Shown piece after piece: positions 1 through 64,000 of a DNA stretch of 64,000 nucleotides. The stretch is from an uncultured delta proteobacterium. Its GTDB lineage: Bacteria > Myxococcota > Myxococcia > SLRQ01. The notes beneath the pieces are model-generated. The model was not told the origin of the DNA and made no database searches. It was given only the letters and a program-made list of their open reading frames with translations. The translations under genes and the position numbers were made by a program. The DNA lies in contig CAVSGM010000002.1 of the NCBI GenBank assembly GCA_963727485.1, forward strand, positions 480,001-544,000. The letters are read 5' to 3'. Positions within the stretch are counted from its first letter, which is position 1; each line of letters begins with the position of its first letter.

Positions 1-1335
1 GGCCGCCCCGACGGCGCGCTCCTCCAGGTCACCCACACCCCCACCGGCGCCTTCGAGGCCAGGCCCTCCCCGGACGGCACGAAGCTCGCCTACACCGACT
101 ACTCGAGCCGGGGCTACGACGTGGCCCTGCTCCCGGTGGCCCCGACGACCTGGACCCCGGCGCCCGCCTGGCACGACGACCGGCCGCCCCCACAGCAGCC
201 CCGCTCCGCCGAGGTGTGGCCGGTGCGCCCCTACGACCCCTGGCACACCCTGCGCCCCTTCCACTGGGAGCCGCTGCTCACCGCCGACCCCGACGGCCTG
301 GCCCTCGGCGTGTCCACCTCCGGGAGCGACATCGTCGGCTACCACTACTGGAGCGCCGCGGCCTGGTACGGCCTCGCGTCCAAGCGACCGGGCTACTACC
401 TCTCGTACACCTACGCCGGCGCCTACCCCACCCTGTCCTTGAGCTCGGGGCTCGGCTACCAGACCGGCGGCACCGCCGTGGTCAACGGCGTCAGCTCCCG
501 GTACACGGAGGTCGCCTGGTCCGGCAGCGCCCAGGCGACCTTCTACCTGCCCCACCTCGACCGCAGCCAGGCGTTGAGCCTGGGCTTCACCGTGGACAAC
601 CGGAGCCCCGCCGGGACCCTGGCCACCCCCGCCCCTGGCGGCCCGGCGCCCGTCCTCCCCGAGCGGGGCACGGTCACCCGCCTCGACGTGGGCTGGAGCG
701 GCTCCACGGTCCACCAGTTCGCCGAGTCCCTCGGGCCCCAGGAGGGCCTGCGCGTCGGCCTCCACGCCCGGGTGGCGAGCCGGGCCCTCGGGGGGAGCTT
801 CGACTTCGTGGAGGTCTTCGCCTCGGCCCAGGCCTACACGCCCCTCCCCGGCCTCGAGGGCCACGTCCTCGCCCTCAACCTCGAGGCCGGCGCCGGCATC
901 GGCGACTTCGGCGGCCGGCGCTTCTTCGCCGTCGGGGGCCTGTCCATCGACGACCCGATCCTCTCCATCTACCAGGGCACCGGCTTCGGGGGCCCCACCA
1001 TCCGCGGCTTCGCCCCCTACGCCTTCACCGGCGACGGCTACGCGGTGGCGAACCTCGAGTGGCGCTTCCCGCTGGCCGACCCCCAGCGGGGCCTCGGGAC
1101 CCTGCCCATCTTCCTCCGGCGGGTCTACGGCGCGGCCTTCGCCGACGCCGGGACCGCCGGCGACCCGCCCTTCCAGCTCACGCCCGGGGGCGTCCACGTG
1201 GGCGTGGGCGCCGAGCTGCGGGCGGAGATCTATCTCTCGTATGCGTTGAGCTTCACCCTGCGCCTCGGGTGGGCCCACGGGCTGGGGCCCGGGGGCGTGA
1301 GCCAGCCCTACCTCGGGTTCGGGGGAATCTTCTGA
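1..1335 (+). CDS. BamA/TamA (Omp85)-family outer-membrane protein with TolB/PD40-type repeat upstream; 5' partial
   Basis: Frame is open from base 1 (..EARPSPDGTKLAYTDYSSRGYDV, PD40-like). Omp85 motif IRGF...GDGYAVANLEWRFPL, AFADAG, GVGAELR and C-terminal Phe. Confidence 0.8.
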   Translation, partial: GRPDGALLQVTHTPTGAFEARPSPDGTKLAYTDYSSRGYDVALLPVAPTTWTPAPAWHDDRPPPQQPRSAEVWPVRPYDPWHTLRPFHWEPLLTADPDGLALGVSTSGSDIVGYHYWSAAAWYGLASKRPGYYLSYTYAGAYPTLSLSSGLGYQTGGTAVVNGVSSRYTEVAWSGSAQATFYLPHLDRSQALSLGFTVDNRSPAGTLATPAPGGPAPVLPERGTVTRLDVGWSGSTVHQFAESLGPQEGLRVGLHARVASRALGGSFDFVEVFASAQAYTPLPGLEGHVLALNLEAGAGIGDFGGRRFFAVGGLSIDDPILSIYQGTGFGGPTIRGFAPYAFTGDGYAVANLEWRFPLADPQRGLGTLPIFLRRVYGAAFADAGTAGDPPFQLTPGGVHVGVGAELRAEIYLSYALSFTLRLGWAHGLGPGGVSQPYLGFGGIF

Positions 1336-1339
1336 GGGG

Positions 1340-1382
1340 CGAAGGCGCCGCTGGCGTGGTCCTGCTCGGTTCGGCGCCCTCG
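1340..1382. terminator. Inverted repeat between convergent genes (possible bidirectional hairpin)
   Basis: CGAAGGCGCCG (1340-1350) and CGGCGCCCTCG (1372-1382) are near-perfect reverse complements; no U-tract. Confidence 0.3.
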
Positions 1383-1395
1383 TCGTTGGCCTGAT

Positions 1396-1834
1396 CTACT
1401 CCGCAGGAGATTCAGACCTTTCTGGCACAGGCGGTGCCTGGACAATGAGCGGCCACTCGACGTCATCCACGTGCCAAGTTTCCTCGCCCGAGACACGCCA
1501 CTCCGCATGCAACAGATACTCACCAAACGCCTTGGGCAGCCGGAAACTAGTGGTGTTCAGGCGGAACCTCGGCTTGTCCACTGTTTCGAAGCCAAACGGT
1601 TCTCCTGCATCTACGGCTCCGTCTGGAGCCACCCGAACGAGCCTCATCTCGAACTTCCGCCCCTAGAGCCTCCGAGGCCAATCGCATGTAAAAGTGCATC
1701 TGAATTGGCAACGGGCGGCCGAGAAGCTCCTCGGGTACGGTAACTGTCTCGACGAGGTTGAACAGCGACGTGTTGTTCGACCGTTGGTCAAGGGCAGAAC
1801 CCGACGCCAGGGCCAGAAGATAGCCGTGAATCAT
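1396..1834 (-). CDS. DUF6941-like beta-rich protein, third gene of the TA islet (one extra G near 1660 splits the frame)
   Basis: SD GAGGTG, ATG at 1834. Removing one G from the GGGG run gives MIHGYLLALASGSALDQRSNNTSLFNLVETV...ALGRKFEMRLVRVAPDG...FGEYLLHAEW (145 aa). The pattern resembles DUF6941 proteins (by eye). Confidence 0.6.
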
Positions 1835-1841
1835 GGACACC

Positions 1842-2464
1842 TCAGGCGACCTTCTGCACAGTGCGGGTTGACGCATCAGCGCCGGACTGGTCAGGCAATT
1901 CTTCATCCTCTTGCCCGACGCCAGCCTGCCGAGCAGAACCCTCCTAGCCTCGAACCGAACACCCCCGCCATCACCACTCGTTGTGATCGTGAAGCCGTAC
2001 CAAGCTTCGGGGTGTACGCGTCCGAAGTGGTGGGACGCCGCTCCAAGGACAGCCTCGCATGAGGCTGTATCCGAGAAACCGGCGTCCGCTACTTCAAGAA
2101 GCCACGGGAACCGGCGCACTAGCCGAACGAGTGCCAATGCACCAGCCGAGATGTCCCCAAGCTTCCACCTCGCGGTAGTTCGGGGCGCTAGGCCCAGAGA
2201 ACGCTCGAAGTAAGCTAAGGTGACACCGAACGATGACAGCTGAGCAAGCATCTCTCTGGCTGAAGCCTTGTCAGCTGCGTCGATCTCCCTCTTGACGATG
2301 GCGTCGCCCTCGCAAGCGAAATCACCCTCTTCTCCGCAGACCTGACAGGTGTTGAAGGGAACGCGGTACTCAACCGGTTCCCCGAATGGCGGTGTGTAGC
2401 GACGGGTCTCCTCGCTACGGGATAGCTCATAGGACCCACATACGGGACACTGAAGCTTACTCAT
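1842..2464 (-). CDS. MqsA-like antitoxin (Zn ribbon + XRE-type HTH) with C-terminal extension; 3' end depends on an inferred frameshift
   Basis: CPVCG...CQVCGE zinc ribbon, then HTH-like LAYFERSLGLAPRTTARWKLG and ALALVRLVRRFPWLL. ATG overlaps the toxin stop (ATGAGTAA). An alternate frame gives ...EGSARQAGVGQEDEELPDQSGADASTRTVQKVA* with TGA at 1842-1844. Confidence 0.75.
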
Positions 2465-2879
2465 CGGGCCCTCCTTTTTTCTCGTCGCTTCCCCAGCCCG
2501 CCTCCTTCAACTTCTGAGCGAGCAGGAGCCCACGATCATCAGGCTTATCGTTAAGTTTCAAGGACTTGACGATCCAGTAGCCTGTTTTCTTCTGGTGGAG
2601 GAATGCGATGTAGCCGTACTTTTCGCCGGAGTAGAAGTTGTAGGAGTCAACCTTGATGTTCGCCTTCTTGTCAGGGTTGTTCCGCCAAAGTGCAGTCGCG
2701 GCGTGCGTCGGCTTCTCAAGGCCGCCAGCTCCAATCCAACTGGTAACAGCGTCCTGGGTGTGCAGTCCGAAGTCCGACTCAGCCGTGACCATCGCGCCAC
2801 GAGTCACCCGAACGCGCTTGCCGGTGCGACAAGCAGCCTCAAAGTCGGCAAGGTTGTAGGCGGGCCGCTCCGACGGCAC
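2457..2879 (-). CDS. MqsR-like (RelE-superfamily) mRNA interferase toxin
   Basis: 140 aa. N-terminal RPAYNLADF, VRVTRGA, DSYNF..YGYIAF..WIVKSLK resemble the MqsR layout. SD GAGGT before GTG; lies directly upstream of the MqsA-like gene. Confidence 0.7.
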   Translation of the reverse strand: MPSERPAYNLADFEAACRTGKRVRVTRGAMVTAESDFGLHTQDAVTSWIGAGGLEKPTHAATALWRNNPDKKANIKVDSYNFYSGEKYGYIAFLHQKKTGYWIVKSLKLNDKPDDRGLLLAQKLKEAGWGSDEKKGGPDE

Positions 2880-2928
2880 GGTTGACCTCGACAGTGCGAT
2901 GACACATGGCTGCGCTCCCGACTTGGGT

Positions 2929-2966
2929 TATACGGAACGTATATAGTCGGCCACGCCGGAATGCAA
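2929..2966 (-). promoter_or_regulatory. Putative sigma70 promoter of the TA operon overlapped by a palindromic operator
   Basis: Minus strand TTGCAT-N17-TATACG. Perfect palindrome TATACG-GAA-CGTATA at 2929-2943 covers the -10. Confidence 0.5.
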
Positions 2967-3100
2967 CCCGCAGGGACCCCTCACCGCATCCCTCCCACGT
3001 AGGACATAGCACCTGCCTGGATGTGGGTACATGCCTTGTGCAAACGGTGGATTCGCGTCGACACACAGCCCCGTGCGGTTCGTGCTAGCGTCCCCCGGGG

Positions 3101-6001
3101 ATGGCGGCGGACGCGCGCGAAGGGCTCCTCTACGGGCTCCTGAAGGTCCGGCGGGGGGAGCTGGCCCGCACCGCGCTGCACTTCTTCTACCTGCTCAACG
3201 CCGTCGGCGCCTTCATCCTCGGGCGCAACGTCGCCGCGGCCCTCTTCCTCTCCGAATACCACGCCGATCGCCTGGCCTGGATGTACGTGGCCAGCGCCGG
3301 CGCGGTCTCCGCCGCCGCCTGGATCTACGGGCGGATCATGGGCCGCTTCCGCCTCGACCGGATCATCGCCGGGACCACCGCGGCGCTCGTGGTCGCCGTG
3401 GGCCTGGCGCGCCTCGCCATGGCCGAGCACCTCCCCTTCGTCTACCCGGCCTTCTACGTGCTGGTGGAGGTGATGGGGAGCCTGCTGGTGATCCAGTTCT
3501 GGTCGCTGGCCAACGCCATCCACAACACCCGCCAGGGCAAGCGCCTTTTCGGGGTCATCGGCGCCGGCGGGGTGCTGGCGAACGTGGTCGTCGGCTTCGG
3601 GGGCGCGGCGCTGGTGGGGGTCATCGGCACCGAGAACCTCCTCTACGTGATGATGGGCAACCTCGCGGTGTGCGTGGTCCTGGTGGGCGTCCTCGGCCGC
3701 CGGGCGCGCGGCGAGCTCGCCCGGGAGCGCCTCTCGCGGCCCGCGCCGAGGCGCCGGCGCATCTCGCTGGCCCAGGACGGCGCCCGGGTGCTCGGAAGCA
3801 AGCACCTGCGCATCATCGCCGCCATGGTGGTGCTCACCTTCGTGGTCACCACCCTGGTCGACTACCAGTTCAAGATCCTGGCGCGGCAGGCCTTCGACAA
3901 GACCCAGCTCACCGCCTTCTTCAGCCTCCTCTACGGGGTCACCGGCATCGGCTCGCTGGTCATCCAGCTCTTCGTCACCAGCCGGCTCCTGGAGCGCTTC
4001 GGGATCCTCTCCGGGCTCATCCTCCTGCCCCTCTCGCTCACCCTGGGGTCGGTGGGGATCCTGGTGTTCCCGGTGGCGCTGGCCGCCGCGGCCACCAAGG
4101 GCGCCGACGCGGTCTTCCGCTACACGGTCAACGACGCGACCACCCAGCTGCTCTACCTCCCGGTGCCCGCGCAGATCCGCTCCCGGGCCAAGGCCTTCAT
4201 CGACGGGATCCTCAAGCCCGCCGCCTACGGGACCACGGGGCTGGTGCTGGCGGGGCTGGTGGCCCTCTTCCCGGACCTCGACCGCCACGTGACCCTCCTG
4301 GCGATCCCCGCGGCCATCCTCGGCGTGGTGTGGATGGCCCTGGTCTTCGGCATCCGCGGCGCCTACGTGCGCTCGCTCCTCGACACCCTGCGCCGCCGGC
4401 GCCTGGGGATCCACGAGTCGCCGGTGCGCCTCGCCGACGAGGCCACGGTGGAGGCCCTGCGGCGCACCCTCGGCAGCGACGACCCCGACGCGGTGGCGAG
4501 CGCCCTGGAGATCCTGGAGCACCTCGAGGGGGGCGACCTCGACCCCATGGTCGTCCGGCTCCTGGGCCACGACACGCCCCGGATCCGGGTGCTGGCCCTC
4601 GAGCACCTCGCCCTGGGTGGGCGCCCGGGCCACGCCGGGCCGGTGAGCCGCTGCCTCGGTGACGAGGCGCCGGAGGTCCGGGCGGCGGCGGTGGCCTGCA
4701 CCTGCGCCCTGGGGCGGGAGAAGGCCATCCGGGCGGTACGGGGCTTCCTCGACGACCCCATCCCGGCGGTGCAGGCGGCCACCATGGAGGGGCTCATCAA
4801 GTACGGGGGCCTCGACGGGGTGCTGGCCGCCGCCGGGGCCCTCAAGGACCTCCTGGAGAGCCCGGAGCCCGAGCTGCGGATCCACGGCGCCCGGGTCCTC
4901 GGGGCCATCGGGGTGCGCAACTTCTACCACCCGATCCTCCGGCTCCTCGGTGACGGCGACCCCCAGGTGGTGCTGGCGGCCATCGAGTCCGCCGGGAGCA
5001 TGGGCAGCCCCGAGCTGGTGCCGCCGCTCATCTACAAGCTCGCCGACCCGCGCCTGGCCCCGGCGACGGTGCACGCCCTGGCGCGCTACGGCGAGGGCAT
5101 CGAGCGGACCCTGGCCAAGGTCCTGGACAACGCCGACGAGGACGCGCCGGTGCGCCGGGGGGTGCCGAGGGTCCTGGGGCGCCTGGCGACCCCGGGGGCC
5201 CTGGCGATCGCCCTGGCCCACCTCGCCGCCCCGGACGAGGGGGTGCGCACCGCCGTGTGCCGGGCCCTCTCGCGGATCCACCACACCCGCCCCGAGCTGC
5301 GCATCGACCGGGCGGCGGTGGCGGCGGCGGTGGAGAGCGAGGTCCGCGGGGGCTTCGAGGTCCTCCGGGCCCTCGAGGACCTGGGGCTCTCGTCCCGGCG
5401 CCCGGCGGGGAGCTTCGACACCGGGGCGCTCCTGGCGACGGCCCTGGAGGACCAGCTCGCCCGGGCGGTGGAGCGGGTCCTGCGCCTGGTGGCGGTCCTC
5501 CACCCGCCGGGCACCCTCGACGTGGTCCGCCACAGCCTCGAGGCCCGGGACGCCACCGTCCGCGCCAACGCCCTGGAGGTCTTGGACACCACCCTGGGCA
5601 CGCGCCTGGGGCGGCTGGTGATGCCGCTGTGCGACGAGCGGCCCCGGGCCGAGGCGTTGGCGGTGGCCCACGAGCGCTTCGGCCTCGCCCCCGCGGCCGC
5701 CGAGGACACCCTGCTCGCGCTCCTCTCCGACGCCGACGCCTGGGTCGCCGCCTGCGCCCTCTACCACCTGGCGCAGGTGGGCGACGACGCCGGCCCCCAG
5801 GCCCTGCCCCACCTCCGGTCCCGGTCCCCGGTGGTGCGGGAGACCGCGGCGCTGGTGGTCGCGGACCACCTCGACGCCGAGTCGGTGCGCCGGCACCTGG
5901 CGCCCCTGGCCGCCGACCCGAGCGAGGCGGTGCGCCGGCTGGTGGCAGCGAGGCTGGCGGCGCTCGGGCCCCGGGCCGTGGACGCCGACGGCGCGGCGTA
6001 G
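3101..6001 (+). CDS. Npt1/Npt2 (NTT/TLC)-family nucleotide transporter fused to HEAT repeats
   Basis: About 12 TM segments with QFWSLANAI..RQGKRLFGVIGAGG, TTLVDYQFK and LLYLPVP..RSRAKAFID, followed by HEAT-like repeats (D..P.VR..A). Confidence 0.85.
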   Translation: MAADAREGLLYGLLKVRRGELARTALHFFYLLNAVGAFILGRNVAAALFLSEYHADRLAWMYVASAGAVSAAAWIYGRIMGRFRLDRIIAGTTAALVVAVGLARLAMAEHLPFVYPAFYVLVEVMGSLLVIQFWSLANAIHNTRQGKRLFGVIGAGGVLANVVVGFGGAALVGVIGTENLLYVMMGNLAVCVVLVGVLGRRARGELARERLSRPAPRRRRISLAQDGARVLGSKHLRIIAAMVVLTFVVTTLVDYQFKILARQAFDKTQLTAFFSLLYGVTGIGSLVIQLFVTSRLLERFGILSGLILLPLSLTLGSVGILVFPVALAAAATKGADAVFRYTVNDATTQLLYLPVPAQIRSRAKAFIDGILKPAAYGTTGLVLAGLVALFPDLDRHVTLLAIPAAILGVVWMALVFGIRGAYVRSLLDTLRRRRLGIHESPVRLADEATVEALRRTLGSDDPDAVASALEILEHLEGGDLDPMVVRLLGHDTPRIRVLALEHLALGGRPGHAGPVSRCLGDEAPEVRAAAVACTCALGREKAIRAVRGFLDDPIPAVQAATMEGLIKYGGLDGVLAAAGALKDLLESPEPELRIHGARVLGAIGVRNFYHPILRLLGDGDPQVVLAAIESAGSMGSPELVPPLIYKLADPRLAPATVHALARYGEGIERTLAKVLDNADEDAPVRRGVPRVLGRLATPGALAIALAHLAAPDEGVRTAVCRALSRIHHTRPELRIDRAAVAAAVESEVRGGFEVLRALEDLGLSSRRPAGSFDTGALLATALEDQLARAVERVLRLVAVLHPPGTLDVVRHSLEARDATVRANALEVLDTTLGTRLGRLVMPLCDERPRAEALAVAHERFGLAPAAAEDTLLALLSDADAWVAACALYHLAQVGDDAGPQALPHLRSRSPVVRETAALVVADHLDAESVRRHLAPLAADPSEAVRRLVAARLAALGPRAVDADGAA

Positions 6002-6016
6002 GACACTCGGCCGGGC

Positions 6017-6454
6017 ATGCTCACCACCGTCGAGAAGGTCCTCTTCCTCAAGTCCATCGACCTCTTCCGCCGGATCCCCGGGGACGACCTGGCGCGCCTG
6101 TCGGCGATCACCTCCGAGGTCGCCTTCGAGAACGGCGAGCTGGTCTTCGAGGCCGGGGAACCCGGCGACGCCCTCTACCTGGTCATCGAGGGGCGGGTGC
6201 GGGTCCACCGGGGCGAGCGGCAGATCGCCGAGCTCGCCGAGCGGACCTGCTTCGGGGAGATGGCCATCCTCGACAGCGCCCCGCGCAGCGCCTCGGTGAC
6301 CTGCGCCTCGGAGGCGGTGTGCCTCAAGATCGAGCGCGAGGACTTCTACGAGATCCTCGGGGAGAAGCCGGAGATCGCCCAGGGCATCATCCGGGTGCTC
6401 TCGGCGCGGCTGCGCGACGCCCTCGACCGGGCCGACCAGGAGCCGGCGGCCTGA
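6017..6454 (+). CDS. Cyclic-nucleotide-binding domain protein (no HTH)
   Basis: MLTTVEKVLFLK..., GEPGDALYLV, FGEMAILDSAPRSASV phosphate-binding cassette. Confidence 0.9.
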   Translation: MLTTVEKVLFLKSIDLFRRIPGDDLARLSAITSEVAFENGELVFEAGEPGDALYLVIEGRVRVHRGERQIAELAERTCFGEMAILDSAPRSASVTCASEAVCLKIEREDFYEILGEKPEIAQGIIRVLSARLRDALDRADQEPAA

Positions 6455-6501
6455 GGGGCCGACCCGGACGGGCCCCGGGCCCGTCGGGTATGCTCGGGGA
6501 G

Positions 6502-7743
6502 ATGCGCCGCTCCCCCAGCGCCCGGGCCCTCGCCCCCCGGCCCGCAGGCCTCCTCGCGGCCGTCGTGGCCCTCGCCGCGGCCCTCGGGGCGGCCGGGTGC
6601 CCGGCGTCCGGGTGCCGCTACGACACCGACTGCCCCGGAGCCCAGGTGTGCACCGGCGGCACCTGCCAGGAGAGCCCGGCGGTCGCCGTCGCCGCCGGCG
6701 GGCGCTGCACCCCGGGCATCCCCTGCGCCGCCGGGGAGGTCTGCGTGTCCGGCGTGTGCCAGGCCCAGGGGAGCCAGGTCACCCAGCCCTGCACCTCGGA
6801 CCAGGACCCGAAGGCCTGCCCCTCGGGGCAGCTGTGCACCGTCTCCACCCAGGTCGCGACCTGCCAGCGGCCCCCCTGCGCGGCCCTCAACGCCTGCACC
6901 ACCCCGGCGGGCCGGGTCCCCGGGACCCACGCCTGCACCGCCGACGGGGACTGCGCCACCGGCTGGTGCCTCGACGGTGCCTGCGCCGCGGTCTGCGCCG
7001 CCGACACCGACTGCCCCGACGGCTTCGCCTGCACCGCCGAGACCGCCACGCCCCCCGGGGGCGTCGCCGCCACGGTCAGGGTGTGCACCCCCAAGAGCGG
7101 GACCCCGGTCCTCTGCGACGGGGGCCGCTTCTGCCCCGGCGGCGGCGCCTGCGCCTTCGACTGGGGGCCGCCGATCACCACCCACTGCGTGGCCACCTCG
7201 AGCCAGACCGTGCCCACCGGCGGGTCGTGCACCTACTACACGCCCTGCGCCGGGAACGTCTGCCTCTCGAACAACATCTGCGCCGCCCCCTGCCTCGACT
7301 CCCAGGACTGCCCGGTGGGGATGAGCTGCGGGACCATCAACTTCACCAACGGCAGCCAGGCCACCCCCGAGCCCGGGTGCATCGTCCCCATGAACGGCTG
7401 CCTCGACAACGCCATGTGCGCCAGCCGACCCGGGAAGACCTGCCGGCTCTCGGTGAGCATCGACAACCGGCACCTCCTCCTCGCCTGCGCCAGCACCGGC
7501 GGGGCCCCGCCCGGGGCGAGCTGCGCCACCGGGAGCGACTGCGCCTCGAACCTCTGTCTCCCAAGCGGGGTCTGCAGCCAGCCCTGCCTGAACGACGGCG
7601 ACTGCCGGTGCGCCGGCGGGGGGTCCTGCGACGGCACCTGCGCCACCAGCGCCTGCACCCTCACCGGCTGGACCTGCGGGGCGGTGGACCAGCCCGTCCC
7701 CGCCGGGGGCACCGAGAGCGTCCGGGCCTGCACCCCGCCCTGA
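6502..7743 (+). CDS. Cys-rich repeat secreted lipoprotein (myxobacterial C-x-x-D-x-D-C repeats)
   Basis: Signal peptide/lipobox (AAALGAAGC) followed by many CxxDxDC...C..G.C modules. Confidence 0.75.
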   Translation: MRRSPSARALAPRPAGLLAAVVALAAALGAAGCPASGCRYDTDCPGAQVCTGGTCQESPAVAVAAGGRCTPGIPCAAGEVCVSGVCQAQGSQVTQPCTSDQDPKACPSGQLCTVSTQVATCQRPPCAALNACTTPAGRVPGTHACTADGDCATGWCLDGACAAVCAADTDCPDGFACTAETATPPGGVAATVRVCTPKSGTPVLCDGGRFCPGGGACAFDWGPPITTHCVATSSQTVPTGGSCTYYTPCAGNVCLSNNICAAPCLDSQDCPVGMSCGTINFTNGSQATPEPGCIVPMNGCLDNAMCASRPGKTCRLSVSIDNRHLLLACASTGGAPPGASCATGSDCASNLCLPSGVCSQPCLNDGDCRCAGGGSCDGTCATSACTLTGWTCGAVDQPVPAGGTESVRACTPP

Positions 7744-7828
7744 TCCGGGGCCGCCGGGCCCCCGGGGCGGGCCACCTCCCGAGGTCGCCCGCTTGCGGCG
7801 CCGCTTGCCATCCGGGAGAATGGGGGCG

Positions 7829-9274
7829 ATGCGACGCATCCTGCCGCTCGTCCTCGCCGCGGGGCTCACCTTGGGGGCCGCCCTCTGGGCCGGCTGCTCG
7901 GTGCAGTGCCACTACGACACCGACTGCGCCGGGGCCCAGGTCTGCTCCAAGGGCAGCTGCGTGGCCCCCGACGTCCACCGGCAGGCCTTCGGCATCTGCG
8001 ACACCGCCGCCGACTGCGCCGCCACCGAGGTCTGCATCAGCGGGAGCTGCATCGCCAAGAACGCCCTTGGCGACGGGGGCGTGACCGACGGCGGCACCGC
8101 CGACGCCGGCGACTGCCCGGCCGGGCCCGTCTCCGCGTGCACCAACAGCGCCAACGCCAACTGCCCCTGCCTCGGCGGCAGCTACCGCTTCATCCCCGAC
8201 CCCAAGAACTGCGCCGGCTTCGACCCCTCGGCGATCACCGTGGTCCAGGACGGCTGCAACCTCACCACCTTCATCAACGGCGTGGGCCAGCTCACCGGGA
8301 CCGTGGATCAGTCCGGCACCGTCCACATGGCCGGCCTGTTCACCTGCAGCGGCGCCAAGGACCCGAACACCGAGGCCATCGCCCTCACCTGCCAGACCTG
8401 CAACAACACCCTCATCCCCTTCCTCGCCGAGGCCCCCTCCAGCGTGGTCCCGAGCGGCCCGTTCCTCATGGGCACCGGCGGGATCCCCGACGGCGGCACC
8501 GCCGACGGGGGCACCGCGGACGGGGGCACCGCGGACGGCGGCGCGAGCGACGGCGGCTACCCGGCGGACACCCAGCCCGAGCACCAGGTCGACCTCGGCT
8601 GCTTCCGGATGGACACCAACGAGGTGACCAACCGGTACTACTACGACTGCGTGAACCCGGGTCCGAACTACACCGGGACCCCCTGCGGCCTCCCGCCGGG
8701 CTTCACCAGCCCCGACGAGCTCCGCCAGGCCCCGGCCGACCACCTCCCGGTCATGGGCGTGAGCTGGAAGGACGCGCGGAACTACTGCAAGTACGTGGGG
8801 GGCGACCTGCCCACCGAGGCCGAGTGGGAGAAGGCGGCCCGGGGCGGGTGCGACCTCTACGGGGCCCCCACCTGCGAGCCCGGCGTCGACGACCCCGACT
8901 ACCCCTGGGGCAACGACGCGTCCAAGGTCTGCAGCGACCAGGACGACGTGTTCCAGGCCTGCGGGACCAGCGGCCCGGTCTCCGAGGACCAGTACGTGAC
9001 GGGGGCCTCGGGCTACGGCATCGTCCACCTCGCCGGCAACGTCCGGGAGTGGGTGCGCGACGCCTACAGCGCCACCTGGTACGCCCAGAGCCCCGCCACC
9101 GACCCCGTCGGACCGGCCCAGAACAGCACCCCGGAGCGGGTGATCCGCGGCGGGGCCTTCGACACCGACCCCTCGGCGGGGACCGTGTGGCGCCGGGACC
9201 ACGCGAGCGACAGCCTGCCCGGCGGCGCCTCGAGCATCGGCGACGTCGGCTTCCGCTGCGTCCGCGAGCACTGA
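7829..9274 (+). CDS. Cys-rich lipoprotein with C-terminal formylglycine-generating-enzyme (SUMF1/EgtB/PvdO) domain
   Basis: Lipobox LWAGC; GPFLMG, EVTN..Y, PVMGVSWKDARNYC, LPTEAEWEKAARG, GNVREWV, RVIRGG, GFRCVR. Confidence 0.85.
   Translation: MRRILPLVLAAGLTLGAALWAGCSVQCHYDTDCAGAQVCSKGSCVAPDVHRQAFGICDTAADCAATEVCISGSCIAKNALGDGGVTDGGTADAGDCPAGPVSACTNSANANCPCLGGSYRFIPDPKNCAGFDPSAITVVQDGCNLTTFINGVGQLTGTVDQSGTVHMAGLFTCSGAKDPNTEAIALTCQTCNNTLIPFLAEAPSSVVPSGPFLMGTGGIPDGGTADGGTADGGTADGGASDGGYPADTQPEHQVDLGCFRMDTNEVTNRYYYDCVNPGPNYTGTPCGLPPGFTSPDELRQAPADHLPVMGVSWKDARNYCKYVGGDLPTEAEWEKAARGGCDLYGAPTCEPGVDDPDYPWGNDASKVCSDQDDVFQACGTSGPVSEDQYVTGASGYGIVHLAGNVREWVRDAYSATWYAQSPATDPVGPAQNSTPERVIRGGAFDTDPSAGTVWRRDHASDSLPGGASSIGDVGFRCVREH
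8489..8556 (+). repeat. In-frame 15-bp tandem repeat encoding (DGGTA)n
   Basis: GACGG(C/G)GGCACCGC(C/G) repeated; protein PDGGTADGGTADGGTADGGASDGG. Confidence 0.7.
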
Positions 9275-9291
9275 TCCCGTTCGGGCCCGGA

Positions 9292-10170
9292 TCAGGGGTT
9301 CGGCAGGCTGGTGTCGCCCTGGGGCGCGTTGGCCGGCAGCGACACCTCCTCCGACACGGTGACCGGCGCGGCGGCCCCGGCGGGGAAGCGCAGGGCCCCC
9401 GCCGCCGCCTTCAGGCAGTCCTCGACCGCCTGGTTCATCAGGGTGCTGTCCCGGAGGACCGCCGCCTGGACCCCACCGCCCGGGCCCACCGTGAGGTCCA
9501 CCGTGGCCTCTCCGGCCAGCGCCGGATCCGCCATCACCCCCCGGGCGAGGCAGCTCTCGAAGAAGCCGTGCTTGCCCCGAAGCGCGAAGCGCAGGGCCGC
9601 GGCGTCCACCGGGCCCGTGCCCGGGGGCGGCGGGCGCATCCGCTCCGCCGCCTGGCGCACCGCGACGTAGAAGCCCGGGAGGTCCCCGCGCCACACCGCC
9701 GCGGCCCGGCCCACCACCCGGCCGGAGATCCCCACCGCCCAGAGGTCGAGGGCCCGGGCCTTCCCGGACCGGCCCACCCAGCCCCCGAGGACCTGGTCGG
9801 CGCCGAAGCGCCGGGCGAGACGGGCGAGATCCGCCGGGCGGCCCCGGCCCAGGAGCCGGCGGCGCCGCGAGGCGTCCCAGAAGGCGTCGAGGTCGCTCTC
9901 GTGGCGGACCTCGTACCCGGCGGAGGCCAGGGCCACGGTCACCAGGCGCCCGACCCGGTCGGCGACGTCCCCTGGGACCCCGCGGGCGGAGAGGTCGAGG
10001 AGGATCGCCTTGGGGTGGTCGCCGGGGGAGAAGAAGCCCGGCGCCTCCTCGGGGGCGACCTCGGGCCGCGCCGGTCCGGGGACCGGCACGCAGGCACAGA
10101 CCCCGGCGGCGACGGCCCAGGCGACCCCGGCCACGCAGCACCGCCGGAGCCAGTGGAGGTGGGCGCGCAT
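9292..10170 (-). CDS. Putative lipoprotein with AgmX/PglI (TonB-C-like) C-terminal domain
   Basis: FESC....DPALAGEATVDLTVGPGGGV...STLMNQAVEDCL...LRFP; N-terminal hydrophobic stretch ending in CAC. Confidence 0.65.
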   Translation of the reverse strand: MRAHLHWLRRCCVAGVAWAVAAGVCACVPVPGPARPEVAPEEAPGFFSPGDHPKAILLDLSARGVPGDVADRVGRLVTVALASAGYEVRHESDLDAFWDASRRRRLLGRGRPADLARLARRFGADQVLGGWVGRSGKARALDLWAVGISGRVVGRAAAVWRGDLPGFYVAVRQAAERMRPPPPGTGPVDAAALRFALRGKHGFFESCLARGVMADPALAGEATVDLTVGPGGGVQAAVLRDSTLMNQAVEDCLKAAAGALRFPAGAAAPVTVSEEVSLPANAPQGDTSLPNP

Positions 10171-10265
10171 GGGTCCGCTCTACCACCTTTCCCGACCTCG
10201 GGGCACGACCGGGTTTTTCGTGGGGCTCCCCGGAGCGCTACAATGGGAGGCACGCAGGTCCCCCC

Positions 10266-12054
10266 ATGAGCGAGCCCGACTTCACCCCCACCGTCGCCGA
10301 GCGCCCTGGCGCCGAAGGCGACGCCGCCGCCAAGGCCCAGACCAAGGCCGCCGCCGATGTCTTCCTCTACCTGGGGAAGGCCATCAAGAACATCGGCATC
10401 TACCTCCACAACAAGGCCCGCCACCTGGAGTTCCTGGAGCCGGTGCTTGGCACCCTCCAGGCCTACACCGAGGCCTACGGGCCCCTCGCAGTACGCGTGG
10501 ACACCGACGCCTTCTACTTCAAGAAGGAGGCGGTGTTCACCGAGAGCTTCCAGAGCGACTCCATCCCCTACCGCTTCTACCGCTCCGGGATCCGCCAGCT
10601 GGTGCTCCGCGACGGCCTCGACATGGGCGAGCTCCAGGCCTTCGCCGGCATCTGCATGGCGAACTTCAAGAGCGCCGAGAACCTGGGCAAGGACGTCCTG
10701 GCCCTGCTCTGGGAGGCCGAGCTCGAGAACGTCGAGTACGTCGTCGTCGAGGGCTTCCAGATCGAGGGGATGACCGACGAGGACGTGGAGGTGGAGGTCG
10801 ACCAGATCGTCAGCTACCTCTACAGCCGCCTCAAGTCGAACACCGGCGACTACCTGCGCTTCGCCCGGCTCTCGGCCCAGGATCTGGAGACCAAGCTCGA
10901 GGGCGTCGATCAGAATCCGCGGGGCGGTGATCACCGGCGAGCCCGCCAGCGACGAGAAGCGCCACGAGATCCGCGAGGAGCTCGCCCTCGACGAGCGGGA
11001 GCGGATGCTCCCCAAGCTGGTGAACATCGTGTTCCGGGCCATCGAGTCCGACGTGGGGACCGAGGGCGAGGAGGCGGTCCGCGAGGTGTTCACCCAGCTC
11101 CTCGACGCCATGCTCCTCCAGGAGGACTTCGCTTCGGTCGACCACATCGTCACCAAGTTCAAGTCCCTGGAGCGCGACCCCACCAAGGGCGAGATGTTCG
11201 CCCGGCTCCGGGCCTACTTCGTGGTGAAGATGGGCGAGGAGGAGCGCCTCCGGAAGATTGGCGAGATCCTCAACACCAGCCGGCCGGAGAACAGCCGGGA
11301 CATCTTCCGCTACCTCTTCAACCTCGACTCGAACGCCGTGCCCCCGCTCCTCGACGTCCTGGAGACCGTGGAGATCCAGGAGAACCGCGAGGTCCTCTGC
11401 GACGCCCTGGTGGCGCTGGGCGCCGACAACCCCGACCCCTTCATCAACCGCCTCCAGTCGGACAAGTCGCAGCTGGTGCGCGACATGATCTACGTCATCG
11501 ACCGCATCGACTTCCCCGACAAGGTGAAGATGTTCGGCCAGGTCCTGGCCAACCCCAACCTCGCGGTGCGCCTCGAGGCCCTGGGCATCATCGCCCGCTC
11601 CAAGACCGAGGAGTGCCGCCAGCTCGTCGCCGACTGCCTCGGCGATCCCAACGGGCAGATGCGCATCCAGGCGGCGCGGCTCCTGCCTCTCTTCGACGAG
11701 CTCAAGGCCTACATGGACCTCGCCCGGGTGGTGAAGACGCCCGAGTTCGAGAAGCGCGACCTCAAGGAGCGCCTCCAGGTGTTCGCGGCGCTCGGCAGCA
11801 CCCAGCAGCAGGGGGCCCTGGCGCTCTTCGACCAGATGCTCCACCAGAAGAGCCTGTTCAACAAGAAGAAGCTGGTGGAGGACAAGGCGCTGGCCATCAC
11901 CGGGCTCTCCCAGCTGGTCTCCATCCCCTCGTTCAAGCTCCTGCAGGCCGAGGCGGAGAACAAGGCCAACACCCCCGAGCTGGTGGCCGCGGCCCGCCGG
12001 GGCATGGGCGCGGTGCGCACCCGGCTCTTCGGCACCGACGAGGAGGCCCCCTGA
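10266..12054 (+). CDS. HEAT-repeat protein (frameshift near 10914)
   Basis: Frame 10266 reads sensibly to ...EGVDQ; frame 10927 continues ITGEPAS... with HEAT repeats. Removing one A (CAGAATCC to CAGATCC) joins them. Confidence 0.75.
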
Positions 12055-13349
12055 TGGCCGACAACCTGAAGATCAGCGCCGTCGACACCTCCGAGCGCCT
12101 CGACGAGTTCGGCCGGGAGCACAGCGAGAAGCTCCAGAACCTGGCCAAGCAGCTCGTCGCCTCGCTCTACATGCTGGTGCGCTCGGTGAAGCTCTACGAC
12201 CCCGAGAACGCCATCTTCGACAAGCCCCTCGAGGTCCTCAAGGACACCATCAACACCATCATCGCCGCCGACCACCAGCTCGTCCTCCAGGCCGTGAAGG
12301 ACTCGTTCTACGTGAACAACATGCTGGTGAAGGTCGACTACAACAGCCTGGACAACGTCCGGCAGCTCATCGCCGAGTTCAAGGAGCACGAGGTCGGCGG
12401 CTTCGTCCTCCAGAAGACGGTGAGCCTCGACGACCTGCGCAACTTCATCTTCATCTTCTCCAGGGACAAGGACGACGGCGTCGACGAGGACGGCCTCGCC
12501 GGCCGGAAGCTGGTCAGCATCAAGCTGTCCAAGTGGAAGAACATCAAGGAGAAGATCCAGGACGACGCCGACCAGAAGGTCGACCGGAAGAAGTACGCGG
12601 TCACCGTCTACGCCCGGACCGTCCTCTACATGAAGAAGTACCTCGAGCGCCTCGAGGCCGGCGAGACCCTCTCCCTGCGCACCGCCGAGCGGCTGATCCA
12701 GGACCTGGTCGACATCTGCTTCGAGCAGCGCAGCCACTTCCTGGGCATGACCACCATGGAGGAGACGCGGGAGTACCTCATCTACCACTCGGTGAACGTG
12801 GCGCTGATCGCCATCGTCTTCGCCTCGGAGCTCGGCCTCACCAAGCAGCAGCTCAAGGAGCTCGGGGTCATCGCCCTGCTCCACGACATCGGCATGGTCA
12901 CCGTCTCCCAGGACCTGCGCACCAAGCGCGGCGCCCTCTCGAACAAGGAGCGGGAGACCATCGACGCGGCGCCCCTGGCGGCGGTGAAGGCCATCCTCCA
13001 GCGCGGCGGCATCTCCAAGAGCGAGGTGGCGCGGCTGGTGTCCACCGTGGAGCACCACGAGGACTTCGGGACCCCGGTGAAGGACTCCCGGGGGAACATC
13101 CAGATGATCATCCCCCGATCCAGCCTCGCCGTGTACTCGAGGATCCTGGCCATCGCCAACGCCTACGACGCGCTGACCAGCAAGCGGCCCTACCGGGATG
13201 CCTACGGACCCGAGGTGGCGCTCACCCTCATGTGGACCGAGATGCGCCACAAGTTCGACCCGGACCTCCTCAAGATCTTCATGAAGGTCATGGCGGTGGC
13301 GCCGGTGCGGGTGCTGGCACCCGGCAGCCAGGCCGTGGCGCTGGGCTAG
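12054..13349 (+). CDS. HD-GYP-like protein (degenerate, lacks GYP motif)
   Basis: TGATG coupling with the upstream gene; YHSVNVA, ALLHDIG, EHHEDFGTP (no GYP), ANAYDALTSKRPYR. Confidence 0.85.
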   Translation: MADNLKISAVDTSERLDEFGREHSEKLQNLAKQLVASLYMLVRSVKLYDPENAIFDKPLEVLKDTINTIIAADHQLVLQAVKDSFYVNNMLVKVDYNSLDNVRQLIAEFKEHEVGGFVLQKTVSLDDLRNFIFIFSRDKDDGVDEDGLAGRKLVSIKLSKWKNIKEKIQDDADQKVDRKKYAVTVYARTVLYMKKYLERLEAGETLSLRTAERLIQDLVDICFEQRSHFLGMTTMEETREYLIYHSVNVALIAIVFASELGLTKQQLKELGVIALLHDIGMVTVSQDLRTKRGALSNKERETIDAAPLAAVKAILQRGGISKSEVARLVSTVEHHEDFGTPVKDSRGNIQMIIPRSSLAVYSRILAIANAYDALTSKRPYRDAYGPEVALTLMWTEMRHKFDPDLLKIFMKVMAVAPVRVLAPGSQAVALG

Positions 13350-14317
13350 GCGCGCAGCGCCGCCAGCGCCGCCTCCCACTCCGGGGGCAGAGGCGCCTCG
13401 AAGGTCATCCGCGCCCCCGAGTCCGGGTGGTCGAAGGAGAGCCGCCAGGCGTGGAGGCCCTGGTGGCCCAGACGCGCCGCCGCCTCCCGCACCGCCGAGG
13501 ACGGGCTGGTGCGGTCCCGGCGCCCGCCGCCGTAGACCTTGTCGCCGAGGAGCGGGTGGCCGGCCTCGGTGAGGTGGACCCGGATCTGGTGGGTGCGCCC
13601 GGTCAGGAGGCGCACCTCGAGGCGGGCGGCGTGGTCGAAGGTCTCGACCACCTTCCACCGGGTCACCGCCCGGCGCGCGTCCTTGCGGCCCTCCACCCCC
13701 TTGGCGGTGAAGCGCTTGCGGTCCCGGGGGTGCCGGGCGAAGGCGGTGTCCAGGACCCCCTCGCCCTGCCTCGGCACCCCGTGGACCAGGGCCTGGTAGA
13801 TCTTCTCCACCTCCCGGGCCTTGAACTGGGCCTGGAGGGCCCGGAGCGCCGCCTCGGTCCGGGCGACGACCATCACCCCGGTGGTGCCCTTGTCGAGGCG
13901 GTGGACGATCCCCGGCCGGCGCTCGCCGCCGATCCCCGGGAGGTCGGGGAAGCGATGGAGGAGCACGTTGACCACCGTCCCGTCCGGGGTCCCCGGCGCC
14001 GGGTGGACCGCCATCCCCGCGGGCTTGGCGAGGACGATGATCGCGGCGTCGGCGTGGAGGACGGTGAGGGGCAGGTCCTGGGGCGCCGGGCCGTCCTCGG
14101 GGGTGACCGGGTCGGGGACGGCGACCACCACCTGTGCCCCTTCGGCGACCCGGGACGCGGGCCGGGTGACGACCTGGCCGTCGACGGTCACGGCGCCACC
14201 GGCGAGGAGCTGCTGCACCCGGGCCCGGGAGAGCGCCGGGACCTCGGCGGCGATCACCTGGTCAAGGCGCCGCCGCCCGGCTTCGGGCCGCACCACGAAG
14301 CGGTGGGCCTCGGCCAC
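13346..14317 (-). CDS. rluD: RluD-type 23S rRNA pseudouridine synthase (S4 domain)
   Basis: S4-like RRLDQ..SRARVQ; KPAGMAVHP, RPGIVHRLDKGTTG, TGRTHQIRVH. Confidence 0.85.
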   Translation of the reverse strand: MAEAHRFVVRPEAGRRRLDQVIAAEVPALSRARVQQLLAGGAVTVDGQVVTRPASRVAEGAQVVVAVPDPVTPEDGPAPQDLPLTVLHADAAIIVLAKPAGMAVHPAPGTPDGTVVNVLLHRFPDLPGIGGERRPGIVHRLDKGTTGVMVVARTEAALRALQAQFKAREVEKIYQALVHGVPRQGEGVLDTAFARHPRDRKRFTAKGVEGRKDARRAVTRWKVVETFDHAARLEVRLLTGRTHQIRVHLTEAGHPLLGDKVYGGGRRDRTSPSSAVREAAARLGHQGLHAWRLSFDHPDSGARMTFEAPLPPEWEAALAALRA

Positions 14318-14321
14318 GGAG

Positions 14322-14589
14322 CTACCAGAATCGGCGACTTGATGCGCCCCTTGTGCCAGATGACGATGTCGACCAGGGCCCGGTCGTAGTAGTTCGTCTT
14401 GGCGTAGAGGTCGGGGTGGACGCCGCTCTTGTAGAGCTCCCGCCCCTCCTCGATCTCCTCGTGGAGCCGGTTGAAGAGGTCGTCGTTCTGGATGCCCTCG
14501 ATGATCTTCTGCTCGTTGTAGAGCGAGATGTCGGAGGCAATGGCGCGGGCGCGCCGCCAGGCTGCTTCGGGGGTCTCGATGAGCGCCAT
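14322..14589 (-). CDS. romX: RomX-like small polarity protein (1-nt insertion near the 3' end; true end ...KSPIW*)
   Basis: RARAIASDISLYNEQKI..DLF...EEIEEGRELYK...TNYYDRALVDI matches my recollection of myxobacterial RomX, as does its position upstream of rluD. GATTCTGGTAG corrected to GATCTGGTAG restores IW*. Confidence 0.6.
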
Positions 14590-14601
14590 GGGTCATCCTT
14601 A

Positions 14602-15198
14602 CTACGGCAAGAGCTCGGTGTGCCAGTACGCGACGTCGGCCTCGTCGATGAACGGGCGCCACGCCTCGTGCATGATGGGGCGCAGCCCCCGCTGCACCAG
14701 CGGCGACCACCGGGGCCGGGCGGGCTCGGAGAGGAGCTTCATCCGGGCCTGGGCCGGGGTGCGCCCGCCCTTCTTGAGGTTGCAGGGGATGCAGCAGCAG
14801 ACCACGTTCTCCCAGGTGGTCAGCCCCCCCTGGCTCCTGGGGTTCACGTGGTCGAGGTTGAGCTCGGTCCGCGGGAGGGTCCGGCCGCAGTACTGGCAGG
14901 TGTTGCGGTCGCGCAGGTAGATGTTCTGCCGGGAGAAGCGCACGTGGTTTCTGGGGAAGTGGCTGCAGGCGTGGAGCAGGATCACCCGCGGCACCCCGAT
15001 CCGCCGGCTCACCGTCCCGATGGTCTCGTCGTGGAGCTCCGCGGAGAGGGCCGCCCAGCTGGGGAAGTCGAAGGTGTTGAACTGGCGGTCCACGGCCCGC
15101 GCGAAGCCCTGGTACATGAGGGCGAAGGCGCGCTTCACCGTGGTCACGTGGATCGGCTGGTAGTGCCGATTCAGGACCAGAACCGCCGAGTTCAACAT
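14602..15198 (-). CDS. HNH endonuclease (McrA-like, conserved)
   Basis: VLVLN..YQPI; RFSRQNIYLRDRNTCQYCG; DHVNPRSQGG..WENVVCCC..CNLKKG. Confidence 0.9.
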   Translation of the reverse strand: MLNSAVLVLNRHYQPIHVTTVKRAFALMYQGFARAVDRQFNTFDFPSWAALSAELHDETIGTVSRRIGVPRVILLHACSHFPRNHVRFSRQNIYLRDRNTCQYCGRTLPRTELNLDHVNPRSQGGLTTWENVVCCCIPCNLKKGGRTPAQARMKLLSEPARPRWSPLVQRGLRPIMHEAWRPFIDEADVAYWHTELLP

Positions 15199-15239
15199 CG
15201 CGGAAGAATTATAGGGCCCGGCGCCGGGCCGGGCGCAAG

Positions 15240-16598
15240 TCAGGGGCCGGCGGCGCGGCGGACGGCGGCGGCCAGCACCTCCAGGGCGTCCGGGGGCACG
15301 GTGCGCAGGTGGAGGCGCAGGCGGCCCTCCCGGACCACCCCCACCACCGCCGGCTCGCCCAGGCGCAGGCGGGCGGCGAGGGCCTCGGCGTCGGGGTGAT
15401 CGACCTCCACCGCCATCCCCGGGAGGCGGCGTCCCGGGGCCGAGCCCCCGCCCACCGCGTCCTCCACCGGGACCAGGCGGCACCCCACCCCGCCCTCCGC
15501 CAGGCGCCGGCAGACCGCCTCGCCGAGGGCGGCGAGATCGGGGACGGTGGCCCGGAGCCGGGCCACCACCGGGAGGGCCTCGGGGCCGTCGCGCCAGGCC
15601 CGGAGGGTGGCCTCGAGGGCGGCGAGGGTGAGCTTGCCCGGGCGCAGGGCCCGCATCAGGGGGTGGCGCCGGACCCGGGCCACCGCCTCGCCCCGGCCCA
15701 CCACCAGGCCCGCCTGGGGCCCGCCGAGGAGCTTGTCCCCGGAGAAGCACACCAGCTCCGCCCCGGCGGCGAGGCTCTCGGCGACGGTGGGCTCCCCGTC
15801 GAGGGCGCCGGGGAGGGCCATCGGGAGGCCGGCGCCGAGGTCGTGGACCAGCGGGACCCCGAGGCCGCCGGCGAGGCCGGCCAGGTCCCGGAGGGGGACC
15901 TCCTCGGTGAACCCGGTGACCGCGAAGTTCGAGCGGTGGACCTTGAGCAGCGCCCCGGTCCCGGGGCCGGCGGCGCGCCGGTAGTCCGAGAGGCGCGTCC
16001 GGTTGGTGGTCCCCACCTCGACCAGCCGGCACCCGGAGGTGGTGAGGACCTCGGGGATCCGGAAGCCGCCGCCGATCTCCACCAGCTCCCCCCGGGAGAC
16101 CACCACCTCCCGGCCGGCGGCCACGGTGGCCAGGGCGAGCATCACCGCGGCGGCGCCGTTGTTGACCACCACCGCGTCCTCGGCGCCGGTGAGCCCCCGG
16201 AGGAGGCCGCTGGCCGCCGTGTCCCGGTGCCCCCGGCGGCCGGTCTCCAGGTCGAGCTCCACCGCGGCGGCCCCGGCGGCGCCCTGGATCGCCCGCTGGG
16301 CCGCCGGGGCCAGGGGGGCCCGCCCGAGGCCGGTGTGGAGGACGACCCCGGTGGCGTTGAGGACCTGGCGGACGCGCGGGCGGGCCAGGGCCGAGACCGC
16401 CGCGACGACGGCGTCGTCCGGGATCCCGGCCCCCGCAGCCCCGCCGCCGAGGATCCGCGCCCGGGCGGCGTCGACGGCGGCGCGGATCCCGGCGACCACC
16501 CGGGCCCGGCCGTGGGTCGCCACCAGGGCCTGGACCGCCGGCCGCCGGAGGACCTCGTCCACCGCCGGCAGGGCTCGGAGCGCCGCCTCCCGGCTCAT
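15240..16598 (-). CDS. selA: L-seryl-tRNA(Sec) selenium transferase
   Basis: NATGVVLHTGLGRAPL, VVNNGAAA, SRGELVEIGGGFRIPE, EVGTTNRT, FSGDKLLGGPQAG. Confidence 0.95.
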   Translation of the reverse strand: MSREAALRALPAVDEVLRRPAVQALVATHGRARVVAGIRAAVDAARARILGGGAAGAGIPDDAVVAAVSALARPRVRQVLNATGVVLHTGLGRAPLAPAAQRAIQGAAGAAAVELDLETGRRGHRDTAASGLLRGLTGAEDAVVVNNGAAAVMLALATVAAGREVVVSRGELVEIGGGFRIPEVLTTSGCRLVEVGTTNRTRLSDYRRAAGPGTGALLKVHRSNFAVTGFTEEVPLRDLAGLAGGLGVPLVHDLGAGLPMALPGALDGEPTVAESLAAGAELVCFSGDKLLGGPQAGLVVGRGEAVARVRRHPLMRALRPGKLTLAALEATLRAWRDGPEALPVVARLRATVPDLAALGEAVCRRLAEGGVGCRLVPVEDAVGGGSAPGRRLPGMAVEVDHPDAEALAARLRLGEPAVVGVVREGRLRLHLRTVPPDALEVLAAAVRRAAGP

Positions 16599-18943
16599 CG
16601 CTTCCCTGGCGGCTTGCCCACCTTGTCGGGGAGCTCGAGGAACCGGTGCCCGGGCTTCCCGTAGAGGTAGCGGTAGGTGAAGTAGGTCCGCAGCACCCGC
16701 CGGGTGTACCGCCGGGTCTCGGCGATGGTGATGTGCTCCACGAAGGCGTCGAGGTCGAGGCCGGCGTAGCGCCGCGCCCAGTGCATCACCGTGCGCACCC
16801 CGGCGTTGTAGGCGGCGATGGTCAGGGCCACGTTGCCGGTGGTCTTGAGGAGCCGCGCCAGGTAGTGGGCCGAGAGCCGGAGGTTCACCGCCGGCCGCTG
16901 GAGGGCCTGGACGGTGATCTTCTGGCCCAGGCCGATCTGCCGGGCGAGATCCCGGGCGGTGGCGGGCATGAGCTGGGCCAGGCCCACCGCCCCGGCCCAG
17001 GAGACCACCTTGGGGTCGAGGGCGCTCTCCTCGCGGATGATGGCCTGCTGCAGGTCCGGGGGGATGTCGAAGCGCCGGGACCAGTGGTCGATCTGGGGCC
17101 GGAACGCCAGGGGGTAGGCGGCGCGCCAGAGGCCCCAGCCGTCCCCCTGGGGGTAGTGGCGGGCGAAGTCGGGGATCCGCAGGCGGACCAGGAGCTGGGC
17201 GGCCCGGGCGTCCCCGGCCCGGTCGAGGAGCCGGGCGAGGAGGCGCACCTCGTCCTTGCCGTGGGCGAGCCCCCGGGCCTGCCCCAGGACCTCGGCGGCG
17301 GCGTCGTCGAGGCCGAGGCGCAGGAGGTGGATGCCCCGGCGCAGGGCCCGGGCGTGGGCGAAGGCCGGGCGCACGGCGATGGTGAAGCCCGGCGGATCCA
17401 CCGGGCGGGCCGGGAGCGCCGCCTTCACCGCCTTGGCGCGCTTCGGGTCCAGGTCCTCGAGGCGCCCGAGGGCCAGGGCCGCCTGGTAGGAGAGGGGCGC
17501 GCCCTCGACCACCCGGGCGTAGAGGTCCGCGGCGGCGGCGCGCTGCTTGGGATCCCGGGCCAGGGTCCGGGCCTTCCAGTAGAGGGCCCGGGCGACGTCG
17601 AAGTCGGCGGTGCGGCCCTGCCCCTGGGTGACGACCGTGTCCAGCCACTTGAGGCCCCGGGCCGGGTGGCCATCCTCCCAGTCGAGCCAGAAGAGGCGCC
17701 AGAGGGCCTCCTGGGCGTAGTCCCCGTGGGGGTACGCCCGGACCTCCTGGGCCAGGACCTTCCGGGCCTGGTCCGGGCGGTGGGCCCGGAGGTGGAGGTC
17801 GGCGATGAAGAAGAGGGCGTCGTCCGCGTAGGGGTGGTGGGGGAAGTGGTCGACCAGGCGCCGGTAGATGGGGATCGCCGGGTCCTTGAGGAGGATCGAC
17901 GTCGCCGAGGCCCAGAGATAGAGGGTCTTCACCTCGAGCTTGGGGTCGTGGCGGCAGCGCTTGGCGACCTTGGAGAGGACGTCGATGGCGTCGCGGTAGT
18001 CGCGGGCCATGCGGCTCGCCTTCCCCAGGGCGAAGCGGAGGCGGCACCCGAGGTGGGTGCCGGCGCGGACCCGCCGGAGGAGCGGCGTCGCCCCGTCGAT
18101 GACCGCCTGGTTCCGGTGGGCGTCGAGGAGGCGCTCGAGGCGGCGGACCCGCTGGTGGAGGCTCAGGGGATGGTCGTGGGGGCCGGCGAGGGCCACCAGG
18201 CGCCTGCCGGCCGGGGCCGCGGCGTGGGCCGCCGGGTGGTGGAGGTAGAGGTCGAGCCAGATCCGGCGGGCCGCCTTCCGCTGTCCCCGGGCCTCGAGGA
18301 GGGTCGCCCGGAGGGCCTCGGCGTCGGGCTTCAGGGCCCCCGGGTAGCCCGCCGCCGGCCCCAGGCAGGAAAGCGCCCCCCGGGCCCGGGCGCGGGGGCT
18401 CGCCGGCTCGGGGGCGGCAAAGAGGGCCTGGGCCAGGGCCAGGCGGGCCTTCGGGGCCGCCTTGTGGCCGGCGGGGATCCGCTGGAGGAGGGGCTCGAGG
18501 CCGTGGGGATCCCGCCCGGCGGCGAGGCCCGCGTCGATGGCCTCGGCGGCGACCCAGGGGGCCGCGACCGGGTCGGCGTCCTCGGCCAGGGCGACCAGCG
18601 CCTTGGCGCCGGCGGCCTGGTTCCCCAGGGCCAGGTCGACCTCGGCCTCGAGGTGGCGGGCGGCCCACCGGGCCGGGCCCGGCTTCGGGAGGCCCGCCTG
18701 CTTCGCGGCGGCGAGGGCGGCCCGGATCGCGTCGACGTCGCCCTCGGGGAGGGCCTCGGCGAGGTGGGCCCAGGGCGTCCCGGCGACCCGGAGGGTGACC
18801 GCCGCGTCGGTGACGGTGACCCGCGGCGGCGGCGGAACCGGGGGCGGCGGATTGGGGATGGCGTCGGTGACCGGGGCCTTCGCCCCGGTCGCCCCGGCCC
18901 CGGCCCCGAAGGCCAGGACCAGGCAGGTGACGCCGACCCTCAT
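16595..18943 (-). CDS. slt: Soluble lytic murein transglycosylase (Slt70-like, TPR + SLT domain)
   Basis: Signal peptide, TPR-like helices, AIIREESAL, GAVGLAQLMPATA, AAYNAG, ETRRY. Confidence 0.9.
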   Translation of the reverse strand: MRVGVTCLVLAFGAGAGATGAKAPVTDAIPNPPPPVPPPPRVTVTDAAVTLRVAGTPWAHLAEALPEGDVDAIRAALAAAKQAGLPKPGPARWAARHLEAEVDLALGNQAAGAKALVALAEDADPVAAPWVAAEAIDAGLAAGRDPHGLEPLLQRIPAGHKAAPKARLALAQALFAAPEPASPRARARGALSCLGPAAGYPGALKPDAEALRATLLEARGQRKAARRIWLDLYLHHPAAHAAAPAGRRLVALAGPHDHPLSLHQRVRRLERLLDAHRNQAVIDGATPLLRRVRAGTHLGCRLRFALGKASRMARDYRDAIDVLSKVAKRCRHDPKLEVKTLYLWASATSILLKDPAIPIYRRLVDHFPHHPYADDALFFIADLHLRAHRPDQARKVLAQEVRAYPHGDYAQEALWRLFWLDWEDGHPARGLKWLDTVVTQGQGRTADFDVARALYWKARTLARDPKQRAAAADLYARVVEGAPLSYQAALALGRLEDLDPKRAKAVKAALPARPVDPPGFTIAVRPAFAHARALRRGIHLLRLGLDDAAAEVLGQARGLAHGKDEVRLLARLLDRAGDARAAQLLVRLRIPDFARHYPQGDGWGLWRAAYPLAFRPQIDHWSRRFDIPPDLQQAIIREESALDPKVVSWAGAVGLAQLMPATARDLARQIGLGQKITVQALQRPAVNLRLSAHYLARLLKTTGNVALTIAAYNAGVRTVMHWARRYAGLDLDAFVEHITIAETRRYTRRVLRTYFTYRYLYGKPGHRFLELPDKVGKPPGKR

Positions 18944-19057
18944 GGCGAGAAGCCCCCGTTGTCCTTCCATGACCTCGGCATTCCACCACAGCCCCGGTTC
19001 CCGGCGAAAGGCCCGACTCGCGCGCTTCGGCCGGCGTGCTACCTTCTCCAGCAGCCC

Positions 19058-21262
19058 ATGGACCTGCGTGCCCAGTCCGCGTTCCTCGCCGCCCTCGTCG
19101 CCGCGGTCCTCGCGGTCGCCGTGGCCCTGCGCGCCACCGAGCGCCGCCAGGCCCTGCTCTTCTCGCTCCTGGCGGGGAACCTCGCCCTCTTCCACCTCGC
19201 CGACTTCCTCGCCGCGGCGACCTCCCGGGAGCTGTTCACCCGGCTGATGCTCGCCGCCGGGGCCACCCTCCCCGCCACCGGCCACCGGTTCTTCCAGGCC
19301 TTCCTGGCGAGCCACGCGGTCTCCAGCGACCCCGGCGCCGGCAGCCGGGTCCTGTCCCGGCGCCTCACCCGCATCCTCTGGGGGGGCGCCGCCGCCGGCC
19401 TCGTCCTCGCCGTGACCCCCCTGGTGCGCCAGCCGGTGGTCCTGGGGGTGATGGTCGCCTACGTCATCGGCGCCTTCGCCCTGGTCTTCCACCACGTGTT
19501 CCAGCGCCGGGACACCACCCGCAGCCGCATCGAGCGGATGCGCCTGACCTACGTGGCGGTGGGCGGGATCATCGCCCTGGGCTTCGCCGTCCTCGGCTTC
19601 GTCCCCGGCCTCTCGGGCCTCTTCTCCGCGGTGGGCAACCTCGGGATCATCCTCTACCTCTACTTCCTCTCCCAGGCGATCCTCCGCCACCGCCTCCTCG
19701 ACCTCAACGAGCTGCTGGGCAAGATCGTCGTCCTCACCGGCCTGGCCCTGATCCTCACGGTGGTCTACGGGCTCATCCTCGCGGCGGTGGGCAACCGGCC
19801 GCCGCTGCTGCTGTTCAACCTCATCCTCGCCAGCGCCATCTTCCTCACCCTCTTCCCGCCGCTCCGGGGCCAGGCCGAGCGCCGGGTGATGGCCTGGCTC
19901 TTCGCCGAGCGCCACGAGCTCACCCAGGCCCTCGAGCGCCTGCGCCGGGAGCTGCCGGGCCTCATCGATCCGGGGACCTGCGCGGTGCGCATCCTCGATC
20001 GCCTCTACGACACCAACCGGGTCACCCACGCGAGCATGTACCTGCTCGCCGAGGACGGCACCGGCTACACCCTCCTCGCCGCCCGGGGCCCCGAGCCCCC
20101 GGCGTGGATCGACGCGGCGGCGCTGCGCGAGGTGGTCGAGTCCGCCGAGGGCGGGCAGAAGGCGGTGCTCCGCGAGACGGTGGAGCGCCGCCTCCAGGAG
20201 TCCCGGACCGCCCTCGAGGCCAAGGGCGCCGACGCCGGCCTCGAGGCCCCCGGCGGTCCCCCCGACGAGTCGCCCCACCTCGAGCGCCTCGAGGCGGCCC
20301 TGGAGCGGATGCACGCCGGGGTCACGGTGCCCCTGCTCTCGGGCACCCGGGTGGTGGGCCTCATCAACCTCCAGGACGAGCGGGTCTACGAGGCCTACTC
20401 CACCGAGGAGATCGCGGCGATCATCCTGGTCGCCGAGCTCGCCGCCACCGTGGTGGAGAACAGCCGGCTCTACCAGCAGATGAAGGAGCGCGACCGCCTC
20501 GCCGCCCTCGGCGAGATGTCCGCCGGCCTCGCCCACGAGATCCGCAATCCCCTCGGCGCCATCAAGGCCGCCGCCCAGTACCTCGAGCCCGAGAACCTCC
20601 CCGGCGACCAGGGCGAGTTCCTGGAGATCATCATCGAGGAGACCGACCGCCTCAACGGGGTGGTCAGCCAGTTCCTCGACTACGCGCGGCCCCTGAAGAC
20701 CGCGTTCGTGGCCAGCGACGTGGGCGACGTGGTGAGGAAGACGGTCCGCCTCCTCGAGCGCCGGGACATCCCCGAGGGCGTGGAGGTGACCCTCGACCTC
20801 GCCGACGGCCTCCCCCCGGTGGACGCCGATCCCGAGCAGCTGCGCCAGGTGCTCATCAACCTCACCCTCAACGCGGTGCAGGCCATGGAGGGCCAGGGCA
20901 CCCTCACCCTGCGCACCACCCTCGCCGCCGGCGCCGACGAGGCCGACGCCGAGGGGCCCCGCCGGGCCCGGGTGGAGATCCGGGTCCGCGACACCGGCCC
21001 GGGCATCTCCGAGGCGGTCCGCGAGAACCTCTTCATCCCCTTCTTCACCACCAAGGACCGGGGCACGGGCCTGGGGCTGCCCATCTGCCAGCGCATCGTC
21101 CGGAGCCACGGGGGCACCCTCGAGGTCCACAGCCGGCCGGGTCAGGGCGCCGAGTTCGTGGTCCGGCTCCCGGCGCGCCCCGCCCAGGCGACCGAGCCCA
21201 CCGCCGAGCCCGAGGCCGCCGCCGGGGGCGCCACCGTCGTGCCCTTCCGCCGCCGCGGCTGA
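19058..21262 (+). CDS. Membrane sensor histidine kinase (multi-TM, GAF-like, HisKA, HATPase)
   Basis: LAALGEMSAGLAHEIRNPL, QVLINLTLNAVQA, DTGPGI, PFFTTK..GTGLGL. Confidence 0.92.
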   Translation: MDLRAQSAFLAALVAAVLAVAVALRATERRQALLFSLLAGNLALFHLADFLAAATSRELFTRLMLAAGATLPATGHRFFQAFLASHAVSSDPGAGSRVLSRRLTRILWGGAAAGLVLAVTPLVRQPVVLGVMVAYVIGAFALVFHHVFQRRDTTRSRIERMRLTYVAVGGIIALGFAVLGFVPGLSGLFSAVGNLGIILYLYFLSQAILRHRLLDLNELLGKIVVLTGLALILTVVYGLILAAVGNRPPLLLFNLILASAIFLTLFPPLRGQAERRVMAWLFAERHELTQALERLRRELPGLIDPGTCAVRILDRLYDTNRVTHASMYLLAEDGTGYTLLAARGPEPPAWIDAAALREVVESAEGGQKAVLRETVERRLQESRTALEAKGADAGLEAPGGPPDESPHLERLEAALERMHAGVTVPLLSGTRVVGLINLQDERVYEAYSTEEIAAIILVAELAATVVENSRLYQQMKERDRLAALGEMSAGLAHEIRNPLGAIKAAAQYLEPENLPGDQGEFLEIIIEETDRLNGVVSQFLDYARPLKTAFVASDVGDVVRKTVRLLERRDIPEGVEVTLDLADGLPPVDADPEQLRQVLINLTLNAVQAMEGQGTLTLRTTLAAGADEADAEGPRRARVEIRVRDTGPGISEAVRENLFIPFFTTKDRGTGLGLPICQRIVRSHGGTLEVHSRPGQGAEFVVRLPARPAQATEPTAEPEAAAGGATVVPFRRRG

Positions 21263-21324
21263 CGCCCGCGCCTCCGGGCCCCGGGATTCCCTCGCGCACC
21301 GGTTCGGCGGTACAACCGGGTCAT

Positions 21325-22741
21325 ATGTCCCGGGTCCTGGTGGTCGACGACGAGGCGAACATCCGCAAGGTGCTCGCCGCCCTCCTCAAGCGCGAGGGGC
21401 ACGACGCGGTGCTCGCCTCCGACGGCGCCGAGGCCCTCTCGACCCTCGAGGCCGAGAGCTCGGACATCGACGTGGTGGTCACCGACCTCAAGATGCCCCG
21501 GGTCGACGGCCTCACCGTCCTCCGCGAGGTCACCCGCCGCTACCCCGAGATCCCGGTCATCATGATCACCGCCCACGGCACCGTCGACACCGCGGTGGAG
21601 GCGATGAAGGCCGGGGCCTTCGACCTGCTGCAGAAGCCCTTCGAGCAGGAGGACCTGCGCGATCCTCCTCGGCAAGGCGGTGCGCACCCGGCAGCTCGCC
21701 CGGGAGGACGTCCACGGCGAGCCCCTCGAGGGGTCCCTGGCGCTCCTCGCCGGCAACTCCCCGTCGATGCGCGAGGTGGTCGACGTGGTCAAGCGCGTCG
21801 CCGACACCCCCTCCACCGTCCTCATCACCGGTGAGAGCGGCACCGGCAAGGAGCTGGTCGCCTCCGCCCTCCACGAGAGCTCCAGCCGCCGGGACAAGCC
21901 GTTCATCAAGATCAACTGCGCCGCCATCCCCCGGGAGCTCATGGAGGCCGAGCTCTTCGGCTACGAGAAGGGCGCCTTCACCGGGGCGGTGGCCTCCAAG
22001 CCCGGGCGCTTCGAGCTCGCCGACGGCGGCAGCCTCTTCCTCGACGAGATCGGCGAGATCCCCCCGGAGATGCAGGTCAAGCTCCTCCGGGCGCTCCAGG
22101 AGTCCCAGTTCGAGCGGGTCGGCGGCATCAAGACCCTCCACGTGGACGTGCGCCTCATCGCCGCCACCAACCGCGACCTCACCAAGGAGATCGCCGAGGG
22201 CCGCTTTCGCGAGGACCTCTTCTACCGCCTCAACGTGGTGCCCATCGTCCTGCCCCCGCTCCGGGCGCGCAGCGGCGACATCCCGCGACTGGTGGAGCAC
22301 TTCGTCACCAAGTACAACGAGCGCCTCGGCCGCCAGGTGGTGGCGGTGGAGGACGACGCCCTCGAGCTCCTCCGGGCCTACCCCTGGCCCGGGAACATCC
22401 GCGAGCTGGAGAACGTCATCGAGCGCACCCTCCTGTTCATGGACGGCGACCGCATCGAGGCCCGGGACATCCCCGAGCCGGTCCGGCATCGCGAGGGCGG
22501 CGACCGGCCCCAGGCCGACGTGGCGCACCTGGTGGGCGCCCTCGAGGCCGGGGGCTCGGCGTCGATGAAGGACATCGTCAAGCACGCCGCCCAGGAGCTC
22601 GAGCGCGACCTCATCGTGAGGGCCCTCGAGGCCACCGCCGGGAACGTCACCCAGGCCGCCCGGCGCCTCAAGATCAGTCGCAAGAGCCTCCAGTTGAAGA
22701 TGAAGGACCTCGGCCTCCGGGAGCCCCCGACCGAGCCCTAG
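21325..22741 (+). CDS. Sigma54-dependent NtrC-family response regulator (frameshift near 21660)
   Basis: REC domain (VLVVDDE..TDLKMP..KPF) in one frame; [24 protein letters not shown] and Fis HTH in the next. Confidence 0.9.
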
Positions 22742-22787
22742 GCACCCTGGGGGACCGTCCCCTGCCGCCCGGGCCGGCACCGCTTTC

Positions 22788-22817
22788 TTGACGCGCGGGA
22801 TCCGTCGCTGCTATCAC
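22788..22817 (+). promoter_or_regulatory. Putative sigma70 promoter
   Basis: TTGACG-N18-TATCAC with extended -10 TG, upstream of SD GGGAGGG and ATG 22854. Confidence 0.35.
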
Positions 22818-22853
22818 CTCAAAATGACTAGGCTTTGGGAGGGAACCGGCCCG

Positions 22854-24206
22854 ATGATCCCCCGCCCCCCGATCGTCATCCTCGCAGCCCTCGCGGTCCT
22901 CGTGGCCGTCCCCGCGAAGCGCGCCCGCGCCGCGGAGATCACCGAGGTCGCCGACGCCGCCGATCCCGGCAACCCCTTCGACCTCCGCCTGGAGATCGGG
23001 TGGTCCCGGGACTTCGAGCAGGCGAAGATCACCCGGGAGAACCTGCAGGTCGACACGCGCACCGGCAAGTCGTCCATCGTCGACGTCACCGAGCTGCGCT
23101 ACCAGCAGGTCACCAGCACCCTGCTCCCCACCCTCCACGTCGGGCTCTACCACGACCTCGAGCTCCACGTGACCCTGCCCATCGTGCTCATGGACTACCA
23201 GACCTGGTGGCCCGCGGCGCTCTCGGGGCTCCCGGCGAACTCCACCATCCACAACGCCGGGGGCATCTGCGCCAACGGCACCGTGGACCCGAGCTGCGCC
23301 AAAGACCTCTTCCCCTTCACCAAGGGCAGCGGCAAGAACAACTCCTACCGCGGCGGCCTCGGCGACGGCACCCTGGGCTTCACCTGGGGCATCCTCAACC
23401 AGGACCGCGACAAGTGGGACCCGCGGTGGAACATCGGCGTCGACTGGACCTTCCCCTCCGGCGGGAAGCGCAGCCCCTACGACGTCTCCCACAGCGCCAG
23501 CGACCTCAAGCCGGTGGGCCACGAGAGCAACTACTTCACCTTCCACACCGAGCTCTCAAGGCGCCTGGGCGTCGTCGATCCCTACTTCAAGATGTGGTAC
23601 CGGCTGCCGGTCCCCACCCAGCGGGCGTTCAGCAACTGCGACTCGCCGGGCCGCCTGGCGGACATGGACACCACCCAGCCCGGCGTCCAGAACACCTGCA
23701 CCACCCAGAACAGCTACTGGGCCAAGAGCGGGAGCAACCACGCCGGCTACAAGCCCTCCCACACCGGCGGGGTCGACTTCGGCGCCGAGTTCGTCGCCTA
23801 CGACGACCCGGACGTCGACGTGAAGACCGCCATCGACGTGGGCTTCGGCGCCCAGTACGTCAGCGAGGGCCGGGTCTACTCCGAGCTCTCCGACGCCCTG
23901 GGCCGGCTCACCTACATCTCCGACTACGCCCACTTCTACGGGCACCTGGGGGTGCTGGTGAAGGCGTCGCAGTACGCCAAGTTCCACCTCACCGGCACCT
24001 TCGCCCACGACACGGCGCACATGCTCACCGACGAGAGCATCGGCAAGGACATGGACGGCTCCGGCCTCGTCGAGCTCTACAACAACAAGGTGAGCCCCGA
24101 GCGGAACCCCAACTACGACTTCCGCTGGGACCAGCCCGGGCGCCGCTTCCGCATCGAGGAGACCACCCACTTCACCCTGTGGATCTCCGGCGAGGTCGAC
24201 TTCTAG
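22854..24206 (+). CDS. Secreted, probable outer-membrane beta-barrel protein of unknown function
   Basis: Signal peptide (ARA-A), amphipathic beta-strands, C-terminal ...TLWISGEVDF (terminal Phe), strong GC3 codon bias. Confidence 0.65.
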   Translation: MIPRPPIVILAALAVLVAVPAKRARAAEITEVADAADPGNPFDLRLEIGWSRDFEQAKITRENLQVDTRTGKSSIVDVTELRYQQVTSTLLPTLHVGLYHDLELHVTLPIVLMDYQTWWPAALSGLPANSTIHNAGGICANGTVDPSCAKDLFPFTKGSGKNNSYRGGLGDGTLGFTWGILNQDRDKWDPRWNIGVDWTFPSGGKRSPYDVSHSASDLKPVGHESNYFTFHTELSRRLGVVDPYFKMWYRLPVPTQRAFSNCDSPGRLADMDTTQPGVQNTCTTQNSYWAKSGSNHAGYKPSHTGGVDFGAEFVAYDDPDVDVKTAIDVGFGAQYVSEGRVYSELSDALGRLTYISDYAHFYGHLGVLVKASQYAKFHLTGTFAHDTAHMLTDESIGKDMDGSGLVELYNNKVSPERNPNYDFRWDQPGRRFRIEETTHFTLWISGEVDF

Positions 24207-25072
24207 GGACGGGTGAGGGCCGCCTGGTAGAGGGCCCGGACCGGGTGGCCGGTCGCCTCGGCGACGGCCTTGCACGCGTCCTTGAGGCGCTCCCCCGCCG
24301 CCACCCGCTCGGCCACCTGGGCGACGGCGTCGGCGAGCGGCACCGCCTCCTCGGGCGCCCCCAGGCGCCCGGCGCCCTCGACCACCAGGGTGATCTCGCC
24401 CCGGGGGGCGTCGGCGTAGCGCTCGGCGAGCTCGGCGAGGGTGCCCCGGGCGACCTCCTCGTGGAGCTTGGTGAGCTCCCGACACACCGCCGCCCGGCGC
24501 CCGGGGCCAAGGGCCGCGGCGAGATCCGCCAGGGTCCCCGGGAGGCGCCCCGGGGCCTCGAGGAGGACCAGCGCCCCGGGCCAGGTGGCGGCGGCGGCGA
24601 GGAGGTCCCGGCGCCCCCGGCCCTTGCGCGGGAGGAAGCCGAGGAAGTGGAAGGTCGCCGTGTCGAGGCCGCTCACCGCCAGGGCGGCCAGCGCCGCGCT
24701 GGGGCCCGGGATGGGGATCACCCGGGCGCCCACCTCGAGGGCGGCGGCGACCACCTGGTGCCCCGGGTCGCTCACCGCGGGCATCCCGGCGTCGGTGACG
24801 AAGGCCACCTGTGCCCCCTCGGCGAGGTGGGCGGCGACCGGCTGGGCCCGGCGCGCCTCGTCGTGGGCGGGGACGGCGAGCAGCGGCTTGTGGATCTCGA
24901 AGTGGGTGAGGAGCTGCCGGGTCCGCCGGGTGTCCTCGCAGGCCACCGCGTCCACCGCGCGGAGCACCTCCAGGGCCCGCAGCGTGATGTCGCCGAGGTT
25001 CCCGATGGGCGTGGCCACGAGATAGAGGGTCCCCGGGCCGCCGGCCCCGCCCTGGCCCGGGTCCCGGCTCAC
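24203..25072 (-). CDS. rsmI: 16S rRNA C1402 2'-O-methyltransferase
   Basis: LYLVATPIGNLGDIT, CEDTR, DAGMPAVSDPG, RELTKLHEE. Confidence 0.95.
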   Translation of the reverse strand: MSRDPGQGGAGGPGTLYLVATPIGNLGDITLRALEVLRAVDAVACEDTRRTRQLLTHFEIHKPLLAVPAHDEARRAQPVAAHLAEGAQVAFVTDAGMPAVSDPGHQVVAAALEVGARVIPIPGPSAALAALAVSGLDTATFHFLGFLPRKGRGRRDLLAAAATWPGALVLLEAPGRLPGTLADLAAALGPGRRAAVCRELTKLHEEVARGTLAELAERYADAPRGEITLVVEGAGRLGAPEEAVPLADAVAQVAERVAAGERLKDACKAVAEATGHPVRALYQAALTRP

Positions 25073-25485
25073 TGTCCCGCCTCGAAGGCCCCGGGGAAGT
25101 GGACAATCTCCTGGGCGTCGCCCTCCCCCACCACCGCGACCACGTCGAAGCGGATGTCCCGGCCCAGGTCGCCGTGGCGGGCGAGCCAGTGGCGCGCCGC
25201 CAGGACCACCCGGCGGATCTTGGTGGGGGTCACCGTCTCCTCCGGGCGCCCGCGGTCGGTGTCCATGCGGCTGCGGACCTCCACGAAGGCGAGGACGGTC
25301 TCGCTGGTGGCCACCAGGTCGAGCTCGCCACCGCGGACGGTGAAGTTCCGGTCGACGATGGTGAAGCCCCGGCCCTCGAGCCAGCGGCCCACCGCGGCCT
25401 CGGCGGCGTCGCCCGCGGCCCGGCGCTGGCTCGGCGGGCGACCCCGGCCGCGCCAGGGGCCCCCCGGGGGTCCCGGTGGCGTCAC
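25069..25485 (-). CDS. yraN: YraN/UPF0102 nuclease-family protein
   Basis: GDAAE...GFTIVDRNF..GELDLVA..AFVEVRSR...RFDVVAV. Confidence 0.9.
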   Translation of the reverse strand: MTPPGPPGGPWRGRGRPPSQRRAAGDAAEAAVGRWLEGRGFTIVDRNFTVRGGELDLVATSETVLAFVEVRSRMDTDRGRPEETVTPTKIRRVVLAARHWLARHGDLGRDIRFDVVAVVGEGDAQEIVHFPGAFEAGQ

Positions 25486-26216
25486 TCGGGGGCCTCGCCT
25501 TGGGCCACGGGCACCGGCGCCTCGGGGACCACGCCCCGGAAGCTCCGCCGGTGGATCGGCGACGGCCCGAGGGCGTCGAGGGCGTCCCGGTGGACCTGGG
25601 AGAGGTAGCCCTTGTGGTCGCCGAAGCGGTAGCCCGGGTAGGTGTCGTCGTAGGCGACCATCAGGGCGTCCCGGTGGACCTTGGCGACCACCGAGGCGGC
25701 GGCGATGCACACCGCCCGGCTGTCGCCCTTCACCAGGGTCTTCTGGACCGCCCCGGCCACCGGCGTGGGCTTCAGGGCCTGGTTGCCGTCGACCAGGAGG
25801 CAGTCCGGGGGGCCGTCCAGGGTCGCCTCCAGGGCCGCCACCGCCTGGCGCATGGCCTCGAAGGTGGCCTGGAGGATGTTGATGGCGTCGATGCGCTCGG
25901 GGCCCACCTCGCCGAGGCCCACGGCGCCGCCGGCGCGGATCCGGTCGGCGAAGGCCTCCCGGCGCCCGGCGGAGAGCTTCTTGGAGTCGGTGAGGCCGTC
26001 GGCGGCGAGGGCCCGCTCCAGGTCCTCCGGGAGCCACACCGCCGCGGCGACCACCGGCCCGGCCACCGGGCCCCGGCCCACCTCGTCGATGCCCACGATG
26101 CGGAGGTGGCCCCGGGCCCGGGCCCAGCGCTCGCCGAAGCCCATCTCGAAGTCGGGATCGGCGAGCCCGAACCCGAGCTGCCGCGTCCCCCGCGTCCCTC
26201 GCCCCCGGCCGGCCAC
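25482..26216 (-). CDS. rnhB: Ribonuclease HII
   Basis: GIDEVGRGPVAGPV, DSKKLS, KGDS...IAAASVVAKV, HKGY, HRRSF. Confidence 0.95.
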   Translation of the reverse strand: MAGRGRGTRGTRQLGFGLADPDFEMGFGERWARARGHLRIVGIDEVGRGPVAGPVVAAAVWLPEDLERALAADGLTDSKKLSAGRREAFADRIRAGGAVGLGEVGPERIDAINILQATFEAMRQAVAALEATLDGPPDCLLVDGNQALKPTPVAGAVQKTLVKGDSRAVCIAAASVVAKVHRDALMVAYDDTYPGYRFGDHKGYLSQVHRDALDALGPSPIHRRSFRGVVPEAPVPVAQGEAPE

Positions 26217-26219
26217 GCC

Positions 26220-28325
26220 CTACCCCACCTGGTGGCTGGCGTCGGCGATGCCGGCCCACGCCGGGTCGGCGCTGTGGAGGATCACCTGGGCGGAGCCGGC
26301 GAGGAAGCGCAGCATCTTGCCCACCAGCTGCTTGCGCCCGGGGTCCAGCTCGTCGAAGCAGCTCTCGACCACCAGGGGCTGGGGCTCGACCTTCAGGGAC
26401 GCCTCGGCGAAGGCCAGGCGCAGGGCCAGGTAGACGAGATCCTGGTCCAGGGGCGAGAGCCGGGCCCAGGGCAGGACCCGGTTGCCCACCGCCGAGACCA
26501 GCGCCAGGCGCCGCTGGCCGTCGAACTGGAGGCCCACGTAGGCCTTGTTGGTGAGGGCGGCGAGGTACTGGCCCGGGCGCTCCCCGAGGCCCGCGGCGGC
26601 GGTCTCGGCGTCGGCGTGGAGGACGTCGGCGAGGCGCGCGAGGAGCACCGGGCCCGGATCCGGGGCGCTGGGGACGTCGGCCCCGGCGCCCGCGTCGAAG
26701 GAGCCGCCACCGAGGGCGCCAAAGGTCGGATCCCCGGCGTCCCCGGCGGCCGCCTCCGGTGCCGGCTCCGGCGCGGGCGGATCGGGCTCCCCGCGCTCGG
26801 CCCGGGCGATGGACGCCTCGAGGGACTCGATGTCGCGCACCAGGTCGCCGGGGTCCTGGCCGTAGCCCCCGCTCCCGGCGAGCTGCTGCTCGAGGGCGGT
26901 GATCTCGTCGGCGATCTTCGCCCGCTCGGCCTCGGTGGCCTGGTGCTCGCTGTCGCCGGCGGCCTGGGCGAGGCGCGCGGCGGCCTCGTCCCGGAGGGCC
27001 TTGGCCTTGTTCCGCTGCCCGTAGCGCTCGAGGACCGCCGCCGGCGAGCTGACGCCCAGGTCCTTCATCACCTTGCGGACGGTGACCGTCTCCAGCTCGA
27101 ACTGGCGCCGCACCTTGGCCGCCCGCTCCTCGAGGCTCCCGGCGCGGCCCGAGAGGCCCTCGTGGTGCTCCCGGGCCCCGAGCCACTGGAGGAGGACGAA
27201 GCCCGCGGCCCCGAGGGCCACCGGATCGAGGAGGGCCACCCACCGGAGCCCGGGGATCGCCACCGCGGCGGCGGTGAGCGCCAGGAAGCCCCCGACCCCT
27301 CCGAGGAGGACCGGGTGCTTCGTCGGCGGCTCCGGGGGCAGGGCCAGGCGCTCGCCGAGGGTGTCCCGCTCGCCCTCGAGGCGCCCGAGGGTCTGCTCGA
27401 GCTTGCCGGCGAGGTAGGCGTACTCCTTGGCCCGGGCCTCGAAGTCGCCGGGGAGGCTCTCGAGGTCCCCGAAGCCGGCGAGGGACTCGTCGAGGCGGTC
27501 GACCTCGCCCTGGAGGCGCCGGGTCTCCTTGAGCTGCTCGTCGAGCTGGAAGGCCCGGTTCTGGAGGCCGTCGAGCTTGAACTGGGTCTCGTCGATGGTG
27601 TCGGCGGCGGCCTTGGCCTGCTGGAGGACCTCGAGCTTCTTGCGCTTCTCCTCGAGGGACAGGTGGCCGAAGGCGTCCCCCCCGGCGGCCGGGGCCACGG
27701 CCGGGGCGTCGCCCTGGTAGCCGGGGAAGCCGGGGCCCCCGCCGGGATCGCCGCCCTGGTACCCGGGGAAGCGGTTGGTGGCGGCGGCGTTCATCCCGGC
27801 GCCGTGGATGCCCCCGGCGCCGGCCGGGGGCCTGGGGAAGCCCTTGGCGCCCCCCGGCGCCTCCACCGGGGCCTGGGCCGACGCCTCGGCGGGCTGGCGG
27901 CTCGGGAGCCCGTCGGCGGCGAAGGCGAAGAGGTCCTGGAAGAGGTCCTCGCCGGGGACGCGCACCTGGCTGCGCAGGTACTGGCCCACCTCGGCGGCCC
28001 TTGCCGAGACCGGGAGGAACTTCTTCTGGGCGGCGTCCCAGCGCAGCAGCTGCACCGCGCCGCTGGCGAGATCGCGGATGACCCGGTAGACGTTCCCGCC
28101 TCCGTCCTGGAGGGTCATGCCCAGGCGCGCGGTCTGGCTGCCGGGGGCGCGGAGGGACGCCGGCGGCTCGACCCCCTCGTGGTAGAGGGCGTGGGCCACC
28201 AGCCGTGCCAGGGGCATGGGACCGGCGGCGCCGGGGACCAGGCGGGTCACCCCAGGGCCGACCGCGGCCCGAAGGAGGCCGGGGCTGCCGGGGACGCCCT
28301 GGAAGACGAGCTCGAGGATGCGCAT
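26220..28325 (-). CDS. YhaN/SMC-like coiled-coil membrane protein with degenerate ABC-ATPase motifs
   Basis: MRILEL N-terminal strand, long coiled coils with a central TM hairpin, LSPLDQDLVYLALRLA, PLVVESCFDELD..R, QVILHS. Confidence 0.65.
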   Translation of the reverse strand: MRILELVFQGVPGSPGLLRAAVGPGVTRLVPGAAGPMPLARLVAHALYHEGVEPPASLRAPGSQTARLGMTLQDGGGNVYRVIRDLASGAVQLLRWDAAQKKFLPVSARAAEVGQYLRSQVRVPGEDLFQDLFAFAADGLPSRQPAEASAQAPVEAPGGAKGFPRPPAGAGGIHGAGMNAAATNRFPGYQGGDPGGGPGFPGYQGDAPAVAPAAGGDAFGHLSLEEKRKKLEVLQQAKAAADTIDETQFKLDGLQNRAFQLDEQLKETRRLQGEVDRLDESLAGFGDLESLPGDFEARAKEYAYLAGKLEQTLGRLEGERDTLGERLALPPEPPTKHPVLLGGVGGFLALTAAAVAIPGLRWVALLDPVALGAAGFVLLQWLGAREHHEGLSGRAGSLEERAAKVRRQFELETVTVRKVMKDLGVSSPAAVLERYGQRNKAKALRDEAAARLAQAAGDSEHQATEAERAKIADEITALEQQLAGSGGYGQDPGDLVRDIESLEASIARAERGEPDPPAPEPAPEAAAGDAGDPTFGALGGGSFDAGAGADVPSAPDPGPVLLARLADVLHADAETAAAGLGERPGQYLAALTNKAYVGLQFDGQRRLALVSAVGNRVLPWARLSPLDQDLVYLALRLAFAEASLKVEPQPLVVESCFDELDPGRKQLVGKMLRFLAGSAQVILHSADPAWAGIADASHQVG

Positions 28326-28425
28326 GGCGGGCCGGGGAGAGGCCGGCCCAGTCTAGCGCAGATCCGCGTTGGGGCCGAAGCCCCGCGGTCCACGGCCCGG
28401 GCCGGCACCGCGGCCGGCCGCCGGA

Positions 28426-28863
28426 TCAGCTCTCGGCGGTCTCGGTCTCGGTCTCGGCCGGCTCGGCCGCGGCCTGGGGCCCGGCGCCCTCGGGGAGGGT
28501 CCGGGTCCGGTCGCCCACGGCCTCGGCACGCAGCCGCGCCCGCTTGCCCGAGAGCTCGCGGAGGTAGTAGAGGCGCGAGCGACGCACCCGGCCGGTGCTC
28601 ATGACCTCGACCTTCTCCACCCGCGGCGAGTAGAGCGGGAAGATGCGCTCGACGCCGACCCCGAAGGAGACCTTCCGGACGGTGAACGAGGCGCGGTTTC
28701 CGCCCCCGCGGATGCGGAGCACCACACCCTCGAAGACCTGGATGCGCTCCTTGTCGCCCTCGACGATCCGCTGGTGCACCCGCACGGTATCACCGGGGCG
28801 CAGCTCCGGGATCTCGGAGCGGAGGAACTTGTTCTCGATGAGCTGGATCGCCTTCTGACGCAT
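28426..28863 (-). CDS. rplS: 50S ribosomal protein L19
   Basis: [39 protein letters not shown]. Confidence 0.97.
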
Positions 28864-28895
28864 TGGAATCACCCTCTTGGCGGCGCGAGCGAGCG

Positions 28896-28924
28896 GATAT
28901 ACGGGGTCCCCGCCCGAAAATCAA
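28896..28924 (-). promoter_or_regulatory. Putative internal promoter for rplS
   Basis: Minus strand TTGATT-N17-TATATC; the -35 overlaps the trmD stop codon. Confidence 0.4.
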
Positions 28925-29715
28925 GTCCCTGTCGGGTCGTCCTCGGGGCCCGGCGGGTCGCCTGGGGTCCCCTCCGCCTCGGCGTCGACCTCGGCGAGGG
29001 CTGCCCGGTCCGCGTCACCAAGCTCGAGGCGGGCCAGGAGGTCCGGCCGCCACCGCCGGGTGCGGGCCAGGGCCTGGTCCCGGCGCCACCGGGCGATGCG
29101 GGCGTGATCGCCCGAGAGGAGCACCGGGGGGACCGCCTCACCCCGGAACGCCGGGGGCCGGGTGTACTGGGGGTACTCCAGGAGGCCGTCCTCGAAGGAC
29201 TCGGAGGCGGTGGAGGCGGCGTTCCCCAGGACCCCGGGGACCAGGCGCGCCACGGCGTCGACGACACAGAGCGCCGCCGGCTCGCCTCCGGAGAGGACGA
29301 AGTCGCCCAGGGAGAGGGCGTCGTCGACGTGGGCCCGGACCCGCTCGTCGATCCCCTCGTAGCGGCCGCAGACCAGCACCAGGTGATCGACGTCGGCGGC
29401 CAGCGCCCGGGCGTCGGCCTGCCGGAAGACCCGGGCGGTGGGGGTCAGCAGGACCACCCGCAGGGTGGCCCCGGGGTCGGCCTCGGCCCGGGCGGCCTCG
29501 ATGGCGGCGACCACCGGCTCGGGCTTCATGACCATCCCCGCGCCGCCGCCGTAGGGCGCGTCGTCGCAGACCCGGTGCCGGCCCTCGGCGTAGTCCCGGA
29601 TGTCCCGGAGGCGGAAGTCGAGGTGGCCCGCCTCCCGGCCCTTGCCCAGGACGCTCTGCGCCAGCGGCGCCTCGAGCATCCCGGGGAAGAGGGTGAGGAT
29701 CTCGAAGCGCTTCAC
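28921..29715 (-). CDS. trmD: tRNA (guanine-N1)-methyltransferase
   Basis: [49 protein letters not shown]. Confidence 0.97.
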
Positions 29716-30233
29716 CTCGCCTGCTCCAGGTCCACCAGGCCCTCGGGGAGGTCGACCACCATCCGTCCGGCGGCGCGGTCGACCTCCACCAGGAAGGCCG
29801 CGACCGCCGGGAGGAGCCAGGCGCCCCCGGGGCCGTCCACGGTGAGGAGGTCCTGGAGCCCCGCGGTCTCCACGCCGGTGACCGTGCCCAGGACCCGCCC
29901 GTCCCCGTCGACCACGGCGAGGCCGAGGAGATTGGCGAGGTAGGTGTCCTCGGGGGCCTCGGGGAGGACCTCCCGGGGGACGCTCACCTCGCGCCCGGTG
30001 AGGGCGGCGGCGGCGTCCCGGTCCCCCACCCCCTCGAGGCGCAGGAGCCAGGCGCCACCGGGGCCCGGGCGGCTGCCGAGGACCGGCCGGAGGGCCCCGT
30101 CCCCGAGATCCACCGCCTCGAGCTCGCCGGGGAGCTCCGAGTCGGGGTTGTAGGGCACCAGGCGAACCTCGCCTCGGACGCCATGGGGGCGCCCGAGCCT
30201 GCCCACGGGGACCCGGCGCGTGTCACCCGCCAC
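29712..30233 (-). CDS. rimM: Ribosome maturation factor RimM
   Basis: [35 protein letters not shown]; position in the rpsP-trmD operon. Confidence 0.92.
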
Positions 30234-30237
30234 GGCC

Positions 30238-30474
30238 CTACTCGAGGATCTCGAGGACCGACCGCTTGTGCAGCTTGGTGGAGGCAGCACTCAGGAGGGT
30301 GCGCATCGCCGCGGCGGTGCGCCCCTTCTTCCCGATCACCTTGCCCAGGTCTTCCTTGGCGACCTTCAGCTCGATGACCGAGGTCTGCTCGCCCACGATC
30401 TCGCGGACCTCGACCTCTTCCGGCTTGTCCACCAGCGCTTCGGCGATGGTGGCGATGAGCTCCTTGAGAGCCAA
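30238..30474 (-). CDS. khpA: KH-domain RNA-binding protein KhpA
   Basis: [35 protein letters not shown] start with GGAGG SD. Confidence 0.92.
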
Positions 30475-30553
30475 CGTGAACCTCCGCGGGGAACGAGAGC
30501 GGGAGCGCCTGGGGGATCGGGCCGGCGGCGCCGACCCGGGAGCGGGAGGCTGT

Positions 30554-30835
30554 CTACTCGGCGGCGGCCGCGGCTGCGGCGGGCGCGTCGGCCTGCTGCT
30601 TCCGGGCGTCCTTGAGCAGCTTGGCCACGCGCTCGGTGGGCAGGGCGCCCATGGAGAGCCAGTGGTCGACCCGCTCGAGCTTGAAGTCCAGGCCCTCGGG
30701 CTCGGTGCCCGGGTTGTAGGTCCCGAGCTTCTCGATGAACCGGCCGTCCCGGGGGAACCGCTTGTCGGCGGCCACCAGGTGGTAGATCGGGGCCTTCTTG
30801 GCGCCCGCACGCTTGAGTCGAAGAACCGTCGCCAT
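30554..30835 (-). CDS. rpsP: 30S ribosomal protein S16
   Basis: [38 protein letters not shown]. Confidence 0.97.
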
Positions 30836-30986
30836 GTATGCCTCTGACGTCGCTACGAGGGTGCTGCGAAAAGGATGAACGCGAACGCACGGACGGACTT
30901 CAGGCCCGGCCAAGCGTCGGAAGTGTGGGTGAATACGTCGCTTCACCCCCGCCCGTCAAGGCTTTAGACACCCTGGCGGCGTCCCG

Positions 30987-32558
30987 CTAGGGCTTGGGGA
31001 CCCCCACCACCGAGAGGATGGACGAGAGGTCCTGGTCGGTGAAGTAGAACCCGGCGCCGACGAAGAAGTCCCGGGGGTTCTTGTCGAAGATGGGATCGGA
31101 GGCCAGGCTCGGCGGCAGGAGGGTGTGGGCGTTGAGCACGTCGTCCACGCCCCCGGTCACGAAGAGGTGCCCGAGGAACGAGGCGGTGGCGAAGGCGCGC
31201 ACCCGCGGCCACTTCTTGTAGCGGTCGCCGAAGTCGAAGGCCTCGACGGAGAGATTGAGGTGCCCGTGGAAGAGCCCCACGTCCCCGGCGAGGCCCCCGG
31301 TGGTCTCGATGAGGCCGAACTTCCCCGTGAGGCTGAACCCGCCAAAGCGCCACCTGTGGGCCATGAGGGCGTTGAAGGTGAGCTGGTCGGACCGCTTGGC
31401 GATGGTGGTCTGGGTGGGCTTCCCGGCGGCGTCGTAGGTGGTCACCTGGTCGGGCATCCACACCGGCAGGGGGGAGACCACGCCCACCTCGTACCACTTG
31501 TCCTCGGCGGGCTTGAGCCGGACGGTGAACTCCTCGCGGCCGCTGTCGTGGTTCAGGTAGTACTCCGCCCGCATCCGCACCTCGGTCTGGAGGCCGGTGA
31601 GGCGGTTGACGAAGTCGGAGGCGTCGGTGACCGTCTTCTCCAGCTTCCGGGCCAGGGTCTCGTCGGTGAGCAGCTTGCCCACCGTGCCCTTGCCCTGGGC
31701 GACCTTCCGGGTGACGTCCTCGACCTGGGTCAGGGAGGCGTTGAGGGTGTCGAGGCTCTGGCGCAGGCCGGCGACCCCCTCGGAGAGGCCCTTCTGGTTG
31801 GTCCCCAGCATCTGCTTCACCGAGTCGAGGACGTCTTGCACGCTCGAGGCCACCTGGTGGATCTGGCCGGTGACCTCCTCGACGTTGGCGAGGATGGTCT
31901 GGACGGTGCCGGTCTCGCCGGCGGTCAGGTCCCGGGCGCTGCGGGAGAGCGCCTGGAAGTTGGTGAGGATGTCGTTGAGCTTCTCGGAGTTCTCGAGGAT
32001 GGTCTTGTTCACCGACTCGGTGAGGGTCGTCATGTCCTCGACGATCTTCTTGATGCTCCCGGCGCCCTTCTCCCCACCAAGGACCTCCTTGATGGAACCG
32101 GTGACCGACTGGATGTCCTTGGTCACCTTGCCCAGGGTGGCGAAGACCTGCTCCATGGAGCCGGCGCTGACCACGTCCTTGATCTGGCCCCCGTCCTGGA
32201 TCCGCGGCGGGGTGTGGCCGGGGCTGATGTCGAGCATCATGTCCCCGATGAAGCCCTCGGAGCGCTTGGCGATCCTGGCGTCGCTGTAGAGGCTGATCTC
32301 GTTCTTGATCCGGAGGACGACCTTGGCCTTGTTGCCGACGAGGGAGACCGACTGGATCTGGCCCACCTCGATGCCGGCGATCTGGACCTTGGTCTTGCTG
32401 CGCAGGCCCGAGGCGTCGTCGAAGATGGCGAAGGTCTCGTAGGAGTTGCCGGCGTTGAGCCCGCCCTTGGTGACCTTGAGGACGCCGAAGACCAGCGCCA
32501 CCACCGCCGCGATGGTGAGCAGGCCAACCTTGATGGGCGTCCAGAACTTGCGCTGCAT
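30987..32558 (-). CDS. mlaD: MlaD/MCE-family protein with long helical region and beta-rich C-terminus
   Basis: KVGLL TM anchor, FDDASGL...VQIAGIEVGQI MCE domain, GKGTVGKLLTDE. Confidence 0.88.
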   Translation of the reverse strand: MQRKFWTPIKVGLLTIAAVVALVFGVLKVTKGGLNAGNSYETFAIFDDASGLRSKTKVQIAGIEVGQIQSVSLVGNKAKVVLRIKNEISLYSDARIAKRSEGFIGDMMLDISPGHTPPRIQDGGQIKDVVSAGSMEQVFATLGKVTKDIQSVTGSIKEVLGGEKGAGSIKKIVEDMTTLTESVNKTILENSEKLNDILTNFQALSRSARDLTAGETGTVQTILANVEEVTGQIHQVASSVQDVLDSVKQMLGTNQKGLSEGVAGLRQSLDTLNASLTQVEDVTRKVAQGKGTVGKLLTDETLARKLEKTVTDASDFVNRLTGLQTEVRMRAEYYLNHDSGREEFTVRLKPAEDKWYEVGVVSPLPVWMPDQVTTYDAAGKPTQTTIAKRSDQLTFNALMAHRWRFGGFSLTGKFGLIETTGGLAGDVGLFHGHLNLSVEAFDFGDRYKKWPRVRAFATASFLGHLFVTGGVDDVLNAHTLLPPSLASDPIFDKNPRDFFVGAGFYFTDQDLSSILSVVGVPKP

Positions 32559-32566
32559 CGGGGAGC

Positions 32567-33319
32567 TCAGTTCTTGCCGAACCAGGTGCCGAGGAACTCC
32601 TGCACATGGGGATGGGGGTGCTTGCGGAGCTCGTCGCCGGTACCCTCCGCGACGATTTGCCCATCGTAGAGGACGGCCAGCCTGGTCGCCACCTTGAAGG
32701 CGCTGGCGATGTCATGGCTGATGACCACGCTGGTCACCCCGAAGGCGTCCCGGGCCTGGAGGATCATGTCGTCGACGTCGTCGGTGGTGATGGGGTCGAG
32801 GCCGGTGGTGGGCTCGTCGTAGAGGACGATCTTGGGGTCCATCACCACCGCCCGGGCCAGCCCCACCCGCTTGCGCATGCCCCCGGAGAGCTCGGCGGGG
32901 AACTTGTCCTCGGTCCCCGAGAGGCCCACCACCTCCAGCTTCTCGGCGACCTTCTGGCGGATCTCGTCCTCGGGCATGCGCCGGAAGTGCTCACGCAGGG
33001 GGAAGCTCACGTTCTGGTAGACGGTCATGGAGTCGAAGAGGGCCGCCCCCTGGAACACCATCCCGAACTTCCGCCGGAGGCGCTCGAGCTCCCGCTCGCT
33101 GACCTGCACGATGTCCTCGTCCTCGACGAAGACCCGCCCCGAATCGGGCCGGAGCAGGCCGATCATGTGCTTCATCAGCACGCTCTTGCCCGAGCCCGAG
33201 GCCCCGAGGATCACCACGGTGCTCCCGTGCTCCACCTCGAGGTCCACGCCCTTGAGGACGTGGTTCCCGCCGAAGGACTTGTGGAGGTCCTCGATGCGGA
33301 TGATCGCTTCGTCGGCCAC
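32567..33319 (-). CDS. mlaF: Mla/MCE ABC transporter ATP-binding protein
   Basis: GASGSGKS, FQGAALFDS, LSGGMRKRVGLARA, LYDEPTTGLDP, SHD. Confidence 0.93.
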   Translation of the reverse strand: MADEAIIRIEDLHKSFGGNHVLKGVDLEVEHGSTVVILGASGSGKSVLMKHMIGLLRPDSGRVFVEDEDIVQVSERELERLRRKFGMVFQGAALFDSMTVYQNVSFPLREHFRRMPEDEIRQKVAEKLEVVGLSGTEDKFPAELSGGMRKRVGLARAVVMDPKIVLYDEPTTGLDPITTDDVDDMILQARDAFGVTSVVISHDIASAFKVATRLAVLYDGQIVAEGTGDELRKHPHPHVQEFLGTWFGKN

Positions 33320-33321
33320 GG

Positions 33322-34110
33322 TCAGACCAGGAGCAGGAGGGTGATGAAGTAGTCGAGGATGAAGATGGCCACGGAGGTCAGGACCACCGCCTCGGTGGTG
33401 GCCCGCCCCACCCCCTTGGACCCGCCCTTGGCGTAGTAGCCCTTGTAGCAGGCGATGAGGGCGATCACGACGCCGAAGACCAGCGCCTTGAGCATCCCCG
33501 ACCAGATGTCGCTGGGGTCCACCCGGTACTGGGTGCGGGCGAGGAAGGTGCCCACGTCCTGGCCGCCGAAGAGGCAGGTGACCACGTAGGCGCCGAAGAA
33601 GCCCACCCCGTTGAACACCATGGTGAGGACCGGGACCATGACCGTGGATGCCAGGATCCGCGGCACCACCAGGAACTGGATGGGGTTGACCGCCATGGTG
33701 GTCAGGGCGTCGATCTGCTCGGTGACCCGCATGGTCCCGAGCTCGGTGGTGATGGCCGACCCGGCGCGGCCGGTGACCATCAGGGCGGTGAGCACCGGGG
33801 CCAGCTCCCGGGTGAGCGAGAGGGTCACCGTGGGGCCGGTGAGGCCCTGGGCGCCGAAGAGGCCGAAGGCGTAGTTGCTCTGCTCGGCGAAGACCATCCC
33901 GGTGAAGGTGCCGGTGAGGACGACGATGAACAGGCTCCCGACGCCGATGAACTCCATCTGGCCCAGGATGTTCGCCACCCGGTAAGGGGGCCGGACCACC
34001 CAGGCGGTGGACTCGACGAGGAGCTGCACCAGGGCGCCGATCTCCTCGAAGAAGAAGATCACGCGGCTCCCGATTCGGCTGACGAGGTCGACGACGGCGC
34101 CCAAGACCAC
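33322..34110 (-). CDS. mlaE: MlaE-family ABC permease
   Basis: RELAPVLTALMVTGRAGSAIT.ELGTMRVTEQIDAL, GVGRATT. Confidence 0.95.
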   Translation of the reverse strand: MVLGAVVDLVSRIGSRVIFFFEEIGALVQLLVESTAWVVRPPYRVANILGQMEFIGVGSLFIVVLTGTFTGMVFAEQSNYAFGLFGAQGLTGPTVTLSLTRELAPVLTALMVTGRAGSAITTELGTMRVTEQIDALTTMAVNPIQFLVVPRILASTVMVPVLTMVFNGVGFFGAYVVTCLFGGQDVGTFLARTQYRVDPSDIWSGMLKALVFGVVIALIACYKGYYAKGGSKGVGRATTEAVVLTSVAIFILDYFITLLLLV

Positions 34111-34128
34111 CTCCCGCCCCTGTCTGTA

Positions 34129-35323
34129 CTACGGATCCCGGGGTACGCGCTCGCCGATGGCGCAGAGCACCTCGTAGGGGATGGTGCCGATGCGGTCGGC
34201 GAGCTCGTCGGCGCCCACGAACGCCTCGCCCTGGCGGCCGAGGAGGACCACCTCGTCGCCGAGGGCGACGCCGGGGACGTCGGTGACGTCGACCAGGCAC
34301 ATGTCCATGCACACCCGGCCGATGATCTCGCACCGGCGGCCCCCCACCAGGACCGGGGATCCGTTGGAGTGCCGGCGGTCGTAGCCGTCGGCGTAGCCCA
34401 CCGGGAGGGTGGCCACCAGCGACTCCCGGGGGGCGGACCAGGTCTGGCCGTAGGAGACCTTGAAGCCCGGGGGCACCCGCTTGAGGTGGGTGATGCGGGT
34501 GGCGAGGGTGAGCACCGGCTCGAGGTCGGCGTCCGCTGCGAAACGCGCCGCCGGGGGGTAGCCGTAGAGCATCAGCCCCGGGCGGGCGAGGGCCCGGGCC
34601 TCGAGGGCCACCGTCCCCTCGAGGACGGCGGCGCTGTTGGCGAGGTGGAGCCAGGTGGGCTTGAAGCCCGCGGCGTCGACCCGGGCCACGGCGTCCCGGA
34701 AGCGCGCGACCTGGGCCGCGGTCTCGGCGTCGTCGGCAAGGTCGGCGTTGGCGAAGTGCGAGAGGACGCCGTCGAGGACGAGGCGCGGGTGGGCCTTGGC
34801 GGCCTCGAGGAACGCCGGGAGCGCCTCCGGGAGGACGCCGATGCGCCCCATGCCCGTGTCCACCTTCAGGTGGTAGGCCGCGGTGGCGCCGGACGGCAGC
34901 GCCTGCTGGTAGGCGTCGAGGTGGTCCGGGCGGAAGAGGACCGGGGTGAGCGCCTCGGCGTGGAGGGTCTCCCAGCCGCCCTCGTAGGCGCCGCCGAGGA
35001 CCAGGATGGGCAGGCGGATCCCGGCGCGGCGGAGGGTCACGCCCTCCTCCACCAGGGCCACCCCCAGCCAGCGGATGCCCGCCTCGCCGGCCACCGACTC
35101 CAAGGGCCCGGGAGACCGGGACGGCGCCGTGGCCGTAGGCGTCGGCCTTCACCACCGCCAGGAGGTCCGGGACCGGGACGCCCTGGGCCCGTGCGTGGGC
35201 GGCGAGGACCCGGTGGGCCTCCCGGGCGTTGTGCTCGAGGGCTCCGAGGTCGAGGCGGGCGACCGTGGGACGGATGGCCCGGGTCGGGGGCGGCGAGGGC
35301 TGTGTCTGGGGCGCCATGGTCAC
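34129..35323 (-). CDS. alr: Alanine racemase (frameshift near 35103)
   Basis: RPTVARLDLGAL, AVVKADAYGHGA in one frame; HLKVDTGMGRIG, SHFA, RPGLMLYG, GYADG, GRVCMD in the next. Confidence 0.93.
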
Positions 35324-35381
35324 CGTGTCCTCGGGGCCTCGGGAGGCCCGCAGTTGGGGTAGCAGCGGGGTGCTTCGGGTG

Positions 35382-36104
35382 TCAATCGAGGGGTCGCTGC
35401 AAGACCGTGGCCAGGGCCGGCGCCAGATCGCCGGGCACCGGGGCGGTGACGTCGAGGCCGGCGTCCGGGAGGACCAGGCGCCGGGCGTGGAGGGTGAGCC
35501 GGGCGCAGGTGGCGTCGCCCACGGTGACCGGGCCCGGGTCGCCGTAGCGCAGGTCCACGGCGAGCGGCCAGCCCACCGCGGCGAGGTGGACGCGGATCTG
35601 GTGGGTGCGCCCGGTCTCCGGGTGGGCCTCGACCACGGCGAGCTCGCCGGCGAGGGCGAGGACCCGGAAGCGGGTCACGGCGGCCTGGGCGCCCCGGGGG
35701 AAAGGGAGACCGGCTCCCGGGGCCTCGAGGACGCGCATGCCCCCCTTGCGACCTTCGACCAGGGCCAGGTCGATGCGCCCGGCGGTGGGGGCGTCCGGGC
35801 GCGCGCGCCGGCAGAGGGCGAGGTAGGTCTTCCGGGCGCGCCGGCCGGCGAAGGCGTCGTTGAGGCGCCGGTGGGCCTCGGCGCTCCGGGCCAGGACCAC
35901 CACCCCGCTGGTGTCCCGGTCGAGGCGGTGGACCACGTAGAGGCGCTCGCCGAGGCTGGCCTCGAGGACGCGCTTCAGGGTCGGGCCTTCGGGATCCTCC
36001 CGGGTGGGGATGACCGGGAGGCCCGCGGGCTTGAGGGCGGCGACCCAGTCCGGGGCCTCGGCGAGGAGGGGCACGCCGGGCGGCGGGGACCCGGTGGCGC
36101 TCAA
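35382..36104 (-). CDS. RluA/RluC-family pseudouridine synthase (no S4 domain)
   Basis: KPAGLPV, VHRLDRDTSG, TGRTHQIRVHLA, LHARRL. Confidence 0.88.
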   Translation of the reverse strand: MSATGSPPPGVPLLAEAPDWVAALKPAGLPVIPTREDPEGPTLKRVLEASLGERLYVVHRLDRDTSGVVVLARSAEAHRRLNDAFAGRRARKTYLALCRRARPDAPTAGRIDLALVEGRKGGMRVLEAPGAGLPFPRGAQAAVTRFRVLALAGELAVVEAHPETGRTHQIRVHLAAVGWPLAVDLRYGDPGPVTVGDATCARLTLHARRLVLPDAGLDVTAPVPGDLAPALATVLQRPLD

Positions 36105-36481
36105 GACGCCGGGACGATGGAGAGGTTCACCGGGGCCGAGGTCCGGCCGGCGACGCTGACCACCACCACCGTGGCCCCGGCGGGCGCCTGCGGCACGGTG
36201 AACGTGATGCGGCCGTCGCTCCAGGCGGCGACGTCGGCGAGGGTGCCGTGGACGCTCACGAACCCGTCGGCCTGGAGATCCCCGAAGCCCTGGCCGTCGA
36301 GGACCACCGTGTCGCCGACCCGCGCCGTGGTCGGCGCGAGCTCGTAGACCGCAGGGCTCTCGGGCGCGGCCACCTGGCCGCAGCCAGCGGCGCCGAGCCC
36401 CACGGCGAGGCCCAGCACCGCGGCAGCCCACAGGCCCGGCCGGCGCCGGTGCCCGCCCCCCTGGCTCGACGGAGCGATCAT
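36101..36481 (-). CDS. Small IPT/TIG-domain lipoprotein
   Basis: Lipobox GAAGC; P....GDTVVLDGQGFG, WSDGRITFTVP. Confidence 0.7.
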   Translation of the reverse strand: MIAPSSQGGGHRRRPGLWAAAVLGLAVGLGAAGCGQVAAPESPAVYELAPTTARVGDTVVLDGQGFGDLQADGFVSVHGTLADVAAWSDGRITFTVPQAPAGATVVVVSVAGRTSAPVNLSIVPAS

Positions 36482-36837
36482 GGGGCGCTGGTGCCCTTGC
36501 GCCCGTAGTCGTCCTCGAGACGCACCACGTCGTCGAGCTCGGGCGTCGAGACCTCGAGGACGTCCACGTCGGTCACCGCGATCATCCGGTGCCGGGTGCC
36601 CGGGACCACGTGGAAGACGTCCCCCGCGTTCATCTCCCGCTCCTGCGGCCCCTCGCCCACGTCGTAGACGAGGCGCATGGTGCCGCCGAGGACCCGCAGG
36701 GTCTCCTCCTTCACCCGGTGGTACTGGTAGGAGAGCCGCTGGCCGGCGGTGATGTGGAGGATCTTCCCGACGTAGCGGTCGGTGCGGGCCCAGATGATCT
36801 CGTGGCCCCAGGGCTTGTCGACGCGGGTGGACTCCAT
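36478..36837 (-). CDS. Cupin (mannose-6-phosphate isomerase-like) protein
   Basis: VDKPWGHE, RLSYQYHRVKEET, PGTRHRM, EVSTPELDDVVRLEDDYGR. Confidence 0.88.
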   Translation of the reverse strand: MESTRVDKPWGHEIIWARTDRYVGKILHITAGQRLSYQYHRVKEETLRVLGGTMRLVYDVGEGPQEREMNAGDVFHVVPGTRHRMIAVTDVDVLEVSTPELDDVVRLEDDYGRKGTSAP

Positions 36838-36881
36838 GAACGGGACTGTAGACCACCGCCGGGCCCGGGGGAACTCCGCGG

Positions 36882-37601
36882 CTAGTCGGGCACCACGATG
36901 CCGGAGAGGTTCACCGCCACCTTGATCTCCGCCTGCTTGAGGGAGGCGCTCTCGCGGCTGGGGAAGTGACCGACGCGGACGCGGTACCAGCGGCCGCGGC
37001 CGGGGATGTCGGCGGGGACGACGTGGGCGTCGTAGCCGGCGGCCACGAGCTTCTTGGCGAGGCGGCGGGTGTCGCCCTCGTCCCGGGAGCTGGCGACCTG
37101 GATGCTGTAGCCCGCGTCGCCGGCGGCGGCCTTCGCCGGGTCCCCGGCGGCCGCGTGGGCGGGCGCGGCGTCGGCGACCCGCGCCGGCGCGTCGTGGGCG
37201 GGCGCGGCGTGGGCCGGTGCCTTGTTCGCCGCGACCTTCGCCGCGTGCGCCTCGGCGTGGTGGGCCTCGGCGTGGTGGGCCGGATGCGCCGGCGTGTCGG
37301 TCCGGGCGTGGTCGTCGACGCGCTTCTGGGTCAGGGCGTCGTGGAAGGTCAGGGCCGGCACCTTGGCCGCCGGCGCGGGCGGGGCCGCGGTCGGCGCGGT
37401 CGGCGCGGTGGAAGCCGCGGCGGCGACGGCTTGGGGATGGGCCTCGGGCTCGGCGGAGAGGCGCTTGCCCATGCCCACCCCCAGGAGGAAGACGGCGCCG
37501 AGGGCCAGGACGGACCCCACCACCAGGGTCGCGACCTGCCCGCGCTCCAGGGAGACGTCGACGGTGTCGGCGGTGTGGCGGCGGTTCCGTTGGTTCTTCA
37601 T
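36882..37601 (-). CDS. SPOR-domain cell-division protein (DedD/FtsN-like)
   Basis: N-terminal TM, His/Ala-rich linker, YSIQVAS...WYRVRVGHF. Confidence 0.85.
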   Translation of the reverse strand: MKNQRNRRHTADTVDVSLERGQVATLVVGSVLALGAVFLLGVGMGKRLSAEPEAHPQAVAAAASTAPTAPTAAPPAPAAKVPALTFHDALTQKRVDDHARTDTPAHPAHHAEAHHAEAHAAKVAANKAPAHAAPAHDAPARVADAAPAHAAAGDPAKAAAGDAGYSIQVASSRDEGDTRRLAKKLVAAGYDAHVVPADIPGRGRWYRVRVGHFPSRESASLKQAEIKVAVNLSGIVVPD

Positions 37602-37779
37602 CGATGGCCTCGCGGATCGGGGGCGACAGGGTGCGACGTCGGTCGCCAGGGGTCGCCCATGTCCTACATCCCGATCGCCATCGTCCTACGCGATCGCCAC
37701 CCGTCAAGAAAACGCCCGCCTGGGAGGCCGGTCTCGTCGACCGCCCGCCCCTCCGCGACGCCCCACCCCTCCGCGACGC

Positions 37780-39009
37780 CTACGGGTGCGCCGCCTCGGG
37801 ACGCACCATCGGCAGCCGCCGGCTCTTGTCCTGGACCCGGCGGATGGTGTCCCAGGCCCCACACCGCGGGCAGCGCCACACCAGGCTCGCCAGGCGATGG
37901 CCGCAGCGCTCGCAGCGCAGGCCCGGCTCGGCGCCCATGGTGTCGAGGAGCTCCTCGAACTGCCGGCGCAGCTCGATGTCCATGTTCTCCTCGAGGAGGA
38001 TGCGGCCGAGCTCCTGCCGGGCGTCGTGGAAGCGGGGGTCGAGATCGAGGGCCACCCGCAGCTCCTCCACCGCCCGGTCCGTGAGGCCCCGCTTGCGCAG
38101 GTACCGGGCGAGGGCCAGGCGCAGCTGCGGGACGTCCGGGAAGCGGTTCACGAAGCCCCGGAGGTACTCGCCGAGCTCCTCGTAGCGGCCGTCGCGGAAG
38201 TAGAGGTCGGAGAGGCCGCTGTAGGCCAGGCCGATGGCCTCGGGGAGGCGCTCCACCGCCGCGTCGAAGTGCTTGCGCGCCACCTTGAGCTGCCCCTGGG
38301 CCACGCCGAGCTCGGCGGCGGCGAGGTGGGCGTCGACGCAGTCCGGGTCGATCTTGAGGGCCTCCTTGAGCGCCCCCAGGGCGTCGTCGGGGCGGCCGGC
38401 GCCGAGGTGGGCGCGCCCGAGCCCGGCGAGGAGGTGCGCCAGGACGTGGTCCTCGCCGCCTCCCCGGCGCTTCACCAGCCGCCGCTCGTCTTCCACCGCC
38501 TCGCCCCACTCCCCGCCCTCGATGTGGAGGTCGCGCTTGAGGGCCAGGGCCTCCTCGACCCGCTTCTCGTCGGCGGCCGGGTCCTTCACGAACTGCCCCA
38601 GGGCCTCCTTGGCCTGGGCGAGCATCCCGGCGGTGCGGTAGTCGAGGGCCAGCTCGAAGCGCGCCTGGGCCCGGGTGCCGTCGGGGAGCCCGGGGCGCAG
38701 GAGGATGTTCTGGTGGATGCGCAGGGCGCGCTCGAGCTCACCCTTGCGCCGGAACAGGGCCCCGAGGGCGAAGTAGGTGCCGATGGTCTCGGTGTTCACC
38801 TGCACCACCCGGGTCAGCTCCTCGATGGCGGCGTCGGGGTTGTCCGAGAGGAGGTAGTGGACGCCCTTGAGGTAGGCCTGGGTCTCGTTGACCTCCCGGC
38901 GGCGGCGGCCCCGGGCGCTGCGCCAGCCGAGGACCAGCAGCACCCCGGCGCCGAGGGCCGAGAGCCCGCCGACCAGCAGCCAGAAGGGCGTCTGTCCCGC
39001 AGCCTCCAC
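37780..39009 (-). CDS. lapB: LPS assembly protein B-like (TM + TPR + rubredoxin)
   Basis: YLKGVHYLLSDNPDAAI, ALGALFRRKGELERALRIHQ, CERCG...WRCPRCGAWDT. Confidence 0.88.
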   Translation of the reverse strand: MEAAGQTPFWLLVGGLSALGAGVLLVLGWRSARGRRRREVNETQAYLKGVHYLLSDNPDAAIEELTRVVQVNTETIGTYFALGALFRRKGELERALRIHQNILLRPGLPDGTRAQARFELALDYRTAGMLAQAKEALGQFVKDPAADEKRVEEALALKRDLHIEGGEWGEAVEDERRLVKRRGGGEDHVLAHLLAGLGRAHLGAGRPDDALGALKEALKIDPDCVDAHLAAAELGVAQGQLKVARKHFDAAVERLPEAIGLAYSGLSDLYFRDGRYEELGEYLRGFVNRFPDVPQLRLALARYLRKRGLTDRAVEELRVALDLDPRFHDARQELGRILLEENMDIELRRQFEELLDTMGAEPGLRCERCGHRLASLVWRCPRCGAWDTIRRVQDKSRRLPMVRPEAAHP

Positions 39010-39010
39010 C

Positions 39011-39361
39011 CTAGCGCCTCGGCCCGTCCGCCTCGGCGGGGGCATGGGCCCCGGTGCCCACCGGCTCGGTGAGGGGGGCGTTGCGCAGGCGCTTGAGCTC
39101 CTCGTCCTGGGCGTCGATCCGCCGTTCGAGCCGCCGCCGGCGCCGCCGGCCCTGGACCCCCAGCACCCCGGCGAAGATCCCGACCAACGCCCCGCCGAGG
39201 ACCAGGAAGCTCGCCGCCACCGCGTAGAGCGGGAGCTTCGGGTGGCCGACGATGAAGTCGACGTTCACCGGGGTGCGATTGGCGATGGCGAAGAGGATGA
39301 CGTAGCCGCCAATGAGGATGCCGACGCCGACGCCGAGGATGGTGGAGATCTTGGTCTTCAT
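39011..39361 (-). CDS. lapA: LapA-family membrane protein
   Basis: Two TM segments with FAIANRTPVNVDF and a basic coiled tail; directly upstream of lapB. Confidence 0.75.
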   Translation of the reverse strand: MKTKISTILGVGVGILIGGYVILFAIANRTPVNVDFIVGHPKLPLYAVAASFLVLGGALVGIFAGVLGVQGRRRRRRLERRIDAQDEELKRLRNAPLTEPVGTGAHAPAEADGPRR

Positions 39362-39855
39362 GGGAGGGACTCGAAGGCGGTGGCCAGGACCGCGCGGCTC
39401 TGGGCCAGGTGCTCGGGCATGACCTTGGTCGCGCCGAGCACCGGCATGAAGTTGGTGTCTCCATCCCATCTAGGCACGACGTGCCAGTGGAGGTGCCCGG
39501 GGACGCCGGCGCCGGCGGGGGCGCCCAGGTTCATGCCCACGTTCACCCCGCCCGGGTGGTAGTGGCCGCGGACCACCGCGATGGTGCGCCGCAGCAGCGC
39601 CCCCAGGGCCGCCCAGTCGGGCTCGGAGACCTCCGCCGGGTCGGCCACGTGGGCGTGGGGCACCACCATCACGTGCCCGTTGTTGTAGGGAAACTTGTTG
39701 AGGATGACGAACCCGGCCTCGGCGCGGTGGACGATGAGGCTGGCGGCGTCGTCCCCGGCCCGGGGCAGGTCACAGAAGATGCAGCCCGCCGCGCGGTCGG
39801 GCGCGGGGCCCTTCTCGATGACCTCCATCCGCCACGGCGCCCAGAGGACCTTCAC
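39358..39855 (-). CDS. HIT-family protein (Ap4A phosphorylase-like)
   Basis: LWAPWR, CIFC, LNKFPYNNGH, HLHWHVVPRW.GDTNF. Confidence 0.92.
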   Translation of the reverse strand: MKVLWAPWRMEVIEKGPAPDRAAGCIFCDLPRAGDDAASLIVHRAEAGFVILNKFPYNNGHVMVVPHAHVADPAEVSEPDWAALGALLRRTIAVVRGHYHPGGVNVGMNLGAPAGAGVPGHLHWHVVPRWDGDTNFMPVLGATKVMPEHLAQSRAVLATAFESLP

Positions 39856-39864
39856 CCGGCGCCC

Positions 39865-40257
39865 CTAGATCCCGTCCCCGCCGTCGCCCGACGCCCGCAG
39901 GGGGCCGGGGACGCCGTCCACTCCGTCCCGGGCGACGGCCCCGCGCGAAGCGGCACCGTCCGCGGAGACGACCCCGTCCTGGAGGTCGACCCGCTCCCGG
40001 AGCTCCTTGCCCACGGTGAAGAAGGGGATGCGCTTGGTGGGGACGAAGACCTTGGCGCCGGTCTTGGGGTTGCGCCCGTCCCGGGCGGCCCGGCGCTTCA
40101 CCACGAAGGACCCGAAGCCCCGGATCTCGATCCGGTAGTCCTGGGCCATGGCCGAGACCATGGTGTCGAAGACGGTGTTCACCACCGTCTCCACGTCCCT
40201 CTTGGAGAGCTCGGGCTTGCGGCTCGCGACCGCTTCGATGAGCTCGCTCTTGGTCAC
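39865..40257 (-). CDS. ihfB: Integration host factor subunit beta
   Basis: MTKSELIE, RIEIRGFGSF, GRNPKTG, FTVGKELRERV. Confidence 0.93.
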   Translation of the reverse strand: MTKSELIEAVASRKPELSKRDVETVVNTVFDTMVSAMAQDYRIEIRGFGSFVVKRRAARDGRNPKTGAKVFVPTKRIPFFTVGKELRERVDLQDGVVSADGAASRGAVARDGVDGVPGPLRASGDGGDGI

Positions 40258-40342
40258 GGGCTCGGTCCCTCCCCTGGCCCCACTCCCCCCGGGGCGGCGG
40301 CGAGTAGAACAAATCTCGGGTGCGCGGACAAGCGAACGGCCC

Positions 40343-41260
40343 CTAGCGCGGGCTCGCCAGCATCCACAGGGACGGCGACCGGGCGCCGGCGGCGGTCTTG
40401 GTGACCTCGCTCTTCACCCCGTCGACGAAGGACCGGGCGCCCTCGGAGAGGAGCCGGCGCAAGAGCTCGCGCTCGTCCTTCTTGGGGTAGACGAGCTGGG
40501 GCTCGCCCTTGAGGCCCGCGAGGCGGGCGGTCTCCTTCACCGCGAAGTCGAAGCTCCCCAGCTTGTCGACCAGGCCCAGCTTCTTGGCCTCCTCGCCGGT
40601 GAGCACCCGGCCGTCGGCGATGGGCCTCACCTTGTCCACGGGCAGCTTGCGGCCCTTGGCCACGGCACCGAGGAACTGCTGGTAGACCTGCATCACCGTG
40701 TCGTGGAGGTACTGGCGGTCGTCGTCGGTCATGTCCCGGAAGGGGCTGCCGGTGTCCTTGAACTTCCCGGACTTGACGACCTCCATCTTCACCTTGGCCC
40801 AGCTCGCCAGCCCCGAGACGTCGGGGAACTCCATGATCACCCCGATGGACCCGGTGAGGGTGCCGGGGTTGGCGACGATCTCGTCGGCGGCCACCGAGAC
40901 GTAGAAGCCCCCGGACGCGGCGACGCTGCCCATGGAGACGACGACCTTCTTCTTCTTGCGGGTCTCGAGGATGGCGTCGTGGATCTCCTGGCTCGGGGCC
41001 ACGGCGCCCCCGGGGGAGTCGACGCGGACCAGCACCGCCTTGATGCTGTGGTCCTCCCGGAAGCTCTTGAGCTGCTCGAGGATCTTCTTGTCGTCGCCGA
41101 TGACGCCCTTGAGCTCGACGACGCCGATCCGCGGGCCTCCGGCGCTCACACCGCCCTCGCCCCCGCCGGTCACGGAGACGGCGAGAAAGAGGAACCCGAA
41201 GAAGACGAGGAAGAGGCCCCCGAACACCACGGCCAGCACCACGACGGCTCGCTTGTCCAT
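40343..41260 (-). CDS. sppA: Signal peptide peptidase SppA (36K type)
   Basis: RVDSPGGAV, SMGSVAASGGFY, TGSIGVI, KSGKFKD. Confidence 0.93.
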   Translation of the reverse strand: MDKRAVVVLAVVFGGLFLVFFGFLFLAVSVTGGGEGGVSAGGPRIGVVELKGVIGDDKKILEQLKSFREDHSIKAVLVRVDSPGGAVAPSQEIHDAILETRKKKKVVVSMGSVAASGGFYVSVAADEIVANPGTLTGSIGVIMEFPDVSGLASWAKVKMEVVKSGKFKDTGSPFRDMTDDDRQYLHDTVMQVYQQFLGAVAKGRKLPVDKVRPIADGRVLTGEEAKKLGLVDKLGSFDFAVKETARLAGLKGEPQLVYPKKDERELLRRLLSEGARSFVDGVKSEVTKTAAGARSPSLWMLASPR

Positions 41261-41327
41261 GGGCGGGGGCTATAGCGCAGATTGGCGGGCGGCGCCACGG
41301 GGCACGCGGACGCCGCCCACCGGTGCC

Positions 41328-41580
41328 CTACTCCACGATCACGGGCACCTCGGTAGATCTCGTCCGCCGGGTGCCCGCTCTTCTGGTGGACCTGGGAGAC
41401 CGCGTCGAGGCTCGGCCCCTCGGAGAGGCAGAAGACGTGCCCGGTCTTGGGGTCGCCCCAGGCCCGGATGAAGTGGACCCCGGTGCCCTTCTCGTTGGCC
41501 AGGTCCTGGTCGTGGGCAGCCTCCAGCTGCGCCTTGGTGACCCCCTTCATGCTCTTGTGGACGTCCATGAACAGCGCCAT
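41328..41580 (-). CDS. DUF4242 / SCO4226-like nickel-binding small protein (1-nt insertion near 41351)
   Basis: MALFMDVH..AHDQDL..VFCLSEGPS...VHQKSGHPADEIY; removing one C gives EVPVIVE* at 41328. Confidence 0.8.
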
Positions 41581-41728
41581 GTCCCATTCCCCTTTCGGCG
41601 GGCCGGTGTGGTCCGCCGGCGGCAACCCTAGGTCGGCCCCGGAGGCCGGGAAATGCGTGCCATCCCCGGGCTGGCGTCTCCCCCTGGGTGACCGCGGGAC
41701 GGGGGACGACCGCCCGGGGAACCAACGG

Positions 41729-41764
41729 AAAACGGGCCCCGAACCGGAAGGTCCGAGGCCCGTT
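41729..41764 (-). terminator. Rho-independent terminator downstream of rpsA
   Basis: Minus strand AACGGGCCTCGGACC-TTCC-GGTTCGGGGCCCGTT followed by TT. Confidence 0.65.
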
Positions 41765-41790
41765 GTGGGTGCCGAGGTGGGCGCGGCGCG

Positions 41791-43600
<1,810 letters not shown>

Positions 43601-43720
43601 GAATGGAATCCTGGCTTCGGTAAACGACCCCTCTTGGGCTTTCTTCCGGGCGCCGCGGGGAACGACGGCGAGCGGGCGGACGCCAGGCCAACCCCGGTGT
43701 CCGGTTCTCAAACGCGGCGG

Positions 43721-43750
43721 AACCTAGAGGAATTTCCCGCGAACTGTCAA
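43721..43750 (-). promoter_or_regulatory. Putative sigma70 promoter for rpsA
   Basis: Minus strand TTGACA-N18-TAGGTT; the -35 overlaps the cmk stop codon. Confidence 0.55.
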
Positions 43751-44442
43751 GCGCCGGGGGTGGGGGTCTCGCCCCCCACCGACGCCGCCATCCGCCCCAC
43801 GACCTCGTCGATCCCCAGCTCGGTGCTGTCCACAATCTCCCCGTCGTCGGCGGGCTTGAGCGGCGCCACCTCCCGGGTCGAGTCCTGGTGGTCGCGGCGG
43901 GCCTGGTCGGCGAGCACCTCGTCGAGGCTCACCTCGGCCCCCCGGGCCGTCAGCTCGTCGTAGCGGCGCCTGGCGCGGATCTCCGCCGACGCGGTGAGGA
44001 AGAACTTGTGGTCGGCGTCCGGGAAGACCACCGTCCCGATGTCCCGGCCCTCGAGCACCGCGCCCTCGGCCTCGGTCTCGAGGGCCAGGCGCCGCTGGAG
44101 CTCCAACAGCCCGGTGCGCACCGCCGGCCGGGCGCTCACGGTGGAGGCCCCCATGGAGATCTCCGGGGTGCGGATGAGGGGGGTCACGTCCTCGCCGGCG
44201 AGGAGCACGTGGTTGAGGCCGTCCTCGAGGTGGAAGTCGACCTCCAGCCCGTCGACGATGGCCATGAGCCCGGCGTCGTCGTCGAAGGGGATGCCGGCGC
44301 GGGTGGCCGAGAGGGCCACGGCCCGGTAGATGGCCCCGGTGTCGACCAGGGTGAAGCCGAGGCGCTCGGCCAGGGCCCGGGCCACGGTGGACTTCCCGGC
44401 GCCGGCGGGGCCGTCGATGGCGACGATGGTGGGGCGCGGCAT
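43747..44442 (-). CDS. cmk: Cytidylate kinase
   Basis: VAIDGPAGAGKST, DTGAIYRA, EGRDIGTVVFPDA, RRDHQDSTR. Confidence 0.96.
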   Translation of the reverse strand: MPRPTIVAIDGPAGAGKSTVARALAERLGFTLVDTGAIYRAVALSATRAGIPFDDDAGLMAIVDGLEVDFHLEDGLNHVLLAGEDVTPLIRTPEISMGASTVSARPAVRTGLLELQRRLALETEAEGAVLEGRDIGTVVFPDADHKFFLTASAEIRARRRYDELTARGAEVSLDEVLADQARRDHQDSTREVAPLKPADDGEIVDSTELGIDEVVGRMAASVGGETPTPGA

Positions 44443-44584
44443 CGCCCGGCACCTACCACGCGGGGGCGAGCGGCGCCACCCCGGGGGCCCGGCCCGGGTC
44501 GCCTCGGACCCCGGCGGCATCGTGCCCCTCGTTCCACATGGAGGTATGGTCCGCCCACAACTCCCATCCGCGAGAGGAATCGTC

Positions 44585-46957
<2,373 letters not shown>

Positions 46958-46967
46958 AGAGGACCCG

Positions 46968-48132
46968 ATGAAGGACATCATCATTGCTGAAGCCGTTCGC
47001 TCGGCGGTGGGTCGTGGCCACAAGGGCACCCTCGCCACCAAGCGCCCAGACGAGCTCGCGGCCGACGTGGTCCGCGGGCTCATGGCCCGCGTGCCAGAGG
47101 CCCAGGGCAAGATCGACGACGTCGTCCTCGGCTGCGCCATGCCCGAGGGCGAGCAGGGTCTCAACATCGCCCGCCTGGTCGCGCTGACTGCCGACCTCGG
47201 CGTCGAGGTGTCGGGCCAGACGATCAACCGGTTCTGCTCGAGCGGGCTCCAGGCCATCGCGACCGCGGCCGGCTCGATCGCGATCGGCTCGTGCGACGCG
47301 GTCATCGCCGGCGGCGTCGAGTCGATGAGCTACGTGCCGATGACCGGCTTCCACCTGTCGGCGTCTCCCGAGCTCATGGACCACATGCCGACGGCGAACA
47401 CGCCGATGGGCATCACCGCCGAGAACGTGGCCAACCGGTTCGGCATCACCCGCGAGCAGCAGGACGAGTTCGCCTACCAGAGCCAGATGAAGGCCAAGGC
47501 GGCGCTGGCCTCCGGGGCCTTCGAGGACGAGATCGTTCCGGTCCGCGCGGTCGGCTACGAAGGCGGCCAACGGGTCTACCGGGACTTCACCGTCGACGAG
47601 CTGCCCCGGCCCGAGACCACCCTCGAGGGCCTGGCCAAGCTGCCGCCGGCGTTCGCCCAGGGCGGCTCGGTCACCGCCGGCAACTCGTCGCCGCTCTCCG
47701 ACGGCGCCGCCGCGGCCCTGGTCATGTCCAAGGAGAAGGCCGACGAGCTCGGCATCAAGGGCCTGGGCTACCTCCGCGCGTTCGTCACCGTCGGCGTCGA
47801 CCCGGCGATCATGGGCATCGGCCCGCTGCCGGCGGTCCAGAAGCTGCTCGAGAAGACCGGGCTGTCGATCGACGACATCGACCTGGTCGAGATGAACGAG
47901 GCCTTCGCCTCGCAGTCGGTGTACTGCCAGCGGGAGCTGGGCATCCCGGACGACAAGCTCAACGTCCACGGCGGCGCGATCGCGCTCGGTCACCCGCTCG
48001 GGTGCACCGGCGCCAAGCTCGAGCGCCACGGCGCTCCACGAGCTGCGCCGCCGCGGCGGCCGCTACGCGATCGTGACGATGTGCATCGGCGGCGGCCAGG
48101 GCGCCGCCGGTCTGTTCGAGGCGATCTCCTGA
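46968..48132 (+). CDS. fadA: Acetyl-CoA C-acyltransferase (thiolase); frameshift near 48021
   Basis: [36 protein letters not shown]; the shifted frame ends [18 protein letters not shown]. Confidence 0.92.
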
Positions 48133-48190
48133 TCGCCGGGCCGGTGCGCGCCCCGCCCGGGGCGCGCGCCGGCTCCCGGATCCTCCCCGG

Positions 48191-49493
48191 TCAAGCCGAG
48201 AGGCGGAGGAGCACCTCCGGGAACCCGGGGAAGCTCACGTCCATGCACCCCGGGTCGTCGAGCTCCGTGGGCCCGTCCGCCACCAGCGCCAGCACCGCCG
48301 CGGTGAGGGCGATGCGGTGGTCGCCGTGGGTGCGGATGGTCCCGGGCGCCGGCAGCGGCCCCTCGCGCCCGTGGACCACGAAGCCGCCCGACCGCGCCTC
48401 GGTGGCGACCCCGAAGCGGGCGAGCAGCTCGCAGGTGGTGGCGATGCGGTCGGACTCCTTGACCCGCAGCTCCCCCACCCCGGCGAAGCGCGTGGAGCCC
48501 TCGGCCAGCGGCCGCGACGGCCGCGAGGACTGGGACCTCGTCGATGAGGCCGGCGACGTCGGCGCCTTCGAGATCCACGCCGCGCAGGCGCCCGGCGTAC
48601 CGGGCCACCAGGGTGCCCACCGGCTCGCCGCCGACCTCCCGGGCGTCCTCCACGGCGACGTCGGCGCCGAGCTTTCGGAGGGCGTCCACGAAGGCGATGC
48701 GCGTGGGGTTCAGGCACACGTTCTCCACGCGCACCTCGCTCCCCGGAACCAGGCACGCGGCCGCCACCAGGAACGCCGCCGACGACGGGTCCCCGGGGAC
48801 CACCCGGTCCACCGGGGCCAGGCGCGCCACCGGCCCCTCGAGGCGCACGGTGGGCCCGTCCACGGTCAGGGGCGCCCCCATGGCGGCGAGCATGCGCTCG
48901 GTGTGGTCGCGCGACGGCGCCGGCTCGCTCACCGCCGTGCGGCCGATGGCCCGGAGCCCGGCCAGGAGGACGCAGCTCTTCACCTGGGCGCTCGCCACCG
49001 GGCTCTCGTAGTGGATGGCCTGGAGCCCGGCGCCGGTGACGGTGAGCGGCAGGGTCAGGCTGCCGCCGCGATCGGTGCCCTCGACGAGGGCGCCCATCCG
49101 CCGCAGGGGCGTCGCCACCCGGGCCATGGGCCGGCGCGAGAGGGAGGCGTCGCCGGTGAAGGTCACCGGGAAGCCCCGGCCGGCGACCACCCCGGCCAGG
49201 AGGCGCACGGTGGTCCCGGAGTTCCCGGCGTCGAGGGGGCCGGCGGGCTCGGTGAGGCCGTCCAGGCCGGTGCCGTGGACCCGCACCGCCCCCGGCCCCA
49301 GGTCCTCGAAGCGGACGCCCAGGGCCTCGAGGCACCGGCGGGTGCTGGCGACGTCGGCCCCGGCCGAGAGCCCCGTGACCGTGGACGGCCCGTCGGCGAG
49401 CGCCCCGAGGATGAGGGACCGGTGGCCGATGGACTTGTCCCCGGGGACCTCGACCTGGCCCTTCAGGGGGCCCGCCGCCGGGTGGAGCGTCAT
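48191..49493 (-). CDS. aroA: 3-phosphoshikimate 1-carboxyvinyltransferase (frameshift near 48510)
   Basis: PGDKSIGHR, DAGNSGTT, ASAQVKS, SRDHTERML, IDEVP / ELRVKESDRI, GDHRIA. Confidence 0.93.
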
Positions 49494-49705
49494 GGCCGCA
49501 GCGGTAGCACGGGGCCGGCTCGCGCGAAAGACGGCCGTGCCGGCCTCGGGCGCGCCTGGGCGGCCCCCCCGGGGGCGCCGCACCTGTGCAGCGTGCTTCA
49601 CAACCCGCGGTCCCATGGTGGCGGGAGCGCCGGCGCCGTGCCCGCCAAGCCGCTGGAATCGTGGGCCCAGGCGAATTGGTATGACCGATGCTGCGCTCCC
49701 GGGGC

Positions 49706-52033
49706 ATGGTCCGCCATCCACTGGTCCCCTTCGCCCTCCCCATCCTGGCCCTCTACCTGCTCGCCGCCGGCTGCACCTTCGGCGGCGCGAGCGCGAGCGG
49801 CCGCGCGTCGAGCCCCTGCCCCGAGGGGCAGGCGTGCACCGACGCCGCCGGCCACCCGGGCGTCTGCGACGGGTTCGGCTGCGAGGTGGCCTGCACCCTG
49901 GGCGAGGCGGACTGCTGCGTGGTCGACCAGGACTGCGCCGCCCTGGGCCAGGACCAGAACCCCGGGGTCTGCGCCAAGGAGACGGGCACCTGCGTCCTTG
50001 CCTGCGCCACGGACGCCGACTGCGCCAGCGTCGACCACGTCGCCGGGGACTGCCACGGCCCCGGGTGCGTGTGCGATCGCGGGGCCTGCCACGGCCCCGG
50101 GTGCGTGTGCAATCGCGGGGCCTGCCACGTCCCCCCGTGCTCGAGCGACGCCGACTGCGGCTCGGGTGCACGCTGCGTCGCCGGGACCTGCGGCCCCGGG
50201 GTCGCCGCCACCGCCTGCGAGGTGCTCCCCGGGCCTCTCACCCTGACCCCGGGCGCGGTCCGGCCCCTCACCGCCCTCGCGCGGGACGGCTCGGGGCCGG
50301 TCCTCCCGGCCACGCCCTTCGCCTGGTGGTCCAGCGACCCGGCGGTGGCCACCGTGGTCCCGTCCTCCGGGGAGGTCGTCGGGGGCGCCCGGCCGGGGAC
50401 CACCACCATCACCGCCGCGACGGGGTCCGCCAGATGCACCACGGAGGTGCGCAACCTCGGTCCCCGGCCCAGCGGGATCCTCCGGGTGGTGGCGCTGGAC
50501 CCGGTCACCCACCGGGGGATCCCGGGCGCCACCGTGGTCGTGCGCCAGGGCGGCGCCGAGCTCGCCTCGGGGGTGACCGGCGCCACCGGCCTGGCCGACC
50601 TCGCGGGCATCCCACCGGGCCCCGTGGACGTGGACGTCCTGCCCCTCGCGCCCGATGGCGGGACGGGGCCCGATGGCGGGACCGCCCCCAACGGCCGCAA
50701 CTGGGTCACCCTCGCCGGGGTCCGGGCCCGGGACCTCCTGGTGCCCCTCGTCCCCAACCCGGTGCGCGACGTGGCCGGCGGGGTCAGGGGGACCGTGTCG
50801 CCCGACACCTTCACGGCCCTGTCGCCGAGCACGGCCCACATGGCGCTGGTGGGCTTCTCCTGGCCGGGCGCCCTCGACGCCCTGGATCTCCGCCGGCTCG
50901 CCGGCCCCTTCGCCCCGGCCTCCTTCGAGATCGCCGGCGTGCAGGTGAACGCCAGCTTCTACTCGGGGCTGGAGCTCGGCATCGGCGACAGGCTCCTCAC
51001 CGGTGGGTACGCCCCGGTGGGCATCCCCGGCCGCCGGGTGCTCTTCGCCCTGGTGGGCAACACGCCCTTGGACCAGTGGCTGCAGAACGCGAGCGCGTTC
51101 CTCCAAGCCGACCCCGAGGCCACGATCCCCGCCGGCGACCTCGCCGCGGCCATCCTCCCGAGCTTCGACCGCTGGGACTACACCGGCCTCACGCGGCCCG
51201 CCACCGCGGTGACGCCCCAGCCCCTGGTGGATGGCGCCCCGGACCTCGAGCACTTCCCCGAGCTCCAGGTCGCCCCCGGCCCCAAGCTCCGCCACCAGGT
51301 GACCATCGACCTGCCGGAGCTGCCCTCGGGGCGCGACGGCGGGCCGGTCGGCGGGATGCTGGCCCTCGCCGGGGTCTTCGTCGACGGGGAGGGCTTCGCG
51401 CCCCTGGGCATGGACCTGGGCGTGGACGTGCTGGGCCGCCAGGACGAGTGGCCCGACGGCACGGTGGACGGCGTCGGCGGCCTCCCGGACGGGGCGATGT
51501 CGCTCTTCTGGGCGCCGCCGAGCGCCGGCCTCGAGGGCCGGGCGCCGTGGCTGCTGCTAATCGCCGGGAGCACCGAGTCCCTCGCCGGGGGCGACCCCTC
51601 CGCGGACGCCTCCCGATCCACCCGGCTGATCCACCTCACGGGGCTGACCCACGGCGTCGCCCTGGACGCCTCGGCGCCCATGCTCCCGGTGCCCTCCGGT
51701 GCCAGCTGGGACCCTGCGACGCGCACGGCCACCGCGGTGTTCCCGGACGGAGCGACGGTCCATCGATGGACTCTCGAGGACGCCGAGGGTCACCGGTGGG
51801 TGGTACTGGCGCCCGGCGATGCAGGCTCCGTCACCCTCCCCGACGAGGCCGCCCGGTGCGCCGCGCCCCTCTGCGCCGATCCGGCGACGGCACCGGTGCG
51901 AGGCTTCGTCGGCGCCCTGGTACTGGTCCGCGGGCTCTCCTACGACGCCCTGGCGCGCCTCGACGGCACCGACCTCGACCGGCTGCCCCGGCTCGCCCTC
52001 GAGACCTCCCGGGCCGAGGTGGTGCTGCGGTGA
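49706..52033 (+). CDS. Large Cys-rich lipoprotein with Ig-like and carboxypeptidase-regulatory-like domains
   Basis: Lipobox LAAGC, CxxDxDC modules, WWSSDPAVATV (Big_2-like), D.VT..GIPGATV. Confidence 0.7.
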   Translation: MVRHPLVPFALPILALYLLAAGCTFGGASASGRASSPCPEGQACTDAAGHPGVCDGFGCEVACTLGEADCCVVDQDCAALGQDQNPGVCAKETGTCVLACATDADCASVDHVAGDCHGPGCVCDRGACHGPGCVCNRGACHVPPCSSDADCGSGARCVAGTCGPGVAATACEVLPGPLTLTPGAVRPLTALARDGSGPVLPATPFAWWSSDPAVATVVPSSGEVVGGARPGTTTITAATGSARCTTEVRNLGPRPSGILRVVALDPVTHRGIPGATVVVRQGGAELASGVTGATGLADLAGIPPGPVDVDVLPLAPDGGTGPDGGTAPNGRNWVTLAGVRARDLLVPLVPNPVRDVAGGVRGTVSPDTFTALSPSTAHMALVGFSWPGALDALDLRRLAGPFAPASFEIAGVQVNASFYSGLELGIGDRLLTGGYAPVGIPGRRVLFALVGNTPLDQWLQNASAFLQADPEATIPAGDLAAAILPSFDRWDYTGLTRPATAVTPQPLVDGAPDLEHFPELQVAPGPKLRHQVTIDLPELPSGRDGGPVGGMLALAGVFVDGEGFAPLGMDLGVDVLGRQDEWPDGTVDGVGGLPDGAMSLFWAPPSAGLEGRAPWLLLIAGSTESLAGGDPSADASRSTRLIHLTGLTHGVALDASAPMLPVPSGASWDPATRTATAVFPDGATVHRWTLEDAEGHRWVVLAPGDAGSVTLPDEAARCAAPLCADPATAPVRGFVGALVLVRGLSYDALARLDGTDLDRLPRLALETSRAEVVLR
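50051..50129 (+). repeat. 36-bp in-frame tandem duplication (CHGPGCVC(D/N)RGA x2)
   Basis: TGCCACGGCCCCGGGTGCGTGTGC(G/A)ATCGCGGGGCC at 50051-50086 and 50087-50122, one mismatch. Confidence 0.9.
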
Positions 52034-52638
52034 TCCCGGGCTGGCGCCACGCGCGGTCTGCGGTCGCCACCGCCGGGCTCGTGGCCCTGCTCTGGACCCC
52101 GGCCGCCCACGCCGCCGGAGGCACCGCGCCAGCACCTCCGCGGGCACCGCCGAGGCTCGAGTGGCTGGTAGGCGGTGGTCTCGGGAGCGACCTCTTTGCC
52201 CTGAGCACGATGGTCCGGGGCACGCTCTGGCCCACGCCCTGGCTTGGCCTCGGGGTGGACGGCCGCCTCTTCCTCATGACCACGCTGCTGCTGGGGGGAC
52301 TGGATCAGGCCGGCGTCGACTTATCCGTCTCCGGGCGGTGGCCCCACGCTGGCGCCGACCTGCTCGTCCGGGCGGCGGCGGGTCCGGCATGGACGGAGGT
52401 GGCGCCCGGCGAGATCGCGCCCACCCACAGCGGACGCGTTCTTCTGGGGCCGGGCGTGCCCCGCGCGGGTCCGGCCCTGAACGCCGCGCTGGAGGTGGAC
52501 GTCGCGCTTCACGACCATCCCCACTCGGACCTGGTGATCGGCCTGCGCGGCGACCTCGGCGTGTCCGCGTGGGGGGCACACTGGGGGTCGGTGGAGCTGG
52601 TCTTCGGCCTCGGCTGGCCGCTCTCCCACGGCGGGTGA
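52030..52638 (+). CDS. Hypothetical secreted protein, possibly a small outer-membrane beta-barrel
   Basis: GTGA overlap with the upstream gene, signal peptide ending AHA, alternating hydrophobic strands (WLGLGVDGRL, VELVFGLGW). Confidence 0.5.
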   Translation: MIPGWRHARSAVATAGLVALLWTPAAHAAGGTAPAPPRAPPRLEWLVGGGLGSDLFALSTMVRGTLWPTPWLGLGVDGRLFLMTTLLLGGLDQAGVDLSVSGRWPHAGADLLVRAAAGPAWTEVAPGEIAPTHSGRVLLGPGVPRAGPALNAALEVDVALHDHPHSDLVIGLRGDLGVSAWGAHWGSVELVFGLGWPLSHGG

Positions 52639-52649
52639 CGCGCGCCCTC

Positions 52650-53447
52650 TCAGGTGCCCCCCGCCGCCTCGAGCCACGCCCGGAGCGCCTCGGGGTCGCC
52701 GGCGTCCACCAGCCGGCGCGCCTCGGCCACCGCCTGCTCGAAGTCCCCGAGCGCCTCCAGCACCGCCTCCCGGTTTTGCACCAGGACGTCGCGCCACATC
52801 ACCGGGTCGCTCCCGGCGAGGCGGAGCATGTCCCGGAGCCCGTCGCCGGCGAGGTCGGGCTCGGCGCACTCGGCGAAGTGCGCCAGGGCGAAGCTCACCA
52901 GATGCGGCAGGTGGCTGGTGCGCGCCAGCGCCGTGTCGTGGTCGCCGGCGGGGAGGAAGACCACCCGGCTCCCGGCGTCGCGCCACAGGCCCGCCACCCG
53001 GTCCGCCAGGGGCCCCTCGGCGCAGAGCACCGTGACCTTGCCGGCGAAGAGGTCGGCGCGGGCGGCGTCGGGGCCGCTTTGGTCGCTGCCGGCGATGGGG
53101 TGGCCGGGGACGTAGGCGACGCCCTCGGGGAGCGCGCCGGGGAGTTCGGCGACGAGGCGCGCCTTGGTGGAGCCGGTGTCGGTGGCCACGGTGCCGGGCT
53201 TGAGGCCCGGGGCCACCGCGCGGGCGACGTCGACCATGGCCCCCACCGGCACCGCCAGGAACACCACCTCGGCCGCCGCACCCACCGCCTCGGGCGCCTC
53301 GACCACCCGGTCCACCAGGCCCGCCGCGAGGGCCCGCGCCCGCACCTCGGGATCGGCGTCATGCCCGGTGACCCGGTGCCCCGCGGCCTTCAGCGCCGCG
53401 CCCAAAGACCCGCCGACGAGCCCCAGGCCGACGACGGCGACGTTCAT
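52650..53447 (-). CDS. tyrA: Prephenate/arogenate dehydrogenase
   Basis: VVGLGLVGGSL, DTGSTK, GHPIAGS, HD..LARTSHLPH, RLAGSDP.MWRD. Confidence 0.92.
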   Translation of the reverse strand: MNVAVVGLGLVGGSLGAALKAAGHRVTGHDADPEVRARALAAGLVDRVVEAPEAVGAAAEVVFLAVPVGAMVDVARAVAPGLKPGTVATDTGSTKARLVAELPGALPEGVAYVPGHPIAGSDQSGPDAARADLFAGKVTVLCAEGPLADRVAGLWRDAGSRVVFLPAGDHDTALARTSHLPHLVSFALAHFAECAEPDLAGDGLRDMLRLAGSDPVMWRDVLVQNREAVLEALGDFEQAVAEARRLVDAGDPEALRAWLEAAGGT

Positions 53448-54553
53448 CCCCCGAGGACCTTCTTCAGGGCACGGACCACCCGGGCGTTCTCCTCGGGGAG
53501 GCCCACGCTGATGCGCGCGCTCTCGAGGAACCCGTAGCCCGCCATGGGCCGGATGATGACCCCCTCGCGCAGGCACGCCTCGAAGACCTCGGTCCCCGGC
53601 CGGCCGAAGTCGGCGAGGACGAAGTTCGCCACGCTCGGGGTCACGGTGACGCCCACCTCGGGCAGCGCCTCCCTGAAGTAGGCGAGGCCCTCGGCGTTCA
53701 GCTTCCGGCTGCGCCGCACGTGCTCGGTGTCGTCGAGGGCCGCCAGCGCCGCCACCTGCCCCAGGCTGTTCACGTTGAACGGCGCCCGCACCCGGTTCAC
53801 GTAGTCGGCGAGCTGCGCCGGCATCACCCCGTAGCCCACGCGCATCCCCGCGAGCCCATGGATCTTGGAGAAGGTCCGGAGCACCACGAGATTCGGGTGG
53901 CTCTCGCGGAAGTGGAGGCCGTCGGGGTAGTCGTCCTCGGTGACGTACTCGAGGTAGGCCTCGTCGAGGACCACGATGACCTGCTCGGGGAGCCGCGAGA
54001 GGAAGCGCCCGAGGGTCTTGCGATCGACCCAGGTCCCGGTGGGGTTGTTGGGGTTGGCCACGAAGACCATGCGGGTGCGCTCGGTCACCGCGTCGGCCAT
54101 GGCGTCGAGGTCGAAGGTCCGGTCCTTCATGGGCACCGAGACCGCGCTGACCCCGTGGGCCTGGAGCGCCAGCTTGTAGACGATGAACGAGCCCTCGCTG
54201 ATGATCGCCTCGTCGTCCCCCTCGGCCACCGTGCCCCGGGGCCGGAGGAACGTCCGCACCAGCAGCTCGAGCAGCTCGTTGGAGCCGTTGCCGACGACCA
54301 GCTCCTCGGTGCGCACCCCGAGGACCTCGGCGAGGTGGCGCTTGAGGTAGAAGCACGCCCCGTCGGGGTAGAGGTGAGCCTTGGCGACCGCCTCACGCAC
54401 CGCCTCGATCGCCTTCTGGCCCGGGCCCAGGGGGTTCTCGTTGCTGGCGAGCTTGGCGACCCCGGTGATCCCGAGCTCGCGCTCGGTCTCCTCGATGGGC
54501 TTGCCGGGGACGTAGGGCTTGAGGCTCTCGATGTGCGGGGGGACCAGGCTCAT
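53444..54553 (-). CDS. hisC: Histidinol-phosphate / aromatic aminotransferase
   Basis: YVPGKP, KLASNENPLG, GNGSNELL, NPNNPTG, DEAY, RTFSKIHGLAGMRVGY. Confidence 0.94.
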   Translation of the reverse strand: MSLVPPHIESLKPYVPGKPIEETERELGITGVAKLASNENPLGPGQKAIEAVREAVAKAHLYPDGACFYLKRHLAEVLGVRTEELVVGNGSNELLELLVRTFLRPRGTVAEGDDEAIISEGSFIVYKLALQAHGVSAVSVPMKDRTFDLDAMADAVTERTRMVFVANPNNPTGTWVDRKTLGRFLSRLPEQVIVVLDEAYLEYVTEDDYPDGLHFRESHPNLVVLRTFSKIHGLAGMRVGYGVMPAQLADYVNRVRAPFNVNSLGQVAALAALDDTEHVRRSRKLNAEGLAYFREALPEVGVTVTPSVANFVLADFGRPGTEVFEACLREGVIIRPMAGYGFLESARISVGLPEENARVVRALKKVLGG

Positions 54554-55653
54554 GGCGCGCTCCCTGGGGGGGCGAGGCGGCGCTCGGCGCGCGGATAGCT
54601 GCCGAGGACCTTGAGGTAGCTCGCCCGGGCGCGGACTTCGGCCAGGGCGGCGGCGACGGGGGCGTCGGATTGGTGCCCCTCGAGATCGACGAAGAACAGG
54701 TACTCGAAGGGGTGCTCGCGCCGGGGCCGGCTCTCGATCTTGGAGAGGTTGAGGCCCCCCTCGGCGAGCGGTGCCAGCACGTCGAAGAGCCCCCCGGGGC
54801 GGTGCTCGGCGGCGACGATGAGGCTGGTCTTGTCGGCGCCCGTGGGGCCCACCGGCTGGGGCCCGAGGACCAGGAACCGGGTGAAGTTCCAGGCGTGGTC
54901 CTCGATGCGCGCCCGCACCACCCGCAGGTCGTAGAGGCGCGCGGCGGCCTCGCCGGCGATGGCGGCGCTCGCGGGGTCCTCGCTGGCGAGCCGCGCGGCC
55001 ATGGCCGTGGACCCCACCTCCACCAGGTTCACGTCCCGGAGGTGGTCGCGGATCCACCCCCGGCACTGGGCCGCGGGCTGGGGGTGGGTGAACACCGTCT
55101 GCACGTCCTCGATGTGCCCGGTACGCGACAGGAGCGAGAGGGACACCTCCTCCACCCGCTCGGCGACGATGGCCAGCGTGGTGGAGAGGAAGCGGTCCAG
55201 GGTCTCGCCCACCACCCCCTCGGTGGTGTTCTCGATGGGCACGATGCCGTAGGCGGCGCGCCCGCGCTCCACCTCGTCGAAGACGTCGTGGATGGTCCGC
55301 GCCGGCATCAGGCGCGCCCCCAGGCCGAAGTGGGCCTTGGCCGCCTGGTGGGAGAAGGTCCCCTCGGGCCCGAGGAAGCTCACCGTCAGCGGCTGCTCCA
55401 GGGCCAGGGAGGCGCTGATGATCTCCCGGAAGACCGTGCGCAGGCTCTCCTCGGGGAAGGTCCCGTCGCTCACCCCCGCGACCCGGTCGAGGACCGCCCG
55501 CTCGCGCTCGGGGACGTAGAACCCGGCGCCCGCCGAGCGCTTCTGCTCGCCCACCTCGCGCACCGCCTTCGCCCGCCGGTCGAGGGCGCGGACGATCTCG
55601 TCGTCGATGGCGTCGATCTCGGCGCGGAGCCGCGACAGGTCGGGCTTCTTCAT
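54550..55653 (-). CDS. pheA: Chorismate mutase / prephenate dehydratase (P-protein)
   Basis: LRAEIDAID, FLGPEGTFSH, PIENTTEG, NFTRFLVL, KIESRP ACT domain. Confidence 0.95.
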   Translation of the reverse strand: MKKPDLSRLRAEIDAIDDEIVRALDRRAKAVREVGEQKRSAGAGFYVPERERAVLDRVAGVSDGTFPEESLRTVFREIISASLALEQPLTVSFLGPEGTFSHQAAKAHFGLGARLMPARTIHDVFDEVERGRAAYGIVPIENTTEGVVGETLDRFLSTTLAIVAERVEEVSLSLLSRTGHIEDVQTVFTHPQPAAQCRGWIRDHLRDVNLVEVGSTAMAARLASEDPASAAIAGEAAARLYDLRVVRARIEDHAWNFTRFLVLGPQPVGPTGADKTSLIVAAEHRPGGLFDVLAPLAEGGLNLSKIESRPRREHPFEYLFFVDLEGHQSDAPVAAALAEVRARASYLKVLGSYPRAERRLAPPGSAP

Positions 55654-55659
55654 GGCGCG

Positions 55660-56628
55660 CTACTGGGCGAGGAGGGCGCCGATGCGCCGGAACTTGTCGT
55701 ACCGGTCCTCCACCAGCTCGCGCCCCGAGAGCTCCTTGAGGGTGGTGAGGTGACGCTTGAGGGCGTCCCCCACCAGCTCCGCCGCGGCGACGTGGTCGCG
55801 GTGGGCCCCGCCCTGGGGCTCGGTGATCCGCTCGTCGCAGATGCCGAACCCGGTGAGGTCCTCGGCGGTGAGCTTCAGGTCGTCGGCGGCCTTCTCGGCG
55901 CGGCCCGGATCCCGGTAGAGGATGGAGCTGCAGGCCTCGGGGCTGATCACCGAGTAGATCGAGTACTCGAGCATCAGCAGGCGGTTGGCGACGGCGATGC
56001 CCAGCGCCCCGCCCGAGCCGCCCTCGCCGATGACCACGCTGACGATGGGCACCTTGAGGCGGCTCATCACCTCGAGGTTCTTGGCGATGGCCTCGGCCTG
56101 GCCGCGCTCCTCGGCGCCGATGCCCGGGTAGGCCCCGGGGGTGTCGACGAAGGTGATGATGGGGCGGTGGAAGCGCTCGGCGAGGTCCATGATCCGCAGG
56201 GCCTTGCGGTAGCCCTCGGGGCGGGGCATCCCGAAGTTGCGGAGCATGTTCTCCTTGGTGTTCCGCCCCTTCTGGTGCCCGATGATGCACACCGGCTCGT
56301 TGCGCAGGTACCCGAAGCCCCCGACGATGGCCGGGTCCTCGCCGAAGTGCCGATCGCCGTGGAGCTCCACGAAGTCGGTGCACAGCAGCCGGATGTAGTC
56401 GAGGGTGTAGGGCCGGCTGTTGTGCCGGGAGAGCTGCACCACCTGCCACCGGGAGAGGTCCTTGAAGATCTCCTTCTGGAGCTTCTCGGCCTTGCGCTCG
56501 AGCTTCTTGATCTCGGCGTCGAGGTTCACCGAGCTGGTGCCCGACATCTGGCGCAGCTCCTCGATCTTCTGCTCGAGGTCGAGGAGGGGCCGCTCGAAGT
56601 CGAGGGCGTGATGAGCCGGCATTCCCAT
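55660..56628 (-). CDS. accA: Acetyl-CoA carboxylase carboxyltransferase alpha subunit
   Basis: LDFERPL, ELHGDR, FGMPRPEGYRKA, DTPGAYPG, GEGGSGGA, YSVISPE. Confidence 0.96.
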   Translation of the reverse strand: MGMPAHHALDFERPLLDLEQKIEELRQMSGTSSVNLDAEIKKLERKAEKLQKEIFKDLSRWQVVQLSRHNSRPYTLDYIRLLCTDFVELHGDRHFGEDPAIVGGFGYLRNEPVCIIGHQKGRNTKENMLRNFGMPRPEGYRKALRIMDLAERFHRPIITFVDTPGAYPGIGAEERGQAEAIAKNLEVMSRLKVPIVSVVIGEGGSGGALGIAVANRLLMLEYSIYSVISPEACSSILYRDPGRAEKAADDLKLTAEDLTGFGICDERITEPQGGAHRDHVAAAELVGDALKRHLTTLKELSGRELVEDRYDKFRRIGALLAQ

Positions 56629-56705
56629 GGAGCGGCCTGTCTATCACCGCCCGGTTGCCGACGCCAAGACGCGCCGCGCCCCCGGTGGTCAGACCACAGG
56701 CGCCC

Positions 56706-57854
56706 TCAGGCGCTGGCGCCTTCGCCGGCCAGGAGCGCGGCCCCGAGGGCCGAGGCGTCGTCGGGGAGGCGCATGGGGGTCTTTCCGAAGAACCGGGCGG
56801 TCGCCGCCTGGATCTCCCGGGCCCGCACCGGCCGGCCGTAGAGGAGCACCGCGTCGATCTCCTCGGGCTCGACCCGCGCCGCCCGGAGCACCGACCGGGC
56901 CACCGCCAGGGTGTGGCGCACCAGGTCGCCGGTGAGCCGCACCAGGGTCCGCCGGTCGAGGCTCACCGCCAGGTCCAGGGGCGCGCCCCCGTCCCCGAGG
57001 GTGAGGAACGGCACCTGCACCGGGGCCACGTCCTCCACGTCGAGGCGCACCTTCGCGGCCTCGGCGGCCTCGAGGATCCGCTGGCACCCCACCGGGTCCG
57101 AGAAGGATCCCATCTGGTGCTGCCGGAGGAAGGCCTCGTGGAGGTGGCCGGCGATCCGCCGGTCGAAGAGCCCGCCGCCGAGGTCCTCCCCGGTGGAGGC
57201 CACCACCTCGTAGTGGCCCTTGCGGTTCCGCTCCAGGACCGTGGCGTCGAAGATGCCCCCGCCGAGGCCGTAGAGGAAGACGGTCTTCAGCGCCCGACCG
57301 CGTCCGGCGGCGTCGACCAGCCGGGTGAGGCAGTCGGACTCGTCGGCGGTCTGGACGTCCTTGAGGCCCGCCCGGCGCGCCGCCTCGGTGAGGGCCTCGC
57401 GCTGGGCGGCGGTGTAGTAGTCGGGGACCGGGAGGATCGCCTCGGTGATCTCGGCGCCGAGGTTGTCCTGGGCCTGGCCCTTGAGGTCCCGGAGGACCAT
57501 CGCCGCGGCGTCGACCATGGAGACCCGGGCGCCGCCGACCTCGGCGCAGAGGCCGTCGTCGGAGGCGAGGACCTTGTAGGCGAGGCCGTCGGTGAACTGG
57601 CGGACCCCGGTGGACTTGAGGTCCCGGCCCAGGAGGCCCTTCATCCCCACCACCGTGTCCGCGGGTCGGGAGACCAGCTGCGCCCGGGCGTCGCGACCCA
57701 CCAGCCACCGGCCCCGGGCGTCCACCGCCACCGCCGCCGGGAGGGTCACCGCCCCACCCCGCAGGGGCACGGACCGGGGCTTCGCTCCGTCCAGGGTCGC
57801 GGCCACCGCGTTGGTCGTGCCGAGGTCGAGTGCGACGCCCCTCATTCCACCCAT
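56706..57854 (-). CDS. Hsp70-family protein, nucleotide-binding domain only, degenerate
   Basis: ALDLGTTN, VPDYYTAAQREA..AGL, YGLGGGIFDAT, LGGGLFDRRI, EAAEAAKVRL, ALGAA; no substrate-binding domain. Confidence 0.8.
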   Translation of the reverse strand: MGGMRGVALDLGTTNAVAATLDGAKPRSVPLRGGAVTLPAAVAVDARGRWLVGRDARAQLVSRPADTVVGMKGLLGRDLKSTGVRQFTDGLAYKVLASDDGLCAEVGGARVSMVDAAAMVLRDLKGQAQDNLGAEITEAILPVPDYYTAAQREALTEAARRAGLKDVQTADESDCLTRLVDAAGRGRALKTVFLYGLGGGIFDATVLERNRKGHYEVVASTGEDLGGGLFDRRIAGHLHEAFLRQHQMGSFSDPVGCQRILEAAEAAKVRLDVEDVAPVQVPFLTLGDGGAPLDLAVSLDRRTLVRLTGDLVRHTLAVARSVLRAARVEPEEIDAVLLYGRPVRAREIQAATARFFGKTPMRLPDDASALGAALLAGEGASA

Positions 57855-57855
57855 G

Positions 57856-58835
57856 CTAGCACGCCTCCGGCTCCTCCCTTGACCCGTCGAGCCAGGCCTC
57901 GAGCTCGGACCCGAGCCCGGCGACCTCGACGCCTGGATCCAGCCAGACGACGCCGGGCTCCTTGCGTAACCAGGTCCCCTGGCGCCGGGCGTACTGCCAG
58001 GTCCGGGCGGCCAGGCGGTCGACCAGGGCCGCCCGGTCCAGCTCGCCTTGGAGCCAGGCGGCGACCTCGGCGTAGCCCAGCACCCGCGGGAGCCGGTGGG
58101 TCCCGCCCTCGGCGGCGAGGAGGCGCCGGACCTCGTCGGCCCACCCGGCGTCGAGCATCGCCTCCACCCGGGTGCGGATGCGGCCGCGCAGCGCGTCGCG
58201 GGGGAGGCGCAGGGCCAGGAGCCGGTGGGGATGGCGGGCCTCGGCGAAGCGGTGGTCCGCCTGGATCCCCGAGAGGGGCCGCCCGGCGAGGCGGTGGACC
58301 TCCAGGGCCCGGATCAGCCGGAGGCGGTCGTTGGGGTGGAGGCGGGCGGCGGCCTCGGGGTCGACCTCGGCGAGGCGGGCGTGGAGGGCCGCGGTGCCCT
58401 CGGCGTCGGCGCGGGCCTCGAGCTCGGCCCGGAGGGCCTCGTCCCGGGGGGCGCCGGGGCCAGCCCGTGGAGGAGCCCCCGGATCCACAGGCCCGTGCCC
58501 CCGACCACCAGGGCCCGGCGCCCCCGGCGGTGGATGTCGGCGAGGGCGGCGTCGGCGAGGGCCACGTAGTCGGCGACGGTGAGCTGCTCGCCGGGATCGG
58601 CGACGTCGAGGAGGTGGTGGGGCACCCGCGCCCGGTCGGCGGCGCTCGGCTTGGCGGTGCCCACGTCGAGGCCCCGGTAGACCTGCTGGGAGTCGGCGCC
58701 GACGATCTCGGCGCCCAGGCGCTCGGCCAGCGCCAGGGCCAGGGCGCTCTTGCCGCTGGCGGTGGGCCCGGTGAGGACCACGATCCGGGGCCGCCCCGCC
58801 TGGGCCCCGGGCGTCGCCGGCGCGTCCCCGCTCAT
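57856..58835 (-). CDS. miaA: tRNA dimethylallyltransferase (frameshift in a C/G run near 58445)
   Basis: GPTASGKS, ADSQQVYRGLDVGTAKP, VGGTGLW / LHPNDRLRLIRALEV, YARRQGTW. Confidence 0.93.
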
Positions 58836-60670
58836 CGCCGGCCGAAGCGGCGCTCGATCTCCCGGGCGTCGAGCTCGAAGGCCACCGGGCGGCCGTGGGG
58901 GCAGTTGGCCTTGAAGGGGATGCCGTCCATCCGGGCCAGAAGCGCCTCGCAGGCCTCCCGGGTGAGGCGGTCCCCGGCGCGGACCACCGAGTGGCAGGCG
59001 ACGGTGGCCAACAGCTTGTCCCGGGCGCGCTCCACCGCCCCGCCCCCGGACCCGGCCTCGAGATCCGAGAGGTCCGAGGCCACGTCCCGGAGCACGCCCA
59101 TCAGGCCCCGGTCCTGGAGGGGCGCCGGGACCGCCCGGATGGCCACCGTGCCCTCGCCGAGGGTCGACAGATCGAAGCCGAGGCCGGCGAGGACCTCGCC
59201 GCTGCCGTCGAGGAGGGTCGCCTCGGCCAGGGAGAGCTCGAGGGTGGTGGGGACCAGGAGCTGCTGGACGGGCATCGCCCCCTCGGCGGCGAGGGCCCGG
59301 AGGCGCTCGAACTCCAGGCGCTCGTGGGCCGCGTGCTGGTCGACGACCACCAGGCCGTCGGGGCCCTCGCAGAGGATGAAGCTGGCCTTGAGCTGGCCGA
59401 TGACCGTGAGGTGGGTGAAGTAGCCCGGGCCCCGGTCGACCCCGGGCGCCTCGCCGTCCCCGGGCGCCTCGCCCCACCCCGCCGGCCGCTCCCCCAGGCG
59501 ACCCTGACCGGGCCGGGCGAAGAGGCTCGGGAGGGCCGCAGGGTCGTGGCGCCTCGCGCCCCCGAAGCGCTCGAGGGCGTCGAGGACCCGCTCCCGGTGG
59601 TCGGCGACCCTGGGGTCCACGTCGTCGCCGCCCTTGAGGCCATAGCGCTTCTGGCCGCCGACCCAGGGCGCCGCCGCCAGGGTCCGGCCCACCGCCGAGA
59701 TCACCGCCTCGTAGGCGGCGCGGCCGTTGGCAAAGCGGACCTCGGTCTTCTGGGGGTGGACGTTCACGTCCACCTCGTCGGCGGGGAGGTCCACGAAGAG
59801 GACCACCACCGGGTGGCGGGCCCGGTCGACGAGCTCGCCGTAGGCGCGGCCGATGGCGTGGGCGAGCTGCCGGTCCCGGACGAAGCGCCGGTTCACGAAG
59901 GTGTAGATGCTCTTCGGCGAGCCCCGGGTCACCGACGGCGAGGCCAGGAGGCCCGTGACCCGGATCGCGCCCAGGCCCCCGTCCACCGGGTGGAGCTGGC
60001 CGTGGACCTCCCGGCCCAGGGCGGCGACCACCCGGTCCGCCAGGTCGGGGCTGGCCGGCGAGCTGAAGACCTTGCGCCCGTCGTGCTCCAGGGAGAAGGC
60101 CACCTCGGGGTGCGAGAGGGCCAGCCGGGTGAGGGCCTCGGAGACGTGGGCCATCTCGGTCTGGGGTCGCCGGAGGAACTTGCGCCGGGCCGGGACGTTG
60201 AAGAAGAGGTCGGCGATGCGGACGGTGGTGCCCTCGGGGGCGCCGGCGGCGGCGTGCTCCACCAGGTGCCCGCCCTCGACCACCACCCGGGTCCCCTCGA
60301 GGGCGTCCGCGGGCCGGGTGAGGAGGGTGAAGCGCGAGACCGCGGCGATGGAGGGCACCGCCTCCCCCCGGAAGCCCAGGGTGCGGATGTCGAAGAGGCC
60401 GTCCTCGCCCTCGAGCTTGCTGGTGGCGTGGCGCTCGAGGCAGAGGCGCGCGTCCTCCGGGCCCATCCCCGAGCCGTCGTCCCGGACCTCCACCAGGTCC
60501 CGGCCCCCGGCGGAAACCCGGACGTCGATGCGGGTGGCCCCGGCGTCGAGGGCGTTCTCCACCAGCTCCTTGAGGACCGACGCCGGGCGCTCGACCACCT
60601 CTCCGGCGGCGATCTTGTTGGCCACGGCCTCGGAGAGGCGGTGGATCCGGGGGGGCGCGGGGTCGCTCAC
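58832..60670 (-). CDS. mutL: DNA mismatch repair endonuclease MutL
   Basis: NKIAAGEVVERPASVLKELVENALDAGA, TLGFRGEA, DQHAAHER, ACH, CPHGRP. Confidence 0.97.
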   Translation of the reverse strand: MSDPAPPRIHRLSEAVANKIAAGEVVERPASVLKELVENALDAGATRIDVRVSAGGRDLVEVRDDGSGMGPEDARLCLERHATSKLEGEDGLFDIRTLGFRGEAVPSIAAVSRFTLLTRPADALEGTRVVVEGGHLVEHAAAGAPEGTTVRIADLFFNVPARRKFLRRPQTEMAHVSEALTRLALSHPEVAFSLEHDGRKVFSSPASPDLADRVVAALGREVHGQLHPVDGGLGAIRVTGLLASPSVTRGSPKSIYTFVNRRFVRDRQLAHAIGRAYGELVDRARHPVVVLFVDLPADEVDVNVHPQKTEVRFANGRAAYEAVISAVGRTLAAAPWVGGQKRYGLKGGDDVDPRVADHRERVLDALERFGGARRHDPAALPSLFARPGQGRLGERPAGWGEAPGDGEAPGVDRGPGYFTHLTVIGQLKASFILCEGPDGLVVVDQHAAHERLEFERLRALAAEGAMPVQQLLVPTTLELSLAEATLLDGSGEVLAGLGFDLSTLGEGTVAIRAVPAPLQDRGLMGVLRDVASDLSDLEAGSGGGAVERARDKLLATVACHSVVRAGDRLTREACEALLARMDGIPFKANCPHGRPVAFELDAREIERRFGRR

Positions 60671-60720
60671 GGGAGGAACGTACGCGGCGCCCCGGGCCGC
60701 CGGCAAGCGGCCCGAAAGGT

Positions 60721-60750
60721 TTGACCTCGGATCGTCCGTCACGTTACATT
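60721..60750 (+). promoter_or_regulatory. Putative sigma70 promoter for the epimerase-acyltransferase operon
   Basis: TTGACC-N18-TACATT upstream of ATG 60768/60786. Confidence 0.45.
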
Positions 60751-60767
60751 CCGCGCGCTTTCACGGG

Positions 60768-61805
60768 ATGGGACACGCGGGCGTCATGGCACGAGAGCGT
60801 CGCAACGTCAGCGAGGAGGGTCGGGGGGGCCGCCGGGTCGCGGTCACCGGCGCCGCGGGCTTTTTCGGACGCAGCCTGCTCCAGCGCCTGGTGGGCGACC
60901 GGCGGTACGCGCAGATCCTCACCCTCGACGTGCGGCCCCCGGCGGTCGAAGGCGAGACCCTCACCCACCGCCACCTCGACCTGACCCACCCCACCGCCGA
61001 CCAGGACCTCCTCGAGGCGCTGCGCAGCTACGAGATCGACACCCTGGTCCACCTGGCCTTCCTCTCCGAGCCCACCCACCAGTCCACCTGGGCCCACGAG
61101 CTCGAGGCCATCGGGACCCTCCACGTCCTCAACGCCTGCGCCGAGCACCCGGTGCGCAAGGTGGTGATGCAGTCCACCACCGCGGTCTACGGCCCCCACC
61201 CGAAGAACCCGAACTTCCTCCGGGAGACCCACCCCATGGGGGGCCTGCGCGGGTCGCGGTACGTCGCCGATCGGGTCGAGGCCGAGCGCCAGCTCATCCG
61301 CTTCAAGCGCGAGCACCCGGAGGTCACCTGCACCTCCCTGCGCTTCGCCCCGGTGGTCGGGCCCACGGTCCGCAACTGGACCACCCGCTACCTCTCGTTC
61401 CCCACCCCCATCACCATCCTCGGCTACGATCCGCTCATCCAGCTCCTCCACGAGACCGACGCCGTCGACGCCCTCACCCTCGCGGTGAGCCGGGACCACG
61501 ACGGGGCCTTCAACATCGTCGCCGACGGGGTCCTCCCCCTGACCGCGGCCCTGCACCTCCTCGGGCGCGTGCCCCTGCCGGTGCCCGGCCCCGTGGCCCG
61601 GGCCTGGGTGGGGAGCCTCTGGGCCATGCAGCTGATGAACACCCCGACGACCTTCCTCGGGTTCCTCCGCTTCCTCTGCGTCGCCGACGGCGAGCGGGCC
61701 CGGCGGGAGATGGGCTTCATGCCCCGCTACGCCAGCCGCGAGGCGCTCCTGTCGTTCGGGGGCGCGCGGCGGCTGCGGGACGTCCAGGCGGGAGGCACGG
61801 CGTGA
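60768..61805 (+). CDS. NAD-dependent epimerase/dehydratase (extended SDR)
   Basis: VAVTGAAGFFG, VHLAF, STTAVYG; start may be 60786. Confidence 0.85.
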   Translation: MGHAGVMARERRNVSEEGRGGRRVAVTGAAGFFGRSLLQRLVGDRRYAQILTLDVRPPAVEGETLTHRHLDLTHPTADQDLLEALRSYEIDTLVHLAFLSEPTHQSTWAHELEAIGTLHVLNACAEHPVRKVVMQSTTAVYGPHPKNPNFLRETHPMGGLRGSRYVADRVEAERQLIRFKREHPEVTCTSLRFAPVVGPTVRNWTTRYLSFPTPITILGYDPLIQLLHETDAVDALTLAVSRDHDGAFNIVADGVLPLTAALHLLGRVPLPVPGPVARAWVGSLWAMQLMNTPTTFLGFLRFLCVADGERARREMGFMPRYASREALLSFGGARRLRDVQAGGTA

Positions 61806-63430
61806 GCGGCAAGGGCCCGAGGCTGGGGAACGACCCGTTCCAGCGCGGAGCGGCGAGCCGGGAGCCGGCGCCGGCCGCCGAGGCCGAGTCGCAGGCGAAG
61901 GCCGAGGCGCCGGTGGACGAGGCAACCGGAAAGAAGTCCGCACCCCCGGCGGCGAAAGCAAAGAAGGCGGCGAAGTCCAAGCAGCGCCCGGCGGCGCCCA
62001 GGAAGAGCACGGCCAAGAAGCAGCAGCCAGCGTCGAACCCAGCGACGGCGACCAGCAACAGGAAGCCGACGGCCGGGAAGCCCGCCGCCACCAAGAAGCC
62101 GTCGGCGAAGAGGCAGCCGGCGTCCTCCAAGTCCCGCCCCGCGAGGCAACCCTCGACGCCGCCCCCACCGACCCCGAAGAGAGCCGGCGCCAAGACCACT
62201 CGGGCACCCGAGCCCTCGCGCGTTCGCGCCCATGCCGCGTCGCCGGCCCCCACCGGTACCGTTCACCCCTTCCCCACCCCGGCGCCGGACCCAGCGACCG
62301 ACGACGCCACCCTCCCCCCCTGGCTCCGCGCCGCCACCACCGCCTACACCGGCCCCGACGCCTTCGACGCCGACGACGACGCCACCGCCCGCGCCGAGCC
62401 CACTCCCCCCGACGCCGGCTCCCTCGACGAGGCCGTCCGCGCCGCGGGCCTCGGCGGCACCGCCGCCCTCATGGAGTCGTCCGAGGAGCCCCCGCGCGCC
62501 GTCTCCGGCCTCGAGCGCCTCCTCCGCTCGCTCCTCGGCCCCAACCTCGCCAGCGAGGTCCAGGAGGCCATCGCCGAGGTCGCCGAGGTCGCCCGCAAGG
62601 CCGTGGTGGGCTCGTCTGCCAGCCGCCGGTCCGAGATGATCGGCCGCCGCGCGGAGAACTACGACGAGTTCGGCCTCGACCACGCCTTCGAGACCCGGGT
62701 CCGCCCCTTCTTCCAGGCCCTCTTCGAGCGCTACTTCCGGGTCGAGGTGAAGGGCATCGAGCAGGTCCCCGACGCCGGCCGGTGCATGCTGGTGTGCAAC
62801 CACTCCGGCGCCCTGCCCTACGACGGCACCATGGTGAAGACCGCCGTGGAGCTGCGCCACCCCTCGCCGCGCCCGGTCCGCCCCCTGGTCGAGGACTTCG
62901 TCTACCACTTCCCCTTCCTGGGCACGTTCATCAACCGCTACGGCGGGGTCCGCGCCTGCCCCGAGAACGCCGAGCGCCTCCTCGACCACGACGCCCTGGT
63001 GGCGGTCTTCCCCGAGGGCCTCAAGGGCCTGGGCAAGCTCTACCGCCAGCGCTACCAGCTCCAGCGCTTCGGCCGGGGCGGCTTCGTGAAGCTGGCGCTG
63101 CGCACCGGCACCCCCGTCGTCCCGGTGGCCATCGTCGGCGCGGAGGAGATCCACCCGCTGCTGGCCAAGATCACCTTCCTGGTCCGGCCGCTGGGCATCC
63201 CCTACCTGCCCATCACCCCCACCTTCCCGCTCCTGGGGCCGCTCGGCCTGCTGCCGCTGCCCTCCAAGTGGACCATCGTCTTCGGGGAGCCGGTGGACCT
63301 GTCCCGCTACGGGCCCGACGCCGCCGACGACCGGATCCTGGTCAACCGCCTCGCCGAGTCGATCCGCTCGCGGATCCAGACCATGGTCGACGACGTCCTC
63401 GAGACCCGCCGGGGCGTGTTCCGCGGCTGA
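61802..63430 (+). CDS. Lysophospholipid acyltransferase (PlsC-like) with long K/A/P-rich N-terminal extension
   Basis: YDEFGLD, NHSGALPYD, VFPEG, FGRGGFVKLALRTG, PLPSKW. Confidence 0.88.
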   Translation: MSGKGPRLGNDPFQRGAASREPAPAAEAESQAKAEAPVDEATGKKSAPPAAKAKKAAKSKQRPAAPRKSTAKKQQPASNPATATSNRKPTAGKPAATKKPSAKRQPASSKSRPARQPSTPPPPTPKRAGAKTTRAPEPSRVRAHAASPAPTGTVHPFPTPAPDPATDDATLPPWLRAATTAYTGPDAFDADDDATARAEPTPPDAGSLDEAVRAAGLGGTAALMESSEEPPRAVSGLERLLRSLLGPNLASEVQEAIAEVAEVARKAVVGSSASRRSEMIGRRAENYDEFGLDHAFETRVRPFFQALFERYFRVEVKGIEQVPDAGRCMLVCNHSGALPYDGTMVKTAVELRHPSPRPVRPLVEDFVYHFPFLGTFINRYGGVRACPENAERLLDHDALVAVFPEGLKGLGKLYRQRYQLQRFGRGGFVKLALRTGTPVVPVAIVGAEEIHPLLAKITFLVRPLGIPYLPITPTFPLLGPLGLLPLPSKWTIVFGEPVDLSRYGPDAADDRILVNRLAESIRSRIQTMVDDVLETRRGVFRG

Positions 63431-63448
63431 CGGCGGCGGCCCGGCCCG

Positions 63449-64000
<552 letters not shown>

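Follow-up and report, generated by a model that had tools for sequence, protein, structure and literature searches.

A TAC-like MqsRA Module with a DUF6941-like Protein at the Position of SecB

In the genome of an uncultured delta proteobacterium (Myxococcota, SLRQ01), an MqsR-like toxin gene and a tailed MqsA-like antitoxin gene are followed by a gene for an all-beta protein of the DUF6941 superfamily, at the place where toxin–antitoxin–chaperone (TAC) modules carry SecB. The three genes lie at the beginning of the 64,000-nt stretch of DNA that was analyzed (contig CAVSGM010000002.1, positions 480,001–544,000; hereafter the window), and they are a real, horizontally acquired, and mobile toxin–antitoxin module. 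The module is TAC-like but is not a TAC member, because its third protein is not SecB. Genes of the DUF6941 family occupy the SecB slot beside several unrelated toxin–antitoxin pairs, which suggests that the family is a second, undescribed antitoxin helper or phage sensor. The features of the locus are as follows, in window coordinates:

1–1335, plus strand: left flank, Omp85-family host gene outside the module (Pfam Omp85, E 7.6e-7)
1396–1834, minus strand: gene 3, 145-aa all-beta Ig-like sandwich, DUF6941 superfamily, with a frame change at 1665 in the assembly
1842–2092, minus strand: antitoxin C-terminal extension, a helix and then a hydrophobic beta-rich stretch, ChAD-like (from the alignment and the reading frames)
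2093–2464, minus strand: antitoxin core, CxxC/CxxC zinc finger (C6, C9, C40, C43) plus HTH, MqsA-like (TIGR03830 and family profile)
2457–2879, minus strand: toxin, MqsR fold (RelE superfamily), putative mRNA interferase, 140 aa, GTG start
2929–2966, minus strand: putative promoter/operator, TTGCAT (2966–2961), 17 nt, and TATACG, with the perfect palindrome TATACG-ttc-CGTATA (2943–2929)
3101–6001, plus strand: right flank, TLC/MFS transporter–HEAT repeat host gene outside the module (Pfam TLC and HEAT_2)

An earlier note on this DNA had described a coupled minus-strand trio on a lower-GC islet, and both observations hold. The antitoxin ATG at 2464 overlaps the toxin end by 8 nt, and gene 3 lies downstream. 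The GC content of the islet is 0.591 (0.731 for the genome), a level reached in 5 of 3531 genomic segments of 1570 nt, and the islet contains five CTAG sites versus about one per 3.5 kb in the genome. Among four same-family genomes compared, three have the right flank gene, and in two of these (G002 and G003) the islet is absent and the flank genes are direct neighbors. A database record of gene 3 from another assembly (P0002) found no match among 40 relatives searched, and no terminator, target-site duplication, or terminal repeat was found at the islet edges. The flanks of the window copy are housekeeping genes and defence neighbors are absent, which was counted against the TAC-like reading. 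In the region 3101–6454, the TLC/MFS transporter–HEAT repeat gene, which adjoins the Omp85 gene in relatives, is followed by a gene for a small cNMP-binding protein; the region 6597–9274 encodes Cys-rich repeat proteins and a formylglycine-generating-enzyme-like ORF (assigned by eye), as is typical of myxobacterial lipoproteins.

The regulatory signals proposed in the note were also considered. Before gene 3, a GAGGTG SD-like motif overlaps a TGA (1844–1842) that lies 7 nt before the ATG, in another frame than the antitoxin as written. A sigma-70 consensus scan gave zero sites and so did not confirm the promoter of the module; TTGCAT-17-TATACG is a near match. The palindrome at 2943–2929 may act as an operator; its core, TATAC-N5-GTATA, is also present upstream of L015, the locus with the closest toxin relative.

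In the assembled sequence, no stop separates the antitoxin frame from the first half of gene 3, so that a 305-aa ORF (2464–1547) results. Gene 3 changes frame near 1665, where an independent contig over 1646–1810 lacks one base, and record P0002 (145 aa, 99% identical) covers the whole of gene 3 with the same start. A contig over 1685–1939 shows no difference from the window, and no contig matched 1940–2467. Depending on the reading, which is set by a probable indel in 1940–1975, the antitoxin has 173, 186, or 207 aa: the two shorter forms would follow from indels in the G run at 1966–1962, and the stop TGA at 1844–1842, in the other frame, leads to a 207-aa protein ending in Val-Ala. It might also be that antitoxin and gene 3 are fused in this strain (~350 aa), or that this copy is decaying, in a family that is still a three-gene one. 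The open frame and the unchanged contig over 1685–1939 are in line with such a state, as are a near-identical record (P0004) with a frameshift at another place in the antitoxin and the GC3 in 1942–1844 (33 codons), which peaks in the fused frame (0.76 vs. 0.61 and 0.52) and does not settle the frame choice. However, P0002 is a separate protein in another assembly, none of the 150 gene-3 relatives listed (of 168) is longer than 186 aa, no fused antitoxin is present in the 21 GTDB loci described below, and the SD-like motif and the stop–start spacing match the family, so we consider fusion or decay very improbable. The idea that the indels arise at the GCTCAG/CTAG motif found no support, the frame shifts showing no directional excess.

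The first gene had been called an MqsR-like toxin, and the predicted structure agrees. Its AF2 model (pLDDT 83.8) aligns with E. coli MqsR (3hi2) over 91 of 91 residues (Z 10.2, rmsd 2.6), and the second-best match reaches only Z 5.2. The same structure was the top Foldseek match (E 0.012), and in the ESM Atlas the toxin lies near the MqsR cluster (0.79), which we take as a lead only. The toxin has no match in Pfam, NCBIfam, PHROGs, or PADLOC, and the Pfam MqsR_toxin model is unmatched by the window toxin and seven relatives. A word-index search with the toxin did not find its relatives, a PDB sequence search with the toxin profile did not find MqsR, and an IMG/VR scan with the toxin alignment gave zero matches. 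The toxin fold and the toxin-first order are shared with MqsRA of E. coli K-12, whereas the window toxin is 30–40 aa longer, has ~23% structural identity to E. coli MqsR, and falls below Pfam and NCBIfam cut-offs. Residues K56, Q68, Y81, and K96 are associated with MqsR toxicity (PMC2791442). The invariant Y90, K105, and K108 of the window family are on the matching C-terminal strands, as mapped by eye, the sequence alignment to MqsR covering only residues 3–33. By analogy, the toxin probably cleaves mRNA.

The second protein has the two CxxC motifs and XRE-type HTH on which its designation as MqsA-like had been based. It matches TIGR03830 (E 2e-6) at 27.5 bits, short of the 61.8 cut-off, and the antitoxin family profile aligns with residues 2–128 of the 131 of E. 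coli MqsA (E 3e-5). Zinc finger and HTH are common to the window antitoxin and E. coli K-12 MqsA, and the former adds a helix and a tail, as had been proposed: E. coli MqsA spans family positions 4–123, and the sequence past about residue 124 is extension. Antitoxin relatives continue 42–82 aa past the E. coli MqsA end, and the window antitoxin continues for at least 47 residues in any reading. The homologs, which have 171–224 aa, are all separate proteins with a variable tail, and in the alignment the extension consists of a helix followed by a variable hydrophobic stretch. Most antitoxins of the window family end without a degron-like dipeptide, which was counted against the TAC-like reading; the Val-Ala end of the 207-aa reading, itself a candidate only, resembles that of Mycobacterium tuberculosis HigA1 (bioRxiv 2024.02.24.581848).

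The description of the third protein as DUF6941-like and not SecB was upheld. Its AF2 model (pLDDT 97.3) has ten strands and zero helices of at least 4 residues, and is not an ordinary SecB fold. SecB is defined by a large helix (PMC3581621), which the protein lacks, and a SecB identity was rejected. The SecB family in Pfam (PF02556) matches none of 128 gene-3 family members, and profile similarity between gene 3 and the SecB-like protein of L011 (see below) is absent (E 0.36). SecB is not among the fold matches listed for gene 3, which alone does not exclude it. The model matches sandwiches of the Wzt-CBD, RhoGDI, and PDE6D/Unc119 types, at a generic Ig level with many ties (best Z 9.6).

At E ≤ 0.001, the 50%-identity representatives include 168 relatives of gene 3, and the 150 listed have 76–186 aa. 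PF22091 (DUF6941) is matched by 13 of the 128 aligned members at E ≤ 0.01 (best 1.2e-6) and other families by none; P0002 itself does not match PF22091 or reach the Pfam gathering score, and gene 3 was filed as DUF6941-like. The third protein at L105 bridges the two groups, with E 3.6e-11 to the window-clade profile and a PF22091 match over the cut-off. Compared profile against profile, the gene-3 clades resemble each other weakly (E 0.038); their link rests on PF22091 and L105, a point that was counted against the TAC-like reading. In the ESM Atlas, a gene-3 relative is located beside the DUF6941 cluster (0.94; family assigned on 35% of members), and the BFVD matches to gene 3 are uncharacterized phage proteins (best E 2e-8, TM 0.64). 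An IMG/VR scan with P0002 and plasmid tblastn searches with L020 gene 3 and with P0002 gave zero matches, and PADLOC is unmatched by any gene 3.

To investigate the conservation of the triplet, we scanned GTDB with the toxin alignment and obtained 21 loci, in 20 of which the toxin is followed by the antitoxin (at L029 the contig breaks off). The co-occurrence of such pairs with DUF6941, a check proposed in the note, was clear: a DUF6941-like gene follows the antitoxin in 18 of the 20 loci, at a distance of −22 to +42 nt. These loci belong to Myxococcota, Gammaproteobacteria, Nitrospirota, and Desulfobacterota. The gene-3 profile was built partly from 5 of the 18 loci, and the other 13 match it at E ≤ 3e-18. 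The Pfam DUF6941 model matches 6 of 6 and 6 of 11 of the relatives' third proteins, mostly below the cut-off, and the gene-3 copy of L017 is frameshifted. Two-gene versions are also present in GTDB (L015 and L032), which was counted against the TAC-like reading. A search within the phylum of the window (matches in 12 of 401 genomes, 7 of them strong and non-self) added L007 to these loci. In metagenomes (18 loci in total), gene 3 is present at nine of 12 informative loci, six of these nine repeating GTDB loci; of six new loci, three have gene 3 and three do not (L083, L091, and L092), again counted against. At L083 the hydrophobic tail is kept without gene 3. L091 has a long-tailed pair of the window family, and the place of DUF6941 is taken there by a 157-aa gene (1314–1787) that looks helical and is unrelated. 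Among the 95 flank ORFs of the 21 loci, PADLOC matches at E ≤ 1e-8 were found in 13 loci, and clear named defence neighbors in three, namely BREX (L034), Gabija (L020), and a type III methyltransferase (L030), both counts being without a background control. At L034 (1–6337), a BREX locus is interrupted between pglX and brxC by the triplet and a second small toxin–antitoxin-like pair.

DUF6941-like genes were also found beside other pairs. With the window-clade gene-3 profile, ten non-self genomes of 401 in the same phylum were detected: three have a second MqsRA clade with a tailed antitoxin (L038, L040, and L046), four an unnamed pair with a 115–135-aa middle gene (L039, L041, L043, and L045; L062, from a separate search, is a fifth example), and the others one CHAP-like pair (L042), one remnant, and one spurious match. 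Over the searches as a whole, L037 was taken as a remnant, L044 and L107 were set aside as spurious, L106 is frameshifted and has unclear neighbors, and L072, from the unpublished genome G199, was left out. The same second MqsRA clade occurs at L011 (854–2261), where the third gene is SecB-like as judged by motif (PD-T4-9_C, E 0.0099), and the L011 proteins are 41–43% (antitoxin) and 34–42% (toxin) identical to those of L038, L040, and L046. The antitoxin of L011 has an Ala-Ala end, and all L011 proteins are below family cut-offs.

All five middle genes of the unnamed pair end in Ala-Ala, a type of ClpXP degron known from CmdA and M. tuberculosis HigA1 (bioRxiv 2024.02.24.581848). CmdTAC/PD-T4-9 from the same source likewise combines an Ala-Ala antitoxin with a third gene; its toxin is an ADP-ribosyltransferase and its third gene is SecB-like, whereas the first gene of the L039 type has no family match. 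The unnamed pair consists of a ~200-aa protein unmatched in Pfam, NCBIfam, PHROGs, and PADLOC and a protein with an SsrA-like LAxAA ending, and judged by these sequences it is a candidate new toxin–antitoxin family. DUF6941-like genes also stand behind the pair of a CHAP-like and a 235-aa protein (L042:1492–3190) and behind a pair of 191 and 227 aa without family names (L056:217–1887).

PF22091 is rare, being found in 9 of 251 genomes sampled around G402 and in 5 of 300 Gammaproteobacteria. The former sample has seven matches over the cut-off, four in toxin–antitoxin-like triplets and three solitary. HicA–HicB–DUF6941 is present at L104 and L105, where HicB carries an RHH part, DUF6941–x–HEPN at L100, and DUF6941–HicB-like–HicA-like at L102 (the L102 labels by eye). 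At L100 (630–1853) and L102 (1447–2538) the order is reversed, with DUF6941 first, then an N-terminally extended middle gene, and then HEPN or HicA-like. Among the five gammaproteobacterial matches, two are in triplets of HigB-like, HTH with N-terminal extension, and DUF6941, and three are solitary. Solitary genes thus make up roughly half of the matches (3 of 7 and 3 of 5), which was counted against the TAC-like reading. In every linked case, in both gene orders, the DUF6941 gene adjoins the antitoxin gene and not the toxin gene. In the phylum of the window, PF22091 matches 65 of 301 genomes, most matches starting at model position 22 or later; the six of these inspected are longer proteins with a signal-peptide-like start, and this class was left out of the context counts. 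At L070 (G000:C2:886661–886930) and in many genomes of this phylum, PF22091 matches a widespread, apparently secreted protein of 170–230 aa without the first two model strands, a different subfamily.

The same arrangement is carried by phages. HigB–HigA–DUF6941 is located directly after cI in the temperate Pseudomonas phage MD8 (KX198612; L113:2161–3450), where gp52–gp51–gp50, a HigB-like, a HigA-like, and a DUF6941-like "putative Ig-domain" protein, form one coupled operon, with a toxin–antitoxin family different from that of the window. In the available text, the description of MD8 covers only the HigBA pair and gives the third gene no role (PMC8508860). Seven phage and eight plasmid records matched. 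The slot after cI presumably corresponds to the rexAB position of lambda. Phage phi2 has the same triplet downstream of cI; in phages MR13 and MR15, the annotation gives only small ORFs before the DUF6941 gene.

These modules resemble TAC modules (MqsRA-SecB/MqsRAC, HigBAC, HicAB-SecB, and M. tuberculosis HigB1-HigA1-Rv1957; PMC3581621, PMC5105189, bioRxiv 2024.02.24.581848) in gene order and in the variable antitoxin extension. The two groups also share the same three antitoxin families, a sparse horizontal spread, solitary third-gene relatives, and some degron-like ends: SecB partners include HigA, MqsA, and RHH-type HicB, and solitary SecB relatives exist (PMC3581621). On the other hand, the SecB of TAC modules has a long helix and the DUF6941 protein is an all-beta Ig-like sandwich, and, unlike TAC modules, some DUF6941 modules have an N-terminal antitoxin extension or the third gene first. 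The chaperone-addicted systems in the literature surveyed all use SecB-like proteins, which serve as swappable phage sensors as well, and a non-SecB beta-sandwich partner was not found in the available TAC literature searched, including PMC11980606, PMC13069673, PMC7159879, and PMC8508860. ParA-containing ternary toxin–antitoxin systems have a different third component (bioRxiv 10.64898/2026.10.19.760177). No naming of "DUF6941" or "PF22091" was found in the searched literature, where an unnamed listing in a defence-screen supplement is possible.

Taken together, the layout, folds, tails, and co-occurrence that the note had put forward for a TAC-like architecture with a non-SecB third protein hold, with DUF6941-like genes also beside other toxin–antitoxin families. 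We consider it probable that the module works like a TAC with an unrelated Ig-fold protein instead of SecB, and that DUF6941 binds the antitoxin tail. Several lines of evidence argue for this. The DUF6941 partner range (HicAB, HigBA, and MqsRA) is the range published for SecB, the triplet is conserved in most GTDB loci (18 of 20), and the second MqsRA clade swaps DUF6941 for a SecB-like gene at L011. The Ala-Ala ends of all five unnamed middle genes and the HigB–HigA–"Ig-domain" operon after cI in MD8 point the same way, as do the filling of the slot twice in the window lineage, considered below, and the weaker beta-prone tails of antitoxins without gene 3. Five such tails were compared with 21 others and are less beta-prone and less hydrophobic (P = 0.027 and 0.047, one-sided). 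The tests are uncorrected and on related sequences, and tail length shows no significant difference (P = 0.14), points that were counted against the reading.

In such a module, the antitoxin would bind the toxin via its zinc finger and repress the operon via its HTH, with autorepression at the palindrome. The hydrophobic, beta-prone tail might render the antitoxin unstable unless DUF6941 is bound, and DUF6941, translated right after the antitoxin, would bind this tail, probably as an extra strand along the edge of the sandwich. If stress clients or a phage protein then competed for DUF6941, the toxin would be released, leading to growth arrest or abortive infection.

The tail might instead be bound to the opposite effect, DUF6941 being a positive trigger (a sensor or protease adaptor) that brings about antitoxin removal when a phage or stress ligand enters its pocket. 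Its structural neighbors include ligand-binding sandwiches (RhoGDI, PDE6D, Unc119, and the Wzt carbohydrate-binding domain), and the survival of tailed two-gene versions is easier to understand if gene 3 is not needed against the toxin. However, the structural matches are of the generic Ig level noted above, and the interchange with a SecB-like gene within one MqsRA clade and the Ala-Ala ends fit protection better, so that a trigger appears unlikely. A co-transferred accessory that makes no contact with the tail, such as a second antitoxin or an independent defence factor, with the tails the product of drift, would agree with the frequent solitary copies of DUF6941 and the poor conservation of tail sequences. 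Yet published ChAD tails are highly variable too (PMC5105189), and at L012, where a plain MqsA has no third gene beside it, the protein stops directly behind the HTH. DUF6941 always adjoins the antitoxin gene in either gene order, and the unrelated toxin folds that it accompanies argue against direct toxin inhibition; we regard an accessory of this kind as quite unlikely.

The copy in the window seems to have a history of its own. Its toxin is sister to that of L015 (support 96), which is the closest relative (toxin 59% and antitoxin 49% identical) and has a short tail and no gene 3. In the DUF6941 tree, the window gene 3 falls outside the starred clade of 19 third genes from its own toxin family, and a tree holding it with the relatives' clade was rejected (p-AU 1e-10, 36 rows, in a test chosen after the first tree and with 17 long-branch or redundant rows dropped), indicating that the slot was filled twice. 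The simplest reading of these trees is a loss followed by re-recruitment of DUF6941 into the same slot. L117 and L118, two full-length members of the window gene-3 clade with known context, are solitary, which was counted against the TAC-like reading; considering the family pattern, it is unlikely that the window gene 3 is a chance neighbor.

More tentatively, with the odds somewhat short of even in our view, DUF6941 proteins could be small ATP-independent Ig-fold chaperones unrelated to SecB, whose solitary members serve in protein quality control and which at least four toxin–antitoxin families have repeatedly recruited as addiction chaperones and phage sensors; chaperone addiction would then have arisen twice by convergence, via N- or C-terminal tails. 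If the TAC-like reading is true, DUF6941 gains a function, a class is added to the candidate anti-phage systems that is not modeled by PADLOC 2.0, and the modules offer a test of how general the control of antitoxins through their tails is.
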